This document shows positions 1-64,000 of a stretch of 64,000 nucleotides of DNA, piece by piece. The first letter of the stretch is position 1. Every line of letters starts with the position of its first letter. The translations under genes were made by a program, and so were the position numbers. This DNA comes from Tissierellia bacterium. GTDB taxonomy: Bacteria; Bacillota; Clostridia; Tissierellales; Peptoniphilaceae. Location of the stretch: NCBI GenBank assembly GCA_030537765.1, contig JAUNVH010000001.1, positions 55,047-119,046 on the forward strand, written 5' to 3'. A model generated the notes under the pieces. The model did no database searches. It was not told the origin of the DNA and was given only the letters and a program-made list of their open reading frames with translations.

Positions 1-747
1 TCTTCTAGTAGTTTTTAGTTCTTCTTCACCATTTTCTAGCATAAGACTTTGTCTTTTTTCCTCAAATTCAATCGCTTTTTCAACAGCGCGAAAAGAGTTT
101 AAATTTTTAATTTCAGTTATGGCCGATTTTTTCTTTCCGTCCTTTGAAACAATATTTACATTGACATCACATCTCATTGACCCTTCTTCCATTTTACAGT
201 CTGAAACGCCAATATGCAAAAGTGTCTGTCTTAATTTTTCTAAAAACATACGCGCTTCAAAACCGGAATTTATATCAGGATTTGTAACTATCTCTATAAG
301 CGGTACTCCACATCTATTGTAGTCCATCAAAGTAGTTTCTTCATTTTTATGATTCGATTTTCCAGTATCCTCTTCCAAATGTATTCTTTGTAAGCTTATT
401 GACTTTTTATTGTTATCCTTATCTTCAATGATAATATATCCTTTTTTACAGATAGGGTGGAAATTTTGAGTAATCTGATAGCCTTTTGTCAAATCGGGAT
501 AGAAGTAATTTTTCCTATCGAAAGAGGATTTGGGCTGTATATCGCAATTTAAACTAAGTCCTGTTTTGACAGCATATTCTACCGCTTTTTCGTTTAAATA
601 TGGCAATGCGCCTGGCAAACCTAAGCATATAGGACAAACATTTTTATTCGGCTCACTACCGTAGTCATTTTTACAATGGCAAAATGCCTTTGACTTTGTT
701 TGGAGTTGTACGTGAATTTCAAGCCCTACAATTGTTTTATATTCCAT
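1..747 (-). CDS. gatB: Asp/Glu-tRNA amidotransferase subunit B, N-terminal 249 codons (3' end lies beyond window start)
   Basis: Minus-strand translation from ATG 747-745 reads MEYKTIVGLEIHVQLQTKSKAFCHCKNDYGSEPNKNVCPICLGLPGALP...FDRKNYFYPDL...DYNRCGVPLIEIV, a GatB N-terminus. The parts of the frame I translated are open (about 747-420, 360-301 and 30-1). Overlaps the gatA stop by 11 nt and completes the gatC-gatA-gatB order. Not in the ORF track because it is open-ended. Confidence 0.9.
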   Translation of the reverse strand, partial: MEYKTIVGLEIHVQLQTKSKAFCHCKNDYGSEPNKNVCPICLGLPGALPYLNEKAVEYAVKTGLSLNCDIQPKSSFDRKNYFYPDLTKGYQITQNFHPICKKGYIIIEDKDNNKKSISLQRIHLEEDTGKSNHKNEETTLMDYNRCGVPLIEIVTNPDINSGFEARMFLEKLRQTLLHIGVSDCKMEEGSMRCDVNVNIVSKDGKKKSAITEIKNLNSFRAVEKAIEFEEKRQSLMLENGEEELKTTRR

Positions 748-2185
748 TATTAATCACCCTTTCAAATCCAAGCGCTGCTTTTAGCATATATTCATCATTG
801 AATCTATCACATATGAATTGTATTCCTGTAGATAGATTTGAAGACTTGGCAAACGGAACTGTAATAGCTCCACAGCCTGCCAAATTGACAGGAGTCGTAA
901 ATAAATCGGCATTATATATATCTGTAGCTTTTAAATTTTCGTTAAGTTTGAAGGGCATTACAGGCGTTGTCGGCATCAATATAATATCATTATTATCAAA
1001 AACATTTTTGAAATCATTTATTATGAGAGTACGCACCTTCATGGCCTTTTCATAATAGTCTTTTGCATTGTCTATACTTAAAATATAAGTCCCTATCATA
1101 ATTCGTTTTTTAACCTCATTACCCAGACCTTCAGAGCGCGATTTTATATAAAGCTGATTTATATCATCGTAATCTTTTGCTCTATTACCAAATATAATAC
1201 CATCGAATCGGCTCATATTTGAAGATATCTCTGCATTTGCAACTAGATGATAAGTTTCAATTGAATGTTCTAAATTTGGCATATCTACAATTTCAACCTT
1301 TGCTCCATATTCTTCGAGTATTTTAATGGAGTTTTGATAATTATTCTTTATTTCTGAGTCAAAATCGATATTTAAGATCTGTTTGGGCACAGCAATTCTC
1401 ATGTCTTTTAAATATTCTTCGCTATGTGAAAAATTGTAATTTTCATGATAGGCCTTATTTCCAACACAAGTTGAGTCTAAATAATCTCTATTTGTAATTT
1501 CTTTCATAAGAAGTAAAACATCTTTGATATCTTTTCCCATAACACCGACTTGATCTAATGTATTTGCCATCGAAGAGATTCCATATCTTGAGATGCTACC
1601 ATATGAAGGTTTTATGCCAACAAGGCCACAAAATGAAGCTGGCTGCCTTACTGAACCACCAGTATCTGTTCCTATAGCAAAACTAGAAAGCTCTCCAGCA
1701 ACTGCAGCTGCACTACCGCCTGATGAGCCGCCAGCAACTAGCGATTTATTTAAAGGATTTAAAACAGGACCAAAATAAGATGTCTTATTAGTTCCACCCA
1801 TTGCAAATTCGTCCATATTAGATTTTCCTAAGACGATGCAATCTGCAGATTTTAACTGTTCATAAACTGAAGAGTTAAATGGCGCTATATAATCTTTCAT
1901 AAAGCCAGAAGCACAAGTCATAGGTTCGTCTTTGATAGAAATATTGTCTTTTAAAGCTAGACATAGTCCTGCTATTTTACTCAAATTTTCACCTTTAGCT
2001 CTTTTTTCATCGATAGCTTTGGCTTCTGTTATTGCTTTTTCTTTTCGAAGACTAATAAAAGCATTCAAATCTTTATTAATTTCTATATTCTCATAATACT
2101 TTTTTACAAGTTCATATGCGCTTATATCTTTTTGTTCTAATAACTGAGCTTGTTCCCAAGCTTTTAGTTTTAATATATTATTCAT
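737..2185 (-). CDS. gatA: Glutamyl-tRNA(Gln) amidotransferase subunit A
   Basis: 482-aa ORF with the amidase signature GGSSGGSAAAVA and GTDTGGSVRQPASFCG. Flanked by gatC and gatB. Confidence 0.95.
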   Translation of the reverse strand: MNNILKLKAWEQAQLLEQKDISAYELVKKYYENIEINKDLNAFISLRKEKAITEAKAIDEKRAKGENLSKIAGLCLALKDNISIKDEPMTCASGFMKDYIAPFNSSVYEQLKSADCIVLGKSNMDEFAMGGTNKTSYFGPVLNPLNKSLVAGGSSGGSAAAVAGELSSFAIGTDTGGSVRQPASFCGLVGIKPSYGSISRYGISSMANTLDQVGVMGKDIKDVLLLMKEITNRDYLDSTCVGNKAYHENYNFSHSEEYLKDMRIAVPKQILNIDFDSEIKNNYQNSIKILEEYGAKVEIVDMPNLEHSIETYHLVANAEISSNMSRFDGIIFGNRAKDYDDINQLYIKSRSEGLGNEVKKRIMIGTYILSIDNAKDYYEKAMKVRTLIINDFKNVFDNNDIILMPTTPVMPFKLNENLKATDIYNADLFTTPVNLAGCGAITVPFAKSSNLSTGIQFICDRFNDEYMLKAALGFERVINNGI

Positions 2186-2196
2186 CTATTCACCTA

Positions 2197-2478
2197 TCAA
2201 TCTACAAATCTAACAACTTTAAAATAATCGTACTCGCTTTCGGGAGCATTTTTAAATGTTTCTTCTTTTGTGAGTCCATCCTTTATTGAATCATCTGCTA
2301 AAACAGTCGAAACATCTATAACTTTATTTGATGGTTCTATATTGGCTGTATCGATATTTTTAATTTTAGAGACCAATTCAAATGTATCTAGAAAATCATC
2401 TTTAAATTTGAGAAGTTTTTCCTCCTCAAAGTTTAAATAACAAATTTCAGCTATATGTTTAATTTTTTCTATATCCAT
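2197..2478 (-). CDS. gatC: Glutamyl-tRNA(Gln) amidotransferase subunit C
   Basis: 93-aa ORF 11 nt upstream of gatA. Size and position are typical of GatC. Confidence 0.8.
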   Translation of the reverse strand: MDIEKIKHIAEICYLNFEEEKLLKFKDDFLDTFELVSKIKNIDTANIEPSNKVIDVSTVLADDSIKDGLTKEETFKNAPESEYDYFKVVRFVD

Positions 2479-2479
2479 G

Positions 2480-4456
2480 CTACACCTCTTTAATAATATT
2501 TAATACTTCACTTTTATCAAGCACTTTTATACCCAATTCTTTAGCTCTATCATATTTAGAGCCTGGAGCGTCACCCACAAATACCATATCAGTATTTTTG
2601 CTAACTGATGAACTTACTTTGCCCCCATGATTTTCAATTATATCTTTAAGATCTTTGCGTGTAAAGTCATCAAAGGAACCAGTTATAACTATTGTTTTTT
2701 CTGAAAAGATATTATCTTCATTAGATACTATTTCTGATTCTCTTGGTTTAACTCCTAATTCAAATAAATTATACAAACTTTCTCTTATCTTAGAATCGTT
2801 TATAAACTCAATTATCAAATCTGCTGTCTTATCTCCAATATCTGGTATATTTACTAGCTCATCTTTATTTGCATTGAGAAAATTTTCTATATTTTTGTAA
2901 AATTGCGCTAAATCATGAGCCGTTCTTTCGCCTACATTGAGTATTCCTAAAGCGTAGATAAAATTTGCCAAAGATACATCTTTACTGTTGTTTATTGCAT
3001 TTATCAAATTAGATGATCTCTTCTCTTTGAAGCCATCGAGAGTTAATAGCTCATCTTTTGTCAATTTATATATTTTGTCAGTGCTATTTATACCTAATTC
3101 GTCATGTAGCTTTGTAATTGTTTTTTCGCTTAAACCTTCAATATTCATGGCATCTCGAGATGCAAAATGTGTCAATCTAGCTATAATCTGTGGATCGCAT
3201 GAAAGAGTGTTTGGACAAAAATAATGTACTCCATCACGATATAATTCACTTCCACAAGAAGGGCAATACTTTGGCATTTTTATTTCATAAGTTTCTTCAT
3301 CAGTTGGTAATACTCCCATTATTTCAGGTATTACGTCATTTGAACGTCTCAATAAAACATTTGAGTTTAATCTCAAGTTCTTTCTGTTAATATCGTCAAT
3401 ATTATTCAATGTTGCACGTGAGACGGTTACACCACCGATATCAACAGGTTTTAAAATTGCGCTTGGGGTCACCTTTGCTGTCCGTCCAACGTTCCAGTGC
3501 ACTTTTAATAATTTCGTACTGACTTCTTCAGCTTCATATTTAAAAGCCATCGCCCATCTAGGAAATTTATTCGTAAATCCAAGTTTTTCCCTTAAAGCAT
3601 ATGAATTTACCTTTATAACAGCTCCATCAATTAAAAAATCTATATTATTTCTTTGTTTTTCAATTTCTAAAACATATTCATACGCTTCATCGATATTTTT
3701 TGCGTGATAATAGACTTCATTTACTTTGAATCTATTTTCTATTAAAAATTCTTTCATTTCAGTATCTGTGAGAAAATTTTTATCTTCAATATATCCTACA
3801 TTGTAAAAGTAACAATCTATCCCTCTTTCAGAAACTTTTTCTGGATCTAAATTTCTAAGCGCTCCAGCCGCCGCATTTCTTGCATTTTTTAAAGGCGTAT
3901 CATGGCTTTGATTATATTTTTTAAAGACAGATAGAGGCATAATACCCTCACCTTGAATTTCTATTCGTTCTTTAAAATCTATATTTAAAGGCAGAGAATT
4001 AATTCTTAAGACTTGCTCTGTTATATCTTCGCCAATAGTGCCATTACCTCTAGTAGCGGCAACAAGAATATATCCATCATCATATGTCACATTTATAGTT
4101 AGACCATCAAATTTCATTTCGACTACATATTCCAAATCTTGATATTCTTTTTTATTCAATAATCTTTTAATTCTATTGTCCCAATCTTTTAATTCTTCAA
4201 AAGATTTACATTTATCGAGACTATATAGTGGTGCAATATGATTATGCTTTTTGAATTCAGTTAATATATCGCCACCGACTCTTAGCGTTGGAGAATCAGG
4301 CAATACTTGTTGTAATTCATTTTCCATATCTAAGAGTCGATTATATTCTTTATCATACTCTGCATCAGTTACTACTGGATTATCTAATGTATAGTAATGA
4401 TAGTTCCAATTATTTAACTTATCAACTAGTTCTTGCATTTTTTTAATTTTATCCAT
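2480..4456 (-). CDS. ligA: NAD-dependent DNA ligase
   Basis: 658 aa. Adenylation motif KFDGLT, Zn finger CPSCGSELYRDGVHYFCPN, and a C-terminal BRCT-like TIVITGSF...GGKVSSSVSKNTDMVFVG. Confidence 0.95.
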   Translation of the reverse strand: MDKIKKMQELVDKLNNWNYHYYTLDNPVVTDAEYDKEYNRLLDMENELQQVLPDSPTLRVGGDILTEFKKHNHIAPLYSLDKCKSFEELKDWDNRIKRLLNKKEYQDLEYVVEMKFDGLTINVTYDDGYILVAATRGNGTIGEDITEQVLRINSLPLNIDFKERIEIQGEGIMPLSVFKKYNQSHDTPLKNARNAAAGALRNLDPEKVSERGIDCYFYNVGYIEDKNFLTDTEMKEFLIENRFKVNEVYYHAKNIDEAYEYVLEIEKQRNNIDFLIDGAVIKVNSYALREKLGFTNKFPRWAMAFKYEAEEVSTKLLKVHWNVGRTAKVTPSAILKPVDIGGVTVSRATLNNIDDINRKNLRLNSNVLLRRSNDVIPEIMGVLPTDEETYEIKMPKYCPSCGSELYRDGVHYFCPNTLSCDPQIIARLTHFASRDAMNIEGLSEKTITKLHDELGINSTDKIYKLTKDELLTLDGFKEKRSSNLINAINNSKDVSLANFIYALGILNVGERTAHDLAQFYKNIENFLNANKDELVNIPDIGDKTADLIIEFINDSKIRESLYNLFELGVKPRESEIVSNEDNIFSEKTIVITGSFDDFTRKDLKDIIENHGGKVSSSVSKNTDMVFVGDAPGSKYDRAKELGIKVLDKSEVLNIIKEV

Positions 4457-6637
4457 TTATTCCACCTTATCTAATATTGCATAATTGAGTGAAAGTGTTT
4501 TTAATCCAAACTCATCAAAGAATATAGTTACTCTATCGTCGCCATCTACTATATCTTTCTTAGTTATAATACCTAATCCAAACTTTTTATGAGAAACTTT
4601 ATCTCCAATATTTAAATCGTTTATTTGTTTTCTCTCTGGTGTCTTTCTATTTATACTAGTGTTAAAACCATGGCCTACGAATCTCTTATCTTTAGTAAAG
4701 CTTGCAATAGGCACAGTTTTTATATCGTCAGTTTCTATAAAATCAATAATTTCATCTATAAATCGAGATTCAATTGAGGCTTTTATATCTCCATAAATCT
4801 GGCGTCTTTTTGCCGATGATATGAATAATCTTTTTTTTGCTCTAGTTATTGCCACATAAAAAAGTCTTCTCTCTTCTTCTAGCTCATCAGGATTCTCAAT
4901 GGCTGATGATATCGGAAAAAGTCCATCTTCCATGCCACAGATAAATACATTATTATATTCAGTTCCTTTAGCAGTATGGACAGTCATTAGAGATATTGCA
5001 TTTTCCTTTTCTTCAGTTCTCTCATTATCACTCATCAAGGAAATTTCAGCCAACAAATCTACAAGAGTAGCCTCCTCGCCGTATTTTTGAGTGAATTCAT
5101 ATAGCATATTTCTAAATTCTTCTATATTATCTAGTCTGCTTTCCGATTCTGGGGTTCCAGATTGGAACTGTTTTAAAAATTCAGTTTGATCTAATATATA
5201 ATCAAATAGTTCTAAAATTCCAATCGTTTCTGATTTATATTTTAAGTTTTCTAAAAATTTATAAAATCTCATCAGTTTAGTCGTCATTCCAGCATTAAAA
5301 AGACCAGATTTTTCGGCCATAGCTAAACTTTTATATAATGAATTGTCTGTATCATTTGCCAATTCTTCAATTCGTGACAATGTGACATTTCCGATTCCCC
5401 TTTTGGGCACATTAATTATTCTTCTAAAAGAGACATCGTCATTTGGATTTGCCGCTATATTGAGATAAGCTATCAAATCTTTAATTTCTGCTCTGTCATA
5501 AAATTTCAGACCGCCAATTATTTTATAATTTATAGAATTATATATCAATGCTTCTTCCAATGCTCGAGATTGAGCATTAGTCCTATAAAGAATGGCTATT
5601 TCTTCTTCAGCTTCTCCTTCATCTATTAATGACTTTATATTTTGTGCAATATTTAAAGCTTCATCATCTGAGTAATTGAAGCTCGAATATCTGATGTTTT
5701 CCCCTTTTTGATTGTCAGTCCAGAGATTTTTAGATTTTCTTTTTACATTATTTTTAATAAGTGCATTTGCGCAGTTTAAAATATTTTGAGTAGATCTATA
5801 ATTTTGTTCGAGTAAAATAATTTGTGCATCTTTAAAATCTCTTTCAAAGTTCAAAATATTTTCAATATCAGCCCCGCGCCATCTATATATCGACTGATCT
5901 GCGTCGCCGACTACCGTTATATTATTATCTGAACTGGCAAATAATTTAATTAAACTGTATTGAATTTGATTAGTATCTTGATACTCATCGACAAAAATAT
6001 ATTTAAATCTCTTTTGATAATAGAGTCTTATATCTTTTTCAGACTTTATCAGCTCAATAGTCTTTATCAAAAGATCATCAAAGTCTAATGCGTCAAATTG
6101 AGTTTTTTTAGATTCATATAATTCAAATATTTTCAAAAAATTCTTTTCAGATTCAGAATAAGCCATTTTTTTCAAATCTTTTATATCCTCATCAGTATTT
6201 TTTAAAAATGATATACGCGATTGTATGGAATTGGCCTTATACATATTTGAATCTAAATTCAAATCTTTAATTATAGATTTAATCAAAGCTCTTTGATCAG
6301 AGACATCATAAATTGTAAAATTTCTGTTAATACCAATTCTATCGCTATATGCTCTAAGGATTCTAACGCAAATAGAATGAAAAGTTCCAACCCATAGATT
6401 GCTATTATAACCAACTAAATTATAGATTCTCTCCTTCATTTCATTTGCAGCTTTGTTAGTAAAGGTGATCGCTAAAATTTGCTCAGGTATCGCCAGTTTA
6501 CTATCAAGAATATATGCGATTTTTCTTGTCAAAACTCGAGTTTTACCGCTTCCGGCGCCCGCTAAAATTAAATACGAGCCTTCTGTATTTGTTACAGCTT
6601 CTAGCTGTTTGTCATTTAATTTTTTTAAAATAGTCAT
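4457..6637 (-). CDS. pcrA: ATP-dependent DNA helicase PcrA/UvrD family
   Basis: 726 aa. Walker A AGAGSGKT, motif II VDEYQDTN, motif VI TVHTAKGTEYN. The pcrA-ligA adjacency is typical of Firmicutes. Confidence 0.92.
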   Translation of the reverse strand: MTILKKLNDKQLEAVTNTEGSYLILAGAGSGKTRVLTRKIAYILDSKLAIPEQILAITFTNKAANEMKERIYNLVGYNSNLWVGTFHSICVRILRAYSDRIGINRNFTIYDVSDQRALIKSIIKDLNLDSNMYKANSIQSRISFLKNTDEDIKDLKKMAYSESEKNFLKIFELYESKKTQFDALDFDDLLIKTIELIKSEKDIRLYYQKRFKYIFVDEYQDTNQIQYSLIKLFASSDNNITVVGDADQSIYRWRGADIENILNFERDFKDAQIILLEQNYRSTQNILNCANALIKNNVKRKSKNLWTDNQKGENIRYSSFNYSDDEALNIAQNIKSLIDEGEAEEEIAILYRTNAQSRALEEALIYNSINYKIIGGLKFYDRAEIKDLIAYLNIAANPNDDVSFRRIINVPKRGIGNVTLSRIEELANDTDNSLYKSLAMAEKSGLFNAGMTTKLMRFYKFLENLKYKSETIGILELFDYILDQTEFLKQFQSGTPESESRLDNIEEFRNMLYEFTQKYGEEATLVDLLAEISLMSDNERTEEKENAISLMTVHTAKGTEYNNVFICGMEDGLFPISSAIENPDELEEERRLFYVAITRAKKRLFISSAKRRQIYGDIKASIESRFIDEIIDFIETDDIKTVPIASFTKDKRFVGHGFNTSINRKTPERKQINDLNIGDKVSHKKFGLGIITKKDIVDGDDRVTIFFDEFGLKTLSLNYAILDKVE

Positions 6638-6692
6638 ATTTACCTCTTAGAATATAATATATATATTCTATCATAAAATCATAAGCAAATTC

Positions 6693-6720
6693 AAAAACTG
6701 TATCGCTAAATACGATACAG
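6693..6720 (-). terminator. Intrinsic terminator after deoD
   Basis: Minus strand reads CTGTATCG-tatttag-CGATACAG followed by TTTTTG, 9 nt after the deoD stop. Confidence 0.75.
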
Positions 6721-6728
6721 TTTTAAAA

Positions 6729-7427
6729 TTAAATCTCTAATGCAATTTCCATCATCTTTGTGAAGCTATTTTGTCTTTCCAAGGCAGTTGTTTCTTCTTT
6801 TGTTACTAATGAATCAGAAACTGTTAGAATTGTCAAAGCATTTGCTCCTGCCTTTGCTGCATTTAAATATAGACCATAGGCTTCCATTTCAACTGCTAAT
6901 ACTCCTAATGATGCCCACTTTTTCCAATCTTTTGGCATATCGTTATAAAATATATCAGAACTAAAAATATTACCAACGTGGACTGGTATGTTTTTTTCAT
7001 CTGCTACTTGTTTAGCTCGCGATAATAGATCAAAAGACGCGATAGCAGAAATAGTACCATTTAGTTCGAATTGAGAAGCATAGTTTGAATTGGTAGAAGC
7101 TCCCATGCCCAATATAATATCATAGAGTTTTAGTTTTTCGCTATAAGCGCCACAAGAGCCGACTCTTATTAAGTTTTTTACTCCAAAAAAGTTTATCAAT
7201 TCATAACTATATATGCCTATTGAAGGAATTCCCATTCCTGTACCCATTACGGAGATTTCCTTGCCTTTATACTCTCCTGTATAACCAAATGCATTTCTTA
7301 CAGAATTAAACTGTTTAACGTTTTCTAAATATGTGTCAGCTATAAATTTTGCTCTCAAAGGATCTCCTGGCAATAATATAGTTTCAGCAATATCACCTTT
7401 GTTTGCACCAATATGTGGTGTAGCCAT
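6729..7427 (-). CDS. deoD: Purine nucleoside phosphorylase (DeoD type)
   Basis: PNP/UDP phosphorylase family; N-terminus MATPHIGANKGDIAETILLPGDPLRAKFIA. I moved the start to ATG 7427 because the TTG-extended ORF (7445) contains the SD AAAGGAAG 7 nt upstream of this ATG. Confidence 0.9.
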   Translation of the reverse strand: MATPHIGANKGDIAETILLPGDPLRAKFIADTYLENVKQFNSVRNAFGYTGEYKGKEISVMGTGMGIPSIGIYSYELINFFGVKNLIRVGSCGAYSEKLKLYDIILGMGASTNSNYASQFELNGTISAIASFDLLSRAKQVADEKNIPVHVGNIFSSDIFYNDMPKDWKKWASLGVLAVEMEAYGLYLNAAKAGANALTILTVSDSLVTKEETTALERQNSFTKMMEIALEI

Positions 7428-7508
7428 TAAAACACTTCCTTTCAATTAATTTATATTCTATATTGATTATATCATATATTTAATCATATATTTGTTAAAA
7501 CACAGAAA

Positions 7509-8156
7509 TTATCTATCTCTTCTTAGTCTTATAGTTTCAAATATCATCATTGTTATTAGATGAAAACATGAGAATAAAAGAATCAATCTTATATTATTTG
7601 TGTTTATATTTGCAATACTTAGATTATATAATTTAATTGGATTCTTTATTATATCCCAAGTATTAAATCTCATAAACCTTCCGATAAATATCGCTATTCC
7701 TGTAAGTATACTTAGTAATATCAAGCTAAGATATCTGATATACTGCTTATTTTTTGTTTTGAAATTTTTAAAGATAATATCGAATGATAAATATGAATAA
7801 GCAGAACCTAAAACAAAAGATAAACATGTTATTACAAGGATTAGCCATATGTGAAAGTCCATATTATATTTCACAATATTATCTGAGAAAGAATAAAAAT
7901 TTAGATTCGTAAGATGAATAAAATCAGTAAATATATAGATCGCATTGGGATAAAAGAAAAGCCATAAAATTGCTAAAATAAACTTTAATAGACTATTAGT
8001 ATTCTTATAAGATATTCCCATTGCACAGACAAATGGAATTATAGCCAAAGCCAAATTCCAAACGAGATAGAGATATTTGATTTCAAAGATAAGAATAAAT
8101 AATGTGATTATTGAAAATATTATCAATAAATTTAAAAAAGCTCCTTTATTGTTCAT
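7509..8156 (-). CDS. DUF1361-like integral membrane protein
   Basis: 215 aa with multiple hydrophobic helices. The motif FYPNAIYIFTDFIHL resembles the PNAPY..TD..HL core of DUF1361. Recognised from memory only. Confidence 0.55.
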   Translation of the reverse strand: MNNKGAFLNLLIIFSIITLFILIFEIKYLYLVWNLALAIIPFVCAMGISYKNTNSLLKFILAILWLFFYPNAIYIFTDFIHLTNLNFYSFSDNIVKYNMDFHIWLILVITCLSFVLGSAYSYLSFDIIFKNFKTKNKQYIRYLSLILLSILTGIAIFIGRFMRFNTWDIIKNPIKLYNLSIANINTNNIRLILLFSCFHLITMMIFETIRLRRDR

Positions 8157-8223
8157 TGTTCACCTCTTTGATATTATAACATAAATATATTGGTTTATAT
8201 AAAAGACTTAATCGTCAAATACA

Positions 8224-8724
8224 TTAGCCAATTAAGTCTTTTATAATACTATACTCTTTTGTAAGTTTTTCGACATTCATTCTGGCATTAGCTGGACTAG
8301 TTGAAGGCAGTTTAATAGCTTCAATTTTGGTCTTACTGTAGAGATATTTATTATAGAGTTCATAAGCTTTATTCCCAGTAGTGACAATATATTTGATATT
8401 CGTTTTATTAATTAATGATACTATATCATTAGGAATTACATTCCTTATAGATGAATCTTTAGATCCAGAAATATCACATTCTCTAATAACATCCCATATA
8501 GCAATATTATATTTATATAAAATTTTTATTCGTGAACCATTGTCCTTTGGTATCTCGATATTTAAAATATTTCCTAAAACTTTCCAAAACCTATTTTGAG
8601 GATGAGTGTAATAAAAATTTATTTCACGAGATTTAGGAGAAGGAAAAGTACCTAATATCAAAAGTTTCGATTTTTTATCATAGATAGGATCTAATTTATG
8701 CTTCAATCGTTCCATATTTTTCAA
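8224..8724 (-). CDS. DNA-deoxyinosine (hypoxanthine) glycosylase, UDG superfamily
   Basis: 166 aa. LILGTFPSPKSREINFYYTHPQNRFWKVL and a C-terminal LPSTSPAN match the hypoxanthine-DNA glycosylase-type UDG family. The start may be the ATG at 8715. Confidence 0.7.
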   Translation of the reverse strand: MKNMERLKHKLDPIYDKKSKLLILGTFPSPKSREINFYYTHPQNRFWKVLGNILNIEIPKDNGSRIKILYKYNIAIWDVIRECDISGSKDSSIRNVIPNDIVSLINKTNIKYIVTTGNKAYELYNKYLYSKTKIEAIKLPSTSPANARMNVEKLTKEYSIIKDLIG

Positions 8725-10084
8725 TCAACCTTCTTGCCACATGAACTCCACTTGCCGAAGCTTGGCTTAATGAATGAGTAACGCCACTACCATCACCGAT
8801 TGCATATAGGTTTTCTATTCTCGTTTGTAAATTTTCGTCAACTTCGATTTTCGAATTATAAAATTTAACTTCCACTCCATAAAGCAAGGTGTCATTATTT
8901 GCAGTGCCAGGTGCAATTTTATCTAAGGCGTATATCATTTCAATTATTGAATCTAATTGCCTTTTAGGTATGACTAAAGACAAATCTCCCGGTGTTGCCT
9001 TTAAAGTTGGTCTTGTAAAACATTTCTCCATTCGCCTCTCACTCGACCTTCTCCCCTTTACTAAGTCGCCAAATCGCTGCAATAATACTCCACCACCCAG
9101 CATATTTGATAGTCTGGCTATAGACTCACCGTAATCATTACTGTCCTTGAAAGGTTCAGTGAATCTGTTGCTTACAAGCAATGCAAAATTCGTATTTTCA
9201 GTTTGTAATTCTTTATTCGAATAAGCATGTCCATTTACAGTAATAATTCCATTAGTATTTTCAGCAACGACATGCCCATAGGGATTCATGCAAAACGTTC
9301 TAACTAAATCATTATATTTAGAAGTCAGATATACAATTTTACTTTCGTAAACTTCATCTGTTATATGTTTAAAAATTTCTGCAGGCAATTCTACTCTTAC
9401 TCCAATATCTACTTGATTAGAATATGTCTTTATATCAAAATTTTTACAAATATCTGCTAACCAACGCGAACCGCTTCTGCCCGTTGCTAAAACTAAATCA
9501 TTTGATGTGAATATGCCTTTGTTAGTCTTTACAATGAATTCATCATTCTTCTTTTCAATTTCTCTAGCTTCTGTATTGAAAATCATATCTATTTTATCTT
9601 TAGTATAATTATAAATATGTTTTAAAATCCTTATATTTCTATCTGTTCCAAAGTGTCTAACCTTTGCATCTAATAGATGTAGATCATGTCTCAACGCAGT
9701 AGTTTTTAAATCAGAATTGGTTGTGGAATATAAAGGCGCTGTATGTCCGTCGTATTCGCATAAAACAGAGTCTACATATTCCATCAATGAAATTGCTTCT
9801 TTAGGACCTATATATTTGAATAGATCTCCTCCAAAATTATTAGTGATATTATATTTTCCATCAGATAAAGTGCCAGCTCCGCCATAGCCATTCATAATAT
9901 CACAAGGATTACAACTTATGCATCTTTCTACTTTCTTTATATTAATTGGGCAGAGTCTTTCTTCTATGATTTTACCTTTATCAATAATTAATACATTTGC
10001 ATCGATATTGTTTTTAGTAAACTCATTGGCGATAAAAACACCACTTGCGCCACAGCCAATTACAATTATGTCGTATTTTTTCAT
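8696..10084 (-). CDS. FAD-dependent protein of unknown function (COG2509-like)
   Basis: 462 aa. N-terminal dinucleotide fold DIIVIGCGASGVF, Cys cluster C-x9-C-x2-C-x2-C followed by GYGGAGTLSDGK, and a C-terminal AIGDGSGVT. Confidence 0.7.
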   Translation of the reverse strand: MKKYDIIVIGCGASGVFIANEFTKNNIDANVLIIDKGKIIEERLCPINIKKVERCISCNPCDIMNGYGGAGTLSDGKYNITNNFGGDLFKYIGPKEAISLMEYVDSVLCEYDGHTAPLYSTTNSDLKTTALRHDLHLLDAKVRHFGTDRNIRILKHIYNYTKDKIDMIFNTEAREIEKKNDEFIVKTNKGIFTSNDLVLATGRSGSRWLADICKNFDIKTYSNQVDIGVRVELPAEIFKHITDEVYESKIVYLTSKYNDLVRTFCMNPYGHVVAENTNGIITVNGHAYSNKELQTENTNFALLVSNRFTEPFKDSNDYGESIARLSNMLGGGVLLQRFGDLVKGRRSSERRMEKCFTRPTLKATPGDLSLVIPKRQLDSIIEMIYALDKIAPGTANNDTLLYGVEVKFYNSKIEVDENLQTRIENLYAIGDGSGVTHSLSQASASGVHVARRLIEKYGTIEA

Positions 10085-10090
10085 TATTAT

Positions 10091-10681
10091 CTACCGTCTT
10101 TCAAAATAATCATTAATCATATTAATTCCATATTCCCATAACTTAACTGAAGATTTTTTTAATATTTCCAGGCGTTTATAAATATCTTCTTTTTCTATAT
10201 TGTGTTCTGCCCAGCTCCCACCATTGTTAATATAATTTAGCACCATGGGTTGCAATCGATCTAAGCCATTTGCAAAAATTGAATCATTAGTTTCTTTATC
10301 TTCAAATTCATACCATAGTTTTTTAATCATATTAGAAGTTTCTAAGCTAGCCAATTCACAGAGTTTTTCACAAGCTTCTTCTTCTCTAATGCGTTGGTCT
10401 TTAATATTCTGTTTATCATATGCAAAGGTATCACCTGCATAGATTTCAATTAAATCGTGCACCAAAAGCATATTTATAACATTTGAAATATCGATTTCTA
10501 TTTCGCAATATTTAGATAAAACTAATGCATACATACATATGTGCCAAGAATGTTCTGCATCATTTTCGTTATTATTATTTGATGTATTATGAGTCATTCT
10601 ATAAGTGTTTTTCATCTTATCTATTTCAATTAAGAATTCAATATCTAAAATTAAATTTTTATTACGAGACAAATTATTCAT
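10091..10681 (-). CDS. HD-domain hydrolase (YfbR-like 5'-deoxynucleotidase family)
   Basis: Metal-binding motifs AEHSWH and LVHDLIEIYAGD. I set the start at ATG 10681, preceded by the SD AGGTGA; the ORF-track start (10726, TTG) lies inside the predicted promoter. Confidence 0.7.
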   Translation of the reverse strand: MNNLSRNKNLILDIEFLIEIDKMKNTYRMTHNTSNNNNENDAEHSWHICMYALVLSKYCEIEIDISNVINMLLVHDLIEIYAGDTFAYDKQNIKDQRIREEEACEKLCELASLETSNMIKKLWYEFEDKETNDSIFANGLDRLQPMVLNYINNGGSWAEHNIEKEDIYKRLEILKKSSVKLWEYGINMINDYFERR

Positions 10682-10697
10682 ATAATCACCTATAATT

Positions 10698-10726
10698 AGT
10701 ATATAAAAATTTCTGTATATAAGCAA
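10698..10726 (-). promoter_or_regulatory. Sigma-A type promoter for the HD-hydrolase operon
   Basis: Minus strand TTGCTT (10726-10721), 17-nt spacer, TATACT (10703-10698), directly after terminator T2 and about 17 nt upstream of the start codon. Confidence 0.5.
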
Positions 10727-10761
10727 TAAAAGAGCGAAAGATTAACGCTCGTCTTTCGCTC
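10725..10761 (-). terminator. Intrinsic terminator T2 (second terminator downstream of the B12 riboswitch)
   Basis: Minus strand GAGCGAAAGA-cgagcgttaa-TCTTTCGCTC followed by TTTTATTGC. Confidence 0.7.
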
Positions 10762-10830
10762 CGAAAACTTTTATCTGCCGTATATATGCACAATTGGAGG
10801 TTGTATAAAAATTTGGCAGATCTAGTAAAT

Positions 10831-10859
10831 AAAAAAACCTATATCCGATGGACATAGGT
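10831..10859 (-). terminator. Intrinsic terminator T1 (expression platform of the B12 riboswitch)
   Basis: Minus strand ACCTATGTCC-atc-GGATATAGGT (10 bp including one G-U, triloop) followed by TTTTTTT, about 14 nt downstream of the aptamer's 3' end. Confidence 0.7.
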
Positions 10860-10872
10860 AATCATTTTAATT

Positions 10873-11040
10873 GAAACCTGCATTTCCCACCGAAAGCTTG
10901 TTTGTATAATTGGTATCCTGGCTCAAGGCTGCCTACTTTCGCGTCTTCCCAATATAAATCAGTGACTTAAGCGATTTCGTTCCTATTACAGTAGCGGGGG
11001 CTGCACCGGAGTCTAACCGGTTTCCCAATGGTTTTTTATA
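10873..11040 (-). promoter_or_regulatory. Cobalamin (B12) riboswitch aptamer
   Basis: Minus strand: ATTGGGAAACCGGTTAGACTCCGGTGCAGCCCCCGCTACTGTAATAGG...AAGTCACTG...TGGGAAG...GAGCCAGGATACCAAT. This matches the conserved GGGAA / GGT..TCC / CCCGC.ACTGTAA core, the CACTG...GGGAAG motif and the B12 box (consensus AGCCAGGAGACC). Boundaries are approximate. Confidence 0.85.
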
Positions 11041-11052
11041 TTTACTAATTCC

Positions 11053-11080
11053 ATTATACCAAATTTCGATGAATTATCAA
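11053..11080 (-). promoter_or_regulatory. Sigma-A type promoter driving the B12 riboswitch
   Basis: Minus strand TTGATA (11080-11075), 16-nt spacer ending in TGg (extended -10), TATAAT (11058-11053). Begins about 12 nt after the pnp stop codon. Confidence 0.6.
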
Positions 11081-11092
11081 GATAATTAGAAA

Positions 11093-13198
11093 TTATTTTT
11101 TAGATTCCATTTCTTTTTCTCTATCTTTTATCAAAGCCTTATGAGATAAGCTAATTTTACCTTGATCGTCAATGCCTGTCACTTTAACTTCAATTCTGTC
11201 GCCGACTTTTAATACATCTTCAACCTTATTAATTCTCTTAGTAGAAATTTGTGAAATATGAAGCAGACCTTCAGTACCTTTAAAGAGTTCAACAAAAGCA
11301 CCAAAGTTCATTATTTTAACTACTTTTGCATTATATACTTCCCCAACTTGTGCTTCTTTGGTAATTTCTTCTATCATTGCTATAGCTTTATCTGCACTTT
11401 TTTTATCTTCAGCGACAATAAATATTTTACCATCATCCTCAATATCGATTTTCACATCTGTTGTTTCGATGATTTTATTTATAGTCTTGCCTCCGCCGCC
11501 AATTACTTCGCCGATTTTTTCTGGTTTAATATTAATAATAAATATTAATGGTGCGTATTTGGAAAGTTCAGCTCTTGGTTCAGATATAGTATCAGTTATA
11601 TTATCAAGGATTTGAAGTCTTGCAAGTCGAGCTTTCTCCAAAGCATCTTCTAAAACTCTCTTATCTATTCCATCGATTTTTATATCCATTTGAATAGCTG
11701 TTATTCCTTCTTTTGTTCCTGCGACTTTAAAATCCATATCACCTAAATGATCTTCTAATCCCTGAATATCAGTTAATATAGAAATATCATCATCTTCCTT
11801 AATTAAACCCATAGCAATGCCGGCAACTGGAGCTTTAATTGGTACTCCACCGTCCATCAATGCTAAAGTAGAACCACAGACACTCGCTTGAGATGATGAG
11901 CCATTTGAGCTTAAAACTTCAGACACGAGTCTAATTGTATATGGAAATTCTTCTTCAGAAGGAATTACAGGTAAAAGTGCTTTTTCTGCCAATGCTCCAT
12001 GTCCAATTTCTCGTCTGCCTGGGCTTCTCATAGGCCTAGTATCACCTACCGAAAATGGTGGGAAATTATAATGGTGGATATATCTCTTAGAATCTTCCTC
12101 GCCTAAATCGTCGACAACTTGAACATCGCTTGATGAGCCTAGTGTTAAGAGGGTCAATACTTGAGTTTCTCCTCTAGTAAACATTCCTGAACCATGTGTT
12201 CTTGGAATTAGCCCTGCATTCGATGTCAATTGTCTAATTTCGTCAAATTTTCTACCATCAGGTCTGATTTTATCTTTTGTAATTAATCTTCTAAACTCTT
12301 CACCTATAATCGCATCGATAGAATCAGAAATAAAAGAAATTTCTTCAGGGTATTCTTCGTCTAGACTTTCATGTATTTTTGCTTTCGCTAAATCTAGAGC
12401 TTCATTTCTTTTTGTTTTATCGACGATGCGCATTGCATTGACCAAATCATCTTTTCCGATTGTTTCAACCTTTTTGACAATATCATCAGAAGGCAAATGT
12501 AGTTTTACCTCCATTTTCTCTTTGCCTATATCTTCTTGAATATCTTTTATAAATTTACATATTTCTTTAATACTGTCTTGAGCAAAAAGAATTCCTTCTA
12601 ATACTTCTTTTTCATTTATAATATCTGCGCCAGCTTCCACCATCATAATAGCATTTTCAGTTCCAGAAACTACTAAATGCATTTTAGAATTTTCGCGTTG
12701 CTCGTTATTTGGATTTATAATATACTCTCCGTCAACTAAGCCTACTAAGACACTTGCAGTTGGGCCTGCAAATGGAATATCTGAAATTGAAAGTGCAATT
12801 GATGATCCAATCATTGCAATTATTTCTGGCGAACAATCAGGATCTACAGACAGTACTGATGCAATTATTTGAACGTCATTTCTGTATCCTTCTGGAAATA
12901 GTGGCCTTAAAGGCCTATCGATGAGACGCGAGTTTAATACGGCTTGTTCACTAGGTCTACCTTCTCTTTTTATAAATCCGCCAGGTATTTTTCCGACAGA
13001 ATAAGATTTTTCGACATAGTCTACACTAAGTGGAAAAAAATCTATTCCGGCTCTAGGCTCTTTAGAAGCGGTGGCAGTCACTAAAATCATGGTATCTCCA
13101 TATGTCAGTAAACAAGAGCCATTAGCTTGTCCAGCCATTTTTCCTATGTTCACATTTAAGTTCTTCCCCGCTAAATCAAAATTATAAACTTTCTCCAT
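11093..13198 (-). CDS. pnp: Polyribonucleotide nucleotidyltransferase (PNPase)
   Basis: 701 aa. Two RNase PH domains, a KH domain ([11 protein letters not shown]) and an S1 domain ([21 protein letters not shown]). Sits downstream of rpsO. Confidence 0.95.
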
Positions 13199-13223
13199 AC
13201 ATCCTCCTACAATTCATATATAC

Positions 13224-13251
13224 AATAAAAGAGTGGGATATCCCCCACTCT
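13224..13251 (-). terminator. rpsO terminator / pnp leader hairpin
   Basis: Minus strand AGAGTGGG-ggatat-CCCACTCT followed by TTTATTG, starting at the rpsO stop codon. The classic rpsO-pnp intergenic hairpin position. Confidence 0.75.
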
Positions 13252-13518
13252 TTAACCTCTGATTTTTAATCTTTCAATTAATGAACGATATCTTTCTATA
13301 TCTTTGCGTTCTAGATAGCGCATTAGATTTCTTCTCTTACCAACCATTTTTAATAGACCTCTTCTTGAGTGATGGTCATTTTTATGAGTCTTTAAATGTT
13401 CGGTTAGTGAATTGATGCGATGTGTTAAAATCGCAATTTGCACTTCTGGTGAACCAGTATCTTCGTCATTAATTTTGTACTCTTCAATTAGAGCTGCTTT
13501 TTCTTCTTTACTTATCAT
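13252..13518 (-). CDS. rpsO: 30S ribosomal protein S15
   Basis: [23 protein letters not shown] signature. I set the start at ATG 13518 (88 aa) because GGAGGA lies 7 nt upstream, inside the longer ORF-track call. Confidence 0.93.
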
Positions 13519-13599
13519 TTTTCTTTCCTCCATAAAATTTAATTTATCCGATATCTCAGTAGTCGCTGAGGTACGATATACGAAGAAATCGGTATATTT

Positions 13600-13609
13600 A
13601 TTATATCAT
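13600..13609 (-). promoter_or_regulatory. Extended -10 element of the probable rpsO promoter
   Basis: Minus strand aTGaTATAAT. The -35 region is weak (TTTTAA), so the call rests on the extended -10 only. Confidence 0.4.
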
Positions 13610-13632
13610 AGATTGATTAGATTTAAAATCTT

Positions 13633-14535
13633 TTATTTGCTCCATGCTAAAAGATCTGTTTTCATTTGTTTTATCAAATCAATACTATTTTCAAATTTAA
13701 TCATAGGTCTAATATAGTCTACGAAAAACAGATCTAAAATTTCACCATAAATAGTTTTATTAAAATTTAATATATGACTTTCTATTCTCAAATCAGATTC
13801 ATTAAAAGTAAGATTTCTTCCAACACTCGTTACTGCATTATAAAGCTTGTTTTCATATAGCACATGTGTTTTATATACACCTTCTTTAGGTATTAAAAAA
13901 TTATCTGATAGCTCTAAATTGGCCGTAGCAAAACCAAATTGCTTTCCAAAACCTTTTCCATGTACTACTTTTCCTCGAAGCATATATTCCCTACCTAACA
14001 TCTGATTTGCAAAACTTAAATTGCCCTTTGAAATAAGTTCCCTGATTTTAGTAGACGATATCTTTAAATTATCAATTTTAATATCGTCAATAATCTTAAC
14101 TTCTATTGCATTGTTTTTAGCAAATTTTTTCAAAAAATCAATATCGCCTCGTCTGTTTCTCCCAAATCTATAATCATTTCCAATTACAATATATTTAAGG
14201 CGCAATTTTTTGGTTAAAAGCTCTAAAAAATCTTTTGGCATCATCTGCATAATTTCATTATTAAAAGGAATAGTATAGATATTATTTATACCATAATTTT
14301 CAATTAAAGAGCATTTATATGAAAAAGGTGTCAATTCACGAAAAGTTTTATCATTCAATAAATTTGTGTGTTGATTAAATAATAAAACTGACGAAGAAAT
14401 AAAGTTTGCTTTTGAAAATTCAATAGCTTCTTTAATCAAAGCTTGATGTGCTAAATGCAAGCCATCAAAATTACCAAGTGCAATCGTTGTGTCGTGTCCT
14501 GTTTCGTTTAAATCTAATAAATTTACAATCTGCAT
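13633..14535 (-). CDS. ribF: Bifunctional riboflavin kinase / FMN adenylyltransferase
   Basis: 300 aa. N-terminal GNFDGLHLAHQ and C-terminal kinase motif GFATANLEL. truB-ribF order. Confidence 0.92.
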   Translation of the reverse strand: MQIVNLLDLNETGHDTTIALGNFDGLHLAHQALIKEAIEFSKANFISSSVLLFNQHTNLLNDKTFRELTPFSYKCSLIENYGINNIYTIPFNNEIMQMMPKDFLELLTKKLRLKYIVIGNDYRFGRNRRGDIDFLKKFAKNNAIEVKIIDDIKIDNLKISSTKIRELISKGNLSFANQMLGREYMLRGKVVHGKGFGKQFGFATANLELSDNFLIPKEGVYKTHVLYENKLYNAVTSVGRNLTFNESDLRIESHILNFNKTIYGEILDLFFVDYIRPMIKFENSIDLIKQMKTDLLAWSK

Positions 14536-14542
14536 TTCAACC

Positions 14543-15427
14543 TCATATAAATAATTTGTCTATTTTTAGTAAATATCCTTTTTGCGATTTACCTTTTATA
14601 CTCCCTATACCAATAAATAAATCTTTACAATAAACTCTGTACAGTTTATCATTATATTCCATATTATCATCAATTACGACAGTCATGCCATTAGTTATAT
14701 GTTTGAAATAAGAATTTTCTAATTGGATTTCTTTATAACTTTTAAAAACATAATCTATATCAAACAATTTATCTAAGATAATATTATCACTTTTTAATTC
14801 ATCAATTGTTATACAGTCTTCAATAGAAAAGCCTGAGTTATTTAAGCGCCTTAATTTAGTCATTGTGGCTATAGTATTTAAAGATTTAGCAATATCTCTT
14901 ATTAAGCTGCGTATATACGTGCCTTTACCGCAATGAATTTTTAATAAAGCCGTTTGATCTTTTTCATTAAAATCTATAATTTTTATATCTAGTATATTAA
15001 CCTTGGCGGCTTTTCTTTCTATAATTTGTCCTTCTCTTGCCAATTGATAGAGTCTTTTGCCATTATGCCTTTTTGCACTATACATTGGCGGAATTTGTTC
15101 AATTTCTCCTAAGAAATTTTTGATTGCGTCGTTAATTTGCGATACTTTTATGTGAGAATTTGACTTTGTAATAATTCTTCCCCAGATGTCTTCAGTGTCT
15201 GTAGCAATACCAAATTTCATTTCAGCCAAATAGACTTTATTTGAATCTTGCAAAAAAGATATGGCTTTTGTGGCCTTTCCAATACAAAGAACTAAAACTC
15301 CTGTTGCCATCGGATCTAAAGTTCCACTATGGCCAATTTTCTTTATTCCAAATTTTCTCATTGCTATATTTACAATATCGCGAGATGTAAAATCTTTTGG
15401 TTTATCTATCGGTAAAATTCCATGCAT
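14543..15427 (-). CDS. truB: tRNA pseudouridine(55) synthase
   Basis: Catalytic motif GHSGTLDPMATGVL. The likely start is ATG 15427 (MHGILPIDKP), which fits the family N-terminus better than the longer ORF. Confidence 0.92.
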   Translation of the reverse strand: MHGILPIDKPKDFTSRDIVNIAMRKFGIKKIGHSGTLDPMATGVLVLCIGKATKAISFLQDSNKVYLAEMKFGIATDTEDIWGRIITKSNSHIKVSQINDAIKNFLGEIEQIPPMYSAKRHNGKRLYQLAREGQIIERKAAKVNILDIKIIDFNEKDQTALLKIHCGKGTYIRSLIRDIAKSLNTIATMTKLRRLNNSGFSIEDCITIDELKSDNIILDKLFDIDYVFKSYKEIQLENSYFKHITNGMTVVIDDNMEYNDKLYRVYCKDLFIGIGSIKGKSQKGYLLKIDKLFI

Positions 15428-16397
15428 CTTTAGTTTCCTTATCAATTGATTTTAAAACTTTATCAATAACAAACTCTACATCGTGAGAATTTATATTGGC
15501 TCCTGCTGCTCTTATATGGCCGCCTCCTCCAAGTGTTTTTGCAATTAAAGAAGCATCTGCAAAAGTTTTTGTTCTAATGCTTAAATTATAACCCGAATCG
15601 GTTTCTTTTAATATTACACCAATTTCTACAGTCTCCAAATCGCGTAAAAACTGAACAATATTATCAGCTTCGGTATATTTAGCATTATAATTAGCATAAT
15701 CAGCTTTCGTAACATAAGTGATGCAGACCTTATTATCGTAAAAAAATCGCATTCTATTTAGAGCTACGGTTATAAGTTTCAATTCAGACAACTTCATGCT
15801 TTCGTATAAATTGTTACGAATTTTATCTAAATCAATTCCCATATCTAACAATTTGGCTGCTACCCTAAAGGTAGAAGCATGCGTTGATGAATATCTAAAA
15901 TTACCAGTATCTGTTGCAATTGCAATATAAATACATTCAGCGATTTCTTTGTTAATTGGCATTTGGGATTTTTCAAGCAGATTAAAGACCAATTCTCCTG
16001 TAGAAGAAGCATCATCTACTATATAATTTATATCACCAAACATCTCATTCGATTTGTGATGGTCTATGACTATAATCTTTTTTGCTATTTTTATAGCTTT
16101 ACCGTCATCTTTTAGCCTTTTAACTTCCGAAGAATCTAGACAAAATAGTAAGTCTAAACTCTCCGGATAAATTGTACTTTGCTCATCTAGATAAGGCATA
16201 AACTTTAGATTATCTGGATAATTGTCGTCAGTGAAGAACATTGCCTTTTTACCCATAAGCTGTAAAGATTTATATAATGCAATCATGCTACCTAGATTGT
16301 CTCCATCTGGATTTTTATGAGAAATCAAACCTATGCTATCGGCATTATTTATTTCTATTATGATATTATTAAATATTTTATTCATCATTTTTTTCAT
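15402..16397 (-). CDS. nrnA: DHH/DHHA1 phosphoesterase (NrnA-like oligoribonuclease / pAp phosphatase)
   Basis: HKNPDGDNLGS, VIDHHKSN and DHHA1 GGGGHIRAAG motifs. Sits between rbfA and truB as in many Firmicutes. Confidence 0.8.
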   Translation of the reverse strand: MKKMMNKIFNNIIIEINNADSIGLISHKNPDGDNLGSMIALYKSLQLMGKKAMFFTDDNYPDNLKFMPYLDEQSTIYPESLDLLFCLDSSEVKRLKDDGKAIKIAKKIIVIDHHKSNEMFGDINYIVDDASSTGELVFNLLEKSQMPINKEIAECIYIAIATDTGNFRYSSTHASTFRVAAKLLDMGIDLDKIRNNLYESMKLSELKLITVALNRMRFFYDNKVCITYVTKADYANYNAKYTEADNIVQFLRDLETVEIGVILKETDSGYNLSIRTKTFADASLIAKTLGGGGHIRAAGANINSHDVEFVIDKVLKSIDKETKDAWNFTDR

Positions 16398-16734
16398 TTA
16401 CTTCATCGATTAATTTAAATAAATTCATCGATTCCTCAATTGATTCGTCTTGAATAATATTTAAATCAGGAATGATTCGCAAATCAATATTTTTAGATAT
16501 TTGTCGTTTCAAAAATCCCTTTGCATTGTTCAGGCCTTCAATCGTATTAGCCTTTTCTTCTTCGTTACCCATAACAGAGATATAGATTTTGCAATAAGAA
16601 CCGTCATTACTTAACTCTACATTTGTAACGCTTGTAAGATTTGCAATTCTAGGATCTTTTAGATCATTTAAGATTGAAGACGCTATAACTTTTTTTATCT
16701 CTTCTGATATTCTAGCTGTTCTTTTTCTATCCAT
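16378..16734 (-). CDS. rbfA: Ribosome-binding factor A
   Basis: 118 aa directly downstream of infB, overlapping it. RISEEIKKVIASSI...DPRI pattern. Confidence 0.88.
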   Translation of the reverse strand: MDRKRTARISEEIKKVIASSILNDLKDPRIANLTSVTNVELSNDGSYCKIYISVMGNEEEKANTIEGLNNAKGFLKRQISKNIDLRIIPDLNIIQDESIEESMNLFKLIDEVNEKNDE

Positions 16735-19114
16735 TATATTCTTCCTCTTTCATAATATAGGCTTCCAATATATCTCCAACTTTTACATCATTAAAACTCT
16801 CTACTCCAATTCCTGCTTCATAACCTGCATTAATCTCACGCACATCATCTTTAAACCTACGCAAAGAAGATATAGCGCCATCGAATATAACATAATCATC
16901 TCTAAGAACTCTGATATTACTTTGTCTAGTTATCTTTCCATTTAAAACATATACACCAGCGATCACATTGCCACCAGGAATTTTGAATGTCTGACGTACT
17001 TCAGCACGACCAATCATTTCTTCGCTATATGTTGGAGCATGCATTCCCTTTACTGCTGCTTCTATATCATTTAATAAATCATAGATAATTCTATATGTTC
17101 TAACATCAATTTCTTCAGTCTTTGCAAGCTCTAAAGCATTATTATTAGGTCTAATATTAAATCCAATTACCAAAGCATTAGACGCCGATGCCAAAGTAAT
17201 ATCACTTTCTGATATACCACCAACTCCGTGATGTATAACATTGATTTTTACTTCATCAGTATTAAGTTTTTCTAGCGATTGGATAATAGCCTCAATTGTT
17301 CCTCTTACATCAGCTTTAAGAACAATGTTTAATTCTTTTAAATCGCCTTCTTTGATTCTTTCAAATAAATTGTCTAAGCTTACTTTTACATTGCTGCTTC
17401 TAAGTTGCATTTCTCTTTCGGCTAAGAAATTCTTTTCTGAAAATAATCTAGCTGTCTTTTCGTCTTTGAAGGCATATATAGGATCTCCAGCATTTGGCAC
17501 TTCAGACATTCCTTGAATCTCTACAGGTACTGAAGGACCAGCTTTTTTTATCTTTCTATTTTTATCATCAATCATGGAACGAATCTTACCACTACTAGAT
17601 CCAGAAGCTACAACATCTCCATCTTTGAGTGTACCTTTTTGAATTAAAACTGTAGCCAAAGGCCCCTTACCGATATCTAATTTAGCTTCAATAACAGTAC
17701 CTATTGCCAATCTATTAGGATTTGCTTTTAATTCTCCCATATCAGAAACTAAAATTATCATATCTAATAAATCGTCAATACCTTGTTTACTTTTAGCGCT
17801 TACATCGACTGTGACTGTATCTCCGCCCCAATCTTCAGGGACTAGACCGTGTTCAACAAGCTCTTGCTTTACTCTTTCTGGATTTGCTTCTGGCTTATCT
17901 ATTTTATTTATCGCCACAATTATTGGCACATTAGCAGCTTTCGCATGTGATATAGCTTCTATAGTCTGAGGCATAACTCCGTCATCAGCAGCAACTACTA
18001 ATATTGCGATATCAGTGATTTGCGCACCTCTAGAGCGCATCATAGTAAATGCTTCATGGCCTGGAGTGTCCAAAAATGTTATTTTCTTATCTCTGACATT
18101 GACCATATATGCGCCTATATGTTGGGTTATACCCCCTGCTTCACCAGCAGTTACTCTAGATGATTTTATTGCATCTAAAAGTGAAGTCTTTCCATGGTCT
18201 ACATGGCCCATAACAGTTACTACTGGAGGTCTTGGAAGTAAATCTTTTTCATCATCTGGCTTATCCAGATCAAACAAATCTTCGAGATCTTCTTCAACAG
18301 GTTCATTAATTACGACTTCTTTATCAAATTCGTCGGCAACTAATATCGCAACGTCTTTTTCAATCGACTCATTTTGATTTGCCATAATTCCAAGTCCTAT
18401 TAATTTCATAATAACTTGGCTTACTGGCTCTTCAATAATATCGGCGAATTCTTTTACTGATATTGGAGCATAAATTTCATATTTACCCTCTTCTATAAGA
18501 TTTGGATTCTGTTCTTTCTTTGGCTTTTTAACATGTTTGCCGATTGTTTTTTTGCTTAAGTCGCGAGTATATCGTGGCTTTTTCTCATCTTTTTTCATCT
18601 TGCTAATCTTTTCAGATTTCTTTTTTTGTTTTATATCCTTATCCATATCTTTTTGCTTAGATTTTTTAGACGCTTTACTCTTCTTAGTACTTTCAGAAGT
18701 TTTAATATCTTTTTCTTTTTTAGCTTTTTTCTTATTGCTTTTTTGTTTTTTCTCTTCCGCTATCTGCTTTTCTAATTTTTCTTTAGCGGCTCTTTCTTCA
18801 GCTTCTTTTAGTTTTCTAGATTCTTCTAATTCTTTTTCTCTAGCCCTTTGCTGCGCTTCTTTCTTTTCTCTTTCGATTCTCTCTTTTTCACGTCTTTCGT
18901 TTACAGTTTCAACAGGACTTTTCTTTCTAGGCGCAGGTTTCTTTTTAGTTTTCTTTGGCGCCGGTTTAAAGCTCTCTATAACTTTGTTGCAATCTTCTTC
19001 AGAGACCATAGACATTGGATTTTTTACCTCAATGTCTAATTCTCTCATTCTGTTTATAATATCTTTAGAACTAACTTTTAACTTCTTTGCAAGTTCGTGT
19101 ACTCTCTTTTTCAT
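16727..19114 (-). CDS. infB: Translation initiation factor IF-2
   Basis: 795 aa. K/E-rich N-terminal region, then GTPase motifs [20 protein letters not shown] and NKID. Confidence 0.96.
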
Positions 19115-19138
19115 TTAAACACCTCCACAAGGTGGTTA

Positions 19139-19405
19139 CTATTCAGATTCTATGGCTTTTTTCAATTCAGATCTTAATTCTTCACTAATGGAAGTTTTTA
19201 AACTTCTCTCTAAACCTCTGTTTTTAAAACTTTTTTCTAAGCAATTTATATCGTCACAGATATAAGCTCCTCTCCCATTAGCTTTACCCGTTTTATCTAA
19301 AAACACTTCAGATTCTTTATTCTTTACAACACGAATTAAATCTCTTTTATTTTTAGTTTCGCCACAGCCCACACATATTCTAGTGGGAGTTTTCCTAATC
19401 TTCAT
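19139..19405 (-). CDS. ylxR: YlxR/RnpM family RNA-binding protein (DUF448)
   Basis: 88 aa. RICVGCGETKNKRDLIRVV motif. Sits between nusA and infB. Confidence 0.85.
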   Translation of the reverse strand: MKIRKTPTRICVGCGETKNKRDLIRVVKNKESEVFLDKTGKANGRGAYICDDINCLEKSFKNRGLERSLKTSISEELRSELKKAIESE

Positions 19406-19420
19406 TTTCGCACCATCCGC

Positions 19421-20701
19421 TTAAATTTCCATATCTTCAATAACATTTTCTTCGCTCATTTCGTTAAATGGTTCATCATTATGTTCGTCTTTTGGTTCTT
19501 CTAAGCTACTATCTAAAACTTCATCAGTATTATCTTCTTCAGATTCTTCTAGCATGCCAATTCGCTCCAAAAATGCAGTATTAACAACTTCTTCTTCAAA
19601 TCCATTTTCTCTATTCATCATATTGTCTAAAATCTCTTGCTCTTCTTCACTTAAGTTTTCATAATATTCATCGAATTGAGATTCAGATTTTATATCTATT
19701 TTCCAATTAGTAAGTTTTGCAGCCAATCTAGCGTTTTGACCTTCTTTACCTATTGCCAATGAAAGCTGATAATCTGGCACTATAACTAATGCTGATTTTT
19801 CTTTTTCATCCACAATTACATCTATTACTTGCGAAGGACTTAAAGCATTTGCAATAAATTGACTGATTCTTTTATCCCAAACGATTATATCAATTTTTTC
19901 ATTATAAAGAGAGTCTACAATTGCCTTAACTCTACTCCCTTTAAAACCTACACAAGCACCTAGTGGATCTACTTCAGGATCTTTTGAATAAACTGCTATT
20001 TTAGATCGAGAGCCTGCTTCTCTCGCAACAGAATATATTTCTACAATACCATCGTGTATTTCTGGAACTTCAATTTCAAAAAGTCTCTTTATAAGGCCAG
20101 GATGCGATCTTGAAAGTATAATCTGAGGTCCCTTAGTTGTTTTTTTAACTTCTAAAATATATAGTTTTAATCTATCACCTTGCTCATAATTCTCACCCTC
20201 TATTTGCTCTGAAGGAGGAAGTATTGCCTCAGTTTTTCCTAAGTCTATATAAACATTGTTTCTATTTATTCTTTGTATTTGTCCGGTTATCATTTCACAT
20301 TCGCGATCTATATAATCTTGAAATATAACATCGCGCTCTGCATCTTTTATTCTCTGCACAACGACTTGCTTGGCAGTTTGAGCAGCAATTCTTCCAAATT
20401 TTGCAGGTCTGATCTGTTTTGTTACAATATCTCCAATTTCAAACTTACTGTCAATAATTTTGGCTTCTTCTTCAGTTATCTCTAATAGCTCATTTTCAAC
20501 TTCATCTACTACTGTAAATTCTGCTAAAAGTGTAATTTTTCCTGTATCTCTATCGATATTGACTTTTACATTTTGTGAAGTCCCAAAATTCTTTTTATAG
20601 CTTGAAACTAAAGCTGACTCCAGTGCATCAAATATTGTATCTTTAGATATTCCTTTATCTTTTTCTATCTCAGTTAGTGCACTCATAAAGTCTGGATTCA
20701 T
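19421..20701 (-). CDS. nusA: Transcription termination/antitermination factor NusA
   Basis: 426 aa. S1 domain plus two KH domains (GACVGFKGSRVKAI, AIGKEGQNARLAAKLT), then an acidic C-terminal tail of about 80 aa. Confidence 0.95.
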   Translation of the reverse strand: MNPDFMSALTEIEKDKGISKDTIFDALESALVSSYKKNFGTSQNVKVNIDRDTGKITLLAEFTVVDEVENELLEITEEEAKIIDSKFEIGDIVTKQIRPAKFGRIAAQTAKQVVVQRIKDAERDVIFQDYIDRECEMITGQIQRINRNNVYIDLGKTEAILPPSEQIEGENYEQGDRLKLYILEVKKTTKGPQIILSRSHPGLIKRLFEIEVPEIHDGIVEIYSVAREAGSRSKIAVYSKDPEVDPLGACVGFKGSRVKAIVDSLYNEKIDIIVWDKRISQFIANALSPSQVIDVIVDEKEKSALVIVPDYQLSLAIGKEGQNARLAAKLTNWKIDIKSESQFDEYYENLSEEEQEILDNMMNRENGFEEEVVNTAFLERIGMLEESEEDNTDEVLDSSLEEPKDEHNDEPFNEMSEENVIEDMEI

Positions 20702-20711
20702 TTTATCACCC

Positions 20712-21173
20712 CTAAAATTTAATTACTTGCCTCATTAAGGCAATTTTATTGCGAGGGATTATCTTTTTTTCACCCTCAATAGTAAATTCTATACTCTGTT
20801 TATCGTAAGAATTAATTTTTCCTTCGTAAAGTTTTTTGCCATCAATTGGCGCATAGAGTTTTATCTCTATATCATTATTCATATTTCTTCTTAAATCATC
20901 GTCTGATTTTATAGGTCTATCTAATCCCGGAGATGAAACTTCCAGAAAATAATTATTCTCAATCAAATCTCTCTCGTCAATTACAGACTCTATAGCTCTA
21001 CTAATATCAACACAATCATCAATAGAAACTCCTGATTCTTTATACACATAAAATACAATATGCATATCTTCTTTTTGTCTATTGATTTCAAGTTCAACCA
21101 ATTCAGAATTGAAACGATTTAAAATATCCTCTGCAATTTGAATCAAGCTCTTTCTAAGTTCTTTTCTGTCCAT
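20712..21173 (-). CDS. rimP: Ribosome maturation factor RimP
   Basis: 153 aa. LEVSSPGLDRPI signature. Immediately upstream of nusA. Confidence 0.9.
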   Translation of the reverse strand: MDRKELRKSLIQIAEDILNRFNSELVELEINRQKEDMHIVFYVYKESGVSIDDCVDISRAIESVIDERDLIENNYFLEVSSPGLDRPIKSDDDLRRNMNNDIEIKLYAPIDGKKLYEGKINSYDKQSIEFTIEGEKKIIPRNKIALMRQVIKF

Positions 21174-21188
21174 AAAATCTCCTTATCT

Positions 21189-21220
21189 TCAAAAAGATGA
21201 GAGTGGGCTTGCCCACTCTC
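21189..21220 (-). terminator. Intrinsic terminator in the rimP-nusA leader (also the polC terminator)
   Basis: Minus strand GAGAGTGGGC-aa-GCCCACTCTC followed by aTCTTTTTG. Lies between the promoter at 21243-21271 and the rimP SD. Confidence 0.75.
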
Positions 21221-21242
21221 TGCTACAATTTCTATCTATTAA

Positions 21243-21271
21243 ATTATAACACGAATTGCATCGATAATCAA
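21243..21271 (-). promoter_or_regulatory. Sigma-A type promoter of the rimP-nusA-infB operon
   Basis: Minus strand TTGATT (21271-21266), 17-nt spacer, TATAAT (21248-21243). Starts 3 nt after the polC stop. Confidence 0.55.
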
Positions 21272-21274
21272 TTC

Positions 21275-24200
21275 TTAAAAAAAGCTAATTTGATTACTTT
21301 CTTCTAGACCTTCTAAGCATTTATTACGTTTTAATAAATCAATAGTTGAATCTCCAATTCTGGCTCTATTTTTAAAATCTTCAATGCTTATAAACTTACC
21401 ATTTTCTCTTTCGTTCACAATACTATTTGCAACATTTTCACCCATGCCCATTAGAGATCTAAATGGAGGAATTATTTTGCCATCTTTCACAAAAAATTTC
21501 GAAGCTTGACTTTTATATAAATCCAAATTTTCAAATTCATATCCTCTAGCATACATTTCCAAAACTATTTCCATCAAATAGATTTGAGATTTTTCCTTAA
21601 CATTTAGTTCTTTTGGCTGCGATTTAATCTCTTTTATTTTAGCTTTTATTATATCGGGACTTTTAAATAATATTTCTCCATCAAAGTCATTTAATTTCGC
21701 TGTAAATACTGTTGAATAAAATTCTAATGGATAATTTAGTTTAAAATAAGCAATTCTGAATGAAAGCATGACATATGCAACTGCGTGTGATTTTGGAAAC
21801 ATATATTTAATCTTTTGACAAGAGTCAATATACCAATCAGGAACAGAAGTATTTTTAATGGCTTCGATGTCGTAATCTTTTAAACCTTTTCCTTTTCTGA
21901 CTTGCTCCATAATATTAAATGCATGTTCTTCATTACAACCTTCTTTTATAAGAGTTAACATAATATCATCTCTAGTACATATTACTGTTTTCAAATCAGC
22001 TTGACCATTATTAATTAAGTCTTTCGCATTATTTATCCATACATTAGTACCATGAGACAGTCCACTGATTCTAGTAAGTTCATCAAATGTATCAGGGCTG
22101 GTGTCTTTTAGCATATCGCGGACAAAATAAGTTCCAAATTCGGGAATACCCAAAGTCCCTAAATCACAATCGAATATTTCTTTATTTAGCTTCAAACTGT
22201 CTGCCGACGAGAATAAGCTCATAGTGTCTTTATCGTTTAAATCGATTTTTAAAGAGTCTATACCTGTAAACTCTTCTAATTGTTTTATCATAGAAGGACC
22301 GTCATGGCCTAATATATCGAGCTTTAATATAGTTTCACTTATAGCTTCATAATTAAAGTGAGTAGTTATAATATCACTTTTTTTATCTGCTGGGTGCTGA
22401 ATAGGAGTAAAATCGTAAATATCTTTATACTTAGGACAAATCATAATGCCACCAGGGTGCTGACCAGTGGTCTTTTTTACTCCAGCAATTCTTTTCTTTA
22501 AATATTCTTTATAGGCATCTCTTATATAGATTTCATTTTCCTCGTGATATTTACTAACTGAGGCGTAAGCCATTTTTTCAGCTACTGTACTAATAGTTCC
22601 AGCTCTAAATACATAGCCTTTGCCAAATAGTTCTTCTATATATTCATGAGCTGAACTTTGATATTCTCCAGCAAAGTTTAAATCTATATCTGGCTCCTTT
22701 TCTCCGTGAAAGCCTAAGAATACTTCAAAGGGAATATTGTGTCCATCTTTTTGCAAAGTAGTTTGACAATTTGGACAATCTTTATCTGGTAAATCAGGCC
22801 CCGAAAGATACTTGCTAGTATTAATATCTATAAATTCAGAGTATTGACAATTTGGACATATATAATGTGGTCCGAGAGGATTAACTTCTGTTATATCGCT
22901 CATAGTAGCCACAAATGAAGAACCCACCGAACCCCTAGATCCGACATAGAAACCGTCTTCATTCGATTTTTTTACTAATTTATTAGATATCATGTATAAG
23001 ACAGAATAACCTTTAGAAATTATTAAATCTAATTCTCTTTCAATTCTATTCGAAACTATTTCTGGCAATTTTTCTCCATAGATTCTATGTGCGTTGCTGT
23101 AGACTAATTTTTTTAAATCTTCGTCTGAATTTTTTACAACAGGTGGAAAAGTACCTTCAGGGATAGGTCTAATTTTTTCAATTTGATCATTTATCTTATG
23201 AGTATTTTCTATAACAATTTCTCTAGCCCTATCTTCTCCTAGAAAAGAAAATTCTTCTAGCATCTCATCTGTCGTTTTGAAATATCTACTATTATCGAAA
23301 TTAGATTTTCTTCTAAACATTGCACTATCATAATTAATTATTTCTCTTAAAATAGCATCTTCCTTATCAAGATAATAAACATCTGAAGTGGCTATCACAG
23401 TTTTTTGATATTTATTTGCAATCTCTATCGTTTTAGATAAATATTTTTCAACTTCCGTCTTATCTTTAAAATTGTCACCTATTATATATTTATAATTTTC
23501 TGGCGATTGAACAGAAATAAAATCATAAAAATTTATAATATCTTTGATTTTAGTATCATCATAAGAGTTTAAAACTGCTTGATTAAAGTCGTTTTCGATA
23601 TTACCAGAACCAATTAGTATACCTTCTTTATACTCTAACAATAATGATTTTGGTATTTTTGCTTGCATATGAAAATAGTCCATATGCGATTTACTAATTA
23701 ATTTATATAAATTTTTCAAACCAGTTAAATTTTTTACAAGCAATAAAACAGGGTTTGGAAAAGTTCTTTGAAATTCTATGTCTTTGCTAAAAAAGTTTAT
23801 TTCTGTGGCTGTAAATTTAGTATTACCTATATTGTTGCTGCACATTTTAAGAAAAACTTCTGCAGTCGCTTTAGCATCGTCTAATGCTCTGTGAGCATTT
23901 ATGAGAGATACTCCTAATCTCTTTGACAATGTTCCTAATCTGTGAGATTTTGCATCGGGATATATGGCCCTACTAAATTCTAAAGTATCTATAATAGGAT
24001 TATTAATTTCTATTCCAATGTTTTTTAGAGCCAGTCTTATAAAGTTGATATCGAATGAAGCATTGTGAGCTACTAAAACTGAATCTTTAAAGAAATTATA
24101 AAATCTTTCGATAACCTCATTTATTAATGGCTTACCATAGAGCATTCCATCGGTTATATTCGTCAATTGCACAATTTTTGGGCTCAAATTTTCTTTAGGA

Positions 24201-25516
24201 TCTATTAATTCATGAAATTCATCTACAATAATTCCATCTTTTATTCTCACAGCTCCAATTTCTATAATTTTTGAATAAGCTGCGTATAAACCCGTTGTTT
24301 CGATATCAAAGACTACAAAATCATCATAAATTTTATCAGGTATATAATTAGTCATAATCGAACGATCATCTTCAACGACATTAGCTTCTAAACCGTAAAT
24401 AATTTTTAGATTATTTGCTTCTCCTGATTCCATAGCTTCTGGAAAAGCCTGAGCTACAGCATTATCAGTTATCGCAATTGCCTCATGGCCAAAGCTTTTT
24501 GCTCTTTCAATAAATTCTGACACATTAGCAGTGCCATCCATCGCAGACATTTTTGTATGAATAGAAAGCTCTATTCGTTTTTTGTCACTATTGTCAGTTC
24601 GATTATCGATTTCAATATTTTCCATATAGGATATTTTGAAAACTTCATCTCTTTCATAATTATCATATAAATAACTTCCCTCAATTAAAAGATGGTCTCC
24701 AACATTAACAGATTTTAAAAAGTTTTCACCAATGCTTTTATTTAAAAACAGCTTGCATTTAACTGCTTCAGTTCTATCGGTTACAAATAGCGATATAATA
24801 TATAATTCTTTCTTTGTCACTAAATGATCTAATTTAAACAGTTTGCCTGATATCGCAACATTCAAAGGATCTTCATTTAGATCCTCCATCTTTACAAGTT
24901 TAAACGATGATTTTTTGCCATAAGTAAAAGTCTTAAAACTAGAATTGCTTTTCTTTTCCGATGAACTATATTTAATACTATTTGCAAAATCAATCTCTTC
25001 AGCATTGATGCCTTCAAAAAAACTATCTTCTTCAAATAAACTATTTTTGGAGTCCTTGAAATTTAAATCCCAGTTTGAAAATTCTTTTTCTAAATCGCTT
25101 ATGATTCGTTCTTTTTTTGGTGCAAAATCTCCATTTAAATTATTAGGGATATAGATATCAATTATACTATGCTCTTCATCAATATTTACAGTATCGTCTG
25201 TGAACCAACAAGCAGATGAAGGATTGTTTTTACAAATTATAGATTTAATTCTCTCATATGGAGATTCAAATTTATTTAAATTATTATAAATAAATTCAAT
25301 TTTAAAGGGTATTAATCTCTTTTCAAGATTGTTTTTTATCTTATTTTCTAAATCAGATTCTAATTCATTGCTATTTAATTCTAATAAAATGATTCGTTTA
25401 GATTTAAAAATCTTTATACTTAATATATAAATATTTTCAATTGAATTTAACTCATCAGTATTTAATATTTTAAGCTCCAGTATTTCAGTTAGTTTCTTAT
25501 ACTTTATATTATCCAT
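21275..25516 (-). CDS. polC: DNA polymerase III alpha subunit, PolC type
   Basis: 1413 aa. Internal DEDD exonuclease (VVFDIETTGL, HNASFDINF, HRALDDA), a PHP domain and a CPNCQ...CPNCQ Zn module. Confidence 0.96.
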   Translation of the reverse strand: MDNIKYKKLTEILELKILNTDELNSIENIYILSIKIFKSKRIILLELNSNELESDLENKIKNNLEKRLIPFKIEFIYNNLNKFESPYERIKSIICKNNPSSACWFTDDTVNIDEEHSIIDIYIPNNLNGDFAPKKERIISDLEKEFSNWDLNFKDSKNSLFEEDSFFEGINAEEIDFANSIKYSSSEKKSNSSFKTFTYGKKSSFKLVKMEDLNEDPLNVAISGKLFKLDHLVTKKELYIISLFVTDRTEAVKCKLFLNKSIGENFLKSVNVGDHLLIEGSYLYDNYERDEVFKISYMENIEIDNRTDNSDKKRIELSIHTKMSAMDGTANVSEFIERAKSFGHEAIAITDNAVAQAFPEAMESGEANNLKIIYGLEANVVEDDRSIMTNYIPDKIYDDFVVFDIETTGLYAAYSKIIEIGAVRIKDGIIVDEFHELIDPKENLSPKIVQLTNITDGMLYGKPLINEVIERFYNFFKDSVLVAHNASFDINFIRLALKNIGIEINNPIIDTLEFSRAIYPDAKSHRLGTLSKRLGVSLINAHRALDDAKATAEVFLKMCSNNIGNTKFTATEINFFSKDIEFQRTFPNPVLLLVKNLTGLKNLYKLISKSHMDYFHMQAKIPKSLLLEYKEGILIGSGNIENDFNQAVLNSYDDTKIKDIINFYDFISVQSPENYKYIIGDNFKDKTEVEKYLSKTIEIANKYQKTVIATSDVYYLDKEDAILREIINYDSAMFRRKSNFDNSRYFKTTDEMLEEFSFLGEDRAREIVIENTHKINDQIEKIRPIPEGTFPPVVKNSDEDLKKLVYSNAHRIYGEKLPEIVSNRIERELDLIISKGYSVLYMISNKLVKKSNEDGFYVGSRGSVGSSFVATMSDITEVNPLGPHYICPNCQYSEFIDINTSKYLSGPDLPDKDCPNCQTTLQKDGHNIPFEVFLGFHGEKEPDIDLNFAGEYQSSAHEYIEELFGKGYVFRAGTISTVAEKMAYASVSKYHEENEIYIRDAYKEYLKKRIAGVKKTTGQHPGGIMICPKYKDIYDFTPIQHPADKKSDIITTHFNYEAISETILKLDILGHDGPSMIKQLEEFTGIDSLKIDLNDKDTMSLFSSADSLKLNKEIFDCDLGTLGIPEFGTYFVRDMLKDTSPDTFDELTRISGLSHGTNVWINNAKDLINNGQADLKTVICTRDDIMLTLIKEGCNEEHAFNIMEQVRKGKGLKDYDIEAIKNTSVPDWYIDSCQKIKYMFPKSHAVAYVMLSFRIAYFKLNYPLEFYSTVFTAKLNDFDGEILFKSPDIIKAKIKEIKSQPKELNVKEKSQIYLMEIVLEMYARGYEFENLDLYKSQASKFFVKDGKIIPPFRSLMGMGENVANSIVNERENGKFISIEDFKNRARIGDSTIDLLKRNKCLEGLEESNQISFF

Positions 25517-26564
25517 TTATATTATCGCTTTCTATGATTTGAAAAAGTTCATTTAATAAATCTTCCTGTTTGACAGTTTTTAAAATTTTTCCTTTTTTAA
25601 AAATAACACCTTTGCCTTTTGCTCCCGAGATACCGTAGTCTGCTTCTTTTGCTTCCCCCGGACCATTAACTGGACATCCCATAACAGCAATTTTAATGGG
25701 CTTATTTATTTTGCTTAAAGCTCTTTCTTCGACTTCTTTTGCCAATTTGAACATATCAATCGAAGTTCTCGAACATGTCGGACATGAAATTACTTCGGCA
25801 TCAAAGTTTCTTATACCTAAAGATTGAAGAATTCTTTTAGCTGTTATTATTTCATCAACAGGTTTTGATGTTAAGGACACTCTGATAGTGTCGCCAATGT
25901 TTTGGCTAAGTAATGCACCAATTCCGACTGATGATTTTATGCTGCCATATTCCTTAGTACCTGATTCAGTAATACCAATATGGAGAGGATAATCACAAAT
26001 CTGTCTAAATATTTTATTAGCTCCAATTGTGTCTTTGACTAAAGTCGATTTTATAGCAACTTTTGTATTATAAAAATTTAATGATTCTAAAACTTCAATT
26101 TCCATCAGCGCAGATTCAAGCAGTGATTTTTCATTTACTCCATTATATTTTTTTAAAACATTTTTTGCTATAGAACCTGAGTTGACTCCAATTCTAATAG
26201 GTATACCATAGTATTCACAGGCTCGTACAATTTCACGCACTTTATCTTTGTTGCCAATATTTCCAGGATTTACTCTGATACAATCGGCCTTATTTTTTGC
26301 TGCATAAATTGCGAGCTTGTAATCGAATTGAATATCAGCTATAAGAGGAATATTAATATGCTTTTTAATTTTTGAAAATGAATTAGCATCTTCCTCATCA
26401 TTTACAGCAGCGCGTATAATTTCACAACCTGAATTTTCAAGTTCTAAGATTTGACCAATTGTACTTTCTATATCTTTTGTTTGAGTATTGGTCATTGACT
26501 GTATGCTTATAGGAGATCCTCCACCTATAGGAACATCTCCAACATAAATTTTTTTTGATTTCAT
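25509..26564 (-). CDS. ispG: 4-hydroxy-3-methylbut-2-en-1-yl diphosphate synthase
   Basis: 351 aa, GcpE family. Fe-S cysteines in ISCPTCSRT and GCPVNGPGE. Confidence 0.93.
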   Translation of the reverse strand: MKSKKIYVGDVPIGGGSPISIQSMTNTQTKDIESTIGQILELENSGCEIIRAAVNDEEDANSFSKIKKHINIPLIADIQFDYKLAIYAAKNKADCIRVNPGNIGNKDKVREIVRACEYYGIPIRIGVNSGSIAKNVLKKYNGVNEKSLLESALMEIEVLESLNFYNTKVAIKSTLVKDTIGANKIFRQICDYPLHIGITESGTKEYGSIKSSVGIGALLSQNIGDTIRVSLTSKPVDEIITAKRILQSLGIRNFDAEVISCPTCSRTSIDMFKLAKEVEERALSKINKPIKIAVMGCPVNGPGEAKEADYGISGAKGKGVIFKKGKILKTVKQEDLLNELFQIIESDNING

Positions 26565-26566
26565 AT

Positions 26567-27568
26567 TTAATTACCCATTCTAAATATATCGTTAAATATA
26601 GTTACATATATCATTAGGCCGAAAAGCAAAACAAAACCAAAAGCATTAATTCCAATAGCGATTTTTTCGGGAATTTTTTTACCCGAAATAGCTTCTGCTA
26701 ATATCATCAAAAATCTGCCCCCGTCAAGCGCTGGAATGGGCAACATATTAAATATTCCCAAATTGGCTGAAATTGCCCCAATAATATATAATACTCCAAT
26801 TATTCCCAATTGCGATGCTTTGCCAATTTCTCGAGCAACGCCTACAGGTCCCATTAATTCAGATACATCTTGTTTAAAAGTTACTAATTCTTTCAAGAAC
26901 TTTAAAATCATGAGCGATGTATTTTTAGTTTCCTTAAGTCCAGCTTTTAAAACATTCCCAGCATTCTTCATAGGTTGATAATTTATCCCTATTGTCTTTC
27001 TGCCGTTTGTGTCTTCAGTTTCAGATTCTATATTTAAAATTTCTTTATCTCTTTCTATTTTCAAATTTATAGTACTGGAATCAGCCTTACTAATGTTTTC
27101 AATAATATCTTCCCAGGATTTTACAGGCGTTTTATTTATTTCAAGTATCTTATCTTTTGCTTTTAAACCTGCATAATATGCAGGCGAGTTATCTAAAACT
27201 TCTCCAATGGTTGTTGAAGGTGTTCCGACGATAGCAAAAAATAGTGTAAATGCGAGTATTGCTAAAAGCATATTCATTAAAGCACCAGCCACGATGACGA
27301 TCATCTGCTTAATAGGACTCACATTGTTAAAAGCACGCAAATCATCAGAATTTTCCTCTTCTCCTTCCATAGCAACAAAACCACCTATTGGTAATGCTCT
27401 GAGCGAGTAACTGGTCTCGCCATAACTTTTAGAAAATATTTTTGGCCCCATGCCAATAGAGAATTCATTTACTTTTACGTCAGAAAGCTTGGCCGCAGTA
27501 AAGTGACCAAATTCATGCAAAAATATTACTGTGAAAAACACAAGTATAGTTATAATAGCAGCTAGCAT
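26567..27568 (-). CDS. rseP: RIP site-2 zinc metalloprotease (M50, RseP/RasP)
   Basis: HEFGH zinc motif, a central PDZ-like segment, and LPIPALDGG in a C-terminal TM helix. Confidence 0.9.
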   Translation of the reverse strand: MLAAIITILVFFTVIFLHEFGHFTAAKLSDVKVNEFSIGMGPKIFSKSYGETSYSLRALPIGGFVAMEGEEENSDDLRAFNNVSPIKQMIVIVAGALMNMLLAILAFTLFFAIVGTPSTTIGEVLDNSPAYYAGLKAKDKILEINKTPVKSWEDIIENISKADSSTINLKIERDKEILNIESETEDTNGRKTIGINYQPMKNAGNVLKAGLKETKNTSLMILKFLKELVTFKQDVSELMGPVGVAREIGKASQLGIIGVLYIIGAISANLGIFNMLPIPALDGGRFLMILAEAISGKKIPEKIAIGINAFGFVLLFGLMIYVTIFNDIFRMGN

Positions 27569-28347
27569 TAATAACCTCCATTAAATAGACCATATATAAC
27601 AAAATAAACAGTGGGTGCTACTAAAATTACACTGTCGAACCTATCCATAATGCCACCATGGCCAGGTATTATATAACCAAAATCTTTAATATCATTTGCT
27701 CTTTTTATTCTAGAAGCAGTTAAATCTCCCAATTGTGAAACGATTGAGCCAGCAATAGCAACTCCCAAAATTTTTAATATATTAAAATCTGTAAGCAACT
27801 TAAGGTATATAAAACAGACTATAATACAACCGAAAACTCCACCTATTGCACCCTCTACACTTTTATTAGGACTGATTGTAGGGCATAATTTATTTTTGCC
27901 AAAGTTCATTCCAAAGATATATGCAAATGTATCTGTGGAAAATGCAATTACAAATATTAAACCTTGAATGACTTTATGTTCAATAGTTCCCATTAGCATA
28001 AAATTATATGATAAATAGATTATTGCAAATAAACTGCAAGCAGAGTTTACTAAATTGTCCTCTTTAGTCAAAATATTTAAAGCCGTTAAAACGATTACAA
28101 GAATTAAACTATATTGAATTGTATTATGCATAACTATTTCATAAAAAATACTTAAAGAGCTTAAAATTAAATATATTGCTGATAGTTCAATATTAGAATT
28201 ATAAACGGCTTTTTTAAATTCATATAATGCTATTAAAGAGATTGCAAATAAGGCAATTTTATAATATATACCATTTTTTATAATTAGGAAAATTAATAAT
28301 AAAACCCCAATTACTCCACTCATAATTCGTTTTTGTAATTCATTCAT
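27568..28347 (-). CDS. cdsA: Phosphatidate cytidylyltransferase
   Basis: Signature SRIKRANDIKDFGYIIPGHGGIMDRFDS. I set the start at ATG 28347, preceded by GGAGGG; it overlaps the uppS stop by 8 nt (ATGAATGA). Confidence 0.9.
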   Translation of the reverse strand: MNELQKRIMSGVIGVLLLIFLIIKNGIYYKIALFAISLIALYEFKKAVYNSNIELSAIYLILSSLSIFYEIVMHNTIQYSLILVIVLTALNILTKEDNLVNSACSLFAIIYLSYNFMLMGTIEHKVIQGLIFVIAFSTDTFAYIFGMNFGKNKLCPTISPNKSVEGAIGGVFGCIIVCFIYLKLLTDFNILKILGVAIAGSIVSQLGDLTASRIKRANDIKDFGYIIPGHGGIMDRFDSVILVAPTVYFVIYGLFNGGY

Positions 28348-29065
28348 TTTTAAGCCCTCCAAATCTGCGGTCTCTAGATTGAAATTCAACTATCGCTTTA
28401 TAAAGTTGATCGCAATTAAAATCTGGCCATAATATATCAGAAAAATAGAGTTCCGCATATGCAGATTGAAATAATAAAAAATTGCTCAAGCGCAATTCCC
28501 CACTTGGCCTGATTAAGAGATCTATATCACTTTGAGATTCTGTATATAGATATTTCTTAAATGTATTCATATCGATTTCTGTATCGAATTTATCTTTATC
28601 TTTTAATATATTATTGCAAGCTCTAAGGATTTCTTGTTGAGATCCGTAATTTAATGCAATATTTAATATCATATTAGTATTATCTTTGGTTAGATTTATT
28701 GCATATTCAAGTCTTTCTCTAACTTTATCTTCAAATTTTGATTCGTCACCAAGTAGAATTAATTTGACATTGTTTTTATTAAGTTCATCAATTTGATCAT
28801 TTATGAATCTCACCAAAATATTCATTAATGCATCTATCTCTTTTGTTGGTCGTTTCCAGTTTTCGGTTGAAAAGGCAAAAAGACTTAGACTTTTAATTCC
28901 TAAATTTGATGCACATCTTATAATTTCCGTAACTCTTTTTGCTCCTTCATTGTGACCAAATGAACGCGGGAGTTTTCTACGCTTGGCCCAACGACCATTA
29001 CCATCCATAATTATAGCTATATGATTTGGTAATCTATTCATATCAATCTGTTCATATATCGACAT
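28340..29065 (-). CDS. uppS: Undecaprenyl diphosphate synthase
   Basis: IAIIMDGNGRWA and ELYFSDILWPDF motifs. 241 aa. Confidence 0.94.
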   Translation of the reverse strand: MSIYEQIDMNRLPNHIAIIMDGNGRWAKRRKLPRSFGHNEGAKRVTEIIRCASNLGIKSLSLFAFSTENWKRPTKEIDALMNILVRFINDQIDELNKNNVKLILLGDESKFEDKVRERLEYAINLTKDNTNMILNIALNYGSQQEILRACNNILKDKDKFDTEIDMNTFKKYLYTESQSDIDLLIRPSGELRLSNFLLFQSAYAELYFSDILWPDFNCDQLYKAIVEFQSRDRRFGGLKNE

Positions 29066-29132
29066 TTATATACCTCTCTAAACATTATATAAATATTATA
29101 CTTTATTGTTAGGATTTATTCATCTATTTTGC

Positions 29133-29160
29133 AAAAAAAAGGCCCCATTTTCATGAGGCC
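29133..29160 (-). terminator. Intrinsic terminator after frr
   Basis: Minus strand GGCCTC-atgaaaat-GGGGCC followed by TTTTTTTT. Confidence 0.8.
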
Positions 29161-29173
29161 AGAGTTGTTAAGT

Positions 29174-29731
29174 TTAAATCTCCATCAATTCTTCTTCTTT
29201 TTTCGACGTAATTTCGTCGACTTTTTCGATATACTCATCAGTTAAGTCTTGAGCTTCTTTTTCATGAGTTTTTCTCATATCTTCGGAAATTTCTTTGTTT
29301 TTTTCTAAATTTTTAATTCCGTCCATCAACTCACGTCTAATATTTCTTATTGCAACTTTACTATTTTCGCCCATTTTTTTGACAGTTTTTGTCAGCTCAA
29401 TTCTTCTTTCTTCAGTTAACTGAGGTATAATTAAGCGGACAATCTTACCATCATTCGAAGGATTTAAACCAATATCTGCTTTTAGTATAGCCTTTTCAAT
29501 TTCTTTTACTAAAGAAGCGTCCCAAGGTTGTATAGCTATAAGTCTCGCCTCTGGTACAGATATATTTGAAACTTGGTTAAGTGGAGTCTGTTGTCCATAA
29601 TAGTCTACTGTGATTCTGTCTAGTATCGCAGGATTTGCTCTACCTGCTCGCACAGTTTTTAATTCATCTGTATAGACAGATATAGTCTTTTCCATTCTCT
29701 CTTTAGCATCTTTCATTAGTCCGGAAGCCAT
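29174..29731 (-). CDS. frr: Ribosome recycling factor
   Basis: 185 aa. pyrH-frr order. VRAGRANPAILDRI motif. Confidence 0.94.
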   Translation of the reverse strand: MASGLMKDAKERMEKTISVYTDELKTVRAGRANPAILDRITVDYYGQQTPLNQVSNISVPEARLIAIQPWDASLVKEIEKAILKADIGLNPSNDGKIVRLIIPQLTEERRIELTKTVKKMGENSKVAIRNIRRELMDGIKNLEKNKEISEDMRKTHEKEAQDLTDEYIEKVDEITSKKEEELMEI

Positions 29732-29733
29732 AT

Positions 29734-30447
29734 TTAATCACCTTTCACTTTCGTTCCGATATTTTTTCCTATAGCAACATCATATATATTAGTGGGATTG
29801 TCTATACCAAATACAATCAAGGGTATAGTATTGTCCATACATAATGAAGTTGCCGTCGCATCCATTATACCCAATCCCATGCTTAAAATATCAAGATAAT
29901 TGATCGTTTCAAATCGTTTTGAATCTTTGTCTACATTTGGATCTGAATCATATATTCCATCGACGCCCTTTTTGGCAAGTAAAATTACATCAGCATCAAT
30001 TTCAGCGGCTCTTAAAGCTGCCGTAGTATCAGTTGAGAAATACGGATTACCTGAGCCAGCTGCAAAAATAACTACTCTACCCTTTTCCAGATGTCTAATG
30101 GCGCGCCTTCTAATATAAGGCTCTGCAACCTCTCGCATCTCTATTGCAGTTTGCACTCTAGTGTCTACTCCTATATCTTCTAATGCATCCTGTAAAGCTA
30201 AGGCGTTCATGACAGTGCCTAACATTCCCATATAGTCAGAAGTCGCTCTATCCATGGTCTTAGAATCTCTTCCTCGCCAAAAATTACCGCCTCCGACTAC
30301 TATACCCATTTCAATGCCAGCAGTTTGCACTCTCTTTATCTGCTCAGATATAGTATTTACTGTGTCCATGTCGATGCCGATACCCTGTGGGCCTGCCATC
30401 GCCTCTCCGCTAAGCTTCAAAACTACTCTGTTAAATGCGCTATCCAT
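29734..30447 (-). CDS. pyrH: UMP kinase
   Basis: 237 aa. [10 protein letters not shown] and [15 protein letters not shown] motifs. Confidence 0.94.
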
Positions 30448-30459
30448 TTTTGGCTCCTA

Positions 30460-31107
30460 TTATTGGCCCATTTGTTTAGCTACTTCTTCAGCAAAATCTT
30501 CTTCTCTCTTTTCGAGTCCTTCACCTAGTTCGTATCTAGTAAATCTTCTAATTTTAATATTTTCACCAATTTTTGCTACTAAATTAGTTAGATATTCTGA
30601 AATTGTTATATCAGGATCTTTTATAAATGCTTGCTCTAAAAGGCATACTTCTTCATAGAATTTATTCATTCTGCCATCAACCATTTTTTCAACAATTTTT
30701 TCAGGTTTGCCTTCATTTAAAGCTTGTTGTTTCAATATTTCTTTTTCATGTTCTACTGTTTCTTTTGGAACATCATCTTTACTTAAATATTTTGGATTTG
30801 CAGCTGCAACTTGCATAGCAATATCTTTTACAAATTGTTGAAACTCTTCATTTTTTGCTACGAAATCTGTTTCTGAATTTACTTCTACAATGACTCCAAT
30901 TCTGCCATTGTGAATATAAGAATCTACTAAGCCTTCCGATGCAATTCTAGATGCTTTTTTGCTAGCGTCGGCAATTCCTTTTTCTCTTAAATAATCGGCA
31001 GCTTTGTCCATATTGCCATCACATTCAGTCAATGCCTTTTTGCAATCCATCATACCTACACCAGTTTTTTCTCTAAGTTCTTTTACCATTGATGCTGTTA
31101 TTTGCAT
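30460..31107 (-). CDS. tsf: Elongation factor Ts (short form)
   Basis: 215 aa. N-terminal UBA-like [24 protein letters not shown]. Downstream of rpsB. Confidence 0.93.
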
Positions 31108-31130
31108 AACTATTTTTCCTCCTTTATCCT

Positions 31131-31160
31131 AAAAAATAAGAGTTCCGTAACGAGAACTCC
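31131..31160 (-). terminator. rpsB-tsf intergenic hairpin (probable partial terminator/attenuator)
   Basis: Minus strand GAGTTC(t)CG-tta-CGGAACTC followed by TTATTTTTT. Confidence 0.55.
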
Positions 31161-31170
31161 TATAAAAATA

Positions 31171-31953
31171 TTATTCTTCTATTACTTCTTTAACTTCAAC
31201 TTCTTCAGTTTCTTCATCAGTTTTTTCTGCATCTGCTTGATTGTTTTCTGATTCAACATCATAGCTTTGTTCGCCTTGTTTTCCTTCAAGCACAGCATTT
31301 GCTAAAGTTTCAGTTATAAGTTTTACAGCTCTAATAGCGTCATCGTTGCCCGGAATTGGAAAATCAATTTCATCAGGATCACAGTTAGTGTCGATTATTG
31401 CTACTATTGGAATACCCAAAATATGAGCTTCTTTAACGGCAATTCTCTCTTTTTTAGGGTCTACTATAAACATAACATCTGGTAGTCCACCCATATCTTT
31501 AATTCCACCTAAGAATTTCTCAAGTCTATCTTTTTCATTCATAATACCTATTACTTCTTTTTTAGGTAATAAATCGAATGTGCCGTCTTCTTCTAATTTC
31601 TCAATTTCTTTTAATCTTTCAATTCTTTTATTTATGGTGTCATAATTTGTGAGAGTTCCACCTAGCCATCTTTGATTTACATATGGCATTTCACATCTTT
31701 TTGCTTCTGACTCTATAGCCTCTTGTGCCTGTTTTTTAGTTCCAACAAATAAGATTTGGCCACCCTCTGCCACAACTTCTTTTAAGAAATCGTAAGCTTC
31801 TTCAATTTTCTTTACTGTTTTTTGTAAGTCTATAATATAGATTCCATTTCTTTCAGTAAAGATGAATTTTTTCATCTTTGGATTCCATCTTCTAGTTTGA
31901 TGACCAAAGTGAACTCCAGCTTCTAATAAGCCTTTCATTGATACTACTGACAT
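31171..31953 (-). CDS. rpsB: 30S ribosomal protein S2
   Basis: [12 protein letters not shown] motif. 260 aa including an acidic C-terminal extension. Confidence 0.95.
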
Positions 31954-32052
31954 ATTAATTCCTCCTGTTTTTAAACTTCCGCCTTAATCTTTTGAGAAAA
32001 GTACCCTAAGGCAACTCTTTTCACATCATAAAGCGTGATTTTTTCCTTAAAT

Positions 32053-32081
32053 AGTATATCATATGAAGCGCATGCAATCAA
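32053..32081 (-). promoter_or_regulatory. Sigma-A type promoter for rpsB-tsf
   Basis: Minus strand TTGATT (32081-32076), 17-nt spacer ending in TGa, TATACT (32058-32053). About 95-nt leader. Confidence 0.5.
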
Positions 32082-32084
32082 TGA

Positions 32085-32432
32085 TTAATAATTAACTTTT
32101 TCTTTAACTCTAGCAGCTTTACCTTGTCTCTTTCTGAGATAATAAAGTTTTGCTCTCTTTACTTTACCGCGTTTTGCAATTTCAATTTTTTCAATTCTAG
32201 GTGAATGTAGCGGGAATGTTCTTTCGACACCTACTCCATAAGATAGTCTTCTGACTGTAAATGTAGTTCTTATGCCTGCACCTTGTATTTTTAAAACTAT
32301 ACCTTCGAAAATCTGAATTCTCTCTCTCGATCCTTCAACTATTCTGTAGTGAACTTTTACTGTGTCACCTACTCTAATATCAGGGAGATTTTCTTTTAGT
32401 TGTTCTTGTTCTAAACTTTTAATAATTTCCAT
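32085..32432 (-). CDS. rplS: 50S ribosomal protein L19
   Basis: 115 aa. [18 protein letters not shown] motif. trmD-rplS order with a 1-nt overlap. Confidence 0.95.
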
Positions 32433-33172
32433 TATTTTCCTCCTCTAGAGTATTCTAACTCTTCTATAATTTCTCGCAATATAGCATTTTCTTTTTCATC
32501 CAATTCAACTTTTTCAAGTAAATCTGGTCTATATAATAATGTATTCTTTAAAGAACTTTTTAATCTAAACTCTTTAATGAGCTTATGGTTGCCCTCGATA
32601 AGCACATCTGGTACTTTTAGACCTCTATATTCTTTTGGTCTCGTATATTGATCGTATTCTAATAAATTTCTGTCAAAACTTTCATTTATAATAGACTCCT
32701 CATTATTTAATGCTTGAGGTATAAGCCTAACTAGACCGTCAACTAAGACCATAGCCGGTAATTCTCCGCCACTTAGTATATAATCGCCTAAAGATATTTC
32801 TAAATCTATTAAATTGTCAATAACTCTTTGGTCGATACCTTCATAGTGGCCACAAAGTATAGATATATTTTCATATTTCATTAATGATCGTAAAAGATTT
32901 TGATCTAAAGTCTTTCCTCTAGGAGACATATAAATTTTAATATCACTTTTCACAGTATCTAATGCATCAAATATGGGTTGTGGCGTCATAATCATTCCTG
33001 GACCACCACCATAAGAATAATCATCAGTTTTACTATGTCTATCTTTAGAAAATTCTCTTATATCAATAGAATTAATATTTACTAAATCTTTTTCAATAGC
33101 CCGCTTAATAATGCTCCAATCATTAATTGTTTTCGTAAAATCTGGGAATATTGAAAATATATTTATATTCAT
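32432..33172 (-). CDS. trmD: tRNA (guanine37-N1)-methyltransferase
   Basis: 246 aa. [19 protein letters not shown] motif. Confidence 0.94.
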
Positions 33173-33678
33173 AAAATCATACCATCAATCGTTTCAACAA
33201 TAATCAGCCCGTCTTCAAGATCTATTTCTTTTATAAATTCCTTAATCATAGGAATTTTAGCGATACTGTTTTCAAATTTGCAAACCAAAACATCATTTGC
33301 TGGATATGTCTCTACATTTGCTACTAATCCAGTCTTCTTAGTATATAAGTCCTTGACCTTTAAAGAAATTAAATCGCTTATATAAAATTTTCCATCGTCT
33401 AACGTTGGCCTATTTGAAATTGTTGAATATATTTCTTTCTCTGTCAAAGCCATAGCGTCTTCTATATTGTCAATCTCTTTTAATTTTAGTATTGCAAATT
33501 TCCCGCTATTTTTAAAACCTTCAACACTTATGCTTTGCTTTTCAGAACCAATATAAATTTCATTCAAGTTTTGAAACCGCAAGACATCTGTGTCTATAGG
33601 TATAACTTTAACTTCTCCTTTAATTCCGTGTGGCTTTACTATTGCACCTAAAAGTACAAATTCATCAGATTTCATCAA
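33169..33678 (-). CDS. rimM: 16S rRNA processing protein RimM
   Basis: 169 aa. GAIVKPHGIKGEVKV N-terminus. Confidence 0.9.
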   Translation of the reverse strand: MMKSDEFVLLGAIVKPHGIKGEVKVIPIDTDVLRFQNLNEIYIGSEKQSISVEGFKNSGKFAILKLKEIDNIEDAMALTEKEIYSTISNRPTLDDGKFYISDLISLKVKDLYTKKTGLVANVETYPANDVLVCKFENSIAKIPMIKEFIKEIDLEDGLIIVETIDGMIL

Positions 33679-33922
33679 TTATCTCCAGCTGAATATTTAC
33701 TCTATTTTTTGTTCCTAATGCATCTAATAAAGACCTCATTGCTTTGGCGATTTTTCCGTTTCTACCTATTACTTTTCCCATATCGTTGGAATCTACTTTG
33801 AGTCTAATCAAAATATTTCCCTTGCTATCGTCTTGTTCAATGACCTCAACTTTTTCGGGCTGAGATACTAATTCCTTGGCGATATATTCAATTAATTCTT
33901 TCACGGATTCACCTCGATTCAC
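33665..33922 (-). CDS. KH-domain RNA-binding protein (YlqC family)
   Basis: GKVIGRNGKIAKAMRSLL (GxxG KH motif). Sits between rpsP and rimM. The true start is more likely GTG 33904 (VKELIEYI...), preceded by the SD GAGGTGA. Confidence 0.85.
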   Translation of the reverse strand: MNRGESVKELIEYIAKELVSQPEKVEVIEQDDSKGNILIRLKVDSNDMGKVIGRNGKIAKAMRSLLDALGTKNRVNIQLEIIDEI

Positions 33923-33931
33923 ATTTATAAA

Positions 33932-34276
33932 TTATTCTTCTTCGGTGGTGTTTTCTTCCTCTTTAACTTCTGATACTTCTGTATCTTCAGCTTCTTTTGT
34001 TTCTTCAACAGAATCTTTCTTTTCAGCTTCTGAATCGTAGACATTAAATTGTTTAAATAGTCTATTCACAGTATCGGAAGGTTTTGCACCTTTTTTAATC
34101 CAATCTAATGCTTTTTCGTTATCGACTGTAACTGTTTTAGGATTTGTAAGTGGATTGTATGTTCCAATCTGCTCAATAAATCTTCCATCTCTTGGAGCTC
34201 GTGAATCTGCTACCACAATTCTATAATATGGTCTCTTTTTTGCTCCCATTCTTGTTAATCTAATTTTTACTGCCAT
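33932..34276 (-). CDS. rpsP: 30S ribosomal protein S16 with acidic C-terminal extension
   Basis: [36 protein letters not shown] set the start at ATG 34276, preceded by GGAGGTG, which lies inside the longer ORF-track call. Confidence 0.94.
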
Positions 34277-34307
34277 TATTTGCACCTCCATAATATTTAA
34301 AAGCTAT

Positions 34308-35645
34308 TTAAAAACTAAATGGAAATTTCATTCTGCCTTTTTTCATTTGTTTTTCCATATTTCCAAACTGCTTCATAAATTTCCTCAAATCTTTAAATTG
34401 CTTTAATAACTTATTAACATCAACTACTGTTGCACCGCTTCCTTCAGCGATTCTCTTCCTTCTAGAACTATTAATTATATCGGGATGTTTTCTTTCTTTT
34501 GGGGTCATAGATTGTATGATTGCTTCTATCTTGTCAAATTCTTTTTCGTCTATGTTTATCCCTTTCAACGCTTTGTTATTCATTCCAGGAATCATTGCGA
34601 TCAAATCTTCTAAAGGACCCATATTTCTCATCTGTTGGATCTGCTCTAAATAGTCATCAAAACCAAAAGTTTGTGATTTTATTTTACGTTCTAATTCTAG
34701 AGCTTTCTTTTCGTCAATTGCACTTTCAGCTTTTTCTATTAAACTTAATACATCGCCCATTCCAAGAATTCTTGAAGCCATTCTATCTGGATGAAACGGC
34801 TCTAATTGATCCATCTTTTCACCCACAGATACGTATTTAATTGGTTTAGATGTAACAGCGCGTATTGAAAGAGCTGCTCCGCCTCTTGCGTCCCCATCTA
34901 TTTTTGTCAAAATAAGACCTGTCAAGCTCAATTTTTCATCAAAAGACTTGGCAACATTTACAGCGTCTTGACCTGTCATAGAATCTAATACGAGTAAAAT
35001 TTCAGATGGATTTAGTTCAGAATTAATTGATTTTAATTCATCCATTAATTCTTCATCTATGTGAAGTCTTCCTGCAGTATCGATAATTATAACATCATTA
35101 CCGTTTCTCTTTGCATGTTCTAGTGAAGCTTTTGATATGTCAACAGGGCTAATTTTATCCCCCATTGTAAATACGGGCACATCAATTTGCTCGCCCACGA
35201 CTTGCAATTGTTTTATTGCTGCAGGTCTATATATATCACATGCAACTAAAAGTGGTTTTTTGCCATTCTTTTTAAAATTTAAAGCTAATTTACCTGAAGT
35301 TGTAGTCTTACCGGCACCTTGCAAACCACACATTAAGATCACAGTGGGCTTTTTAGAAAAGTCAATACCAATGCCTTCTTTTCCCATTAAATTAGTCAGC
35401 TCTTCATTAACAATTTTAATGACATGCTGACCCGGTGTAAGACTTTCCATTACTTCTGCACCTATAGAGCGTTCTTTAACTTTTTTGACAAATTCTTTTA
35501 CAATTTTAAAGTTTACATCAGCTTCTAGCAAAGCCAAGCGAACTTCACGCATAGCATCATTTACATCTTTTTCACTGAGTTTGCCTTTTCTCCTCAGATT
35601 GTTTAATGTCTTTTGTAATCTATCGGACAAATTTTCAAATACCAT
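34308..35645 (-). CDS. ffh: Signal recognition particle protein Ffh
   Basis: 445 aa. GLQGAGKTTTSGKLA, DTAGR and TKIDGDARGGAALS motifs, plus a Met-rich M domain. Confidence 0.96.
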   Translation of the reverse strand: MVFENLSDRLQKTLNNLRRKGKLSEKDVNDAMREVRLALLEADVNFKIVKEFVKKVKERSIGAEVMESLTPGQHVIKIVNEELTNLMGKEGIGIDFSKKPTVILMCGLQGAGKTTTSGKLALNFKKNGKKPLLVACDIYRPAAIKQLQVVGEQIDVPVFTMGDKISPVDISKASLEHAKRNGNDVIIIDTAGRLHIDEELMDELKSINSELNPSEILLVLDSMTGQDAVNVAKSFDEKLSLTGLILTKIDGDARGGAALSIRAVTSKPIKYVSVGEKMDQLEPFHPDRMASRILGMGDVLSLIEKAESAIDEKKALELERKIKSQTFGFDDYLEQIQQMRNMGPLEDLIAMIPGMNNKALKGINIDEKEFDKIEAIIQSMTPKERKHPDIINSSRRKRIAEGSGATVVDVNKLLKQFKDLRKFMKQFGNMEKQMKKGRMKFPFSF

Positions 35646-35660
35646 ATCAACCTCCTGAGA

Positions 35661-36011
35661 TTATCCTATATCTGCTATAATATCTTTAATAGCTTTTAAG
35701 ACTTTTTGTGTTTGCTCGCTTTCATTATTGATATCGAGTTCGTCTAACATCTTATTGAGCTTTTCAATAGCTAATTCTTTTTTTTCAAATCTTTGTAAGA
35801 GTTTTAAATTATCTTCATATAGATTTAAATTATTAACAGCTCTTTTGATGTTCTCAGACACTCCTTGCTTAGAAATCGACAATTCCTCAGCTATTTCGTT
35901 TAAAGAAAAATCATAAGCATAATATAATTCAAAGCTTTTCTTTTGGTTATCAGTTAAAAGATTTCCATAAAAGTCATAAAGTTTATTTAATCTATTAAAA
36001 TCTTTTAAAAT
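35661..36011 (-). CDS. ylxM: YlxM-family putative helix-turn-helix protein (UPF0122); apparent ATT start codon
   Basis: The frame upstream of the ORF-track start (TTG 35882) stays open and encodes ILKDFNRLNKLYDFYGNLLTDNQKKSFELYYAYDFSLNEIAEELSISKQGV. This aligns residue for residue with the YlxM N-terminus as I recall it ([23 protein letters not shown]...). The only candidate initiator is ATT 36011-36009, 4 nt after the SD AGGGGTGA. Confidence 0.7.
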   Translation of the reverse strand: MLKDFNRLNKLYDFYGNLLTDNQKKSFELYYAYDFSLNEIAEELSISKQGVSENIKRAVNNLNLYEDNLKLLQRFEKKELAIEKLNKMLDELDINNESEQTQKVLKAIKDIIADIG

Positions 36012-36050
36012 ACAATCACCCCTAAGTCAAGTTAATAAGTTGACTCTATT

Positions 36051-36079
36051 ATTATAGTTAGATTTAAGTGATTTGTCAA
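36051..36079 (-). promoter_or_regulatory. Consensus sigma-A promoter of the ylxM-ffh-rpsP operon
   Basis: Minus strand TTGACA (36079-36074), 17-nt spacer, TATAAT (36056-36051). Perfect consensus; overlaps the tcdA stop. Confidence 0.7.
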
Positions 36080-36768
36080 TCTTTTTTTATAAAATAATTA
36101 AAAATATCTGCAGCTATTAATAGTCCCGCCGAAGAAGGCACAAAAGCATTGCTAGCAGGTGAAGACTTATCACTTTTATCGAATTTATTTGGCAATTCTT
36201 CCGATGCCACGACTTTTAAGCTGCTAATATTTCTTTTTCTAAGCTCTCGTCTCATTATTCTTGAGAGTGGATCATTTTTTGTGTCGAAAATATCACAAAT
36301 CTTTAATAAAGAAGGATTTAATCTATTGCCTGCCCCCATTGCCGAGATTATAGGAATATCATTTTCTTTTGCTATTTCAATTAAAAGTAATTTTGCACTG
36401 ACTGTATCTATAGCATCTACAATATAATCATATTGAAAAAATTCAAATTCATTAATAGTTTCTTTATTAAGATTCTTAAATATTGCTTTTACATTACATT
36501 TTGGATTTATGCTCTCGATTCGTTTTTTCATAATCTCAGTTTTCTTTTCACCGATTGTTTTGTGATTGGCAATAATTTGTCTGTTAATATTGGTTATATC
36601 AATAATGTCTTTATCGACAATTGTTATATTATTTAAACCAGATCTAACTAATGCTTCGATAGTATATGAGCCTACGCCACCAATTCCAAATACTATAATG
36701 TTTTTATTTCTAAAATTATTAATTGCTTTTTCTCCAACGAGCATCTTTGTTCTCGATGTAAAATCCAT
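36076..36768 (-). CDS. tcdA: tRNA threonylcarbamoyladenosine dehydratase (ThiF/E1-like, TcdA/CsdL family)
   Basis: VFGIGGVGSYTIEALVRSG...DKDIIDITNINRQ Rossmann/E1 motif. I set the start at ATG 36768 after GGAGGA. Confidence 0.75.
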   Translation of the reverse strand: MDFTSRTKMLVGEKAINNFRNKNIIVFGIGGVGSYTIEALVRSGLNNITIVDKDIIDITNINRQIIANHKTIGEKKTEIMKKRIESINPKCNVKAIFKNLNKETINEFEFFQYDYIVDAIDTVSAKLLLIEIAKENDIPIISAMGAGNRLNPSLLKICDIFDTKNDPLSRIMRRELRKRNISSLKVVASEELPNKFDKSDKSSPASNAFVPSSAGLLIAADIFNYFIKKD

Positions 36769-36778
36769 TATTTCCTCC

Positions 36779-36808
36779 AAAATAAATAGAGGTAGAAATC
36801 TACCTCTA
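36779..36808 (-). terminator. Intrinsic terminator after the yerC-like gene
   Basis: Minus strand TAGAGGTAG-attt-CTACCTCTA followed by TTTATTTT. Confidence 0.65.
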
Positions 36809-36819
36809 AGAATTGATTA

Positions 36820-37128
36820 TTATTTTTCTTCTTCTACATATCCAAGTCTTTCAAGTACAATTTTATATCCGTCTGCTCCATAATTCAATGAGCGATTTAT
36901 TCTGCTTATTGTTGCGGTACTTGCTCCGGTTATGTTCTCAATTTCATTATATGTTTTGTTTTGACAAAGTAATTTTACTACCTCTAATCTTTGCGAGATG
37001 GATTGTATTTCCTTAATTGTGCATATGTCTTCAAAGAATCTGTAGCATTCTTCCTTTGTCTTTAGGGCTAAAATCGCCTCAAACAATGAATCTGTTTCTT
37101 TACTCTTAATACGAGATTGAAATGCCAT
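36820..37128 (-). CDS. YerC/YecD family TrpR-related protein
   Basis: 102 aa. TrpR-like HTH KTYNEIENITGASTATISRINRSL. Confidence 0.8.
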   Translation of the reverse strand: MAFQSRIKSKETDSLFEAILALKTKEECYRFFEDICTIKEIQSISQRLEVVKLLCQNKTYNEIENITGASTATISRINRSLNYGADGYKIVLERLGYVEEEK

Positions 37129-37243
37129 TTCTTAACCTCCTTAAATTTTTATGATAACATTTTCAAATAGTCCTTGAACTTGCTTCAACTACTATAATAA
37201 TATAGTTTTATATCTTTTTCAAGGACTTTATAGTTTTTAAGCA

Positions 37244-37756
37244 TTAAAACTTTATAATAGATCTTACATCATACTTTTCAATTTCTTTTCGGCCATTTAA
37301 ATCGCTAAGTTCGCTTAAAAATATAAACGCTTCAATTTTTCCGCCAAGTTTTTCGACCATTTCGGCAACACAGCGAGAAGTGCCTCCTGTAGCCAATAGA
37401 TCATCTAGAATAATAACTTTTTGCCCTTTTTCAATTGCATCAATGTGAATTTCTAATTCGTCATGCCCATATTCTAATTCATAAGTTCCATTTAAAGTAT
37501 CCATAGGCAATTTCCCAGATTTTCTAACTGGTACAAATCCACAGTTCAAATTATAAGCAACTGGAGCCCCGACTATAAAACCTCGCGCCTCTATTCCTAA
37601 AACTAAATCTACATCATATTCTTTTGCGATTTCAGTTAAAGTATCTATAGTGTCTTTGTAACCTTCTTTGTCCTTAAGTAAGGTGGTAATATCTCTATAT
37701 ACAATACCCTCTTTAGGATAATTTTTAATAGATCTGATTTTTGATTTAATACTCAT
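37244..37756 (-). CDS. apt: Adenine phosphoribosyltransferase
   Basis: PRPP-binding motif VIILDDLLATGGT. I set the start at ATG 37756 after AGAGGTG. Confidence 0.92.
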   Translation of the reverse strand: MSIKSKIRSIKNYPKEGIVYRDITTLLKDKEGYKDTIDTLTEIAKEYDVDLVLGIEARGFIVGAPVAYNLNCGFVPVRKSGKLPMDTLNGTYELEYGHDELEIHIDAIEKGQKVIILDDLLATGGTSRCVAEMVEKLGGKIEAFIFLSELSDLNGRKEIEKYDVRSIIKF

Positions 37757-37819
37757 ACATACACCTCTTTTCAATTTCTGATAAGAATTATATCATATTA
37801 TACTAGAATATGCATTTCT

Positions 37820-37849
37820 TTACTTAATAAAACTCTTCTATGTTATAAT
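37820..37849 (+). promoter_or_regulatory. Probable promoter for fbp
   Basis: Plus strand TTACTT, 18-nt spacer ending in TGt, TATAAT (37844-37849). The SD AAGGAGG lies 9 nt upstream of ATG 37871. Confidence 0.5.
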
Positions 37850-37870
37850 TATATAAAGGAGGCATGCTAG

Positions 37871-39838
37871 ATGGAAAAATCAAAAATATTTGATGGTGAT
37901 CAAATAAAATATTTAAGTTTATTAGCCAAAAGTTATCCTAATATAGATTCAGTTTCTAGTAAGATAATTGATTTATCTGCTGTACTTCATATGCCAAAAG
38001 CCACAGAACACTTTGTTTCAGATGTTCATGGCGAATACGATGCTTTTGGTCATGTCATAAAGAACGCATCTGGTGTTATTAAAAATTATATTGAAGAATT
38101 GTATTCAAAAGTTTTAACTACTGACGAAAAGAGTCAATTAGCGACATTAATTTATTATCCACAAGAAAAACTATATCATTTAAAAGAATTAAATCTAATC
38201 GATGATGATTGGTACAGAAAGACCATAATGAATTTAATTGGTATGACAAGGCGTGTTGGTTCAAAATATAATCGTGAAAAAGTAAAACTAGCGTTTCCTC
38301 GCGATCTATATTATGTATTAGAAGAACTATTATTTGAAAGCCCTTCCAATAGACATAAAGGTACTTATTATAATACCTTGATAGATCAAATTATAGAATT
38401 GGAAATGGGAGATAAATATATTATTGCATTGGCAACTCTTACAAAACGTTTTGCAGTTGAACATCTTCATGTAGTAGGCGATATTTATGATAGAGGCGAC
38501 AAAGCTTGCGCAGTAATGGATTTTTTAGTCAATCACCACGATGCAGATATTCAATGGGGTAATCACGATATTGCCTGGATTGGAGCTGCCTCTGGAAATA
38601 TTGCATTAATTGCTAATGTAGTGCGAATTGCAGCCAGATACGATAATCTTAGTACATTGGAAGATGATTACGGAATAAATTTAGTGCCGCTAATTACTTT
38701 GGCAATGAAACTATATAAAGATGATCCTTGTAAAGACTTTATCCCCAAAGCAGAAATTAAAGATCAGACTGAAAGAGAATTAGTTTCTAAAATTCACAAG
38801 GCAATTAGTATTATTCAATTCAAAGCTGAGGCTCAATTAATTTTAGAGCATCCTGAGTTTAAAATGGACCATAGAATACTCTTAAATAGCCTGAGTTCAG
38901 ATCATAGATATATTGAAATTAAAGGCACTGTATATGAGCTACTTGATAGTAATTTCCCAACCTTTAAAGAAAGTCCTATAGTATTTACTCCCGACGAAGA
39001 AGTTGTAGTAGAAAAATTAAAATATTCATTTACTAATAGCACAAAATTGCAAGAACATATCAAATTTATGGTCAATAAAGGCTCAATATACAAAATTGCC
39101 AATGACAATGTATTATACCATGGTTGCGTACCTTTAAACGAAGATGGAAGCATTAAAGAAACTAATTTTTTGGGCAAACCATTGAAGGGAAAAGAGCTTT
39201 TAGACGAGTTGACAAAGATTGTAAAAGCAGGTTTTTTTGAACAAGATGATTTAGAAATTAAAGATTATAATAATGATATTATGTGGTATCTATGGTGCGG
39301 TCCTGACTCACCTTTATTCGGCAAGGACGAAATGACTACTTTTGAAAGATATTTTATCGACGACAAATCCACACATAAGGAGCGAAAAAATTCCTATTAT
39401 AAATATAGAGATAATGAAAAAATAGTAGATTCGATTTTAAAAGAATTTAATATTATCTCGCCTATCGGGAAACTGATAAACGGTCATGTACCTGTAAAAG
39501 CGAGTGAAGGTGAAAACCCAGTAAAGGCAAACGGTAAATTAATAGTAATTGATGGCGGATTTTCTAAACCATATCAAAAAGTTACGGGTATTGGAGGATT
39601 TACTCTAATCTCTAATTCATACGGCCTGTTAATTGCGCAGCATCAGCCTTTCGTGTCTAAAAAGGAAGCTGTTGAATCAGAAGCCGAAATGACAACTAAA
39701 ACTGAATTCGTTTTAAAATATGACGAGAGAAGAAAAGTGGCCTCTACAGATTTAGGCACAAATATAATGCAAAGAATTTCAGATTTGAAAGATCTTTTAA
39801 CAGCATATAAAACGGGACAAATTGCGGAAAAACAATAA
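37871..39838 (+). CDS. fbp: Fructose-1,6-bisphosphatase class III
   Basis: 655 aa, Firmicute-type FBPase. Metallophosphoesterase motifs HVVGDIYDRGD and GNHD. Confidence 0.92.
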   Translation: MEKSKIFDGDQIKYLSLLAKSYPNIDSVSSKIIDLSAVLHMPKATEHFVSDVHGEYDAFGHVIKNASGVIKNYIEELYSKVLTTDEKSQLATLIYYPQEKLYHLKELNLIDDDWYRKTIMNLIGMTRRVGSKYNREKVKLAFPRDLYYVLEELLFESPSNRHKGTYYNTLIDQIIELEMGDKYIIALATLTKRFAVEHLHVVGDIYDRGDKACAVMDFLVNHHDADIQWGNHDIAWIGAASGNIALIANVVRIAARYDNLSTLEDDYGINLVPLITLAMKLYKDDPCKDFIPKAEIKDQTERELVSKIHKAISIIQFKAEAQLILEHPEFKMDHRILLNSLSSDHRYIEIKGTVYELLDSNFPTFKESPIVFTPDEEVVVEKLKYSFTNSTKLQEHIKFMVNKGSIYKIANDNVLYHGCVPLNEDGSIKETNFLGKPLKGKELLDELTKIVKAGFFEQDDLEIKDYNNDIMWYLWCGPDSPLFGKDEMTTFERYFIDDKSTHKERKNSYYKYRDNEKIVDSILKEFNIISPIGKLINGHVPVKASEGENPVKANGKLIVIDGGFSKPYQKVTGIGGFTLISNSYGLLIAQHQPFVSKKEAVESEAEMTTKTEFVLKYDERRKVASTDLGTNIMQRISDLKDLLTAYKTGQIAEKQ

Positions 39839-39858
39839 AGGAGCTTCTAAGCTCCTTT
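39837..39858. terminator. Shared hairpin between convergent fbp and alr
   Basis: AAAGGAGCTT-ct-AAGCTCCTTT palindrome spanning the whole 18-nt gap and touching both stop codons. U-tracts are weak on both strands. Confidence 0.5.
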
Positions 39859-41020
39859 AAAATTTATAATTACTATTATTTTTTATATATATTCTCTTTA
39901 CTCTCTTATTTATACCACACATTATTGTATACGGGATATCATCAATAGTATTTGCCATATCGATAATTGAAATAAATTTATCTTTAGATTGGCCAATTAA
40001 TACTACATCGTCATAGAGCTTATAGTCTTTAATTTCTGTTAGATCTATCATAATCTGATCCATACAGATATTGCCAACTATATTTGCATACTCTCCGTTA
40101 ATTAATACATGATATTTATTACTGAGCCTCCTAGGATATCCATCGCCATAACCAATTGAAACGGTCCCCACAAGCATATCTTTTTTAGCTTTATAAGTTT
40201 GAGAATATCCTATAGATTCGCCAGCTTTAACCTCTTTTATATGAACCAATTTAGACTTTAAGCTAAAGGCTTCTTTTAGTTGTAAATGTGTAAGGTCTTC
40301 AATATGTGATATATCTATGCCATACAATATAATTCCCGGTCTTACCATATCGAAGCTTTCTGGGTAACCGCAAAGTAATGAAGCACTATTATTGATATGT
40401 TTTATAATATTACTATATTCTTTAGGAAGTCTTTCCATAGCAGCTTTAAAATTTTTCATTTGGAAATCTACAAATTTTCTATTTTCATCTGCCGTAGCAA
40501 AATGACTGAATATTCCTTCAACTGCAATATTTTTGAAATTGAAAACTTCTAAAAAATTCTCACCGCCTAAATTTTTGGGCTTAAATCCAATTCGGTTCAT
40601 TCCAGTATCAATTTTTATATGAGCAAGGGCTTTTTTGCCAATATCTTTTGCAACATTATTGATCATCATGGCTTCTTCTAGCGAAGATATAGTAAGAATT
40701 ATATTATTTTTTATAGCAATATCAAACTCCGATGGTAAAATATGACCTAAGACTAATATATTGATATTATTACTCAAAGCTCTAATCTCCAAAGCTTCAT
40801 CTATATTTGCAACTGCAAAAAAATTAATATCATTGTCTATCATATCTTTAACAATAGTTTTTGCTCCCATTTGATAGCAGTCATCTTTTACAACGGGACA
40901 AATAATTGTGCAATCTGGCAAGCTATCTTTGATCTGTTTAATATTATAATTGATTGCATCTAAATCAATTATTAATGATGTCAAAGAATCCAATTTCTCA
41001 CCTTCTATCAAATAATGCAT
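39857..41020 (-). CDS. alr: Alanine racemase
   Basis: PLP-lysine motif VVKDDCYQMG and a C-terminal CMDQIMIDLT. The start is either ATG 41020 (23-nt overlap with ftsY) or TTG 40993 (4 nt after the ftsY stop, behind AGGTGA). Confidence 0.88.
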   Translation of the reverse strand: MHYLIEGEKLDSLTSLIIDLDAINYNIKQIKDSLPDCTIICPVVKDDCYQMGAKTIVKDMIDNDINFFAVANIDEALEIRALSNNINILVLGHILPSEFDIAIKNNIILTISSLEEAMMINNVAKDIGKKALAHIKIDTGMNRIGFKPKNLGGENFLEVFNFKNIAVEGIFSHFATADENRKFVDFQMKNFKAAMERLPKEYSNIIKHINNSASLLCGYPESFDMVRPGIILYGIDISHIEDLTHLQLKEAFSLKSKLVHIKEVKAGESIGYSQTYKAKKDMLVGTVSIGYGDGYPRRLSNKYHVLINGEYANIVGNICMDQIMIDLTEIKDYKLYDDVVLIGQSKDKFISIIDMANTIDDIPYTIMCGINKRVKRIYIKNNSNYKF

Positions 41021-42026
41021 CTACAAATGTATCGGGATTAAAATCTTGTAGATCCTCTATTTTTTCGCCTACCCCAATCAATTTTACGGGAATTTTCAGT
41101 TCATTTTGCAATGCTATTACTACTCCACCTTTAGCAGTACCGTCAAGTTTTGTTAAAGCAATAGATGATATATCAGCAGTTTCTTTAAAAGTCTTAGCTT
41201 GAATCATTGCATTTTGTCCAGTAGTTGCATCTAATACTAGTAGAACTTCTCGTGAAGATTGAGGGAAATTATCGTCTATTATTCTGAAAATTTTATTTAA
41301 TTCTTTCATAAGATTCGATTTGTTGTGAAGTCTGCCGGCGGTGTCACATATTAAAACATCGGCATCTCTGGCTTTTGAAGCTGTTATTGCATCATACACG
41401 ACAGCTGCAGGGTCTGCGCCTTCAGAATGTTTAATAATGTCGCTATTTGATCTATTGGCCCATTCTTCCAATTGATCAATAGCTGCCGCTCTAAATGTAT
41501 CTGCTGCAGCTATTACTACTTTCTTGCCTTCTGTCCTAAGTCTATGCGCAATTTTTCCTATTGTAGTAGTTTTACCTACTCCATTTACACCGATAACTAA
41601 TAAAACTGAAGGCTTATGATCTAAATCTAATTTGAAACTTGAAACAGATTGCTTAAGCATGTTTTTTGTTTCATCGGCCAAAACATCAGGTATCTCATTA
41701 GGATCTTTAATTTTGTCTTCGTAAATACGATCTTTTACTCTATCTATTAACTCCATTGTTGTTTCGACACCGACATCAGCAGAGATCAAGATTTCTTCTA
41801 GTTCTTCATATAAATCGTCATCTATTACAGCGTAGCCTCCAAGTGTTGAAGTAATTTTTTTCGTAATATTATCTCTAGTCTTTTCAAGTCCTCCGAAAAG
41901 TCTTTTGAAAAAACCAGTTTCTTCATTTTCAAAATCATTTACAGAATCAGAAAGCTGTTCTATTTCTTTATTGTCATCTTTTATATCCTCATTTTCTGAC
42001 TTATCTTTTTTAAACCAATTAAACAT
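40998..42026 (-). CDS. ftsY: Signal recognition particle receptor FtsY
   Basis: GVNGVGKTTTIGK, DTAGRL and TKLDGTAKGG motifs. smc-ftsY order. Confidence 0.95.
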   Translation of the reverse strand: MFNWFKKDKSENEDIKDDNKEIEQLSDSVNDFENEETGFFKRLFGGLEKTRDNITKKITSTLGGYAVIDDDLYEELEEILISADVGVETTMELIDRVKDRIYEDKIKDPNEIPDVLADETKNMLKQSVSSFKLDLDHKPSVLLVIGVNGVGKTTTIGKIAHRLRTEGKKVVIAAADTFRAAAIDQLEEWANRSNSDIIKHSEGADPAAVVYDAITASKARDADVLICDTAGRLHNKSNLMKELNKIFRIIDDNFPQSSREVLLVLDATTGQNAMIQAKTFKETADISSIALTKLDGTAKGGVVIALQNELKIPVKLIGVGEKIEDLQDFNPDTFVDALFDRR

Positions 42027-42035
42027 ATTATCCTC

Positions 42036-45000
42036 CTATTCCAGTTTCATAGATATAATATCACTTATACCTGGATTCTGCATTGTTATGCCATAAAGTG
42101 TGTCACCTATTTCCATAGTAGTTTTTCTATGAGTAATGATTGCAAACTGAATATCCTTTAGGGTTTCTAAATAATTCATATATCTTCTAATATTTGCATC
42201 ATCTAGCGCAGCGTCTATCTCGTCTAATAGACAAAATGGCGCAGGCCTAGTCTTGAGCAGTGAAAATATTATCGCCACTGATGTTAAAGCTTTTTCTCCT
42301 CCAGACAATAAGCTAATTGTTTGCATATTTTTTCCTGGTGGACATGCTTTTATCTCAATATTAGAATTCAACAATGGCTCATCTTCATCTTCTGGTTCTA
42401 TCAATAAAATCTCTGCCTGGCCACCCCCAAATAGAAGTTTAAAAATTTCTTTGAAATTATTATTAATTTCTTCAACTGAATCATAAAATACATCTTTCAT
42501 ATTCTTTTCCAAATTCGATATAAGTTTTTCTAAATCTTTTTTGGCTTGAATTAAATCATTATATTGACTGTTATTAAATTCATATCGTTCTTTAGTCAAA
42601 TTATAAGCTTCAATAGCTTGAGGATTAATTTGCCCCAATTTTTCCATTTGAGATTTGACTTTTGCAACTGAAATGCGAACATTTGGTTTTTCAATCTGTT
42701 CATCTATATTATCTAGATCTATTTTTATATTATAAAATTCATCAAGATATTCTTTTATCTCTAACTTTTTATTGCTAAGCTTTTCGTCTTGCAACTCAAG
42801 ATAATTTATTCTTTTTTCTAATTCTAAGACTAGATCTCTTATTTCGTCATTTCTAATTTGTATATCATTATAAGATTTTATTAATTCTCTCTTTCTTATT
42901 TTTAATTCATTTGATTCATCGTTTAACTTAATTGTTTCTAAAAGTTTTAGATATTCCAAATTATTTGTAGAAATTTCGTTTTTCAGATTTTCGATATCTT
43001 GAATTAATTTGTTTTTCTCGTCATTTAGTTCATCTTTTCGTAGTTCGTCTCCGTCTAATATTTTTCTATTTCTTTCAATGCTGTTTTGATATATTTTTAT
43101 TTCAGATTGAATTTGATTATATTTTATCTTTTGATCAGTATTTGAATTGTCTAATAAATTATAATCATTTATAAGTTTCTGATAGTCTTTTTCTATATTT
43201 TTTAATTCATTTTCTAATATATTTAAATCATTGGTTAAATCGTCTCTATCAGTATTTATCTTTTTATTTAAATCATCTTCATCTACAATTTGAGCCTTTA
43301 AACTTTCTACTTGTGTTAAGTATTCAGCTAAATGTAATTCATTGGACTTTTCTGAAGACTTTAAACTCTCTATCCTAAGCTCAAGCTTTCCAATATTTGT
43401 ATCATATTCACCGAGGCTAGAAAGCTCTTTATCGTATTTATCTTTAGTGTTTTCAAAATCTTTTAAAAATTTATCAATTTTAGTTTTAATACAAAGCAGA
43501 TCATTTTCGTCTTCAATGATAGTATTTTTAAGTTTTACTATTTTATTCTTTCTAAATAATATTGAGCCACCTTTATCTATATATGAGCTCGTCATGGAGC
43601 CCCCAGCATTAACAGTATCTCCATTCAAAGTTATTATTCTAAAAGAAAACTTCTCTTTTTTAGCAATATCAAGAGCGTGATCCATATTCTCAACGATTAA
43701 GCTATTGCCGAGTAGATTTTTTATGATATTTTCATATTTATTATCATATTTTACCAATCTATCAGGCGTTACCGCAATCGATTTATATTTTTCTAGAATT
43801 CTTTTGTTGAGCATTCTTGGCTTAATAGTATCCATTGGCAAAAAAGTAATTCTACCGTATTTCTTTTTATTTAAATACTCTATCATTTTTTTTGCAGATT
43901 GTGCATCTTTTACCACGATATTCTGTAAAGAACTTCCCAATGCTACAGAAAGTGCTTTTTCGTATTTCTCATCAGTAGAAATTAAATCAGCCAATGTACC
44001 TTCAATTTTATCTATAAATATTTTTTCTCGTCTAGAGGCATTGATAAAATCTTTGATGCTCTTAAAGTAACCCTCATAATTATTTTCCATGCTTTCTAGT
44101 AGTTTTAATTGAGACTTTGCTGATTCAAGTTTTGCTTTTTTATTGTTATAAATCTTATTTTCTTTTTCAATATCCTTTTCAAATTTAAAAATATCAGCTT
44201 TATATTTTTCTGTTTTATTCAATAAAGATTTTTTATTTAATTTGATACTTTCAATCTCTGATTCGCAATTATTTATTGAATTTTCAAATTCTTCACGGTT
44301 TTTTAATAATAAATTTAAATTGCTATTTAAATATTCGATTCTTTCTAATCTATCATTTCTAATAGATGAAGATGTGTTAAGCTTCAAGTCGATTTTAGAA
44401 ATTTTCATTTTCAGATTATCAATTTCTTCGCTTTTTGTATCAATTTCCAGTTTATTATTTTGAAGCTCTTTTTCTAATTGTTGCTTTTGAAGATTATATT
44501 CTTCAAATTTCTCTCGTACATTTAAAAATTCAGCTTGCGTTTCAGACATAGTTTTAACATCTGCATCAATATTTTCTTTTAATTCAGATATTTCCAATTC
44601 TATTTCTTTTAAATCTCCATCTATTCTAGAGATTCGTTCAGTTTTTGATTCAATAGTATTTTTTGAAATATCAATTACAGATTTAATATTAGATGCTTTT
44701 TCTGTTAATTGTTTTTGTGCTTCGCTTTGACTTTCGATTTTTTCGTCTAGTTTTTCTGTATTTAATAGTATCTCTTTACTACTTTGTGAATTTGCTTTTA
44801 ATTCTTCATTTAAAATTGTTAATTGCGCAGAATTTTGTTCTAATTCTTCAAGAAACTTTTTCAAATCATTTTCATTTCTTTTGATTGTCATTAAATTATT
44901 ATAGACTTCTTGCGTTTTTAATGATTCAAATAATTCATTGTAAAGTTTAGTGTTTTCTGCTTCTTTTTTTTCGTATTCTAGGCGATCTTTTAGTTCAATT

Positions 45001-45584
45001 ATAATATCATTTAATCTGATTAAATTATTTTGAGTTGCATCTAGCTTTCTAACTGCTTCAGCTCTTTTATATTTAAACTTACTAATGCCAGCTGCTTCAT
45101 GAAAAACTGCTCTTCTTTCATCTGGATTGTTGCTTAAAATTTGAGCGATTTGACCTTGACCGATAATAGAATATCCGTCTTTACCAATGCCAGTATCCAT
45201 AAATAATTCCCGTATATCCTTTAGTCTACAAGGATTATTATTTATATAGTATTCGCTTTCACCACTTCTAAAAAGTCTTCTTTTTATTACGACTTCAGAA
45301 TAGTCTATTGGTATGTAATTGTCGCTATTATCAAATACTAAAGATACTTCAGCCATACCTAAAGCTTTTCTCTTATCAGTGCCCGAAAAGATAAAATCTT
45401 CCATTTTATTTCCGCGTAAACTTTTTATACTCTGTTCACCCAAAACCCATCTAATAGCATCGGATATATTACTTTTACCGCTGCCATTTGGTCCTACGAT
45501 ACAGGTTACTCCATTATGAAATTTTATTTCTGTCTTATCGGCAAAGGATTTGAATCCTTGCATAGTAAGTGATTTTAAATACAT
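42036..45584 (-). CDS. smc: Chromosome segregation protein SMC
   Basis: 1182 aa. Walker A GPNGSGKSN, long coiled coils with a hinge, signature LSGGEKALT, and Walker B LLDEIDAALD. Confidence 0.96.
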   Translation of the reverse strand: MYLKSLTMQGFKSFADKTEIKFHNGVTCIVGPNGSGKSNISDAIRWVLGEQSIKSLRGNKMEDFIFSGTDKRKALGMAEVSLVFDNSDNYIPIDYSEVVIKRRLFRSGESEYYINNNPCRLKDIRELFMDTGIGKDGYSIIGQGQIAQILSNNPDERRAVFHEAAGISKFKYKRAEAVRKLDATQNNLIRLNDIIIELKDRLEYEKKEAENTKLYNELFESLKTQEVYNNLMTIKRNENDLKKFLEELEQNSAQLTILNEELKANSQSSKEILLNTEKLDEKIESQSEAQKQLTEKASNIKSVIDISKNTIESKTERISRIDGDLKEIELEISELKENIDADVKTMSETQAEFLNVREKFEEYNLQKQQLEKELQNNKLEIDTKSEEIDNLKMKISKIDLKLNTSSSIRNDRLERIEYLNSNLNLLLKNREEFENSINNCESEIESIKLNKKSLLNKTEKYKADIFKFEKDIEKENKIYNNKKAKLESAKSQLKLLESMENNYEGYFKSIKDFINASRREKIFIDKIEGTLADLISTDEKYEKALSVALGSSLQNIVVKDAQSAKKMIEYLNKKKYGRITFLPMDTIKPRMLNKRILEKYKSIAVTPDRLVKYDNKYENIIKNLLGNSLIVENMDHALDIAKKEKFSFRIITLNGDTVNAGGSMTSSYIDKGGSILFRKNKIVKLKNTIIEDENDLLCIKTKIDKFLKDFENTKDKYDKELSSLGEYDTNIGKLELRIESLKSSEKSNELHLAEYLTQVESLKAQIVDEDDLNKKINTDRDDLTNDLNILENELKNIEKDYQKLINDYNLLDNSNTDQKIKYNQIQSEIKIYQNSIERNRKILDGDELRKDELNDEKNKLIQDIENLKNEISTNNLEYLKLLETIKLNDESNELKIRKRELIKSYNDIQIRNDEIRDLVLELEKRINYLELQDEKLSNKKLEIKEYLDEFYNIKIDLDNIDEQIEKPNVRISVAKVKSQMEKLGQINPQAIEAYNLTKERYEFNNSQYNDLIQAKKDLEKLISNLEKNMKDVFYDSVEEINNNFKEIFKLLFGGGQAEILLIEPEDEDEPLLNSNIEIKACPPGKNMQTISLLSGGEKALTSVAIIFSLLKTRPAPFCLLDEIDAALDDANIRRYMNYLETLKDIQFAIITHRKTTMEIGDTLYGITMQNPGISDIISMKLE

Positions 45585-46666
45585 CAGCTTTCATCCAATT
45601 CAATTATATTTTTTGCCTCTTTATCAATTAAAATCTTATACTTATTTATAAAATCACTAATAAATATAAGATTTTCACTACATGGAATAGAACGTAGTTT
45701 TATTTTCTTGAGTTTCAAATGTTCATACAGATATTTTTTATTCATGCCCTTATGTCCAGAGATGAGTGAAATATTTCTATTTGAGGCTAAAACTTCTAAA
45801 TTCTCAAAATTTAAATTTAAACGATTATAAAAATTTAATATAATATCTCGTAAGAATCTTCCTTCTGCAAGTTCTCTAAAGCTTTCATGAAATGGGCCTG
45901 CTAAAACATCTTTATCTCTTGCAATTTCATCAGTATTTTGTAAACCTATTCTTATTATGTCTATATTTTTTGCATAGTAGAATGCTATAAGTTTCGAAGT
46001 TCTATTTACAGCATCTTCTAATGATAAAGGTTTATAAGTATCAGTTAAAAATTGATCATGAAGCTCAGTATCCTTAATCACTAATGTGGGATAGATTCTT
46101 ACAAAATCAGGCTTCATATCAATTATTTCACGAGTAGTAAATAGCATAGATTCATAATTTTCTCCAGGAAGACCAATCATTTGCTGTAAACCTAAGCTAA
46201 AATATTTATTTTCTCTAATGAGATTTACTGCAATTTTTGAATCTTTTGCACTATGACCTCTATTTGAAAGCCTTAGAACATTGTCATCCATGCTCTGTAT
46301 CCCCAGTTCGATAATATCTACACCATAATCACATAATTGAGAAAGAATCTCTTCATTTATATAATCTGGTCTTGTAGAAATTCTAATGCTTTGAATGATA
46401 TTTTTGTCCTTATATGATTTTGCAATCTCAAGCAGCTCTTTTCGATATTTTTGATCTATTGCAGTGAAGCTGCCTCCATAAAAAGCAATTTCTTTTTCTA
46501 TTTCTTTATTTTTAAAATATGATAGATATTTTTCGATATAATTTGTTATTTCTAACGATGATTTTGATTCTATTTGTCCTGTGATTCGCCTTTGATTGCA
46601 AAATACGCAATCTTGCGGGCAGCCCAGATGCGGAACAAATATGGGAATAATATTTGTTTTTTTCAT
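45584..46666 (-). CDS. Radical SAM protein (ELP3-like core, no acetyltransferase domain)
   Basis: 360 aa. CxxxCxxC motif CPQDCVFCNQ near the N-terminus. Translationally coupled between rnc and smc. Confidence 0.7.
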   Translation of the reverse strand: MKKTNIIPIFVPHLGCPQDCVFCNQRRITGQIESKSSLEITNYIEKYLSYFKNKEIEKEIAFYGGSFTAIDQKYRKELLEIAKSYKDKNIIQSIRISTRPDYINEEILSQLCDYGVDIIELGIQSMDDNVLRLSNRGHSAKDSKIAVNLIRENKYFSLGLQQMIGLPGENYESMLFTTREIIDMKPDFVRIYPTLVIKDTELHDQFLTDTYKPLSLEDAVNRTSKLIAFYYAKNIDIIRIGLQNTDEIARDKDVLAGPFHESFRELAEGRFLRDIILNFYNRLNLNFENLEVLASNRNISLISGHKGMNKKYLYEHLKLKKIKLRSIPCSENLIFISDFINKYKILIDKEAKNIIELDES

Positions 46667-47379
46667 TCTACAATATCCATAGCCTTTAATGCGAAATATG
46701 CTGCTGCCTGCTCTGCTTTTTTAATAGAGCTTCCTTTTCCTTCGCCAACAATACGATCATTAATTTTTAACGATATTGTATATACAGTATCATGTTGAGA
46801 GCCTTTTTTACTCACTACTTCATATCTGAAATTATTTTCATGAATTCTTTGCATCTCTTCATGAAATAGAGATTTATAATCGAAAAATAAATCTCCTGAA
46901 ATGAATAGTTCTTTCATATATTTATCATATAGATTTAAAAAGACTTTGGCAGATATATCATAATTAGAATCGATAAACACTGCTCCTATAACTGCTTCTA
47001 AGGCATCAGAAAGAATTGAAGGTTTTTCATAGCCTCTGTCCTTAGTTTCTCCTTTGCCTAATAGTAAATAGTCTCCTAGATTGATAGAATTAGCTATCAT
47101 AGCAAGGGCTTTTTCATTTACAATTTCTGTGCGTTTATTAGATAAAATGCCCTCAGTCTTTTGTGGGGAATTTGTAAATAAATATGCAGCAACGGCCAAA
47201 TCAATTACTGCATCGCCTAAGAATTCCAGTAATTGATTGTCCGTTTTAATAATTTCTTTATTTTCATTTAGAAAAGAACTATGCGTCAAAGCATTAATTA
47301 ATAAATTAATATCTTTAAAATTATAGTCTAATTTTTTACATAGTTCTTTATATTTTTCTATATCATTTTTTGATTTCAT
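46663..47379 (-). CDS. rnc: Ribonuclease III
   Basis: Signature NQLLEFLGDAVIDL and a C-terminal dsRBD (GSSIKKAEQAAA). Confidence 0.94.
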   Translation of the reverse strand: MKSKNDIEKYKELCKKLDYNFKDINLLINALTHSSFLNENKEIIKTDNQLLEFLGDAVIDLAVAAYLFTNSPQKTEGILSNKRTEIVNEKALAMIANSINLGDYLLLGKGETKDRGYEKPSILSDALEAVIGAVFIDSNYDISAKVFLNLYDKYMKELFISGDLFFDYKSLFHEEMQRIHENNFRYEVVSKKGSQHDTVYTISLKINDRIVGEGKGSSIKKAEQAAAYFALKAMDIVE

Positions 47380-47615
47380 TAGTCTTCTAAATCTTCAATA
47401 TAGTCTATAACATCGCCTATTGTTCTAAAGTTTTCTACATCATCAGCATCAACTTCTAATTCTAGTTCGTCTTCTAAGGACATAAATAATTCAAAAAGTT
47501 CAATAGAGTCAGCATTTAAATCATCTCTAAAATCTAAATCTCTATCTAAATTTTCTGGATCCAAATTAAATTGTTGAGCTATAATTTCTAGTGCTTGTTT
47601 TAACATATTAATCAC
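47379..47615 (-). CDS. acpP: Acyl carrier protein
   Basis: 78 aa, strongly acidic. Phosphopantetheine-site motif LNADSIELFEL. Confidence 0.85.
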   Translation of the reverse strand: MINMLKQALEIIAQQFNLDPENLDRDLDFRDDLNADSIELFELFMSLEDELELEVDADDVENFRTIGDVIDYIEDLED

Positions 47616-47618
47616 CCT

Positions 47619-48599
47619 CTATAAGTATTTTTTTAGTTTCTCAATTGCATCGTTATTAATAAAATCTACAATCTGTTTAACACCGTTAAATATTGCGCGT
47701 GCATCGCTGCTACCATGCGCTTTGAATACGGGCATATTAAGTCCTAATAATGGAGCTCCGCCCACAGATTCATAATCAAACTGTTCAAAACTTTTTTTCA
47801 AAAATATTTTACTATTATTTCTAATATCTTCATTTTCTTCACTTTGTATATTTTCAATCATGACCTTCTTAAGCATCATTGCAGTGCCTTCATAAGCTTT
47901 CAGAAAAACATTGCCTGCAAATCCATCAGTAATTACGATGTCTACAATACCAAAAGGCACGTCTCTTGCTTCTATATTTCCAAAAAAGTTTATATGGTCA
48001 GAATTTTTTAAAAGTTCGAAACTTTCTTTAGTCAAGCTATTTCCTTTACCAGGCTCTGAACCAATATTTAATAGTCCTACTTTTGGATTATTAATTCCAT
48101 ATACAGACTCTAAATAAGTAGTGCCCATTATTGCAAATTGAAGTAGCATCTCTGCCGTACAGTCAACATTTGCACCTGAATCTAAAAATAGAGTATTGCT
48201 ATTTAAAACAGGAATAGATGTCACTATTGGGCTTCTCATAATTCCTTCAATTCTCTTTACAAAAAACATTCCTCCAGCTAGTAGTGCCCCAGTATTGCCG
48301 GCAGATAAAAAAGCGTCTGCCTCTTTGTTTGCTAGTTTATTCAAACCTACTACTATTGAGGATTCCCTTTTAGTCATAACGGCTTTTGCAGGTTCATCTT
48401 CATTTGAGATATTATCTACTGTATTAATTATTTCATAATTGTTTAAAGTTTCGTCTAAAGATTCTAAAGTATTTTTAATTTTATTTTCTTCCCCAATTAA
48501 AACTACTTCTATATCTAATTCATTTCTTGCTTTTATAGCGCCCTTTACAATTTCTAAAGGGGCATTATCTCCGCCTGCTGCATCAAATATTATTTTCAT
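47619..48599 (-). CDS. plsX: Phosphate acyltransferase PlsX
   Basis: DAAGGDNAP and DGFAGNVFLK motifs. I set the start at ATG 48599 after GGAGGA. Confidence 0.92.
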   Translation of the reverse strand: MKIIFDAAGGDNAPLEIVKGAIKARNELDIEVVLIGEENKIKNTLESLDETLNNYEIINTVDNISNEDEPAKAVMTKRESSIVVGLNKLANKEADAFLSAGNTGALLAGGMFFVKRIEGIMRSPIVTSIPVLNSNTLFLDSGANVDCTAEMLLQFAIMGTTYLESVYGINNPKVGLLNIGSEPGKGNSLTKESFELLKNSDHINFFGNIEARDVPFGIVDIVITDGFAGNVFLKAYEGTAMMLKKVMIENIQSEENEDIRNNSKIFLKKSFEQFDYESVGGAPLLGLNMPVFKAHGSSDARAIFNGVKQIVDFINNDAIEKLKKYL

Positions 48600-48630
48600 T
48601 TTTCCTCCATAAATTTTCAATCTAAAATAA

Positions 48631-48659
48631 ATATTATCCTAATCTTTTAGAAATTGCAA
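48631..48659 (-). promoter_or_regulatory. Probable promoter for plsX-acpP-rnc
   Basis: Minus strand TTGCAA (48659-48654), 17-nt spacer, TAATAT (48636-48631). Confidence 0.5.
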
Positions 48660-48675
48660 GCATTAGGCTATGATT

Positions 48676-48723
48676 AAATAAAAAAGTGCACCTCCAAATA
48701 TTTTTAAAATATTTGGGGCACAC
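48676..48723 (-). terminator. Intrinsic terminator after rpmF
   Basis: Minus strand GTGCCCCAAATATT-ttaaa-AATATTTGGaGgtGCAC (imperfect stem) followed by TTTTTTATTT. Confidence 0.7.
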
Positions 48724-48727
48724 TTTA

Positions 48728-48916
48728 TTATTCTGCCTCTTTAACTTCTATAACTTGTCTTCCGTTATAGTAACCGCATACCGGACAAACTCGGTGAGGT
48801 ACTTTTGGTGAATGACAGTTACTGCATTCAGAAACGGTTACCTTGTTAAGTCTGTATGAAGAAGCTCTTCTTTTATTTCTTCTTTGTTTTGATGTTTTCC
48901 CCTTTGGAACAGCCAT
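48728..48916 (-). CDS. rpmF: 50S ribosomal protein L32
   Basis: MAVPKGKTSKQRRNKRR plus CSNC...CPVC zinc-ribbon cysteines. Confidence 0.95.
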   Translation of the reverse strand: MAVPKGKTSKQRRNKRRASSYRLNKVTVSECSNCHSPKVPHRVCPVCGYYNGRQVIEVKEAE

Positions 48917-48931
48917 CGATTACACCTCCCT

Positions 48932-49444
48932 TTAATCCGGCTTAAATGCCGACAAAGCTTCAAGTCTTGGATCAATTGTGAAATCATCACAATTACATTC
49001 TTCTTTGTTGAGATCAGCTCCGCATTTAGGACATAGCCCCTTGCAATCCTCTGAGCAAATTTCTCTCATAGGCATTTTGGAAACTATAATATCTCTAACT
49101 AATTTTGTAGTATCAATTTTATTATTATCCAGTATCAATAAATCAGAGTTTGGATCCTCTTCGTAAAAGTCAATAAGCTCTGAATCGAGTGGATAAGTAC
49201 TTTCCAAAGATAAATTCATGCTTCGACTTAATTTTTTCAAACATCTATTGCAATAACAAGTATATCTTAAATCTACATTCGTTTCAACTTCTAAGATATT
49301 TGCAATTTTATAGACATAAATATGATACTGTAGGGGCAAATGGATACCTAAGTCTTGTAATTCCTCTGGCAAATTCTCTAGTGTAAAATCGTAATTTGCA
49401 TCTTTAACATCATCTCTGAGGAATTCTGTTAAGTCTAAAATCAT
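48932..49444 (-). CDS. yceD: YceD/DUF177 family protein
   Basis: Upstream partner of rpmF. C-terminal CSEDCKGLCPKCGADLN motif. I set the start at ATG 49444 after GGGTGA. Confidence 0.85.
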   Translation of the reverse strand: MILDLTEFLRDDVKDANYDFTLENLPEELQDLGIHLPLQYHIYVYKIANILEVETNVDLRYTCYCNRCLKKLSRSMNLSLESTYPLDSELIDFYEEDPNSDLLILDNNKIDTTKLVRDIIVSKMPMREICSEDCKGLCPKCGADLNKEECNCDDFTIDPRLEALSAFKPD

Positions 49445-49471
49445 ATTATCACCCACAAATCAATACAACTA

Positions 49472-49500
49472 ATTATAATAATAATAATGTCTTTTGTCAA
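49472..49500 (-). promoter_or_regulatory. Consensus sigma-A promoter of yceD-rpmF
   Basis: Minus strand TTGACA (49500-49495), 17-nt spacer, TATAAT (49477-49472). Confidence 0.7.
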
Positions 49501-49571
49501 TAACTGTGATATTATTATTTTGGTACCTTATCGATTATACTACAAAATAGAGAATTTAACAAAGGTGAATT

Positions 49572-50732
49572 ATGAAAAATTATGCAATTATAGCTGAGTT
49601 CAATCCATTTCATAATGGACATAAATATTTAATAGAAAGTATTAAAAAAAATGAAGCAGATGCAAAATTAATTATATTATTGAGCGGAAGCTTTGTTCAA
49701 AGAGGAGAACCTGCAATTTTCGACAAATGGTTCCGCACTAAATGCGCATTAGAAAATGGTGCCGATCTAGTATTAGAATTGCCATTTTCTTATTCATGTC
49801 AAAATTCAGAATTTTTTGCGAAAGGCGCAATTAAAATTTTACATGAATTAAATATAGTCGATGAAATAGTTTTTGGCTCAGAATCTGGTAATATTTACCA
49901 ATTATATGATTTATCAAAACGAATTTCAACTGTTTATACTGAATTTAATTATTTAATTGAAGAATATTTAAATAGTGGTTTTTCTTTTATTAAATCGAGA
50001 AATATGGCCTTAAAAAGATCTGGGCAATTTACTGACTCTGAAATAGAATTATTAAATAGTCCTAATGATATTTTAGCTTTAGAATATATATCTGCAATAG
50101 ATTATTTTAATAGCGATATAAAAAGTCAGAGTATAAAACGAAATATTTCTAAATCTTATAAATCGGCAACAAAACTCAGGAAGAATTTATATAATAATAA
50201 ATCAATTAAATCTTATCTTCCTTATAAGTTAAATCCAGACATTTATCTGCCTGATTATAAATCACTTTTTGATATAATTAAATATAAATATCTGATAGTA
50301 GAAAATGTAAAAAATTATAGGCCAGACGATGAAGATGGCCTAGTTAATAGAATAAGAAATACTCTATTAACGACTGATGATTTTAATGATTTTATAGAAA
50401 AAGCTCATCATAAGCGTATAACGAAAGCCAGATTGAAAAGGCTTATATGCAATCAGATTTTAGAGCATGATTTTGACATTGTATATAATTCATTTGCTCA
50501 AAAAAATGCCTATATTAGAGTCTTGGGCTTTAATTCTGATGGTCAAAAGCTGATAAATCAAATTGATAGTAAGCAAAATATTATTACTAAATTTTCAAAT
50601 ATTAAAAAAATTAAAGACGAAAATATTAAAAATATTGCCTTATCTGAATTGAAGGCTTCAAATCTCAGATCTATACTTTGTGGTGAAAAAATTAATAGGG
50701 ACTTTTTGACAAGTCCCGTTAAACAAATTTAA
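49572..50732 (+). CDS. tmcAL: tRNA(Met) cytidine acetate ligase (TmcAL / UPF0348 nucleotidyltransferase)
   Basis: 386 aa. N-terminal AEFNPFHNGHKYL (HxGH nucleotidyltransferase fold), typical of YlbM/TmcAL. Confidence 0.8.
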   Translation: MKNYAIIAEFNPFHNGHKYLIESIKKNEADAKLIILLSGSFVQRGEPAIFDKWFRTKCALENGADLVLELPFSYSCQNSEFFAKGAIKILHELNIVDEIVFGSESGNIYQLYDLSKRISTVYTEFNYLIEEYLNSGFSFIKSRNMALKRSGQFTDSEIELLNSPNDILALEYISAIDYFNSDIKSQSIKRNISKSYKSATKLRKNLYNNKSIKSYLPYKLNPDIYLPDYKSLFDIIKYKYLIVENVKNYRPDDEDGLVNRIRNTLLTTDDFNDFIEKAHHKRITKARLKRLICNQILEHDFDIVYNSFAQKNAYIRVLGFNSDGQKLINQIDSKQNIITKFSNIKKIKDENIKNIALSELKASNLRSILCGEKINRDFLTSPVKQI

Positions 50733-51352
50733 TCTTTACTAAATATTATAAAAGCCTGTCCATCAACTAAATCTATTTTAGCAGGATGGCTTTTTATTTT
50801 ATTGCTGATTCCTAGAGAAGTCCCAAATGGAATAATGCCCTCTTTCAATTCATATTCTAGATTATAGGTACTAACTTTTACATTTTCACTATAAGGAATT
50901 ATAGAAATATAATCATAATCTTCTTCTTTAATTTCTAAATTTTTATCGCAGTAAGTAATCTTATTATTATTGTTAACTAAATATATTTTAATACCTGCAT
51001 CTGAATATCTTTTTAACATCAATATATTTATTAATGAATGATCGGCCCTACTGCCATATCCGCCTAATATTTTAATATTCTTAAAACCTTTTTCAATCGC
51101 ATGCTCAATTGCCAATTCTGTGTCTATAAAGTCTTTCTTAGTGGGATATTTCAATACGTTTAAATTGCTATTTAGTTGTTCTTTATTTTTTATACTATCA
51201 AAATCCCCTAGTAATATGTCTGGCTTTATATTTAGATTGGCTATAGAATCATATCCACTGTCTGCACAGATAATATATTTGGAATTATTAATTTCGCGCT
51301 TTATTAAATTAGGACTTAGCATATCTCCGCCCGTTAGTATAACTGCTGTCAT
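50729..51352 (-). CDS. thiN: Thiamine diphosphokinase
   Basis: 207 aa. LLGDFDS motif plus a C-terminal thiamine-binding domain. Overlaps the rpe stop. Confidence 0.85.
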   Translation of the reverse strand: MTAVILTGGDMLSPNLIKREINNSKYIICADSGYDSIANLNIKPDILLGDFDSIKNKEQLNSNLNVLKYPTKKDFIDTELAIEHAIEKGFKNIKILGGYGSRADHSLINILMLKRYSDAGIKIYLVNNNNKITYCDKNLEIKEEDYDYISIIPYSENVKVSTYNLEYELKEGIIPFGTSLGISNKIKSHPAKIDLVDGQAFIIFSKD

Positions 51353-51996
51353 TTAATAAGACCTTTATAATATTTTGTTGTTTCGTAAATATCTTCTGAA
51401 TTAAATATTCCAGACCCTACGACGAAGGCGTTTGCTCCTGATTCTTTTACTTTGTTGATATTTTTATCTTTAATACCGCCATCAACTTGAAGAATAATAT
51501 CTCTATCTCCTATCAACTCTCTTGCTCTTTCAATTTTTTTATAAATAGATTCTATAAATGACTGGCCACCAAAACCAGGATTGACTGACATTAGCAATAA
51601 TAAATCTATATCATCAATAATATAGTCCAAATACTCCAAAGGAGTAGAAGGGTTCAACACAACACCAGCTTTTTTACCCAATTGTCTTATAGTTTTTAAA
51701 TGTCTTTGTAAATGAATTGTAGATTCAGGATGAATAGTTATATAGTCGCATCCTGCGTCTGCAAATTGTTCTAAATAATTTTCAGGATTCATAATCATAA
51801 GATGAGCATCAAATGTTAAATCCGTCAATTTTCTAAGATCTTTAATCATCTTTGGACCAAAAGTAATATTAGGCACAAAATTTCCATCCATTATATCTAA
51901 ATGTATAGTATCTGCTCCGCCTTTTTCCAAAAGTTTTATATTTTCTGATAATCTTGTAAAATCAGATGACAGTATAGATGGTGAAAGTAAATTCAT
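51349..51996 (-). CDS. rpe: Ribulose-phosphate 3-epimerase
   Basis: HLDIMDGNFVPN and MSVNPGFGGQ motifs. Confidence 0.94.
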   Translation of the reverse strand: MNLLSPSILSSDFTRLSENIKLLEKGGADTIHLDIMDGNFVPNITFGPKMIKDLRKLTDLTFDAHLMIMNPENYLEQFADAGCDYITIHPESTIHLQRHLKTIRQLGKKAGVVLNPSTPLEYLDYIIDDIDLLLLMSVNPGFGGQSFIESIYKKIERARELIGDRDIILQVDGGIKDKNINKVKESGANAFVVGSGIFNSEDIYETTKYYKGLIK

Positions 51997-52865
51997 CAGT
52001 ATCTCCTTTTATTTCTTATAGCTTCTAAATAATTTTTATAATTTTCATATCTCCACTTTGCAATTTTTTCTTGTTCAACGGCCATTTTAACAGCGCAATT
52101 AGGCTCTCTATCATGCAAGCAATTATTAAATTTACAGTTTTCAGATAAATTATAAAAATCTGGATAGTAATATTTTAATTCTTCTGCATCATCAATAAAT
52201 TCTAGTTCTAAAGAGCTGTAACCAGGCGTATCGAATACAAAAGTTTCATTATCTAAAATCAAAAGCTCTACATGCCTAGTAGTATGCTTTCCTCTCTTCG
52301 TTTTTTCACTAATTTCACCAGTTTGCAATTTATTATCTACAAATTGATTTAATAATGTAGATTTTCCAACGCCTGAAGGTCCCATAAGCGCAGATGTATA
52401 TCCTTTGAATTTGTCATAAATAAAGGTTAAATCACTATCTTCATAAACACTTATAGCATAAGCCTCAATATCAGATTTGCGATAATCTAAAATCAATTTA
52501 TCAGCCCATTGCCTATTTAATTCAGATTTGTTTATTAATACAATAGGTTTAGTATCGTAATAATAACTTTGAACAATCATTTTATCTAATAGGCTTAAGT
52601 CTATATCGGGATCATTTATGCTAAATACGATAAAAGCTTTGTCTACATTTGCAACTGGCGGCCTTAAAAACAAATTCTTTCTCGGAAGAATTTCCACAAT
52701 ATAACCTCTCATCTGTTCAGTTTCTTCCAATATGCAATTGTCGCCCACGATAGGACTCTCAGCAGTGTTTCTAAATAAGCCGCGGGCTTTACATTCGTAA
52801 ATACCCTTTAAAGTTTTTACATAATAAAACCCGCCTATGCCTTTAATAATTTTTCCTCTTATCAT
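51996..52865 (-). CDS. rsgA: Ribosome small-subunit-dependent GTPase A
   Basis: GPSGVGKSTLLN and Zn motif CKFNNCLHDREPNC. Confidence 0.93.
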   Translation of the reverse strand: MIRGKIIKGIGGFYYVKTLKGIYECKARGLFRNTAESPIVGDNCILEETEQMRGYIVEILPRKNLFLRPPVANVDKAFIVFSINDPDIDLSLLDKMIVQSYYYDTKPIVLINKSELNRQWADKLILDYRKSDIEAYAISVYEDSDLTFIYDKFKGYTSALMGPSGVGKSTLLNQFVDNKLQTGEISEKTKRGKHTTRHVELLILDNETFVFDTPGYSSLELEFIDDAEELKYYYPDFYNLSENCKFNNCLHDREPNCAVKMAVEQEKIAKWRYENYKNYLEAIRNKRRY

Positions 52866-52867
52866 AT

Positions 52868-55048
52868 TTATTGTTGAAATGATTGTGCAAGTACTCCGTC
52901 TACATAGACTTCAAACACTGCACCGGCCTTTCCTTTAACCGAAATTGTTGTAGTCTTATCTGAAGTATTGACAGATTTTTCATAAACTGTTTCGGAACTA
53001 CCGTCTTGAGTTCTCAATACTTTTATTAATACTTGATCTTTGTCTTCTGGCAATAGTATTGTAAATTTAGTTTCCTTCAAAGATGGTTTTGGAGTTTCGA
53101 TCGGTTCTTTAGGTTTCTCTTCTTCAGGCTTCTTGTCAGGTTTTTTATCGTCATTTTGATCTTCGTTATCTGTGGGCTTATTTTCTTCTGGTTTGCCATC
53201 GTCTAGGCCGGCCTTCTTTTTGTCAGCCATATTGCCAATAACGACTGTCAAATCTACCCTCGTGCCTTTTTTGACTTCAGCACCAGATGTATATTCTTGT
53301 CTCATAATATCATTTTTATCATACATATCTGTATAATCTTCAGAAATTTTGCCTACTTTTAATCCTAATCTATTAATTACATCTTTTGCTGAATCTAGCG
53401 ATAAGCCAAGTAGCGAAGGCATCGTGACAAGCTTATCACTTTTTTCATCGTCTGTATTATCATCTGTTTCCTCAGTATCAGTTGGGTTTTCATCTTCTTC
53501 AGTATCGTCTAAATTATCTTCTATGTCTTCTCCATAAGCTTTAGTGACTACAATATTGACAACAGAGCCCTCTTTAGCAGCACTAAGAGCTTGAGGATCT
53601 TGTTCTACGACAACTCCTACATTTAAATCTGAATCTTTTTCTAATTCCATATATGAGACTTTAGGGAAAAATCCAGCTAGAGCTAATTCATGCTCAGCAT
53701 CTTTAAGCTCTTTATCTACAACAGATGGCACTTCTATTAAGTCCGGAGAAGAATTTACATCTAATTTCAGAACAAAATTCTTTTTAACATTTGTACCTGG
53801 GGACGCATTTTGACTTACTACTTGGCCAGGTTCAAACTTCTCGTTTCTGACCATATTGATCTCATATTTTAATCCCAATTCGTCCAATTTAGACTCAGCT
53901 TCTTCTTGAGTTAAAGATACTAATTTTGGAACTTTAACTTCATTGCTATTTGTACCAGATGTACTCATCATCGTAGTTAATACATAAAATCCAGCTGTAG
54001 CAATTCCAAATGCTAGCACAATACCAAGTATTATGCCTAAAATTGATTTACCAATTGAGCTTTTTTTCTTTCTCGGTCTGTTTTCGATTCTATCTTTGCC
54101 TCCACCTGTAGTATATACATGTCTATTTCTAGTCGATCTATTATTAGTTTTTTCATTAATATCTCCAACAGGTACTGCGTTCATATAAACTGTATCATCA
54201 GAGACAGTTTCTGTATGTGAAGATGAATTAAGTTTATTTAAATCTTCTAAAAGCTCTCCCATGTCGTTATATCGCATTTGTGGATTCTTTTCTGTCATCT
54301 TCAATACAATTCGATCCACATCGACAGGAATTGCTCTATTTAATGTAGAAGGTTTCACAATGTTTTCCTGAACTTGTTTTAAAGCAATACTAATGGGACT
54401 ATCTGAGTCAAATGGAACTTGTCCCGTAAGCATTTCAAAAAATACAATACCCAAAGAATAGATGTCACTTCTAACGTCTGTGGCATTTCCTCTGGCTTGC
54501 TCAGGTGAGAAGTAATGTACTGACCCTAAAATATCATTTCCAGCAGTCACAGTGGCATTATTAGCAGCCTTAGCTATTCCAAAGTCTGTTACTTTCATCT
54601 GTTCGTCATTGGTGACCATAATATTTTGAGGCTTTATATCGCGATGCACTATATCATTTTCGTGAGCTTTGCTCAAAGCTTCAGCAATTTGAATAACATA
54701 ATTTACTGCTTTTTCAACGGTCAGTCCGCCAGTTTCACGAATTAAATCTTTTAAAGTTTTTCCGTTTATATATTCCATTACTATATAGTAAACTGTTTTA
54801 TGATCTTCGTCCTCAAAACCAACATCAAATACATTGACAATATTAGGGTGTGTCAATTTAGCTGCGGAATGTGATTCCCTTTTAAATTTTTCAACAAATT
54901 CCACATCGTTTACAAAATCTTGTTTGAGAATCTTTAAAGCTACAATCCTATCAAGTTTTTTATCATGAGCTTTATAGACATCGGCCATCCCGCCTCCGCC
55001 TATTCGCTCTAAAATCTCGTATCTATTGCCGAGTAAACTTTCTATCAC
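52868..55048 (-). CDS. prkC: Ser/Thr protein kinase with extracellular PASTA repeats (PrkC/PknB type)
   Basis: HRDIKPQNIM and DFGIA kinase motifs, one TM helix (ILGIILGIVLAFGIATAGFYVL), three PASTA-like repeats and a C-terminal extra domain. Confidence 0.93.
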   Translation of the reverse strand: MIESLLGNRYEILERIGGGGMADVYKAHDKKLDRIVALKILKQDFVNDVEFVEKFKRESHSAAKLTHPNIVNVFDVGFEDEDHKTVYYIVMEYINGKTLKDLIRETGGLTVEKAVNYVIQIAEALSKAHENDIVHRDIKPQNIMVTNDEQMKVTDFGIAKAANNATVTAGNDILGSVHYFSPEQARGNATDVRSDIYSLGIVFFEMLTGQVPFDSDSPISIALKQVQENIVKPSTLNRAIPVDVDRIVLKMTEKNPQMRYNDMGELLEDLNKLNSSSHTETVSDDTVYMNAVPVGDINEKTNNRSTRNRHVYTTGGGKDRIENRPRKKKSSIGKSILGIILGIVLAFGIATAGFYVLTTMMSTSGTNSNEVKVPKLVSLTQEEAESKLDELGLKYEINMVRNEKFEPGQVVSQNASPGTNVKKNFVLKLDVNSSPDLIEVPSVVDKELKDAEHELALAGFFPKVSYMELEKDSDLNVGVVVEQDPQALSAAKEGSVVNIVVTKAYGEDIEDNLDDTEEDENPTDTEETDDNTDDEKSDKLVTMPSLLGLSLDSAKDVINRLGLKVGKISEDYTDMYDKNDIMRQEYTSGAEVKKGTRVDLTVVIGNMADKKKAGLDDGKPEENKPTDNEDQNDDKKPDKKPEEEKPKEPIETPKPSLKETKFTILLPEDKDQVLIKVLRTQDGSSETVYEKSVNTSDKTTTISVKGKAGAVFEVYVDGVLAQSFQQ

Positions 55049-55788
55049 TAAAATACACCGCCTTCCAATTCGACAATAATTAATGTTATATTATCATTGC
55101 CGCCTTTTTCTAAAGCCATTTCTACTAGTTCTTTACCTAGTTTTTCTAAATTATTATGTTTCTTGTAAGTTTCAAATAGTTCTTCATCTGTTACTAAATT
55201 TGTCAAGCCATCAGTGCAAATTAACAGTGAATCGTCATGCTGATATTTATATCTAATCAAGCTAATATCTAAACTTTCATTAGTTCCAACAGCATTAGTT
55301 ACAACATTGCGTTTTGGATGAGTTTTTGCCTCTTCCGGAGTAATTTCTCCTAATTTGATTAATGAATTAACCAATGTATCGTCTTCTGTAATTTGAACTA
55401 TTGCCGAAGGATTTAAAGTATAGCATCTACTATCTCCAACATGAGAGATTAAAATTGTGTCATTATAGACATAGGCCATAGTAAAAGTTGTGCCCATACC
55501 ATTATAATCTGGATCTTCTTTTGATTTTAAATAGATTTCTCGATTAGCTATACTAATCGCCTTTACAACATCATCTTCGAGTTCTTTTATATCTTGATAA
55601 AAGTCGACTCTTTGTAAATTTTTATTGACTATATCGACGGCCATTTTGCTGGCAACTTCTCCTGATTTGTGCCCGCCCATACCGTCAGCAATAATAAATA
55701 CCGGTTTTAGCATATCGTTGGAAATAAAATATGAATCTTCATTTTTTGGTCTAATCTTTCCAATATTGCTAATTGCATAATAATTCAA
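55048..55788 (-). CDS. prpC: PP2C-family Ser/Thr phosphatase (Stp/PrpC)
   Basis: ADGMGGH, TDGL and GGNDNIT motifs. Coupled to prkC. Confidence 0.92.
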   Translation of the reverse strand: MNYYAISNIGKIRPKNEDSYFISNDMLKPVFIIADGMGGHKSGEVASKMAVDIVNKNLQRVDFYQDIKELEDDVVKAISIANREIYLKSKEDPDYNGMGTTFTMAYVYNDTILISHVGDSRCYTLNPSAIVQITEDDTLVNSLIKLGEITPEEAKTHPKRNVVTNAVGTNESLDISLIRYKYQHDDSLLICTDGLTNLVTDEELFETYKKHNNLEKLGKELVEMALEKGGNDNITLIIVELEGGVF

Positions 55789-55791
55789 AAG

Positions 55792-56829
55792 TTATTCACC
55801 TTCTTTAATATATCTTCTTCTAAGTTGACCACAAGAAGCATTAATATCTTGTCCCAGTTCGCGTCTTATTGTGACATTAATACCTTCTTTTTTAAGTTTA
55901 TCTCTAAATCTTATTATATCATGATTACTACTTGCAATTCCATTATATTCCTCAATTGGATTTAAAGATATTAAATTTATAATACATTTTATGTTTTTCA
56001 ACTTTTGTTTTATAATTTTTACATCTTCAGTTCTATCATTGACACCAGAAATTAATGTATATTCAAATGTAATTCTATTATTTGTTAATTCATTATACTT
56101 TTTTGAGAAAATTAATATATCATCTATTGAATTGACTTTCTCAATTGGCATAATTTTTTTACGCCTATTTGAATCAAAACTATGAACTGAAATTGCAATA
56201 TTTATGGGTATATCTTCATCTAGTAATTTGTACATCTTATTTAAAATACCGCAAGTCGACAGTGTAAAATTTCTATATCCTAAATTTCTTCCGCGTTCAT
56301 TGTGTAGTAATTTAGTTGCTTTAATTATATTATCATAATTATCTAGAGGTTCACCACTACCCATATATACGATATTTCCAATATTTTCACCCAAAAATCT
56401 TTCGCTTTCGTATAATTGCGAGCAAATTTCAAAAACTTCCAAATTTCTAATAAGACCTTCTTTAGTCGAAGCGCAAAAACTACAGCCCATTTTGCAACCA
56501 ACTTGTGTTGAAACACATAGACTATATCCATGCTCATATTTCATAATAACGCCTTCAATTATATTATTATCAGGTAATCTGTAAAGGATTTTTTTCGTTT
56601 CGTCTAATTTAGATTCTAAAATGTGAATTATTTCTATCTTACCAATCTCGAAGTGTTCAGAAAGTTTTTTTCTAAATGCTTTGGGCAATAGATTCATTTT
56701 ATCTATACTATTTATATTATGTTTATGTATAAATTCAAAGATCTGTTTACCTCTATAAGCTTTTTCTCCTAGAGATTCTGAAATTTTAGATAACTCTTCA
56801 ATGGTATAATTATTTAAATACTTAGCCAT
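55792..56829 (-). CDS. rlmN: 23S rRNA (adenine2503-C2)-methyltransferase, radical SAM
   Basis: CKMGCSFCAS CxxxCxxC motif. 345 aa. Position is between rsmB and prpC. Confidence 0.92.
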   Translation of the reverse strand: MAKYLNNYTIEELSKISESLGEKAYRGKQIFEFIHKHNINSIDKMNLLPKAFRKKLSEHFEIGKIEIIHILESKLDETKKILYRLPDNNIIEGVIMKYEHGYSLCVSTQVGCKMGCSFCASTKEGLIRNLEVFEICSQLYESERFLGENIGNIVYMGSGEPLDNYDNIIKATKLLHNERGRNLGYRNFTLSTCGILNKMYKLLDEDIPINIAISVHSFDSNRRKKIMPIEKVNSIDDILIFSKKYNELTNNRITFEYTLISGVNDRTEDVKIIKQKLKNIKCIINLISLNPIEEYNGIASSNHDIIRFRDKLKKEGINVTIRRELGQDINASCGQLRRRYIKEGE

Positions 56830-58111
56830 CTTTTCTCCTCATCTTGGCAATAAAAAAGCCATCGGTATTGTGTTTTAAAGGATCAAATTTTATAAAGTTT
56901 TCAACCATTTCAAACTCATTGTTATTTTCTAAAAATAGATTTATCACTTCTTCATTTTCCAAATAATTTATAGTACAAGTGCTATAAACTAATATGCCAT
57001 CCCTTTTTACGTAATTCTTGGCATTTTTGAGAATCCGTTTTTGCATCGCAACTAGGCTTTTAATCTTTCCTTCATTAGTAAAAATTTTGATTTCTGGTTT
57101 CTTTCTAATTAAACCAAATCCGCTGCAAGGCACATCACATAATACAATATCATATTTATTTTCTAATTGCTTATCAAATTTCATAGCATTAGAAACTTTA
57201 GTGTTGATGTTTTTAATTCCTAGTCTTTTGGTATTTTCTATTATTAGATCCAATTTTTCATCATTAATGTCGAAACAATCTATTTGTCCTTTGTTAGAAA
57301 GCTTTTGTGCAATATGCCCAGCTTTCCCTCCTGGTGCAGAACATAGATCTAAAATTTTCATATCTGATTTATATAAAAGATTGTCTGCCAAGGCCATAGA
57401 GCTCTCACCCTGGGCGTAAATAAATCCTGATTTGAAAGCCTTACTTTCAAAGACTCCACTAGGATTTGTAATAATAATTCCATCATTGCTTATTTTAGAT
57501 TCTATAGCATTATAGCCTTCCGATATCAAATTTTCAATTAAATTTTCTCTATTAATTTTTAAAGTATTTACTCTAAAAGATGTCTCAGCTTCATTATCGA
57601 ATGCTTTCAATAAATCCTCCAGAGAATCACCAAATTCTTTATTCCAAAGATTTAACAAAAATTTTGGATAAGAGTATTTTAACGAAAGATACTCTAATCT
57701 TTCATTAGTTTCAATTTTGAGATAGAAATCTTTTTTTCTCAATAATTGTCTCAAAATAGCATTCACAAACTTGCTACTACCTATATTGCTATATTTTTTT
57801 GTCAATTCTACAGCTTCATTAATAACAGCATAATCGGCGCTTTGTTTTCTAAAGCATAATTCATAAATCGCAATACGCGATATATTTAACACGATTGGAT
57901 CAATTTTTTCTAATGGTCTATTAGAAAGCTTACTAAAGATATAATCGATGTAGTATAGATTTCTTGTCGTACCATATACAATATCTCTAGCCATTCCAAA
58001 ATCTTTATAATTATTAAAAGTAATATCTTTTGGAAATGATTCTTTAATAAAAGATTCATTATTTACTACATTCATTAATGTTTTAAGAGCATAATTCCTA
58101 GCATTTTCCAT
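56822..58111 (-). CDS. rsmB: 16S rRNA (cytosine967-C5)-methyltransferase
   Basis: NusB-like N-terminus plus SAM methyltransferase motifs DLCSAPGGKAGH, DVPCSG and YSTCT. Confidence 0.92.
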   Translation of the reverse strand: MENARNYALKTLMNVVNNESFIKESFPKDITFNNYKDFGMARDIVYGTTRNLYYIDYIFSKLSNRPLEKIDPIVLNISRIAIYELCFRKQSADYAVINEAVELTKKYSNIGSSKFVNAILRQLLRKKDFYLKIETNERLEYLSLKYSYPKFLLNLWNKEFGDSLEDLLKAFDNEAETSFRVNTLKINRENLIENLISEGYNAIESKISNDGIIITNPSGVFESKAFKSGFIYAQGESSMALADNLLYKSDMKILDLCSAPGGKAGHIAQKLSNKGQIDCFDINDEKLDLIIENTKRLGIKNINTKVSNAMKFDKQLENKYDIVLCDVPCSGFGLIRKKPEIKIFTNEGKIKSLVAMQKRILKNAKNYVKRDGILVYSTCTINYLENEEVINLFLENNNEFEMVENFIKFDPLKHNTDGFFIAKMRRKDG

Positions 58112-59041
58112 TTACTTACCTAATATTTTTCCTTCTTCTAGTGAATTGCCTAATAAAAATTCTTCAGTTTTCATAGGCTTTTTACCAGGAAATTGCAATT
58201 CTAAAATTTGAACTAGCTCATCTTTAGCAGCAATAATAATCTCTTTTTCTCTCGATTTTACTATCGTTGCACTTTTATATTTTTTATTTTCAATCCCGGT
58301 TAATCTTGCGTCTGTTATCTTGAACTTAGTACCATCATATATTGCTGTAGCTCCAGGTTTTTTAGACATAGCTTTAACTAGATTCACTAAATCTTTTGCC
58401 AACATATTTTCAAAATCGAGCTGAGTAATATTTTTATCAAGGCATGGTGCCAAAGTTACTCTTTCTTCATCTTGCTTTCCGCCATTTTGCCAATTGGATT
58501 TATCGTCTAGATATTTAATTATCAATTCAGCTCCTATTTCAGAAAGGCTTGCATAAAGTTCATCGTAGTTTTTATCGCCTATTTCTATTTCCTTTTGAAT
58601 ATAAACTTCTCCTCCATCGAGAACTTTAGATACTTTCATAATTGAGATTCCTGTTTTTTTGTCGCCGTTCATAATTGCATAATTTATAGGTGCCGCTCCT
58701 CTCCATCTGGGCAAGAGAGAGGCATGAATATTTACAATATTTTCTTTCGGAATATTTCTAATAGCTTTTCCTATAAATTGGCCATATGCTGCAACGACAA
58801 TAAAATCGGGCTCTAAGCTTGATATTTTCTCAATCGATTCTTCAGAATTAATATTATCAGGCTGATAAAGCTCAATATCATTTTCAATAGCATATTTTTT
58901 TATAGGTGAAAATTCAATTTTTTTACCTCGACGATTAATTCGATCTGGTTGACAAACGACTAATTTAAGATCATAATTCTTATTAATTTTATCTAATGCC
59001 TTCAAACCAAAATCGGGAGTACCCATAAACACAATTTTCAT
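58112..59041 (-). CDS. fmt: Methionyl-tRNA formyltransferase
   Basis: HASLLPRWRGAAPI motif. def-fmt order. Confidence 0.94.
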   Translation of the reverse strand: MKIVFMGTPDFGLKALDKINKNYDLKLVVCQPDRINRRGKKIEFSPIKKYAIENDIELYQPDNINSEESIEKISSLEPDFIVVAAYGQFIGKAIRNIPKENIVNIHASLLPRWRGAAPINYAIMNGDKKTGISIMKVSKVLDGGEVYIQKEIEIGDKNYDELYASLSEIGAELIIKYLDDKSNWQNGGKQDEERVTLAPCLDKNITQLDFENMLAKDLVNLVKAMSKKPGATAIYDGTKFKITDARLTGIENKKYKSATIVKSREKEIIIAAKDELVQILELQFPGKKPMKTEEFLLGNSLEEGKILGK

Positions 59042-59042
59042 A

Positions 59043-59534
59043 TTATATTTGCTCCTCTGTATCTTCTACTAATTCAAAAATTTCTTCTGCAATATCAATA
59101 TAGAGTATACCATCTAGATGATCGATCTCATGGCAGATTGCTCTTGCCAAAAAGTCGTTTGCATCTAAGGAGTTTTGATTGCCTTCTTCATCCATATATT
59201 CTACTTTTATAGTCTTTGGTCTAATTACATTACCACTTCTATTTGGGACGCTCAAACAACCTTCCAAACCCAGTTCTTTTCCGTCACTTTCTATAATTTT
59301 AGGATTTATCATTTTATAAACATTGCCATCTCCAATATCTACCACGATAACACGTCTTAAAACTCCAATTTGAGGCGCAGCTAAGCCAACGCCTTCCGCT
59401 TTATACATTGTTTGTGTCATATCCTCTAATAAAATCTTAATTCTATCATTAATTTCATCAACTGGCCTTGAAACCTTTCTCAAGACAGGATCTAAATCAG
59501 TTTTTATTTTTCTTATTGCCATATTCCTCACCAT
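59043..59534 (-). CDS. def: Peptide deformylase
   Basis: GVGLAAPQIG, EGCLS and HEIDH motifs. The start is either ATG 59534 (TAATG overlap with the priA stop) or ATG 59522 (MAIRKI...). Confidence 0.94.
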   Translation of the reverse strand: MVRNMAIRKIKTDLDPVLRKVSRPVDEINDRIKILLEDMTQTMYKAEGVGLAAPQIGVLRRVIVVDIGDGNVYKMINPKIIESDGKELGLEGCLSVPNRSGNVIRPKTIKVEYMDEEGNQNSLDANDFLARAICHEIDHLDGILYIDIAEEIFELVEDTEEQI

Positions 59535-61939
59535 TATTCTAAATTTATATCTACATATATACCATTAATATTAAGATTATATTCATTCTTAATACATACC
59601 CTATATACAATAGACTTTAACTTTTCAGCATTTGTAAAATCAGATATTAAATCTATTCTATATCTATACATTTCATTAATCTTTTTTATAGAATCGGGAT
59701 GCGCTGGTCCGTTAATTTTGATTCCATCAGGTTCTTCTAGTACATTTTTATATATATGCATAAACATACGCTTTGATGTGTCTATAACTTTTTGTTCATT
59801 TTTCCCGCTAATATATATTGTTATCAATTGTGTAATTGGTGGATATTTAAACTGCTTTCTTATCTCTAGTTCATTGAGATAAAAGCCTTCATAATCATGA
59901 TTCTTTGCAAATAATAAGCTATAGTGTTCGGGATTATATGTTTGGACTATCACATCGCCTCGTTTATCACTTCTGCCTGCTCTTCCGGCCACTTGCGTTA
60001 TTAATTGAAAGCTCTCTTCTGCCGAATTATAAAATGGCATATTAATTGATGTATCAGCTGCCATAACACCAACTAAAGAAACATTGGCAAAATCGAGCCC
60101 CTTTGCAATCATCTGCGTACCTATCAAAATATCAATTTCTTTATTTTTAAATGAATCTAATATCTTTTTATGTCCATATTTAACTCTTGTAGTATCTCTA
60201 TCCATCCTAGCAATTTTAAAATCAGGGAAAAATTCTTTGGTGATTTGCTCAATCTGCTGTGTCCCGATGCCAAAATATTTTATCAAACTACTACCACATA
60301 CAGGACATTTATTATATTCTCCAATTGTTTTCCCGCAATAGTGACATTCCATAGTCTTAGTGTCTTTGTGATAAACCATAGAAACATCACATTTATCACA
60401 TTTAACAATATGACCACAAGCTCTACAAGACACAAAATTTGAATATCCTCTTCGATTTAGAAATAAAATGATTTGTTCCCCTTTTATAAGCGCTGTTTTC
60501 ATCGCCGAAAGTAAATCATATGAGAAGATAGAATTATTTCCGGCCTTTAACTCTCTTCTCATATCTACAATATTTACTTTAGGCATTAATGTATTCATTG
60601 CACGATTTTTAAGTTCCAGCAATTGATACTCGCCTTGCTGTGATCTGTAATAGTCGCCTAAATTGGGAGTTGCACTGCCTAATACTAATTTGGCGTTTTT
60701 AGCACAATTTACTCTATATTTAGCTATGTCTATAACATTGTATTTTAAGTTTTCACTCATTTTATATGAATTGTCGTGCTCTTCATCAATAATGATTATA
60801 CCTAAATCTTTAATAGGAGCAAATATAGCCGATCTGGCACCTATTACAATTCTTACTTGTCCTAATCTTATTCTCTCCAGTTCGTCTGATTTCTCAGACT
60901 TACTAAGTCCAGAGTGTATAACTCCTATGATTTTTCCAAATCTACCTCTAAATCTTTCGACCATTTGTGGCGTTAAACTTATTTCAGGTACTAATACTAA
61001 TGCATTTTTATCTTCTTTTAAAATATCTTCAATCAATTGTAAATATACTTCTGTTTTTCCGCTACCAGTAACGCCGTGCAATAAGAACAGTTTTTCATCA
61101 GACGCTTTTATTTTTTCATAAGCATTTGTTTGTTCTTCGTTTAATTTATGTTTAGGATATGTTTTTGGTGTATCTAAGAATACATCTCTAAAATCTCTGA
61201 GCTTTGTTAATTTTAATATTCCCTTTGCTTCTAAGTTTTTTAATAAAGATATATCTATGCCGTATTCTTTTTTTAATTCATTATATTTTAATTCAATATC
61301 TTCGCTATAAAGTATCTCTAAAGTTTGAATCTGTCTTGTGGCATTTCTTGCCAATTTAGCAAAAGCTAATTCTCTATCCATAAGAATTTCTATTTTATAA
61401 TCATAGATTTTATGGGTATTCTTAACAGAAGTTGTCTTCAAATCAATATAACCGAGATTTTCTAATTCGTCAATCTTTTCTTTCAGAGAATTATCTTTTA
61501 AAATATTTATGATTTCATCTGATGATTTATTTAAAAGTTTATCTATAAAATCTTTAGTTTCTACTGAATCGATTGTTAAATATTTTTTACCTTTTAGAAA
61601 CAAATAATATATATCTTTGATATCTCTAGATATTATCGGTTCAAAAGCTTTAGCATAAGTTAAAAGATAAAATTCTTTCATCCAAAGTCCTAGCTTAATC
61701 AATTCTTTATCGATAATAGGACGATAATCTAATATATTTATAATTTCTTTAATCTTAAAGTCCTTATCTTCAATAGTTTCTCTTATATTTAAAACTAGTC
61801 CATAAGTTAAAGAATTGGAAAAATTAATACTTACTCTTTTGCCTATTTCAATATCTTTTGTTAAATTTTCGGGGACCTTGTATGTGAAAAGTCTATCTAA
61901 AGACAGTACATTTCTATTTATTAAAAGATCTACATACAT
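59534..61939 (-). CDS. priA: Primosomal protein N' (replication restart helicase PriA)
   Basis: 801 aa. HGVTGSGKTEVY and DEEHD motifs, and a Cys-rich insert CRACGHIVKCDKCD...CHYCG...CPVCGS. Confidence 0.94.
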   Translation of the reverse strand: MYVDLLINRNVLSLDRLFTYKVPENLTKDIEIGKRVSINFSNSLTYGLVLNIRETIEDKDFKIKEIINILDYRPIIDKELIKLGLWMKEFYLLTYAKAFEPIISRDIKDIYYLFLKGKKYLTIDSVETKDFIDKLLNKSSDEIINILKDNSLKEKIDELENLGYIDLKTTSVKNTHKIYDYKIEILMDRELAFAKLARNATRQIQTLEILYSEDIELKYNELKKEYGIDISLLKNLEAKGILKLTKLRDFRDVFLDTPKTYPKHKLNEEQTNAYEKIKASDEKLFLLHGVTGSGKTEVYLQLIEDILKEDKNALVLVPEISLTPQMVERFRGRFGKIIGVIHSGLSKSEKSDELERIRLGQVRIVIGARSAIFAPIKDLGIIIIDEEHDNSYKMSENLKYNVIDIAKYRVNCAKNAKLVLGSATPNLGDYYRSQQGEYQLLELKNRAMNTLMPKVNIVDMRRELKAGNNSIFSYDLLSAMKTALIKGEQIILFLNRRGYSNFVSCRACGHIVKCDKCDVSMVYHKDTKTMECHYCGKTIGEYNKCPVCGSSLIKYFGIGTQQIEQITKEFFPDFKIARMDRDTTRVKYGHKKILDSFKNKEIDILIGTQMIAKGLDFANVSLVGVMAADTSINMPFYNSAEESFQLITQVAGRAGRSDKRGDVIVQTYNPEHYSLLFAKNHDYEGFYLNELEIRKQFKYPPITQLITIYISGKNEQKVIDTSKRMFMHIYKNVLEEPDGIKINGPAHPDSIKKINEMYRYRIDLISDFTNAEKLKSIVYRVCIKNEYNLNINGIYVDINLE

Positions 61940-61976
61940 AAAAAAATCACTATCCTCAAAGAAAAGAGATAGATAT

Positions 61977-63191
61977 CTAATCTATCTCTTTATATAAATT
62001 CTTTATATTATCTAAAATTATATCAGCTAATTCAACTTTTTGCATCTTTGGGAGCTGAATATTTTCTCCATTTTCAAAAATAATTTCAGCAATATTGGTA
62101 TCGTGACCAAATCCTGCGTCTTTAGACTTCACATTATTAGCAACAATAAAGTCTAGATTTTTAGATTCGATTTTAGCTTTTGCATAATGGTGTAAATCCT
62201 TAGTTTCTGCTGCAAAACCTACTAGAATTTGTTTTGTTTTATGCTCGCCTAAGTATTTTAATATATCAGGCGTTCGTATAAGTTTTAAACTTAAATCATC
62301 GCCTGTTTTTTTCATCTTATCTTCATAAACATTTTCTAATTTATAATCAGATACAGCGGCAGACATAATCACAGCATCTACATCTGGATAAATTTCTTTT
62401 GCTGCTTCAAACATCTCATCAGCAGTATCAACTCTGATCACATTATCAATACCTTCAGCTTCTATGGACAATTTACCTGCTAAAAGAACAACTTCTGCCC
62501 CTCGATATTTTGCTCTTTTTGCAATGGCATAGCCCATTTTTCCGCTGCTATGATTTGTAATATATCTAACTGGATCTATAGGAGCAATTGTAGGACCTGC
62601 AGAAACTAAAACTTTCATACCAGCTAAATCTTTTTTTGTAAAAAACTCATCTAGATAGTTATAGATCTCAATTCCTTCAGCCATTCTCCCGTCGCCATAA
62701 TCACCGCAAGCTAAGAAACCAGAGTTAGTAGATAAAAATTTGAAACTTCTAGATTTTAAAACTTCTAAATTCTGGATAGTTGCGGGATTATTCAACATAT
62801 TGCTATTCATTCCAGGAGCTAATATGACAGGTGCTTTAGTAGCCAATACAGTGGCAGTGAGTAAATTGTCTGCAAAGCCGTTTGCAATCTTAGCAATCGT
62901 ATTGGCAGTTGCAGGTGCAATCAAAATTGCATCAGCGATTTTTGCCAGATGAATATGCTCCACAAACCTTTCGTCTACAGGGTCAAAAATGTCTAGATGG
63001 ACAGGATTATTTGACATTGTCATAAATGTGAGAGGTTTAATGAATTCTTGAGCATCTTTAGTCATTATTACATGGACATTGGCCTCTGCCTTTCTCAATC
63101 TGCTAATTGCATCTAAAACTTTGTAGATTGCTATGCCGCCACATACACCAATAACTATATTCTTATTCTTTAGACTGTTCATCTTCTTCAT
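61977..63191 (-). CDS. coaBC: Bifunctional phosphopantothenoylcysteine decarboxylase / synthetase
   Basis: 404 aa. N-terminal flavoprotein fold GVCGGIAIYK plus a C-terminal CoaB domain. Confidence 0.92.
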   Translation of the reverse strand: MKKMNSLKNKNIVIGVCGGIAIYKVLDAISRLRKAEANVHVIMTKDAQEFIKPLTFMTMSNNPVHLDIFDPVDERFVEHIHLAKIADAILIAPATANTIAKIANGFADNLLTATVLATKAPVILAPGMNSNMLNNPATIQNLEVLKSRSFKFLSTNSGFLACGDYGDGRMAEGIEIYNYLDEFFTKKDLAGMKVLVSAGPTIAPIDPVRYITNHSSGKMGYAIAKRAKYRGAEVVLLAGKLSIEAEGIDNVIRVDTADEMFEAAKEIYPDVDAVIMSAAVSDYKLENVYEDKMKKTGDDLSLKLIRTPDILKYLGEHKTKQILVGFAAETKDLHHYAKAKIESKNLDFIVANNVKSKDAGFGHDTNIAEIIFENGENIQLPKMQKVELADIILDNIKNLYKEID

Positions 63192-63480
63192 CTGCTATTA
63201 TTTCAGTTTGTGGTTTTGTGTCGCGTTCCAAAGTTTCACTTTCATTTGTCAATTCTAAAGAAATATCAGTTAGTTTTAAATTTGAATTTTTGTTCTTTGC
63301 AAAACCAATTTCGCCTTCCATAATCTCCTTATACGCGATTGAAACTGGATTTTCATTTTCATATTCAGTTAAAGTTGCACTCTCCTCAACTATTTCCCTA
63401 GCTCTTTTAGAAATTAACATAGTTAGAGAGTATCTACTATCTGCTACTTTTTTTATATCATCAAATGATCTAATATACAT
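63163..63480 (-). CDS. rpoZ: DNA-directed RNA polymerase subunit omega (with acidic C-terminal extension)
   Basis: SRYSLTMLISKRAREI motif. gmk-rpoZ order. 105 aa. Confidence 0.88.
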   Translation of the reverse strand: MYIRSFDDIKKVADSRYSLTMLISKRAREIVEESATLTEYENENPVSIAYKEIMEGEIGFAKNKNSNLKLTDISLELTNESETLERDTKPQTEIIADEEDEQSKE

Positions 63481-63482
63481 AT

Positions 63483-64000
63483 TTACCTCTTTTCTGTTAC
63501 ATTTTCCTTTATATTTTCATGCCGTTTAACTCTAAGTCTTTCGGCTACGATAATCGCTTCAATATCTTCTACAGCCTTCTCCACAACATCATTAACGACA
63601 AAATAATCGTATTCGTCAACGAAATCCAACTCTTTAAAAGCATTTGCAAATCTAGTTTCAATATCTTTTTCAGATTCAGTTCCACGTTTTATAATGCGAT
63701 TTCGAAGTTCGTCCATAGTGGGAGGAATTAAAAACACAAATACGGCCTCTTTGTATCTTTCTTTAATTTGCAAAGCTCCTTGAACATCAATTTCTAATAA
63801 AACAATCTCGCCTTTTTTAATCTGCTCAAATACAAATTCTTTAGGAGTCCCATAATAATTTGTATGCACAAAAGCATGTTCGAGCAATTCATCATTAGCA
63901 ACCATTTCTTCAAATCTTTCTTCACTGATGAAAAAATAATTCTCTCCATCTACTTCATTAGGTCTGGGTGCTCTAGTAGTTATTGAAGTTGAAAATACTA
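63483..64000 (-). CDS. gmk: Guanylate kinase (C-terminal part; 5' end lies beyond window end)
   Basis: The frame is open upstream of the ORF-track Met to nt 64000 and reads VFSTSITTRAPRPNEVDGENYFFISEERFEEMVANDELLEHA..., the STTR.PR..E.DG.DY.F guanylate kinase core. Confidence 0.9.
   Translation of the reverse strand, partial: VFSTSITTRAPRPNEVDGENYFFISEERFEEMVANDELLEHAFVHTNYYGTPKEFVFEQIKKGEIVLLEIDVQGALQIKERYKEAVFVFLIPPTMDELRNRIIKRGTESEKDIETRFANAFKELDFVDEYDYFVVNDVVEKAVEDIEAIIVAERLRVKRHENIKENVTEKR

Follow-up and report, generated by a model that had tools for sequence, protein, structure and literature searches.

To our knowledge, only a handful of riboswitches control a non-coding RNA instead of the gene that follows them, and the B12 cases that we know of (EutX, Rli55 and AspocR) all serve the use of ethanolamine or propanediol. 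AspocR of Listeria is an antisense RNA to pocR that is controlled by a B12 riboswitch, and SreA and SreB, also of Listeria, are riboswitch RNAs that additionally act in trans by base pairing. EutX of Enterococcus faecalis and Rli55 of Listeria monocytogenes are sponge RNAs gated by AdoCbl riboswitches; each has its own promoter, a ligand-dependent terminator that sets whether a short or a long RNA is produced, and a functional module that is made only without B12 (PMC8237595). The eut-associated riboswitches of both species are described as class IIb (PMC11477304). In Desulfovibrio, a SAM-I riboswitch/sRNA is proposed to pair with an mRNA elsewhere (bioRxiv 10.1101/803072).

The locus described here lies on the minus strand of a 64-kb stretch of DNA from an uncultured member of the Tissierellia (hereafter, the window). 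From computational evidence only, we give a probability of about 0.5 to the reading that it holds a working cobalamin OFF-riboswitch and that this switch regulates the production of a non-coding RNA and not a B12 gene. As in EutX and Rli55, the order of parts is own promoter, riboswitch, a terminator predicted to be regulated, an extension and a final terminator. A covariance model search (cmscan) identified an RF00174 (Cobalamin) match at 11070..10894 on the minus strand, covering model positions 1-189 with a score of 87.7 bits (E 2.8e-20; gathering score 31.5 bits). This was the sole Rfam match within the window, and RF00174 was the best-scoring member of its clan for the sequence. The segments GCCCCCGCUACUGUAA, GUCACUG...GGGAAG and GAGCCAGGAUACC, the last being the B12 box at 10924..10912, align to upper-case consensus positions of the core and B12 box of the model. 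Judged by model score, the aptamer is a genuine cobalamin riboswitch, as it had been called in the first-pass annotation; corrinoid binding and a consequent change in termination are predicted. Unlike the class IIb riboswitches associated with eut genes, it fits the general RF00174 model at full length.

The upstream neighbour is pnp (polynucleotide phosphorylase, 13198..11093, minus strand, assigned by ORF and Pfam). A promoter-like site of the extended -10 type, TTGATA-16-TGgTATAAT (11080..11053, minus strand), begins 12 nt past the pnp stop codon (11095-11093) and matched 11/12 positions in the promoter scan, with the TG present. Since there is no terminator between pnp and this site, pnp transcripts should also enter the riboswitch. 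The P13 hairpin AAGCUUUCGGUGGGAAAUGC (10899..10880, minus strand; sequence and fold) carries a G-rich loop, L13, whose GGUGGG faces the C-rich L5 CCCCC, a possible kissing loop according to sequence and fold prediction. The intrinsic terminator T1, which is the expression platform, was detected by the terminator scan at 10859..10830 (minus strand); its stem (10859..10837) has 10 pairs and an AUC triloop, and is followed by U6-A-U3. The second terminator, T2 (10761..10725, minus strand), is evident in the sequence and its fold, with a 10-bp stem at 10761..10732 (GAGCGAAAGA/UCUUUCGCUC), a 10-nt loop (CGAGCGUUAA) and the tail UUUUAUU, and it was absent from the terminator-scan output because the scan permits loops of 8 nt at most. 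A check of the interval between T1 and the next gene, which encodes an HD-domain protein, revealed no credible ORF. The first-pass annotation had laid out these same parts (a private promoter after pnp, the aptamer, T1, extra RNA and T2, with no ORF after T1), and all of them were recovered, the promoter, T1 and T2 at the places given there. The aptamer and this anatomy are directly supported.

Nascent-RNA folds indicated that L13 has an alternative, antiterminator pairing with the 5' arm of T1 in all four members of the family described below. The T1 sequence of the window is entirely different from those of its relatives, yet this pairing has been kept, and it predicts an OFF switch in which B12 gives a short RNA and its absence a long one. 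Transcription would enter from the promoter at 11080..11053 and by read-through from pnp. With B12 bound, the P13 loop would be held in the L5-L13 kissing loop, T1 would form and the RNA would end near 10830, giving a short form of ~215 nt. In the absence of B12, the run of G in L13 would pair with the 5' arm of T1 and the polymerase would run on to T2 near 10725, giving a long form of ~320 nt whose ~100 extra nt would be the effector. Both the ligand response and the direction of the switch are predictions. The covariance model puts the 5' strand of the closing helix P1 over the -10 hexamer (pairing GUAUAAU with AUUAUAC), so an RNA begun at the private promoter would lose the best P1, and this counts against our reading. 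In the window, P1 reaches -13.0 kcal/mol if it draws on bases before the predicted start (about 11046) and -5.2 kcal/mol with those after it; in the three relatives, strong P1 helices (-16 to -19 kcal/mol) lie after the start.

A B12-related gene downstream of an RF00174 aptamer is usual, if not strictly defining. The window shares its aptamer, the P13 block UUUCGGUGGGAAAUG and a terminator-type platform with the ordinary Firmicutes cobalamin riboswitches that stand before transporter-like genes. However, in each of the ordinary examples (L088-L090, L094, L096, L097 and L099) a Shine-Dalgarno sequence and its gene come directly afterwards, whereas the riboswitch of the window leads first into a further structured RNA and another terminator and is not followed by any B12-related gene. 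The first gene after T2 encodes an HD_3/YfbR-like phosphohydrolase (10681..10091, minus strand; ORF and Pfam), and it is followed by those for an FAD protein, deoxyinosine glycosylase, DUF1361, DeoD and PcrA. Pfam scans of 50 window ORFs, a set that left out those of 1413, 1182, 801 and 140 aa, returned nothing but housekeeping functions, with btu, cbi, cob, metE, nrd, eut and pdu all absent; the earlier claim that no B12 gene lies nearby thus holds for the ORFs scanned.

The unit was found with its parts in the same order (promoter, aptamer, P13, T1, ACCUC-loop hairpin, T2) in three relatives, L083 (GCA_030537855.1), L092/L106 (SRR28895738 for L106) and L098 (QWCK01000609.1). Together with the window these carriers make up four Tissierellia lineages, all uncultured, and the conservation of the unit among them is a direct observation. 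The aptamers of the relatives score 92-101 bits. The 20-mer of P13 is identical in the window and L083, and its 19-base core, AGCUUUCGGUGGGAAAUGC, is invariant in the window, L083, L092 and L098; a 15-nt core is also present in ordinary cis-acting cobalamin riboswitches. T2 hairpins occur in 4/4 lineages with differing stems. Each relative has its own extended -10 promoter right behind the stop codon of the upstream gene, corresponding to that of the window in L083, L106 and L098, with the positions aligned for L083. The upstream gene is pnp in the window and rluD in the relatives, and in all four lineages no more than ~12 nt, free of any hairpin, lie between the stop codon of that gene and the start of the element.

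That close spacing would suit a 3'-end module of the upstream operon, in which T1 and T2 end the pnp or rluD mRNAs and the aptamer serves as a 3' stabiliser with no trans function. The same explanation would account for the best P1 of the window needing bases upstream of the private start, and hence existing in read-through RNA alone. We nevertheless consider it quite improbable, as read-through alone hardly explains an extended -10 promoter conserved in four lineages, a ligand-sensing aptamer and a covarying second hairpin with constant loops would both be superfluous for mere termination, and in the closest relatives pnp or rluD ends with no module of this kind.

The extensions themselves showed compensatory stem changes. 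Between L083 and L098, 13/31 stem pairs had changed on both sides and none was broken, compared with 0-2 such pairs in slid controls, while the loop UCUACCUC and the linker AUAUUUAAUUACCCCU were invariant. This covariation is an observation on the L083/L098 pair alone, since RNAalifold on all four extensions, given a MAFFT alignment that was non-structural, returned no pairs and was set aside. A covariance model built from L083 and L098 (R1) located the extension of L092/L106 where it should be (27 bits, E about 0.009). Against the window it gave a weak match at 10724..10831 (14.4 bits with filters off, with 12.8 bits on the opposite strand). The window extension is the most divergent of the four, which also counts against our reading; the linker motif AUAUUUAAUUACCCCU is absent from it, and it shares with the L083, L098 and L092 family the order of parts and the ACCUC hairpin-loop motif. 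The ribosome-binding site of ispG in the window matches AUAUUUAAUUACCCCU at 15/16 positions. As for the proposal of the first-pass annotation that the ligand selects one of two non-coding transcripts, short or long, the layout in three other lineages and the compensatory stem changes speak for it, and the trans action that goes with it is a prediction.

A further reading is that the riboswitch of the window is a decaying relic, on its way out after the loss of a B12 gene that it once controlled. Its aptamer has the lowest score seen (87.7 bits vs 110-132 bits for full-length ordinary cobalamin riboswitches), P1 and P2 are degenerate, and the conserved linker motif is missing. We think a relic very unlikely, however: the core, B12 box, P13, T1, antiterminator pairing and 11/12 promoter are all intact, the stretch between T1 and T2 contains no remnant of an ORF, and the gene-less arrangement has persisted, with compensatory changes, across four lineages that share just 47-56% identity in their HD proteins.

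The HD gene is also central to the reading of the element as an ordinary cis-acting leader, in which termination at T1 would repress the HD phosphohydrolase gene, the FAD protein gene and further genes, and the middle hairpin of the extension together with T2 would merely add a second attenuator, a leaky one. On that reading the B12 regulon would have an overlooked member in the HD protein, which might be a phosphatase of corrinoids or, speculatively, of alpha-ribazole phosphate. The HD gene comes next in the window and in L092/L106, and the element lies within two genes of HD in 4/4 lineages despite the differing upstream gene. In L106, the Shine-Dalgarno sequence of HD starts ~12 nt past T2, the U-tract of T2 is poor and a promoter was not found; with the ribosome-binding site directly after T2 and no promoter visible, control in cis is plausible in L092/L106. 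In the window, the separate HD promoter reported by the first-pass annotation (TTGCTT-17-TATACT) is present as a sequence. With only 8/12 matching positions it did not reach the cut-off of the scan, and the leader it would produce is ~10 nt long; it is therefore weak evidence for independent transcription of HD.

Several observations led us to regard control of the HD gene in cis as unlikely. In L083 and L098 the unit closes with a 14-16-bp bidirectional terminator adjoining a convergent MTAP-like gene, so nothing downstream of T2 could be controlled in cis there; this gene and the strong terminator part the element from mtnA in L083 and L098 and from HD-FAD in L083, and a promoter-like site precedes mtnA in L083. 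The T2 of the window is a good terminator. The closest HD-FAD relatives (L081/L082 and L100) have HD joined to rluD across a gap of 8 nt with no riboswitch, a gap too short for the element, and in L108 and L114 HD has other upstream genes at gaps of 8 and 11 nt. A conserved riboswitch-HD link thus fails in these five loci, and it fails too among more distant HD homologues, which stand in unrelated contexts. The HD family has no NCBIfam name, and the attempt to assign HD/FAD function through solved structures matched only uncharacterised PDB entries. Our literature search revealed no paper connecting HD-domain phosphohydrolases with cobalamin riboswitches. Control in cis would also not account for an extension that covaries and retains invariant single-stranded motifs. 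Read-through into the HD/FAD operon, the alternative named in the first-pass annotation, is accordingly weakened by the closest relatives without the element and by the intervening genes in two lineages; what remains in its favour is the arrangement in L092/L106 and the weak HD promoter.

The non-coding RNA that we propose follows the logic of EutX and Rli55 but, having no ANTAR site, is not a member of that group. A search for the ANTAR dual-hexaloop site (two hairpins with A..G.. hexaloops) identified none in the four extensions and this candidate was rejected. One stray hexaloop occurs inside the T2 arm of L083. Also unlike EutX and Rli55, no eut, EutV/EutW or ANTAR genes were found among the ORFs scanned in the 64 kb, and the conserved single-stranded parts resemble base-pairing seeds and not a protein-binding platform. 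The analogy drawn in the first-pass annotation therefore stands for logic and layout, and it does not extend to the ANTAR site, the aptamer class or the eut genes. As with AspocR, a cobalamin riboswitch (here a predicted one) would set the length of a non-coding transcript and not of an mRNA. Unlike AspocR, no gene is antisense to the window extension, as all the neighbouring genes are on the minus strand, and the convergent gene of L083 and L098 lies behind the strong bidirectional terminator. The resemblance to SreA/SreB and to the Desulfovibrio SAM-I RNA is that a riboswitch transcript is proposed to pair with an mRNA elsewhere. In those systems the cis gene is kept and the terminated leader acts in trans, whereas here the effector would be the part made by read-through, and in two lineages a cis gene is lacking.

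Between T1 and T2, the extension folds with z = -3.8 and has a middle hairpin (10820..10774, minus strand) with the stem UCUGCC/GGCAGA. The apical region of this hairpin exposes ACCUCC (10801..10796), which is anti-Shine-Dalgarno-like; the loop is CCUCCAA inside ACAACCUCCAAUUG. Equivalent hairpins with (U/A)ACCUC(C/U) loops were found in L083, L092 and L098. Small RNAs of the RsaE/RoxS type in Gram-positive bacteria have C-rich, anti-Shine-Dalgarno seeds, and the extension is like them in that C-rich bases suited to ribosome-binding sites are left unpaired in a hairpin loop and linker. It differs in showing no sequence or model similarity to them in an Rfam E-value scan and in that its production would be gated by a riboswitch. 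In our reading, the long RNA would present the ACCUCC loop, be closed by T2 and pair with the ribosome-binding sites of mRNAs under B12 scarcity, the best candidate target in this genome being pnp. Trans action and the identity of the target are both predicted.

A complementarity search matched the extension segment 10811..10774 (minus strand) with the translation-initiation region of pnp at 13229..13192 (minus strand), a leader just past the rpsO terminator that contains the Shine-Dalgarno sequence AGGAGG and the start AUG at 13198. Pairing is possible at 33/38 positions, 8 of these as G-U, at -28.8 kcal/mol, and includes ACCUCC/GGAGG and CAUAUAUAC/GUAUAUAUG; the complementarity also registers as inverted repeat I1. 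The pnp site was the best complementary site in the 64 kb on both strands, with a score of 45 that was reached by 3/400 shuffles. The pnp leader of the L083 genome, the sole relative in which it could be read, has no such complementarity, and pnp was rejected as a conserved target. Local targets in L083, L106 and L098 were likewise rejected, as scans with their extensions gave background scores only. An ACCUC loop fits many Shine-Dalgarno sequences and so says little about targets.

For the lineage of the window, a tentative and in our view unlikely extension of the proposal is that pnp is regulated by a riboswitch in its own 3' untranslated region. The pnp mRNA, with no terminator of its own, would have to enter the aptamer, whose best closing helix would exist solely in such read-through RNA. 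With B12, the mRNA would end at T1. Without B12, both the mRNA and the separately started RNA would reach T2 and gain the 38-nt anti-RBS segment (10811..10774), which could anneal to 13229..13192, covering the leader, Shine-Dalgarno sequence and start codon of pnp, and either block translation or make a substrate for RNase III. The arrangement of pnp, riboswitch and HD gene, the conservation of which the first-pass annotation had put forward as a check, did not recur among the loci scanned. A cobalamin riboswitch followed pnp in 0/10 loci scanned with Rfam, five of which were pnp loci (Tissierellia relatives and L058), and a regex pre-screen of 80 PNPase loci gave a single match, L058, that Rfam did not confirm; conserved synteny was therefore rejected. 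In the closest PNPase relatives, the gene after pnp is either dut or a convergent methyltransferase gene.

Other candidate explanations were considered and rejected. An Rfam E-value scan of the extension gave noise and nothing credible, and its assignment to a known RNA family was rejected. In the window and L083, the GGUGGG and AUG of the P13 block could serve as ribosome-binding site and start of a leader peptide of 13-14 codons ending within T1; this AUG is part of the P13 stem, the block occurs in ordinary riboswitches, and the frame in L092 stops after 2 codons. On the opposite strand, L083 and L098 have a small ORF (GVIKYV...) that is a by-product of the linker motif and is missing from L092 and the window. 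A shared theme of methionine salvage was also dismissed, as the PNP_UDP_1 gene of the window is DeoD and is unrelated to the MTAP-like gene of L083 and L098.

Together, the window and its three relatives suggest a separate, recurrent family in uncultured Tissierellia, in which a full-length cobalamin riboswitch would gate a structured extension with unpaired motifs like base-pairing seeds. If this is correct, riboswitch-gated sRNAs reach past protein sponges, B12 regulons could hold targets that are invisible to gene-neighbourhood analysis, and it would be unwise to write off 'orphan' riboswitch matches in metagenomes as gaps in annotation. The pairing at the pnp start site, which is specific to the window, would if real be a case of a riboswitch regulating its upstream gene, and such control of pnp would tie B12 status to a central enzyme of RNA decay.

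Scanning of the 64 kb against all of Rfam with cmscan gave a single match, to the Cobalamin family RF00174, at 11070..10894 on the minus strand. At 87.7 bits (E 2.8e-20, full model; family threshold 31.5 bits), this match bore out the aptamer proposed in the first-pass annotation, and the private near-consensus promoter and the terminators T1 and T2 described there after pnp were also present. The promoter-like site (TTGATA-16-TGgTATAAT, 11080..11053; 11 of 12 positions, with an extended -10) lies 12 bases past the end of pnp at 11093. The aptamer is followed, on the same minus strand, by a P13 block (AAGCUUUCGGUGGGAAAUGC, 10899..10880), T1 (stem 10859..10837, with a triloop and the tail U6AUUU), a 47-nt middle hairpin whose apical part is ACAACCUCCAAUUG (10820..10774), and T2 (stem 10761..10732, loop of 10 nt, tail UUUUAUU). 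The fold of the T1-to-T2 stretch beat all 200 shuffles (z = -3.8), and no supported ORF of at least 20 codons was found between T1 and the HD_3/YfbR-like phosphohydrolase gene (HD), whose ATG is at 10681. The aptamer and the layout are thus real. The promoter TTGCTT-17-TATACT assigned to HD is a weak candidate: it agreed with the consensus at just 8 of 12 positions, did not appear among the promoter-scan results and would leave a leader of ~10 nt. The 50 window ORFs scanned with Pfam were ribosome, translation, DNA-replication and lipid genes; none was a btu, cbi, cob, metE, nrd, eut or pdu gene, in agreement with the claimed absence of B12-related functions.

The nearest relatives were distant, at only 56% identity for the HD protein and 70% for the PNPase. 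A second cobalamin aptamer (101 bits) was identified in L083 (GCA_030537855.1), a contig encoding an HD homologue. Searching metagenome contigs for the core ACTGTAA plus the block TTTCGGTGGGAAATG returned 12 loci, 11 of which had an RF00174 match (92-132 bits). Seven were ordinary riboswitches, with a terminator, a Shine-Dalgarno sequence and then a transporter-like gene, indicating that the P13 block is a generic platform element. Two loci, L092 and L098, had the layout of the window (L092, L106 and L107 are one species). The window, L083, L092/L106 and L098 share one order of parts: an upstream stop codon, an extended -10 promoter within ~12 nt, the aptamer, P13, T1 ending in U6-7, a hairpin with (U/A)ACCUC(C/U) exposed, a linker and the T2 hairpin. 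The fold z-scores of the four extensions, the RNA after T1 up to and including T2, ranged from -3.8 to -7.8. The aptamers of these gene-less units (window, L083, L092 and L098) scored 88-101 bits, and full-length ordinary cis-acting riboswitches with the same P13 block (L088-L091, L094-L096 and L099 compared) 110-132 bits; the 5'-truncated L097 scored 95.5 bits, and the window aptamer loses its score in P1 and P2. Another strong riboswitch (124-132 bits; L095 2115..2390, plus strand; L091 104..292, minus strand) shares this P13 block and also has a terminator. Within 900 nt downstream in L095 there are only minus-strand ORFs (a 32-codon ORF and a membrane-protein end), so that this may be one more riboswitch without a gene, in a different lineage. 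Unrelated matches were a purine riboswitch (L099 8586..8685, minus strand) and T-box leaders (L002 10268..10506, plus strand; L085 4646..4885, minus strand).

The L083 and L098 units could be aligned across the whole extension, for which RNAalifold gave three helices of 31 pairs. Thirteen of these pairs had changed on both sides and none was broken. An explicit count gave 100% pairing, versus 31-50% when partners were slid by 1-3 columns, and only 0-2 compensatory pairs in these controls. Invariant elements were loop UCUACCUC, linker AAAACAUAUUUAAUUACCCCUA and the GCAAU loop of T2. This pattern indicates that the extension is selected as a structure. A covariance model built from the two sequences matched L092/L106 where their extension was expected (27 bits, E ~0.009), and gave only 14.4 bits on the window extension versus 12.8 bits on the opposite strand. 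The linker motif was absent from the window extension. By its sequence, the window unit is probably a divergent family member, with the same part order and loop motif and lacking the linker motif. That the element is a decaying relic is very unlikely, since decay would not explain why four lineages show compensatory changes and have kept the platform intact.

The genes surrounding the unit differ. The background gene order is sepF-ylmH-lspA-rluD, then HD and a FAD protein. In the clade, the genes for the HD_3 phosphohydrolase and the COG2509-like FAD-dependent protein are a conserved pair that usually lies directly behind rluD (L081, L082, L083 and L100; window 8696..10681); both proteins are uncharacterised, and their nearest PDB entries, 3kh1 and 3nlc, bear no functional name. 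In L092/L106 the element lies between rluD and HD. In L083 and L098 rluD is followed by the element, a convergent MTAP-like gene and mtnA, T2 being a 14-16-bp bidirectional terminator; mtnA of L083 has a promoter-like site of its own, and HD-FAD come after it (the L098 stretch ends before that point). In the window, pnp and the element precede HD-FAD, a deoxyinosine glycosylase, DUF1361, DeoD and PcrA. The rluD-HD gap is 8 nt in the HD-FAD relatives nearest to the window (L081/L082 and L100), and L108 and L114 are likewise without the element. No element was present behind pnp in the closest PNPase relatives, and no cobalamin riboswitch was found there in the Tissierellia loci scanned. The unit recurs in relatives, but among the loci scanned the pnp-riboswitch-HD arrangement was seen only in the window. 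With neighbors differing across the four carriers, the common factor is the RNA unit itself and not a particular downstream gene. Read-through control of the HD/FAD operon, the alternative raised in the first-pass annotation, is conceivable, above all for L092/L106, where the HD Shine-Dalgarno sequence lies directly behind T2. Overall, we consider cis control of HD by the riboswitch unlikely, because it explains neither L083 and L098 nor the covariation, and no link between the HD family and B12 emerged from NCBIfam, the PDB relatives or a literature search.

Ligand is known to lock loop L13 of cobalamin riboswitches onto loop L5. When the nascent RNA was folded up to the T1 loop, the L13 G-run (CGGUGGGAA) paired with the T1 5' arm in all four carriers, although the T1 sequences of the window (ACCUAUGUCC...) and of the others (AUUCCUGCUG...) are unrelated. 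Based on this modeling, the switch would be of the OFF type: B12 would free the T1 5' arm and cause termination at T1, and lack of B12 would allow read-through to T2. EutX of Enterococcus faecalis and Rli55 of Listeria have been described with the same ligand and termination logic (PMC8237595).

In the covariance-model alignment, the 5' strand of P1 overlies the -10 hexamer, with GUAUAAU (11059..11053) pairing with AUUAUAC (10908..10902). The window P1 reached -13.0 kcal/mol when it drew on bases before the predicted start and only -5.2 kcal/mol when it drew on those after it; P1 after the start in the relatives had -16 to -19 kcal/mol. There was no terminator between pnp and the element, so transcripts from pnp bear the complete aptamer. 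Even so, it is quite unlikely that the element acts purely as the 3' end of the operon before it, as this leaves the conserved private promoter unexplained. In a repeat search, the first 20 nt past the predicted start (UAGUAAAUAUAAAAAACCAU, 11028..11047, minus strand) were 85% complementary to 10823..10842 (minus strand), comprising the T1 3' arm, its U-tract and the next bases; no such complementarity was seen in L083 when its sequence was read by eye.

The read-through RNA had no ANTAR dual-hexaloop site and no matching Rfam family, and is thus not a sponge of the EutX/Rli55 type. The comparison with these riboswitch-gated RNAs made in the first-pass annotation stands for logic and layout, but not for membership. 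The conserved unpaired parts of the extension are C-rich and resemble the 16S rRNA 3' end, which suits pairing with ribosome-binding sites. The window extension was compared with both strands of the full 64 kb, and its best complementary site was the pnp translation-initiation region (13229..13192; score 45 versus 30-34 elsewhere), where 33 of 38 positions pair across AGGAGG, AUG and all of the leader that follows the rpsO terminator. Of 400 dinucleotide-shuffled extensions, just 3 reached this score anywhere in the window, RNAduplex gave -28.8 kcal/mol (next ribosome-binding site -22.0, median -10.3), and an independent repeat search of 10600-13400 ranked the pair first among inverted repeats. 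The pnp leader of the L083 genome (L109, same contig) did not match the L083 extension (score 17), and local target scans in L083, L106 and L098 gave background scores only. We regard the pnp pairing as a lead, which may be lineage-specific or due to chance. Combined with the better P1 formed by bases upstream of the start, it raises the rather unlikely reading that a riboswitch at the 3' side of pnp feeds back on that gene. The rpsO terminator (AGAGUGGG...CCCACUCU plus UUUUAUU, 13225..13252, minus strand) lies between rpsO and pnp, and relative to L109 and L111 the window pnp leader has ~15 extra bases (GUAUAUAUGAAUUGU), which are the ones engaged in this pairing.

The extensions of L083, L092 and L098 share a 16-nt linker motif, AUAUUUAAUUACCCCU. 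At the ispG/gcpE ribosome-binding site of the window (AUGGGUAAUUAAAUAUG, 26563..26578, minus strand), 15 of 16 positions agree with the complement of this motif, with the AUG in register (ATG at 26564). If the antisense strands of the elements themselves are set aside, this was the sole match with at most two mismatches in the 1.3 Mb searched. The motif is missing from the extension of the window itself; in the relatives, ispG is a possible target. The L083 extension also has an unbroken run of 14 bases (UUACCCCUAAAUAU) complementary to L109 8904..8917 (plus strand), at the ribosome-binding site of a MiaB/RimO-like radical-SAM gene starting at 8921, a pairing score within background for a 10-kb locus.

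The best-supported interpretation of these sequence comparisons is that the unit is a B12-gated non-coding RNA of a small, previously undescribed Tissierellia family, whose effector is probably a base-pairing module.
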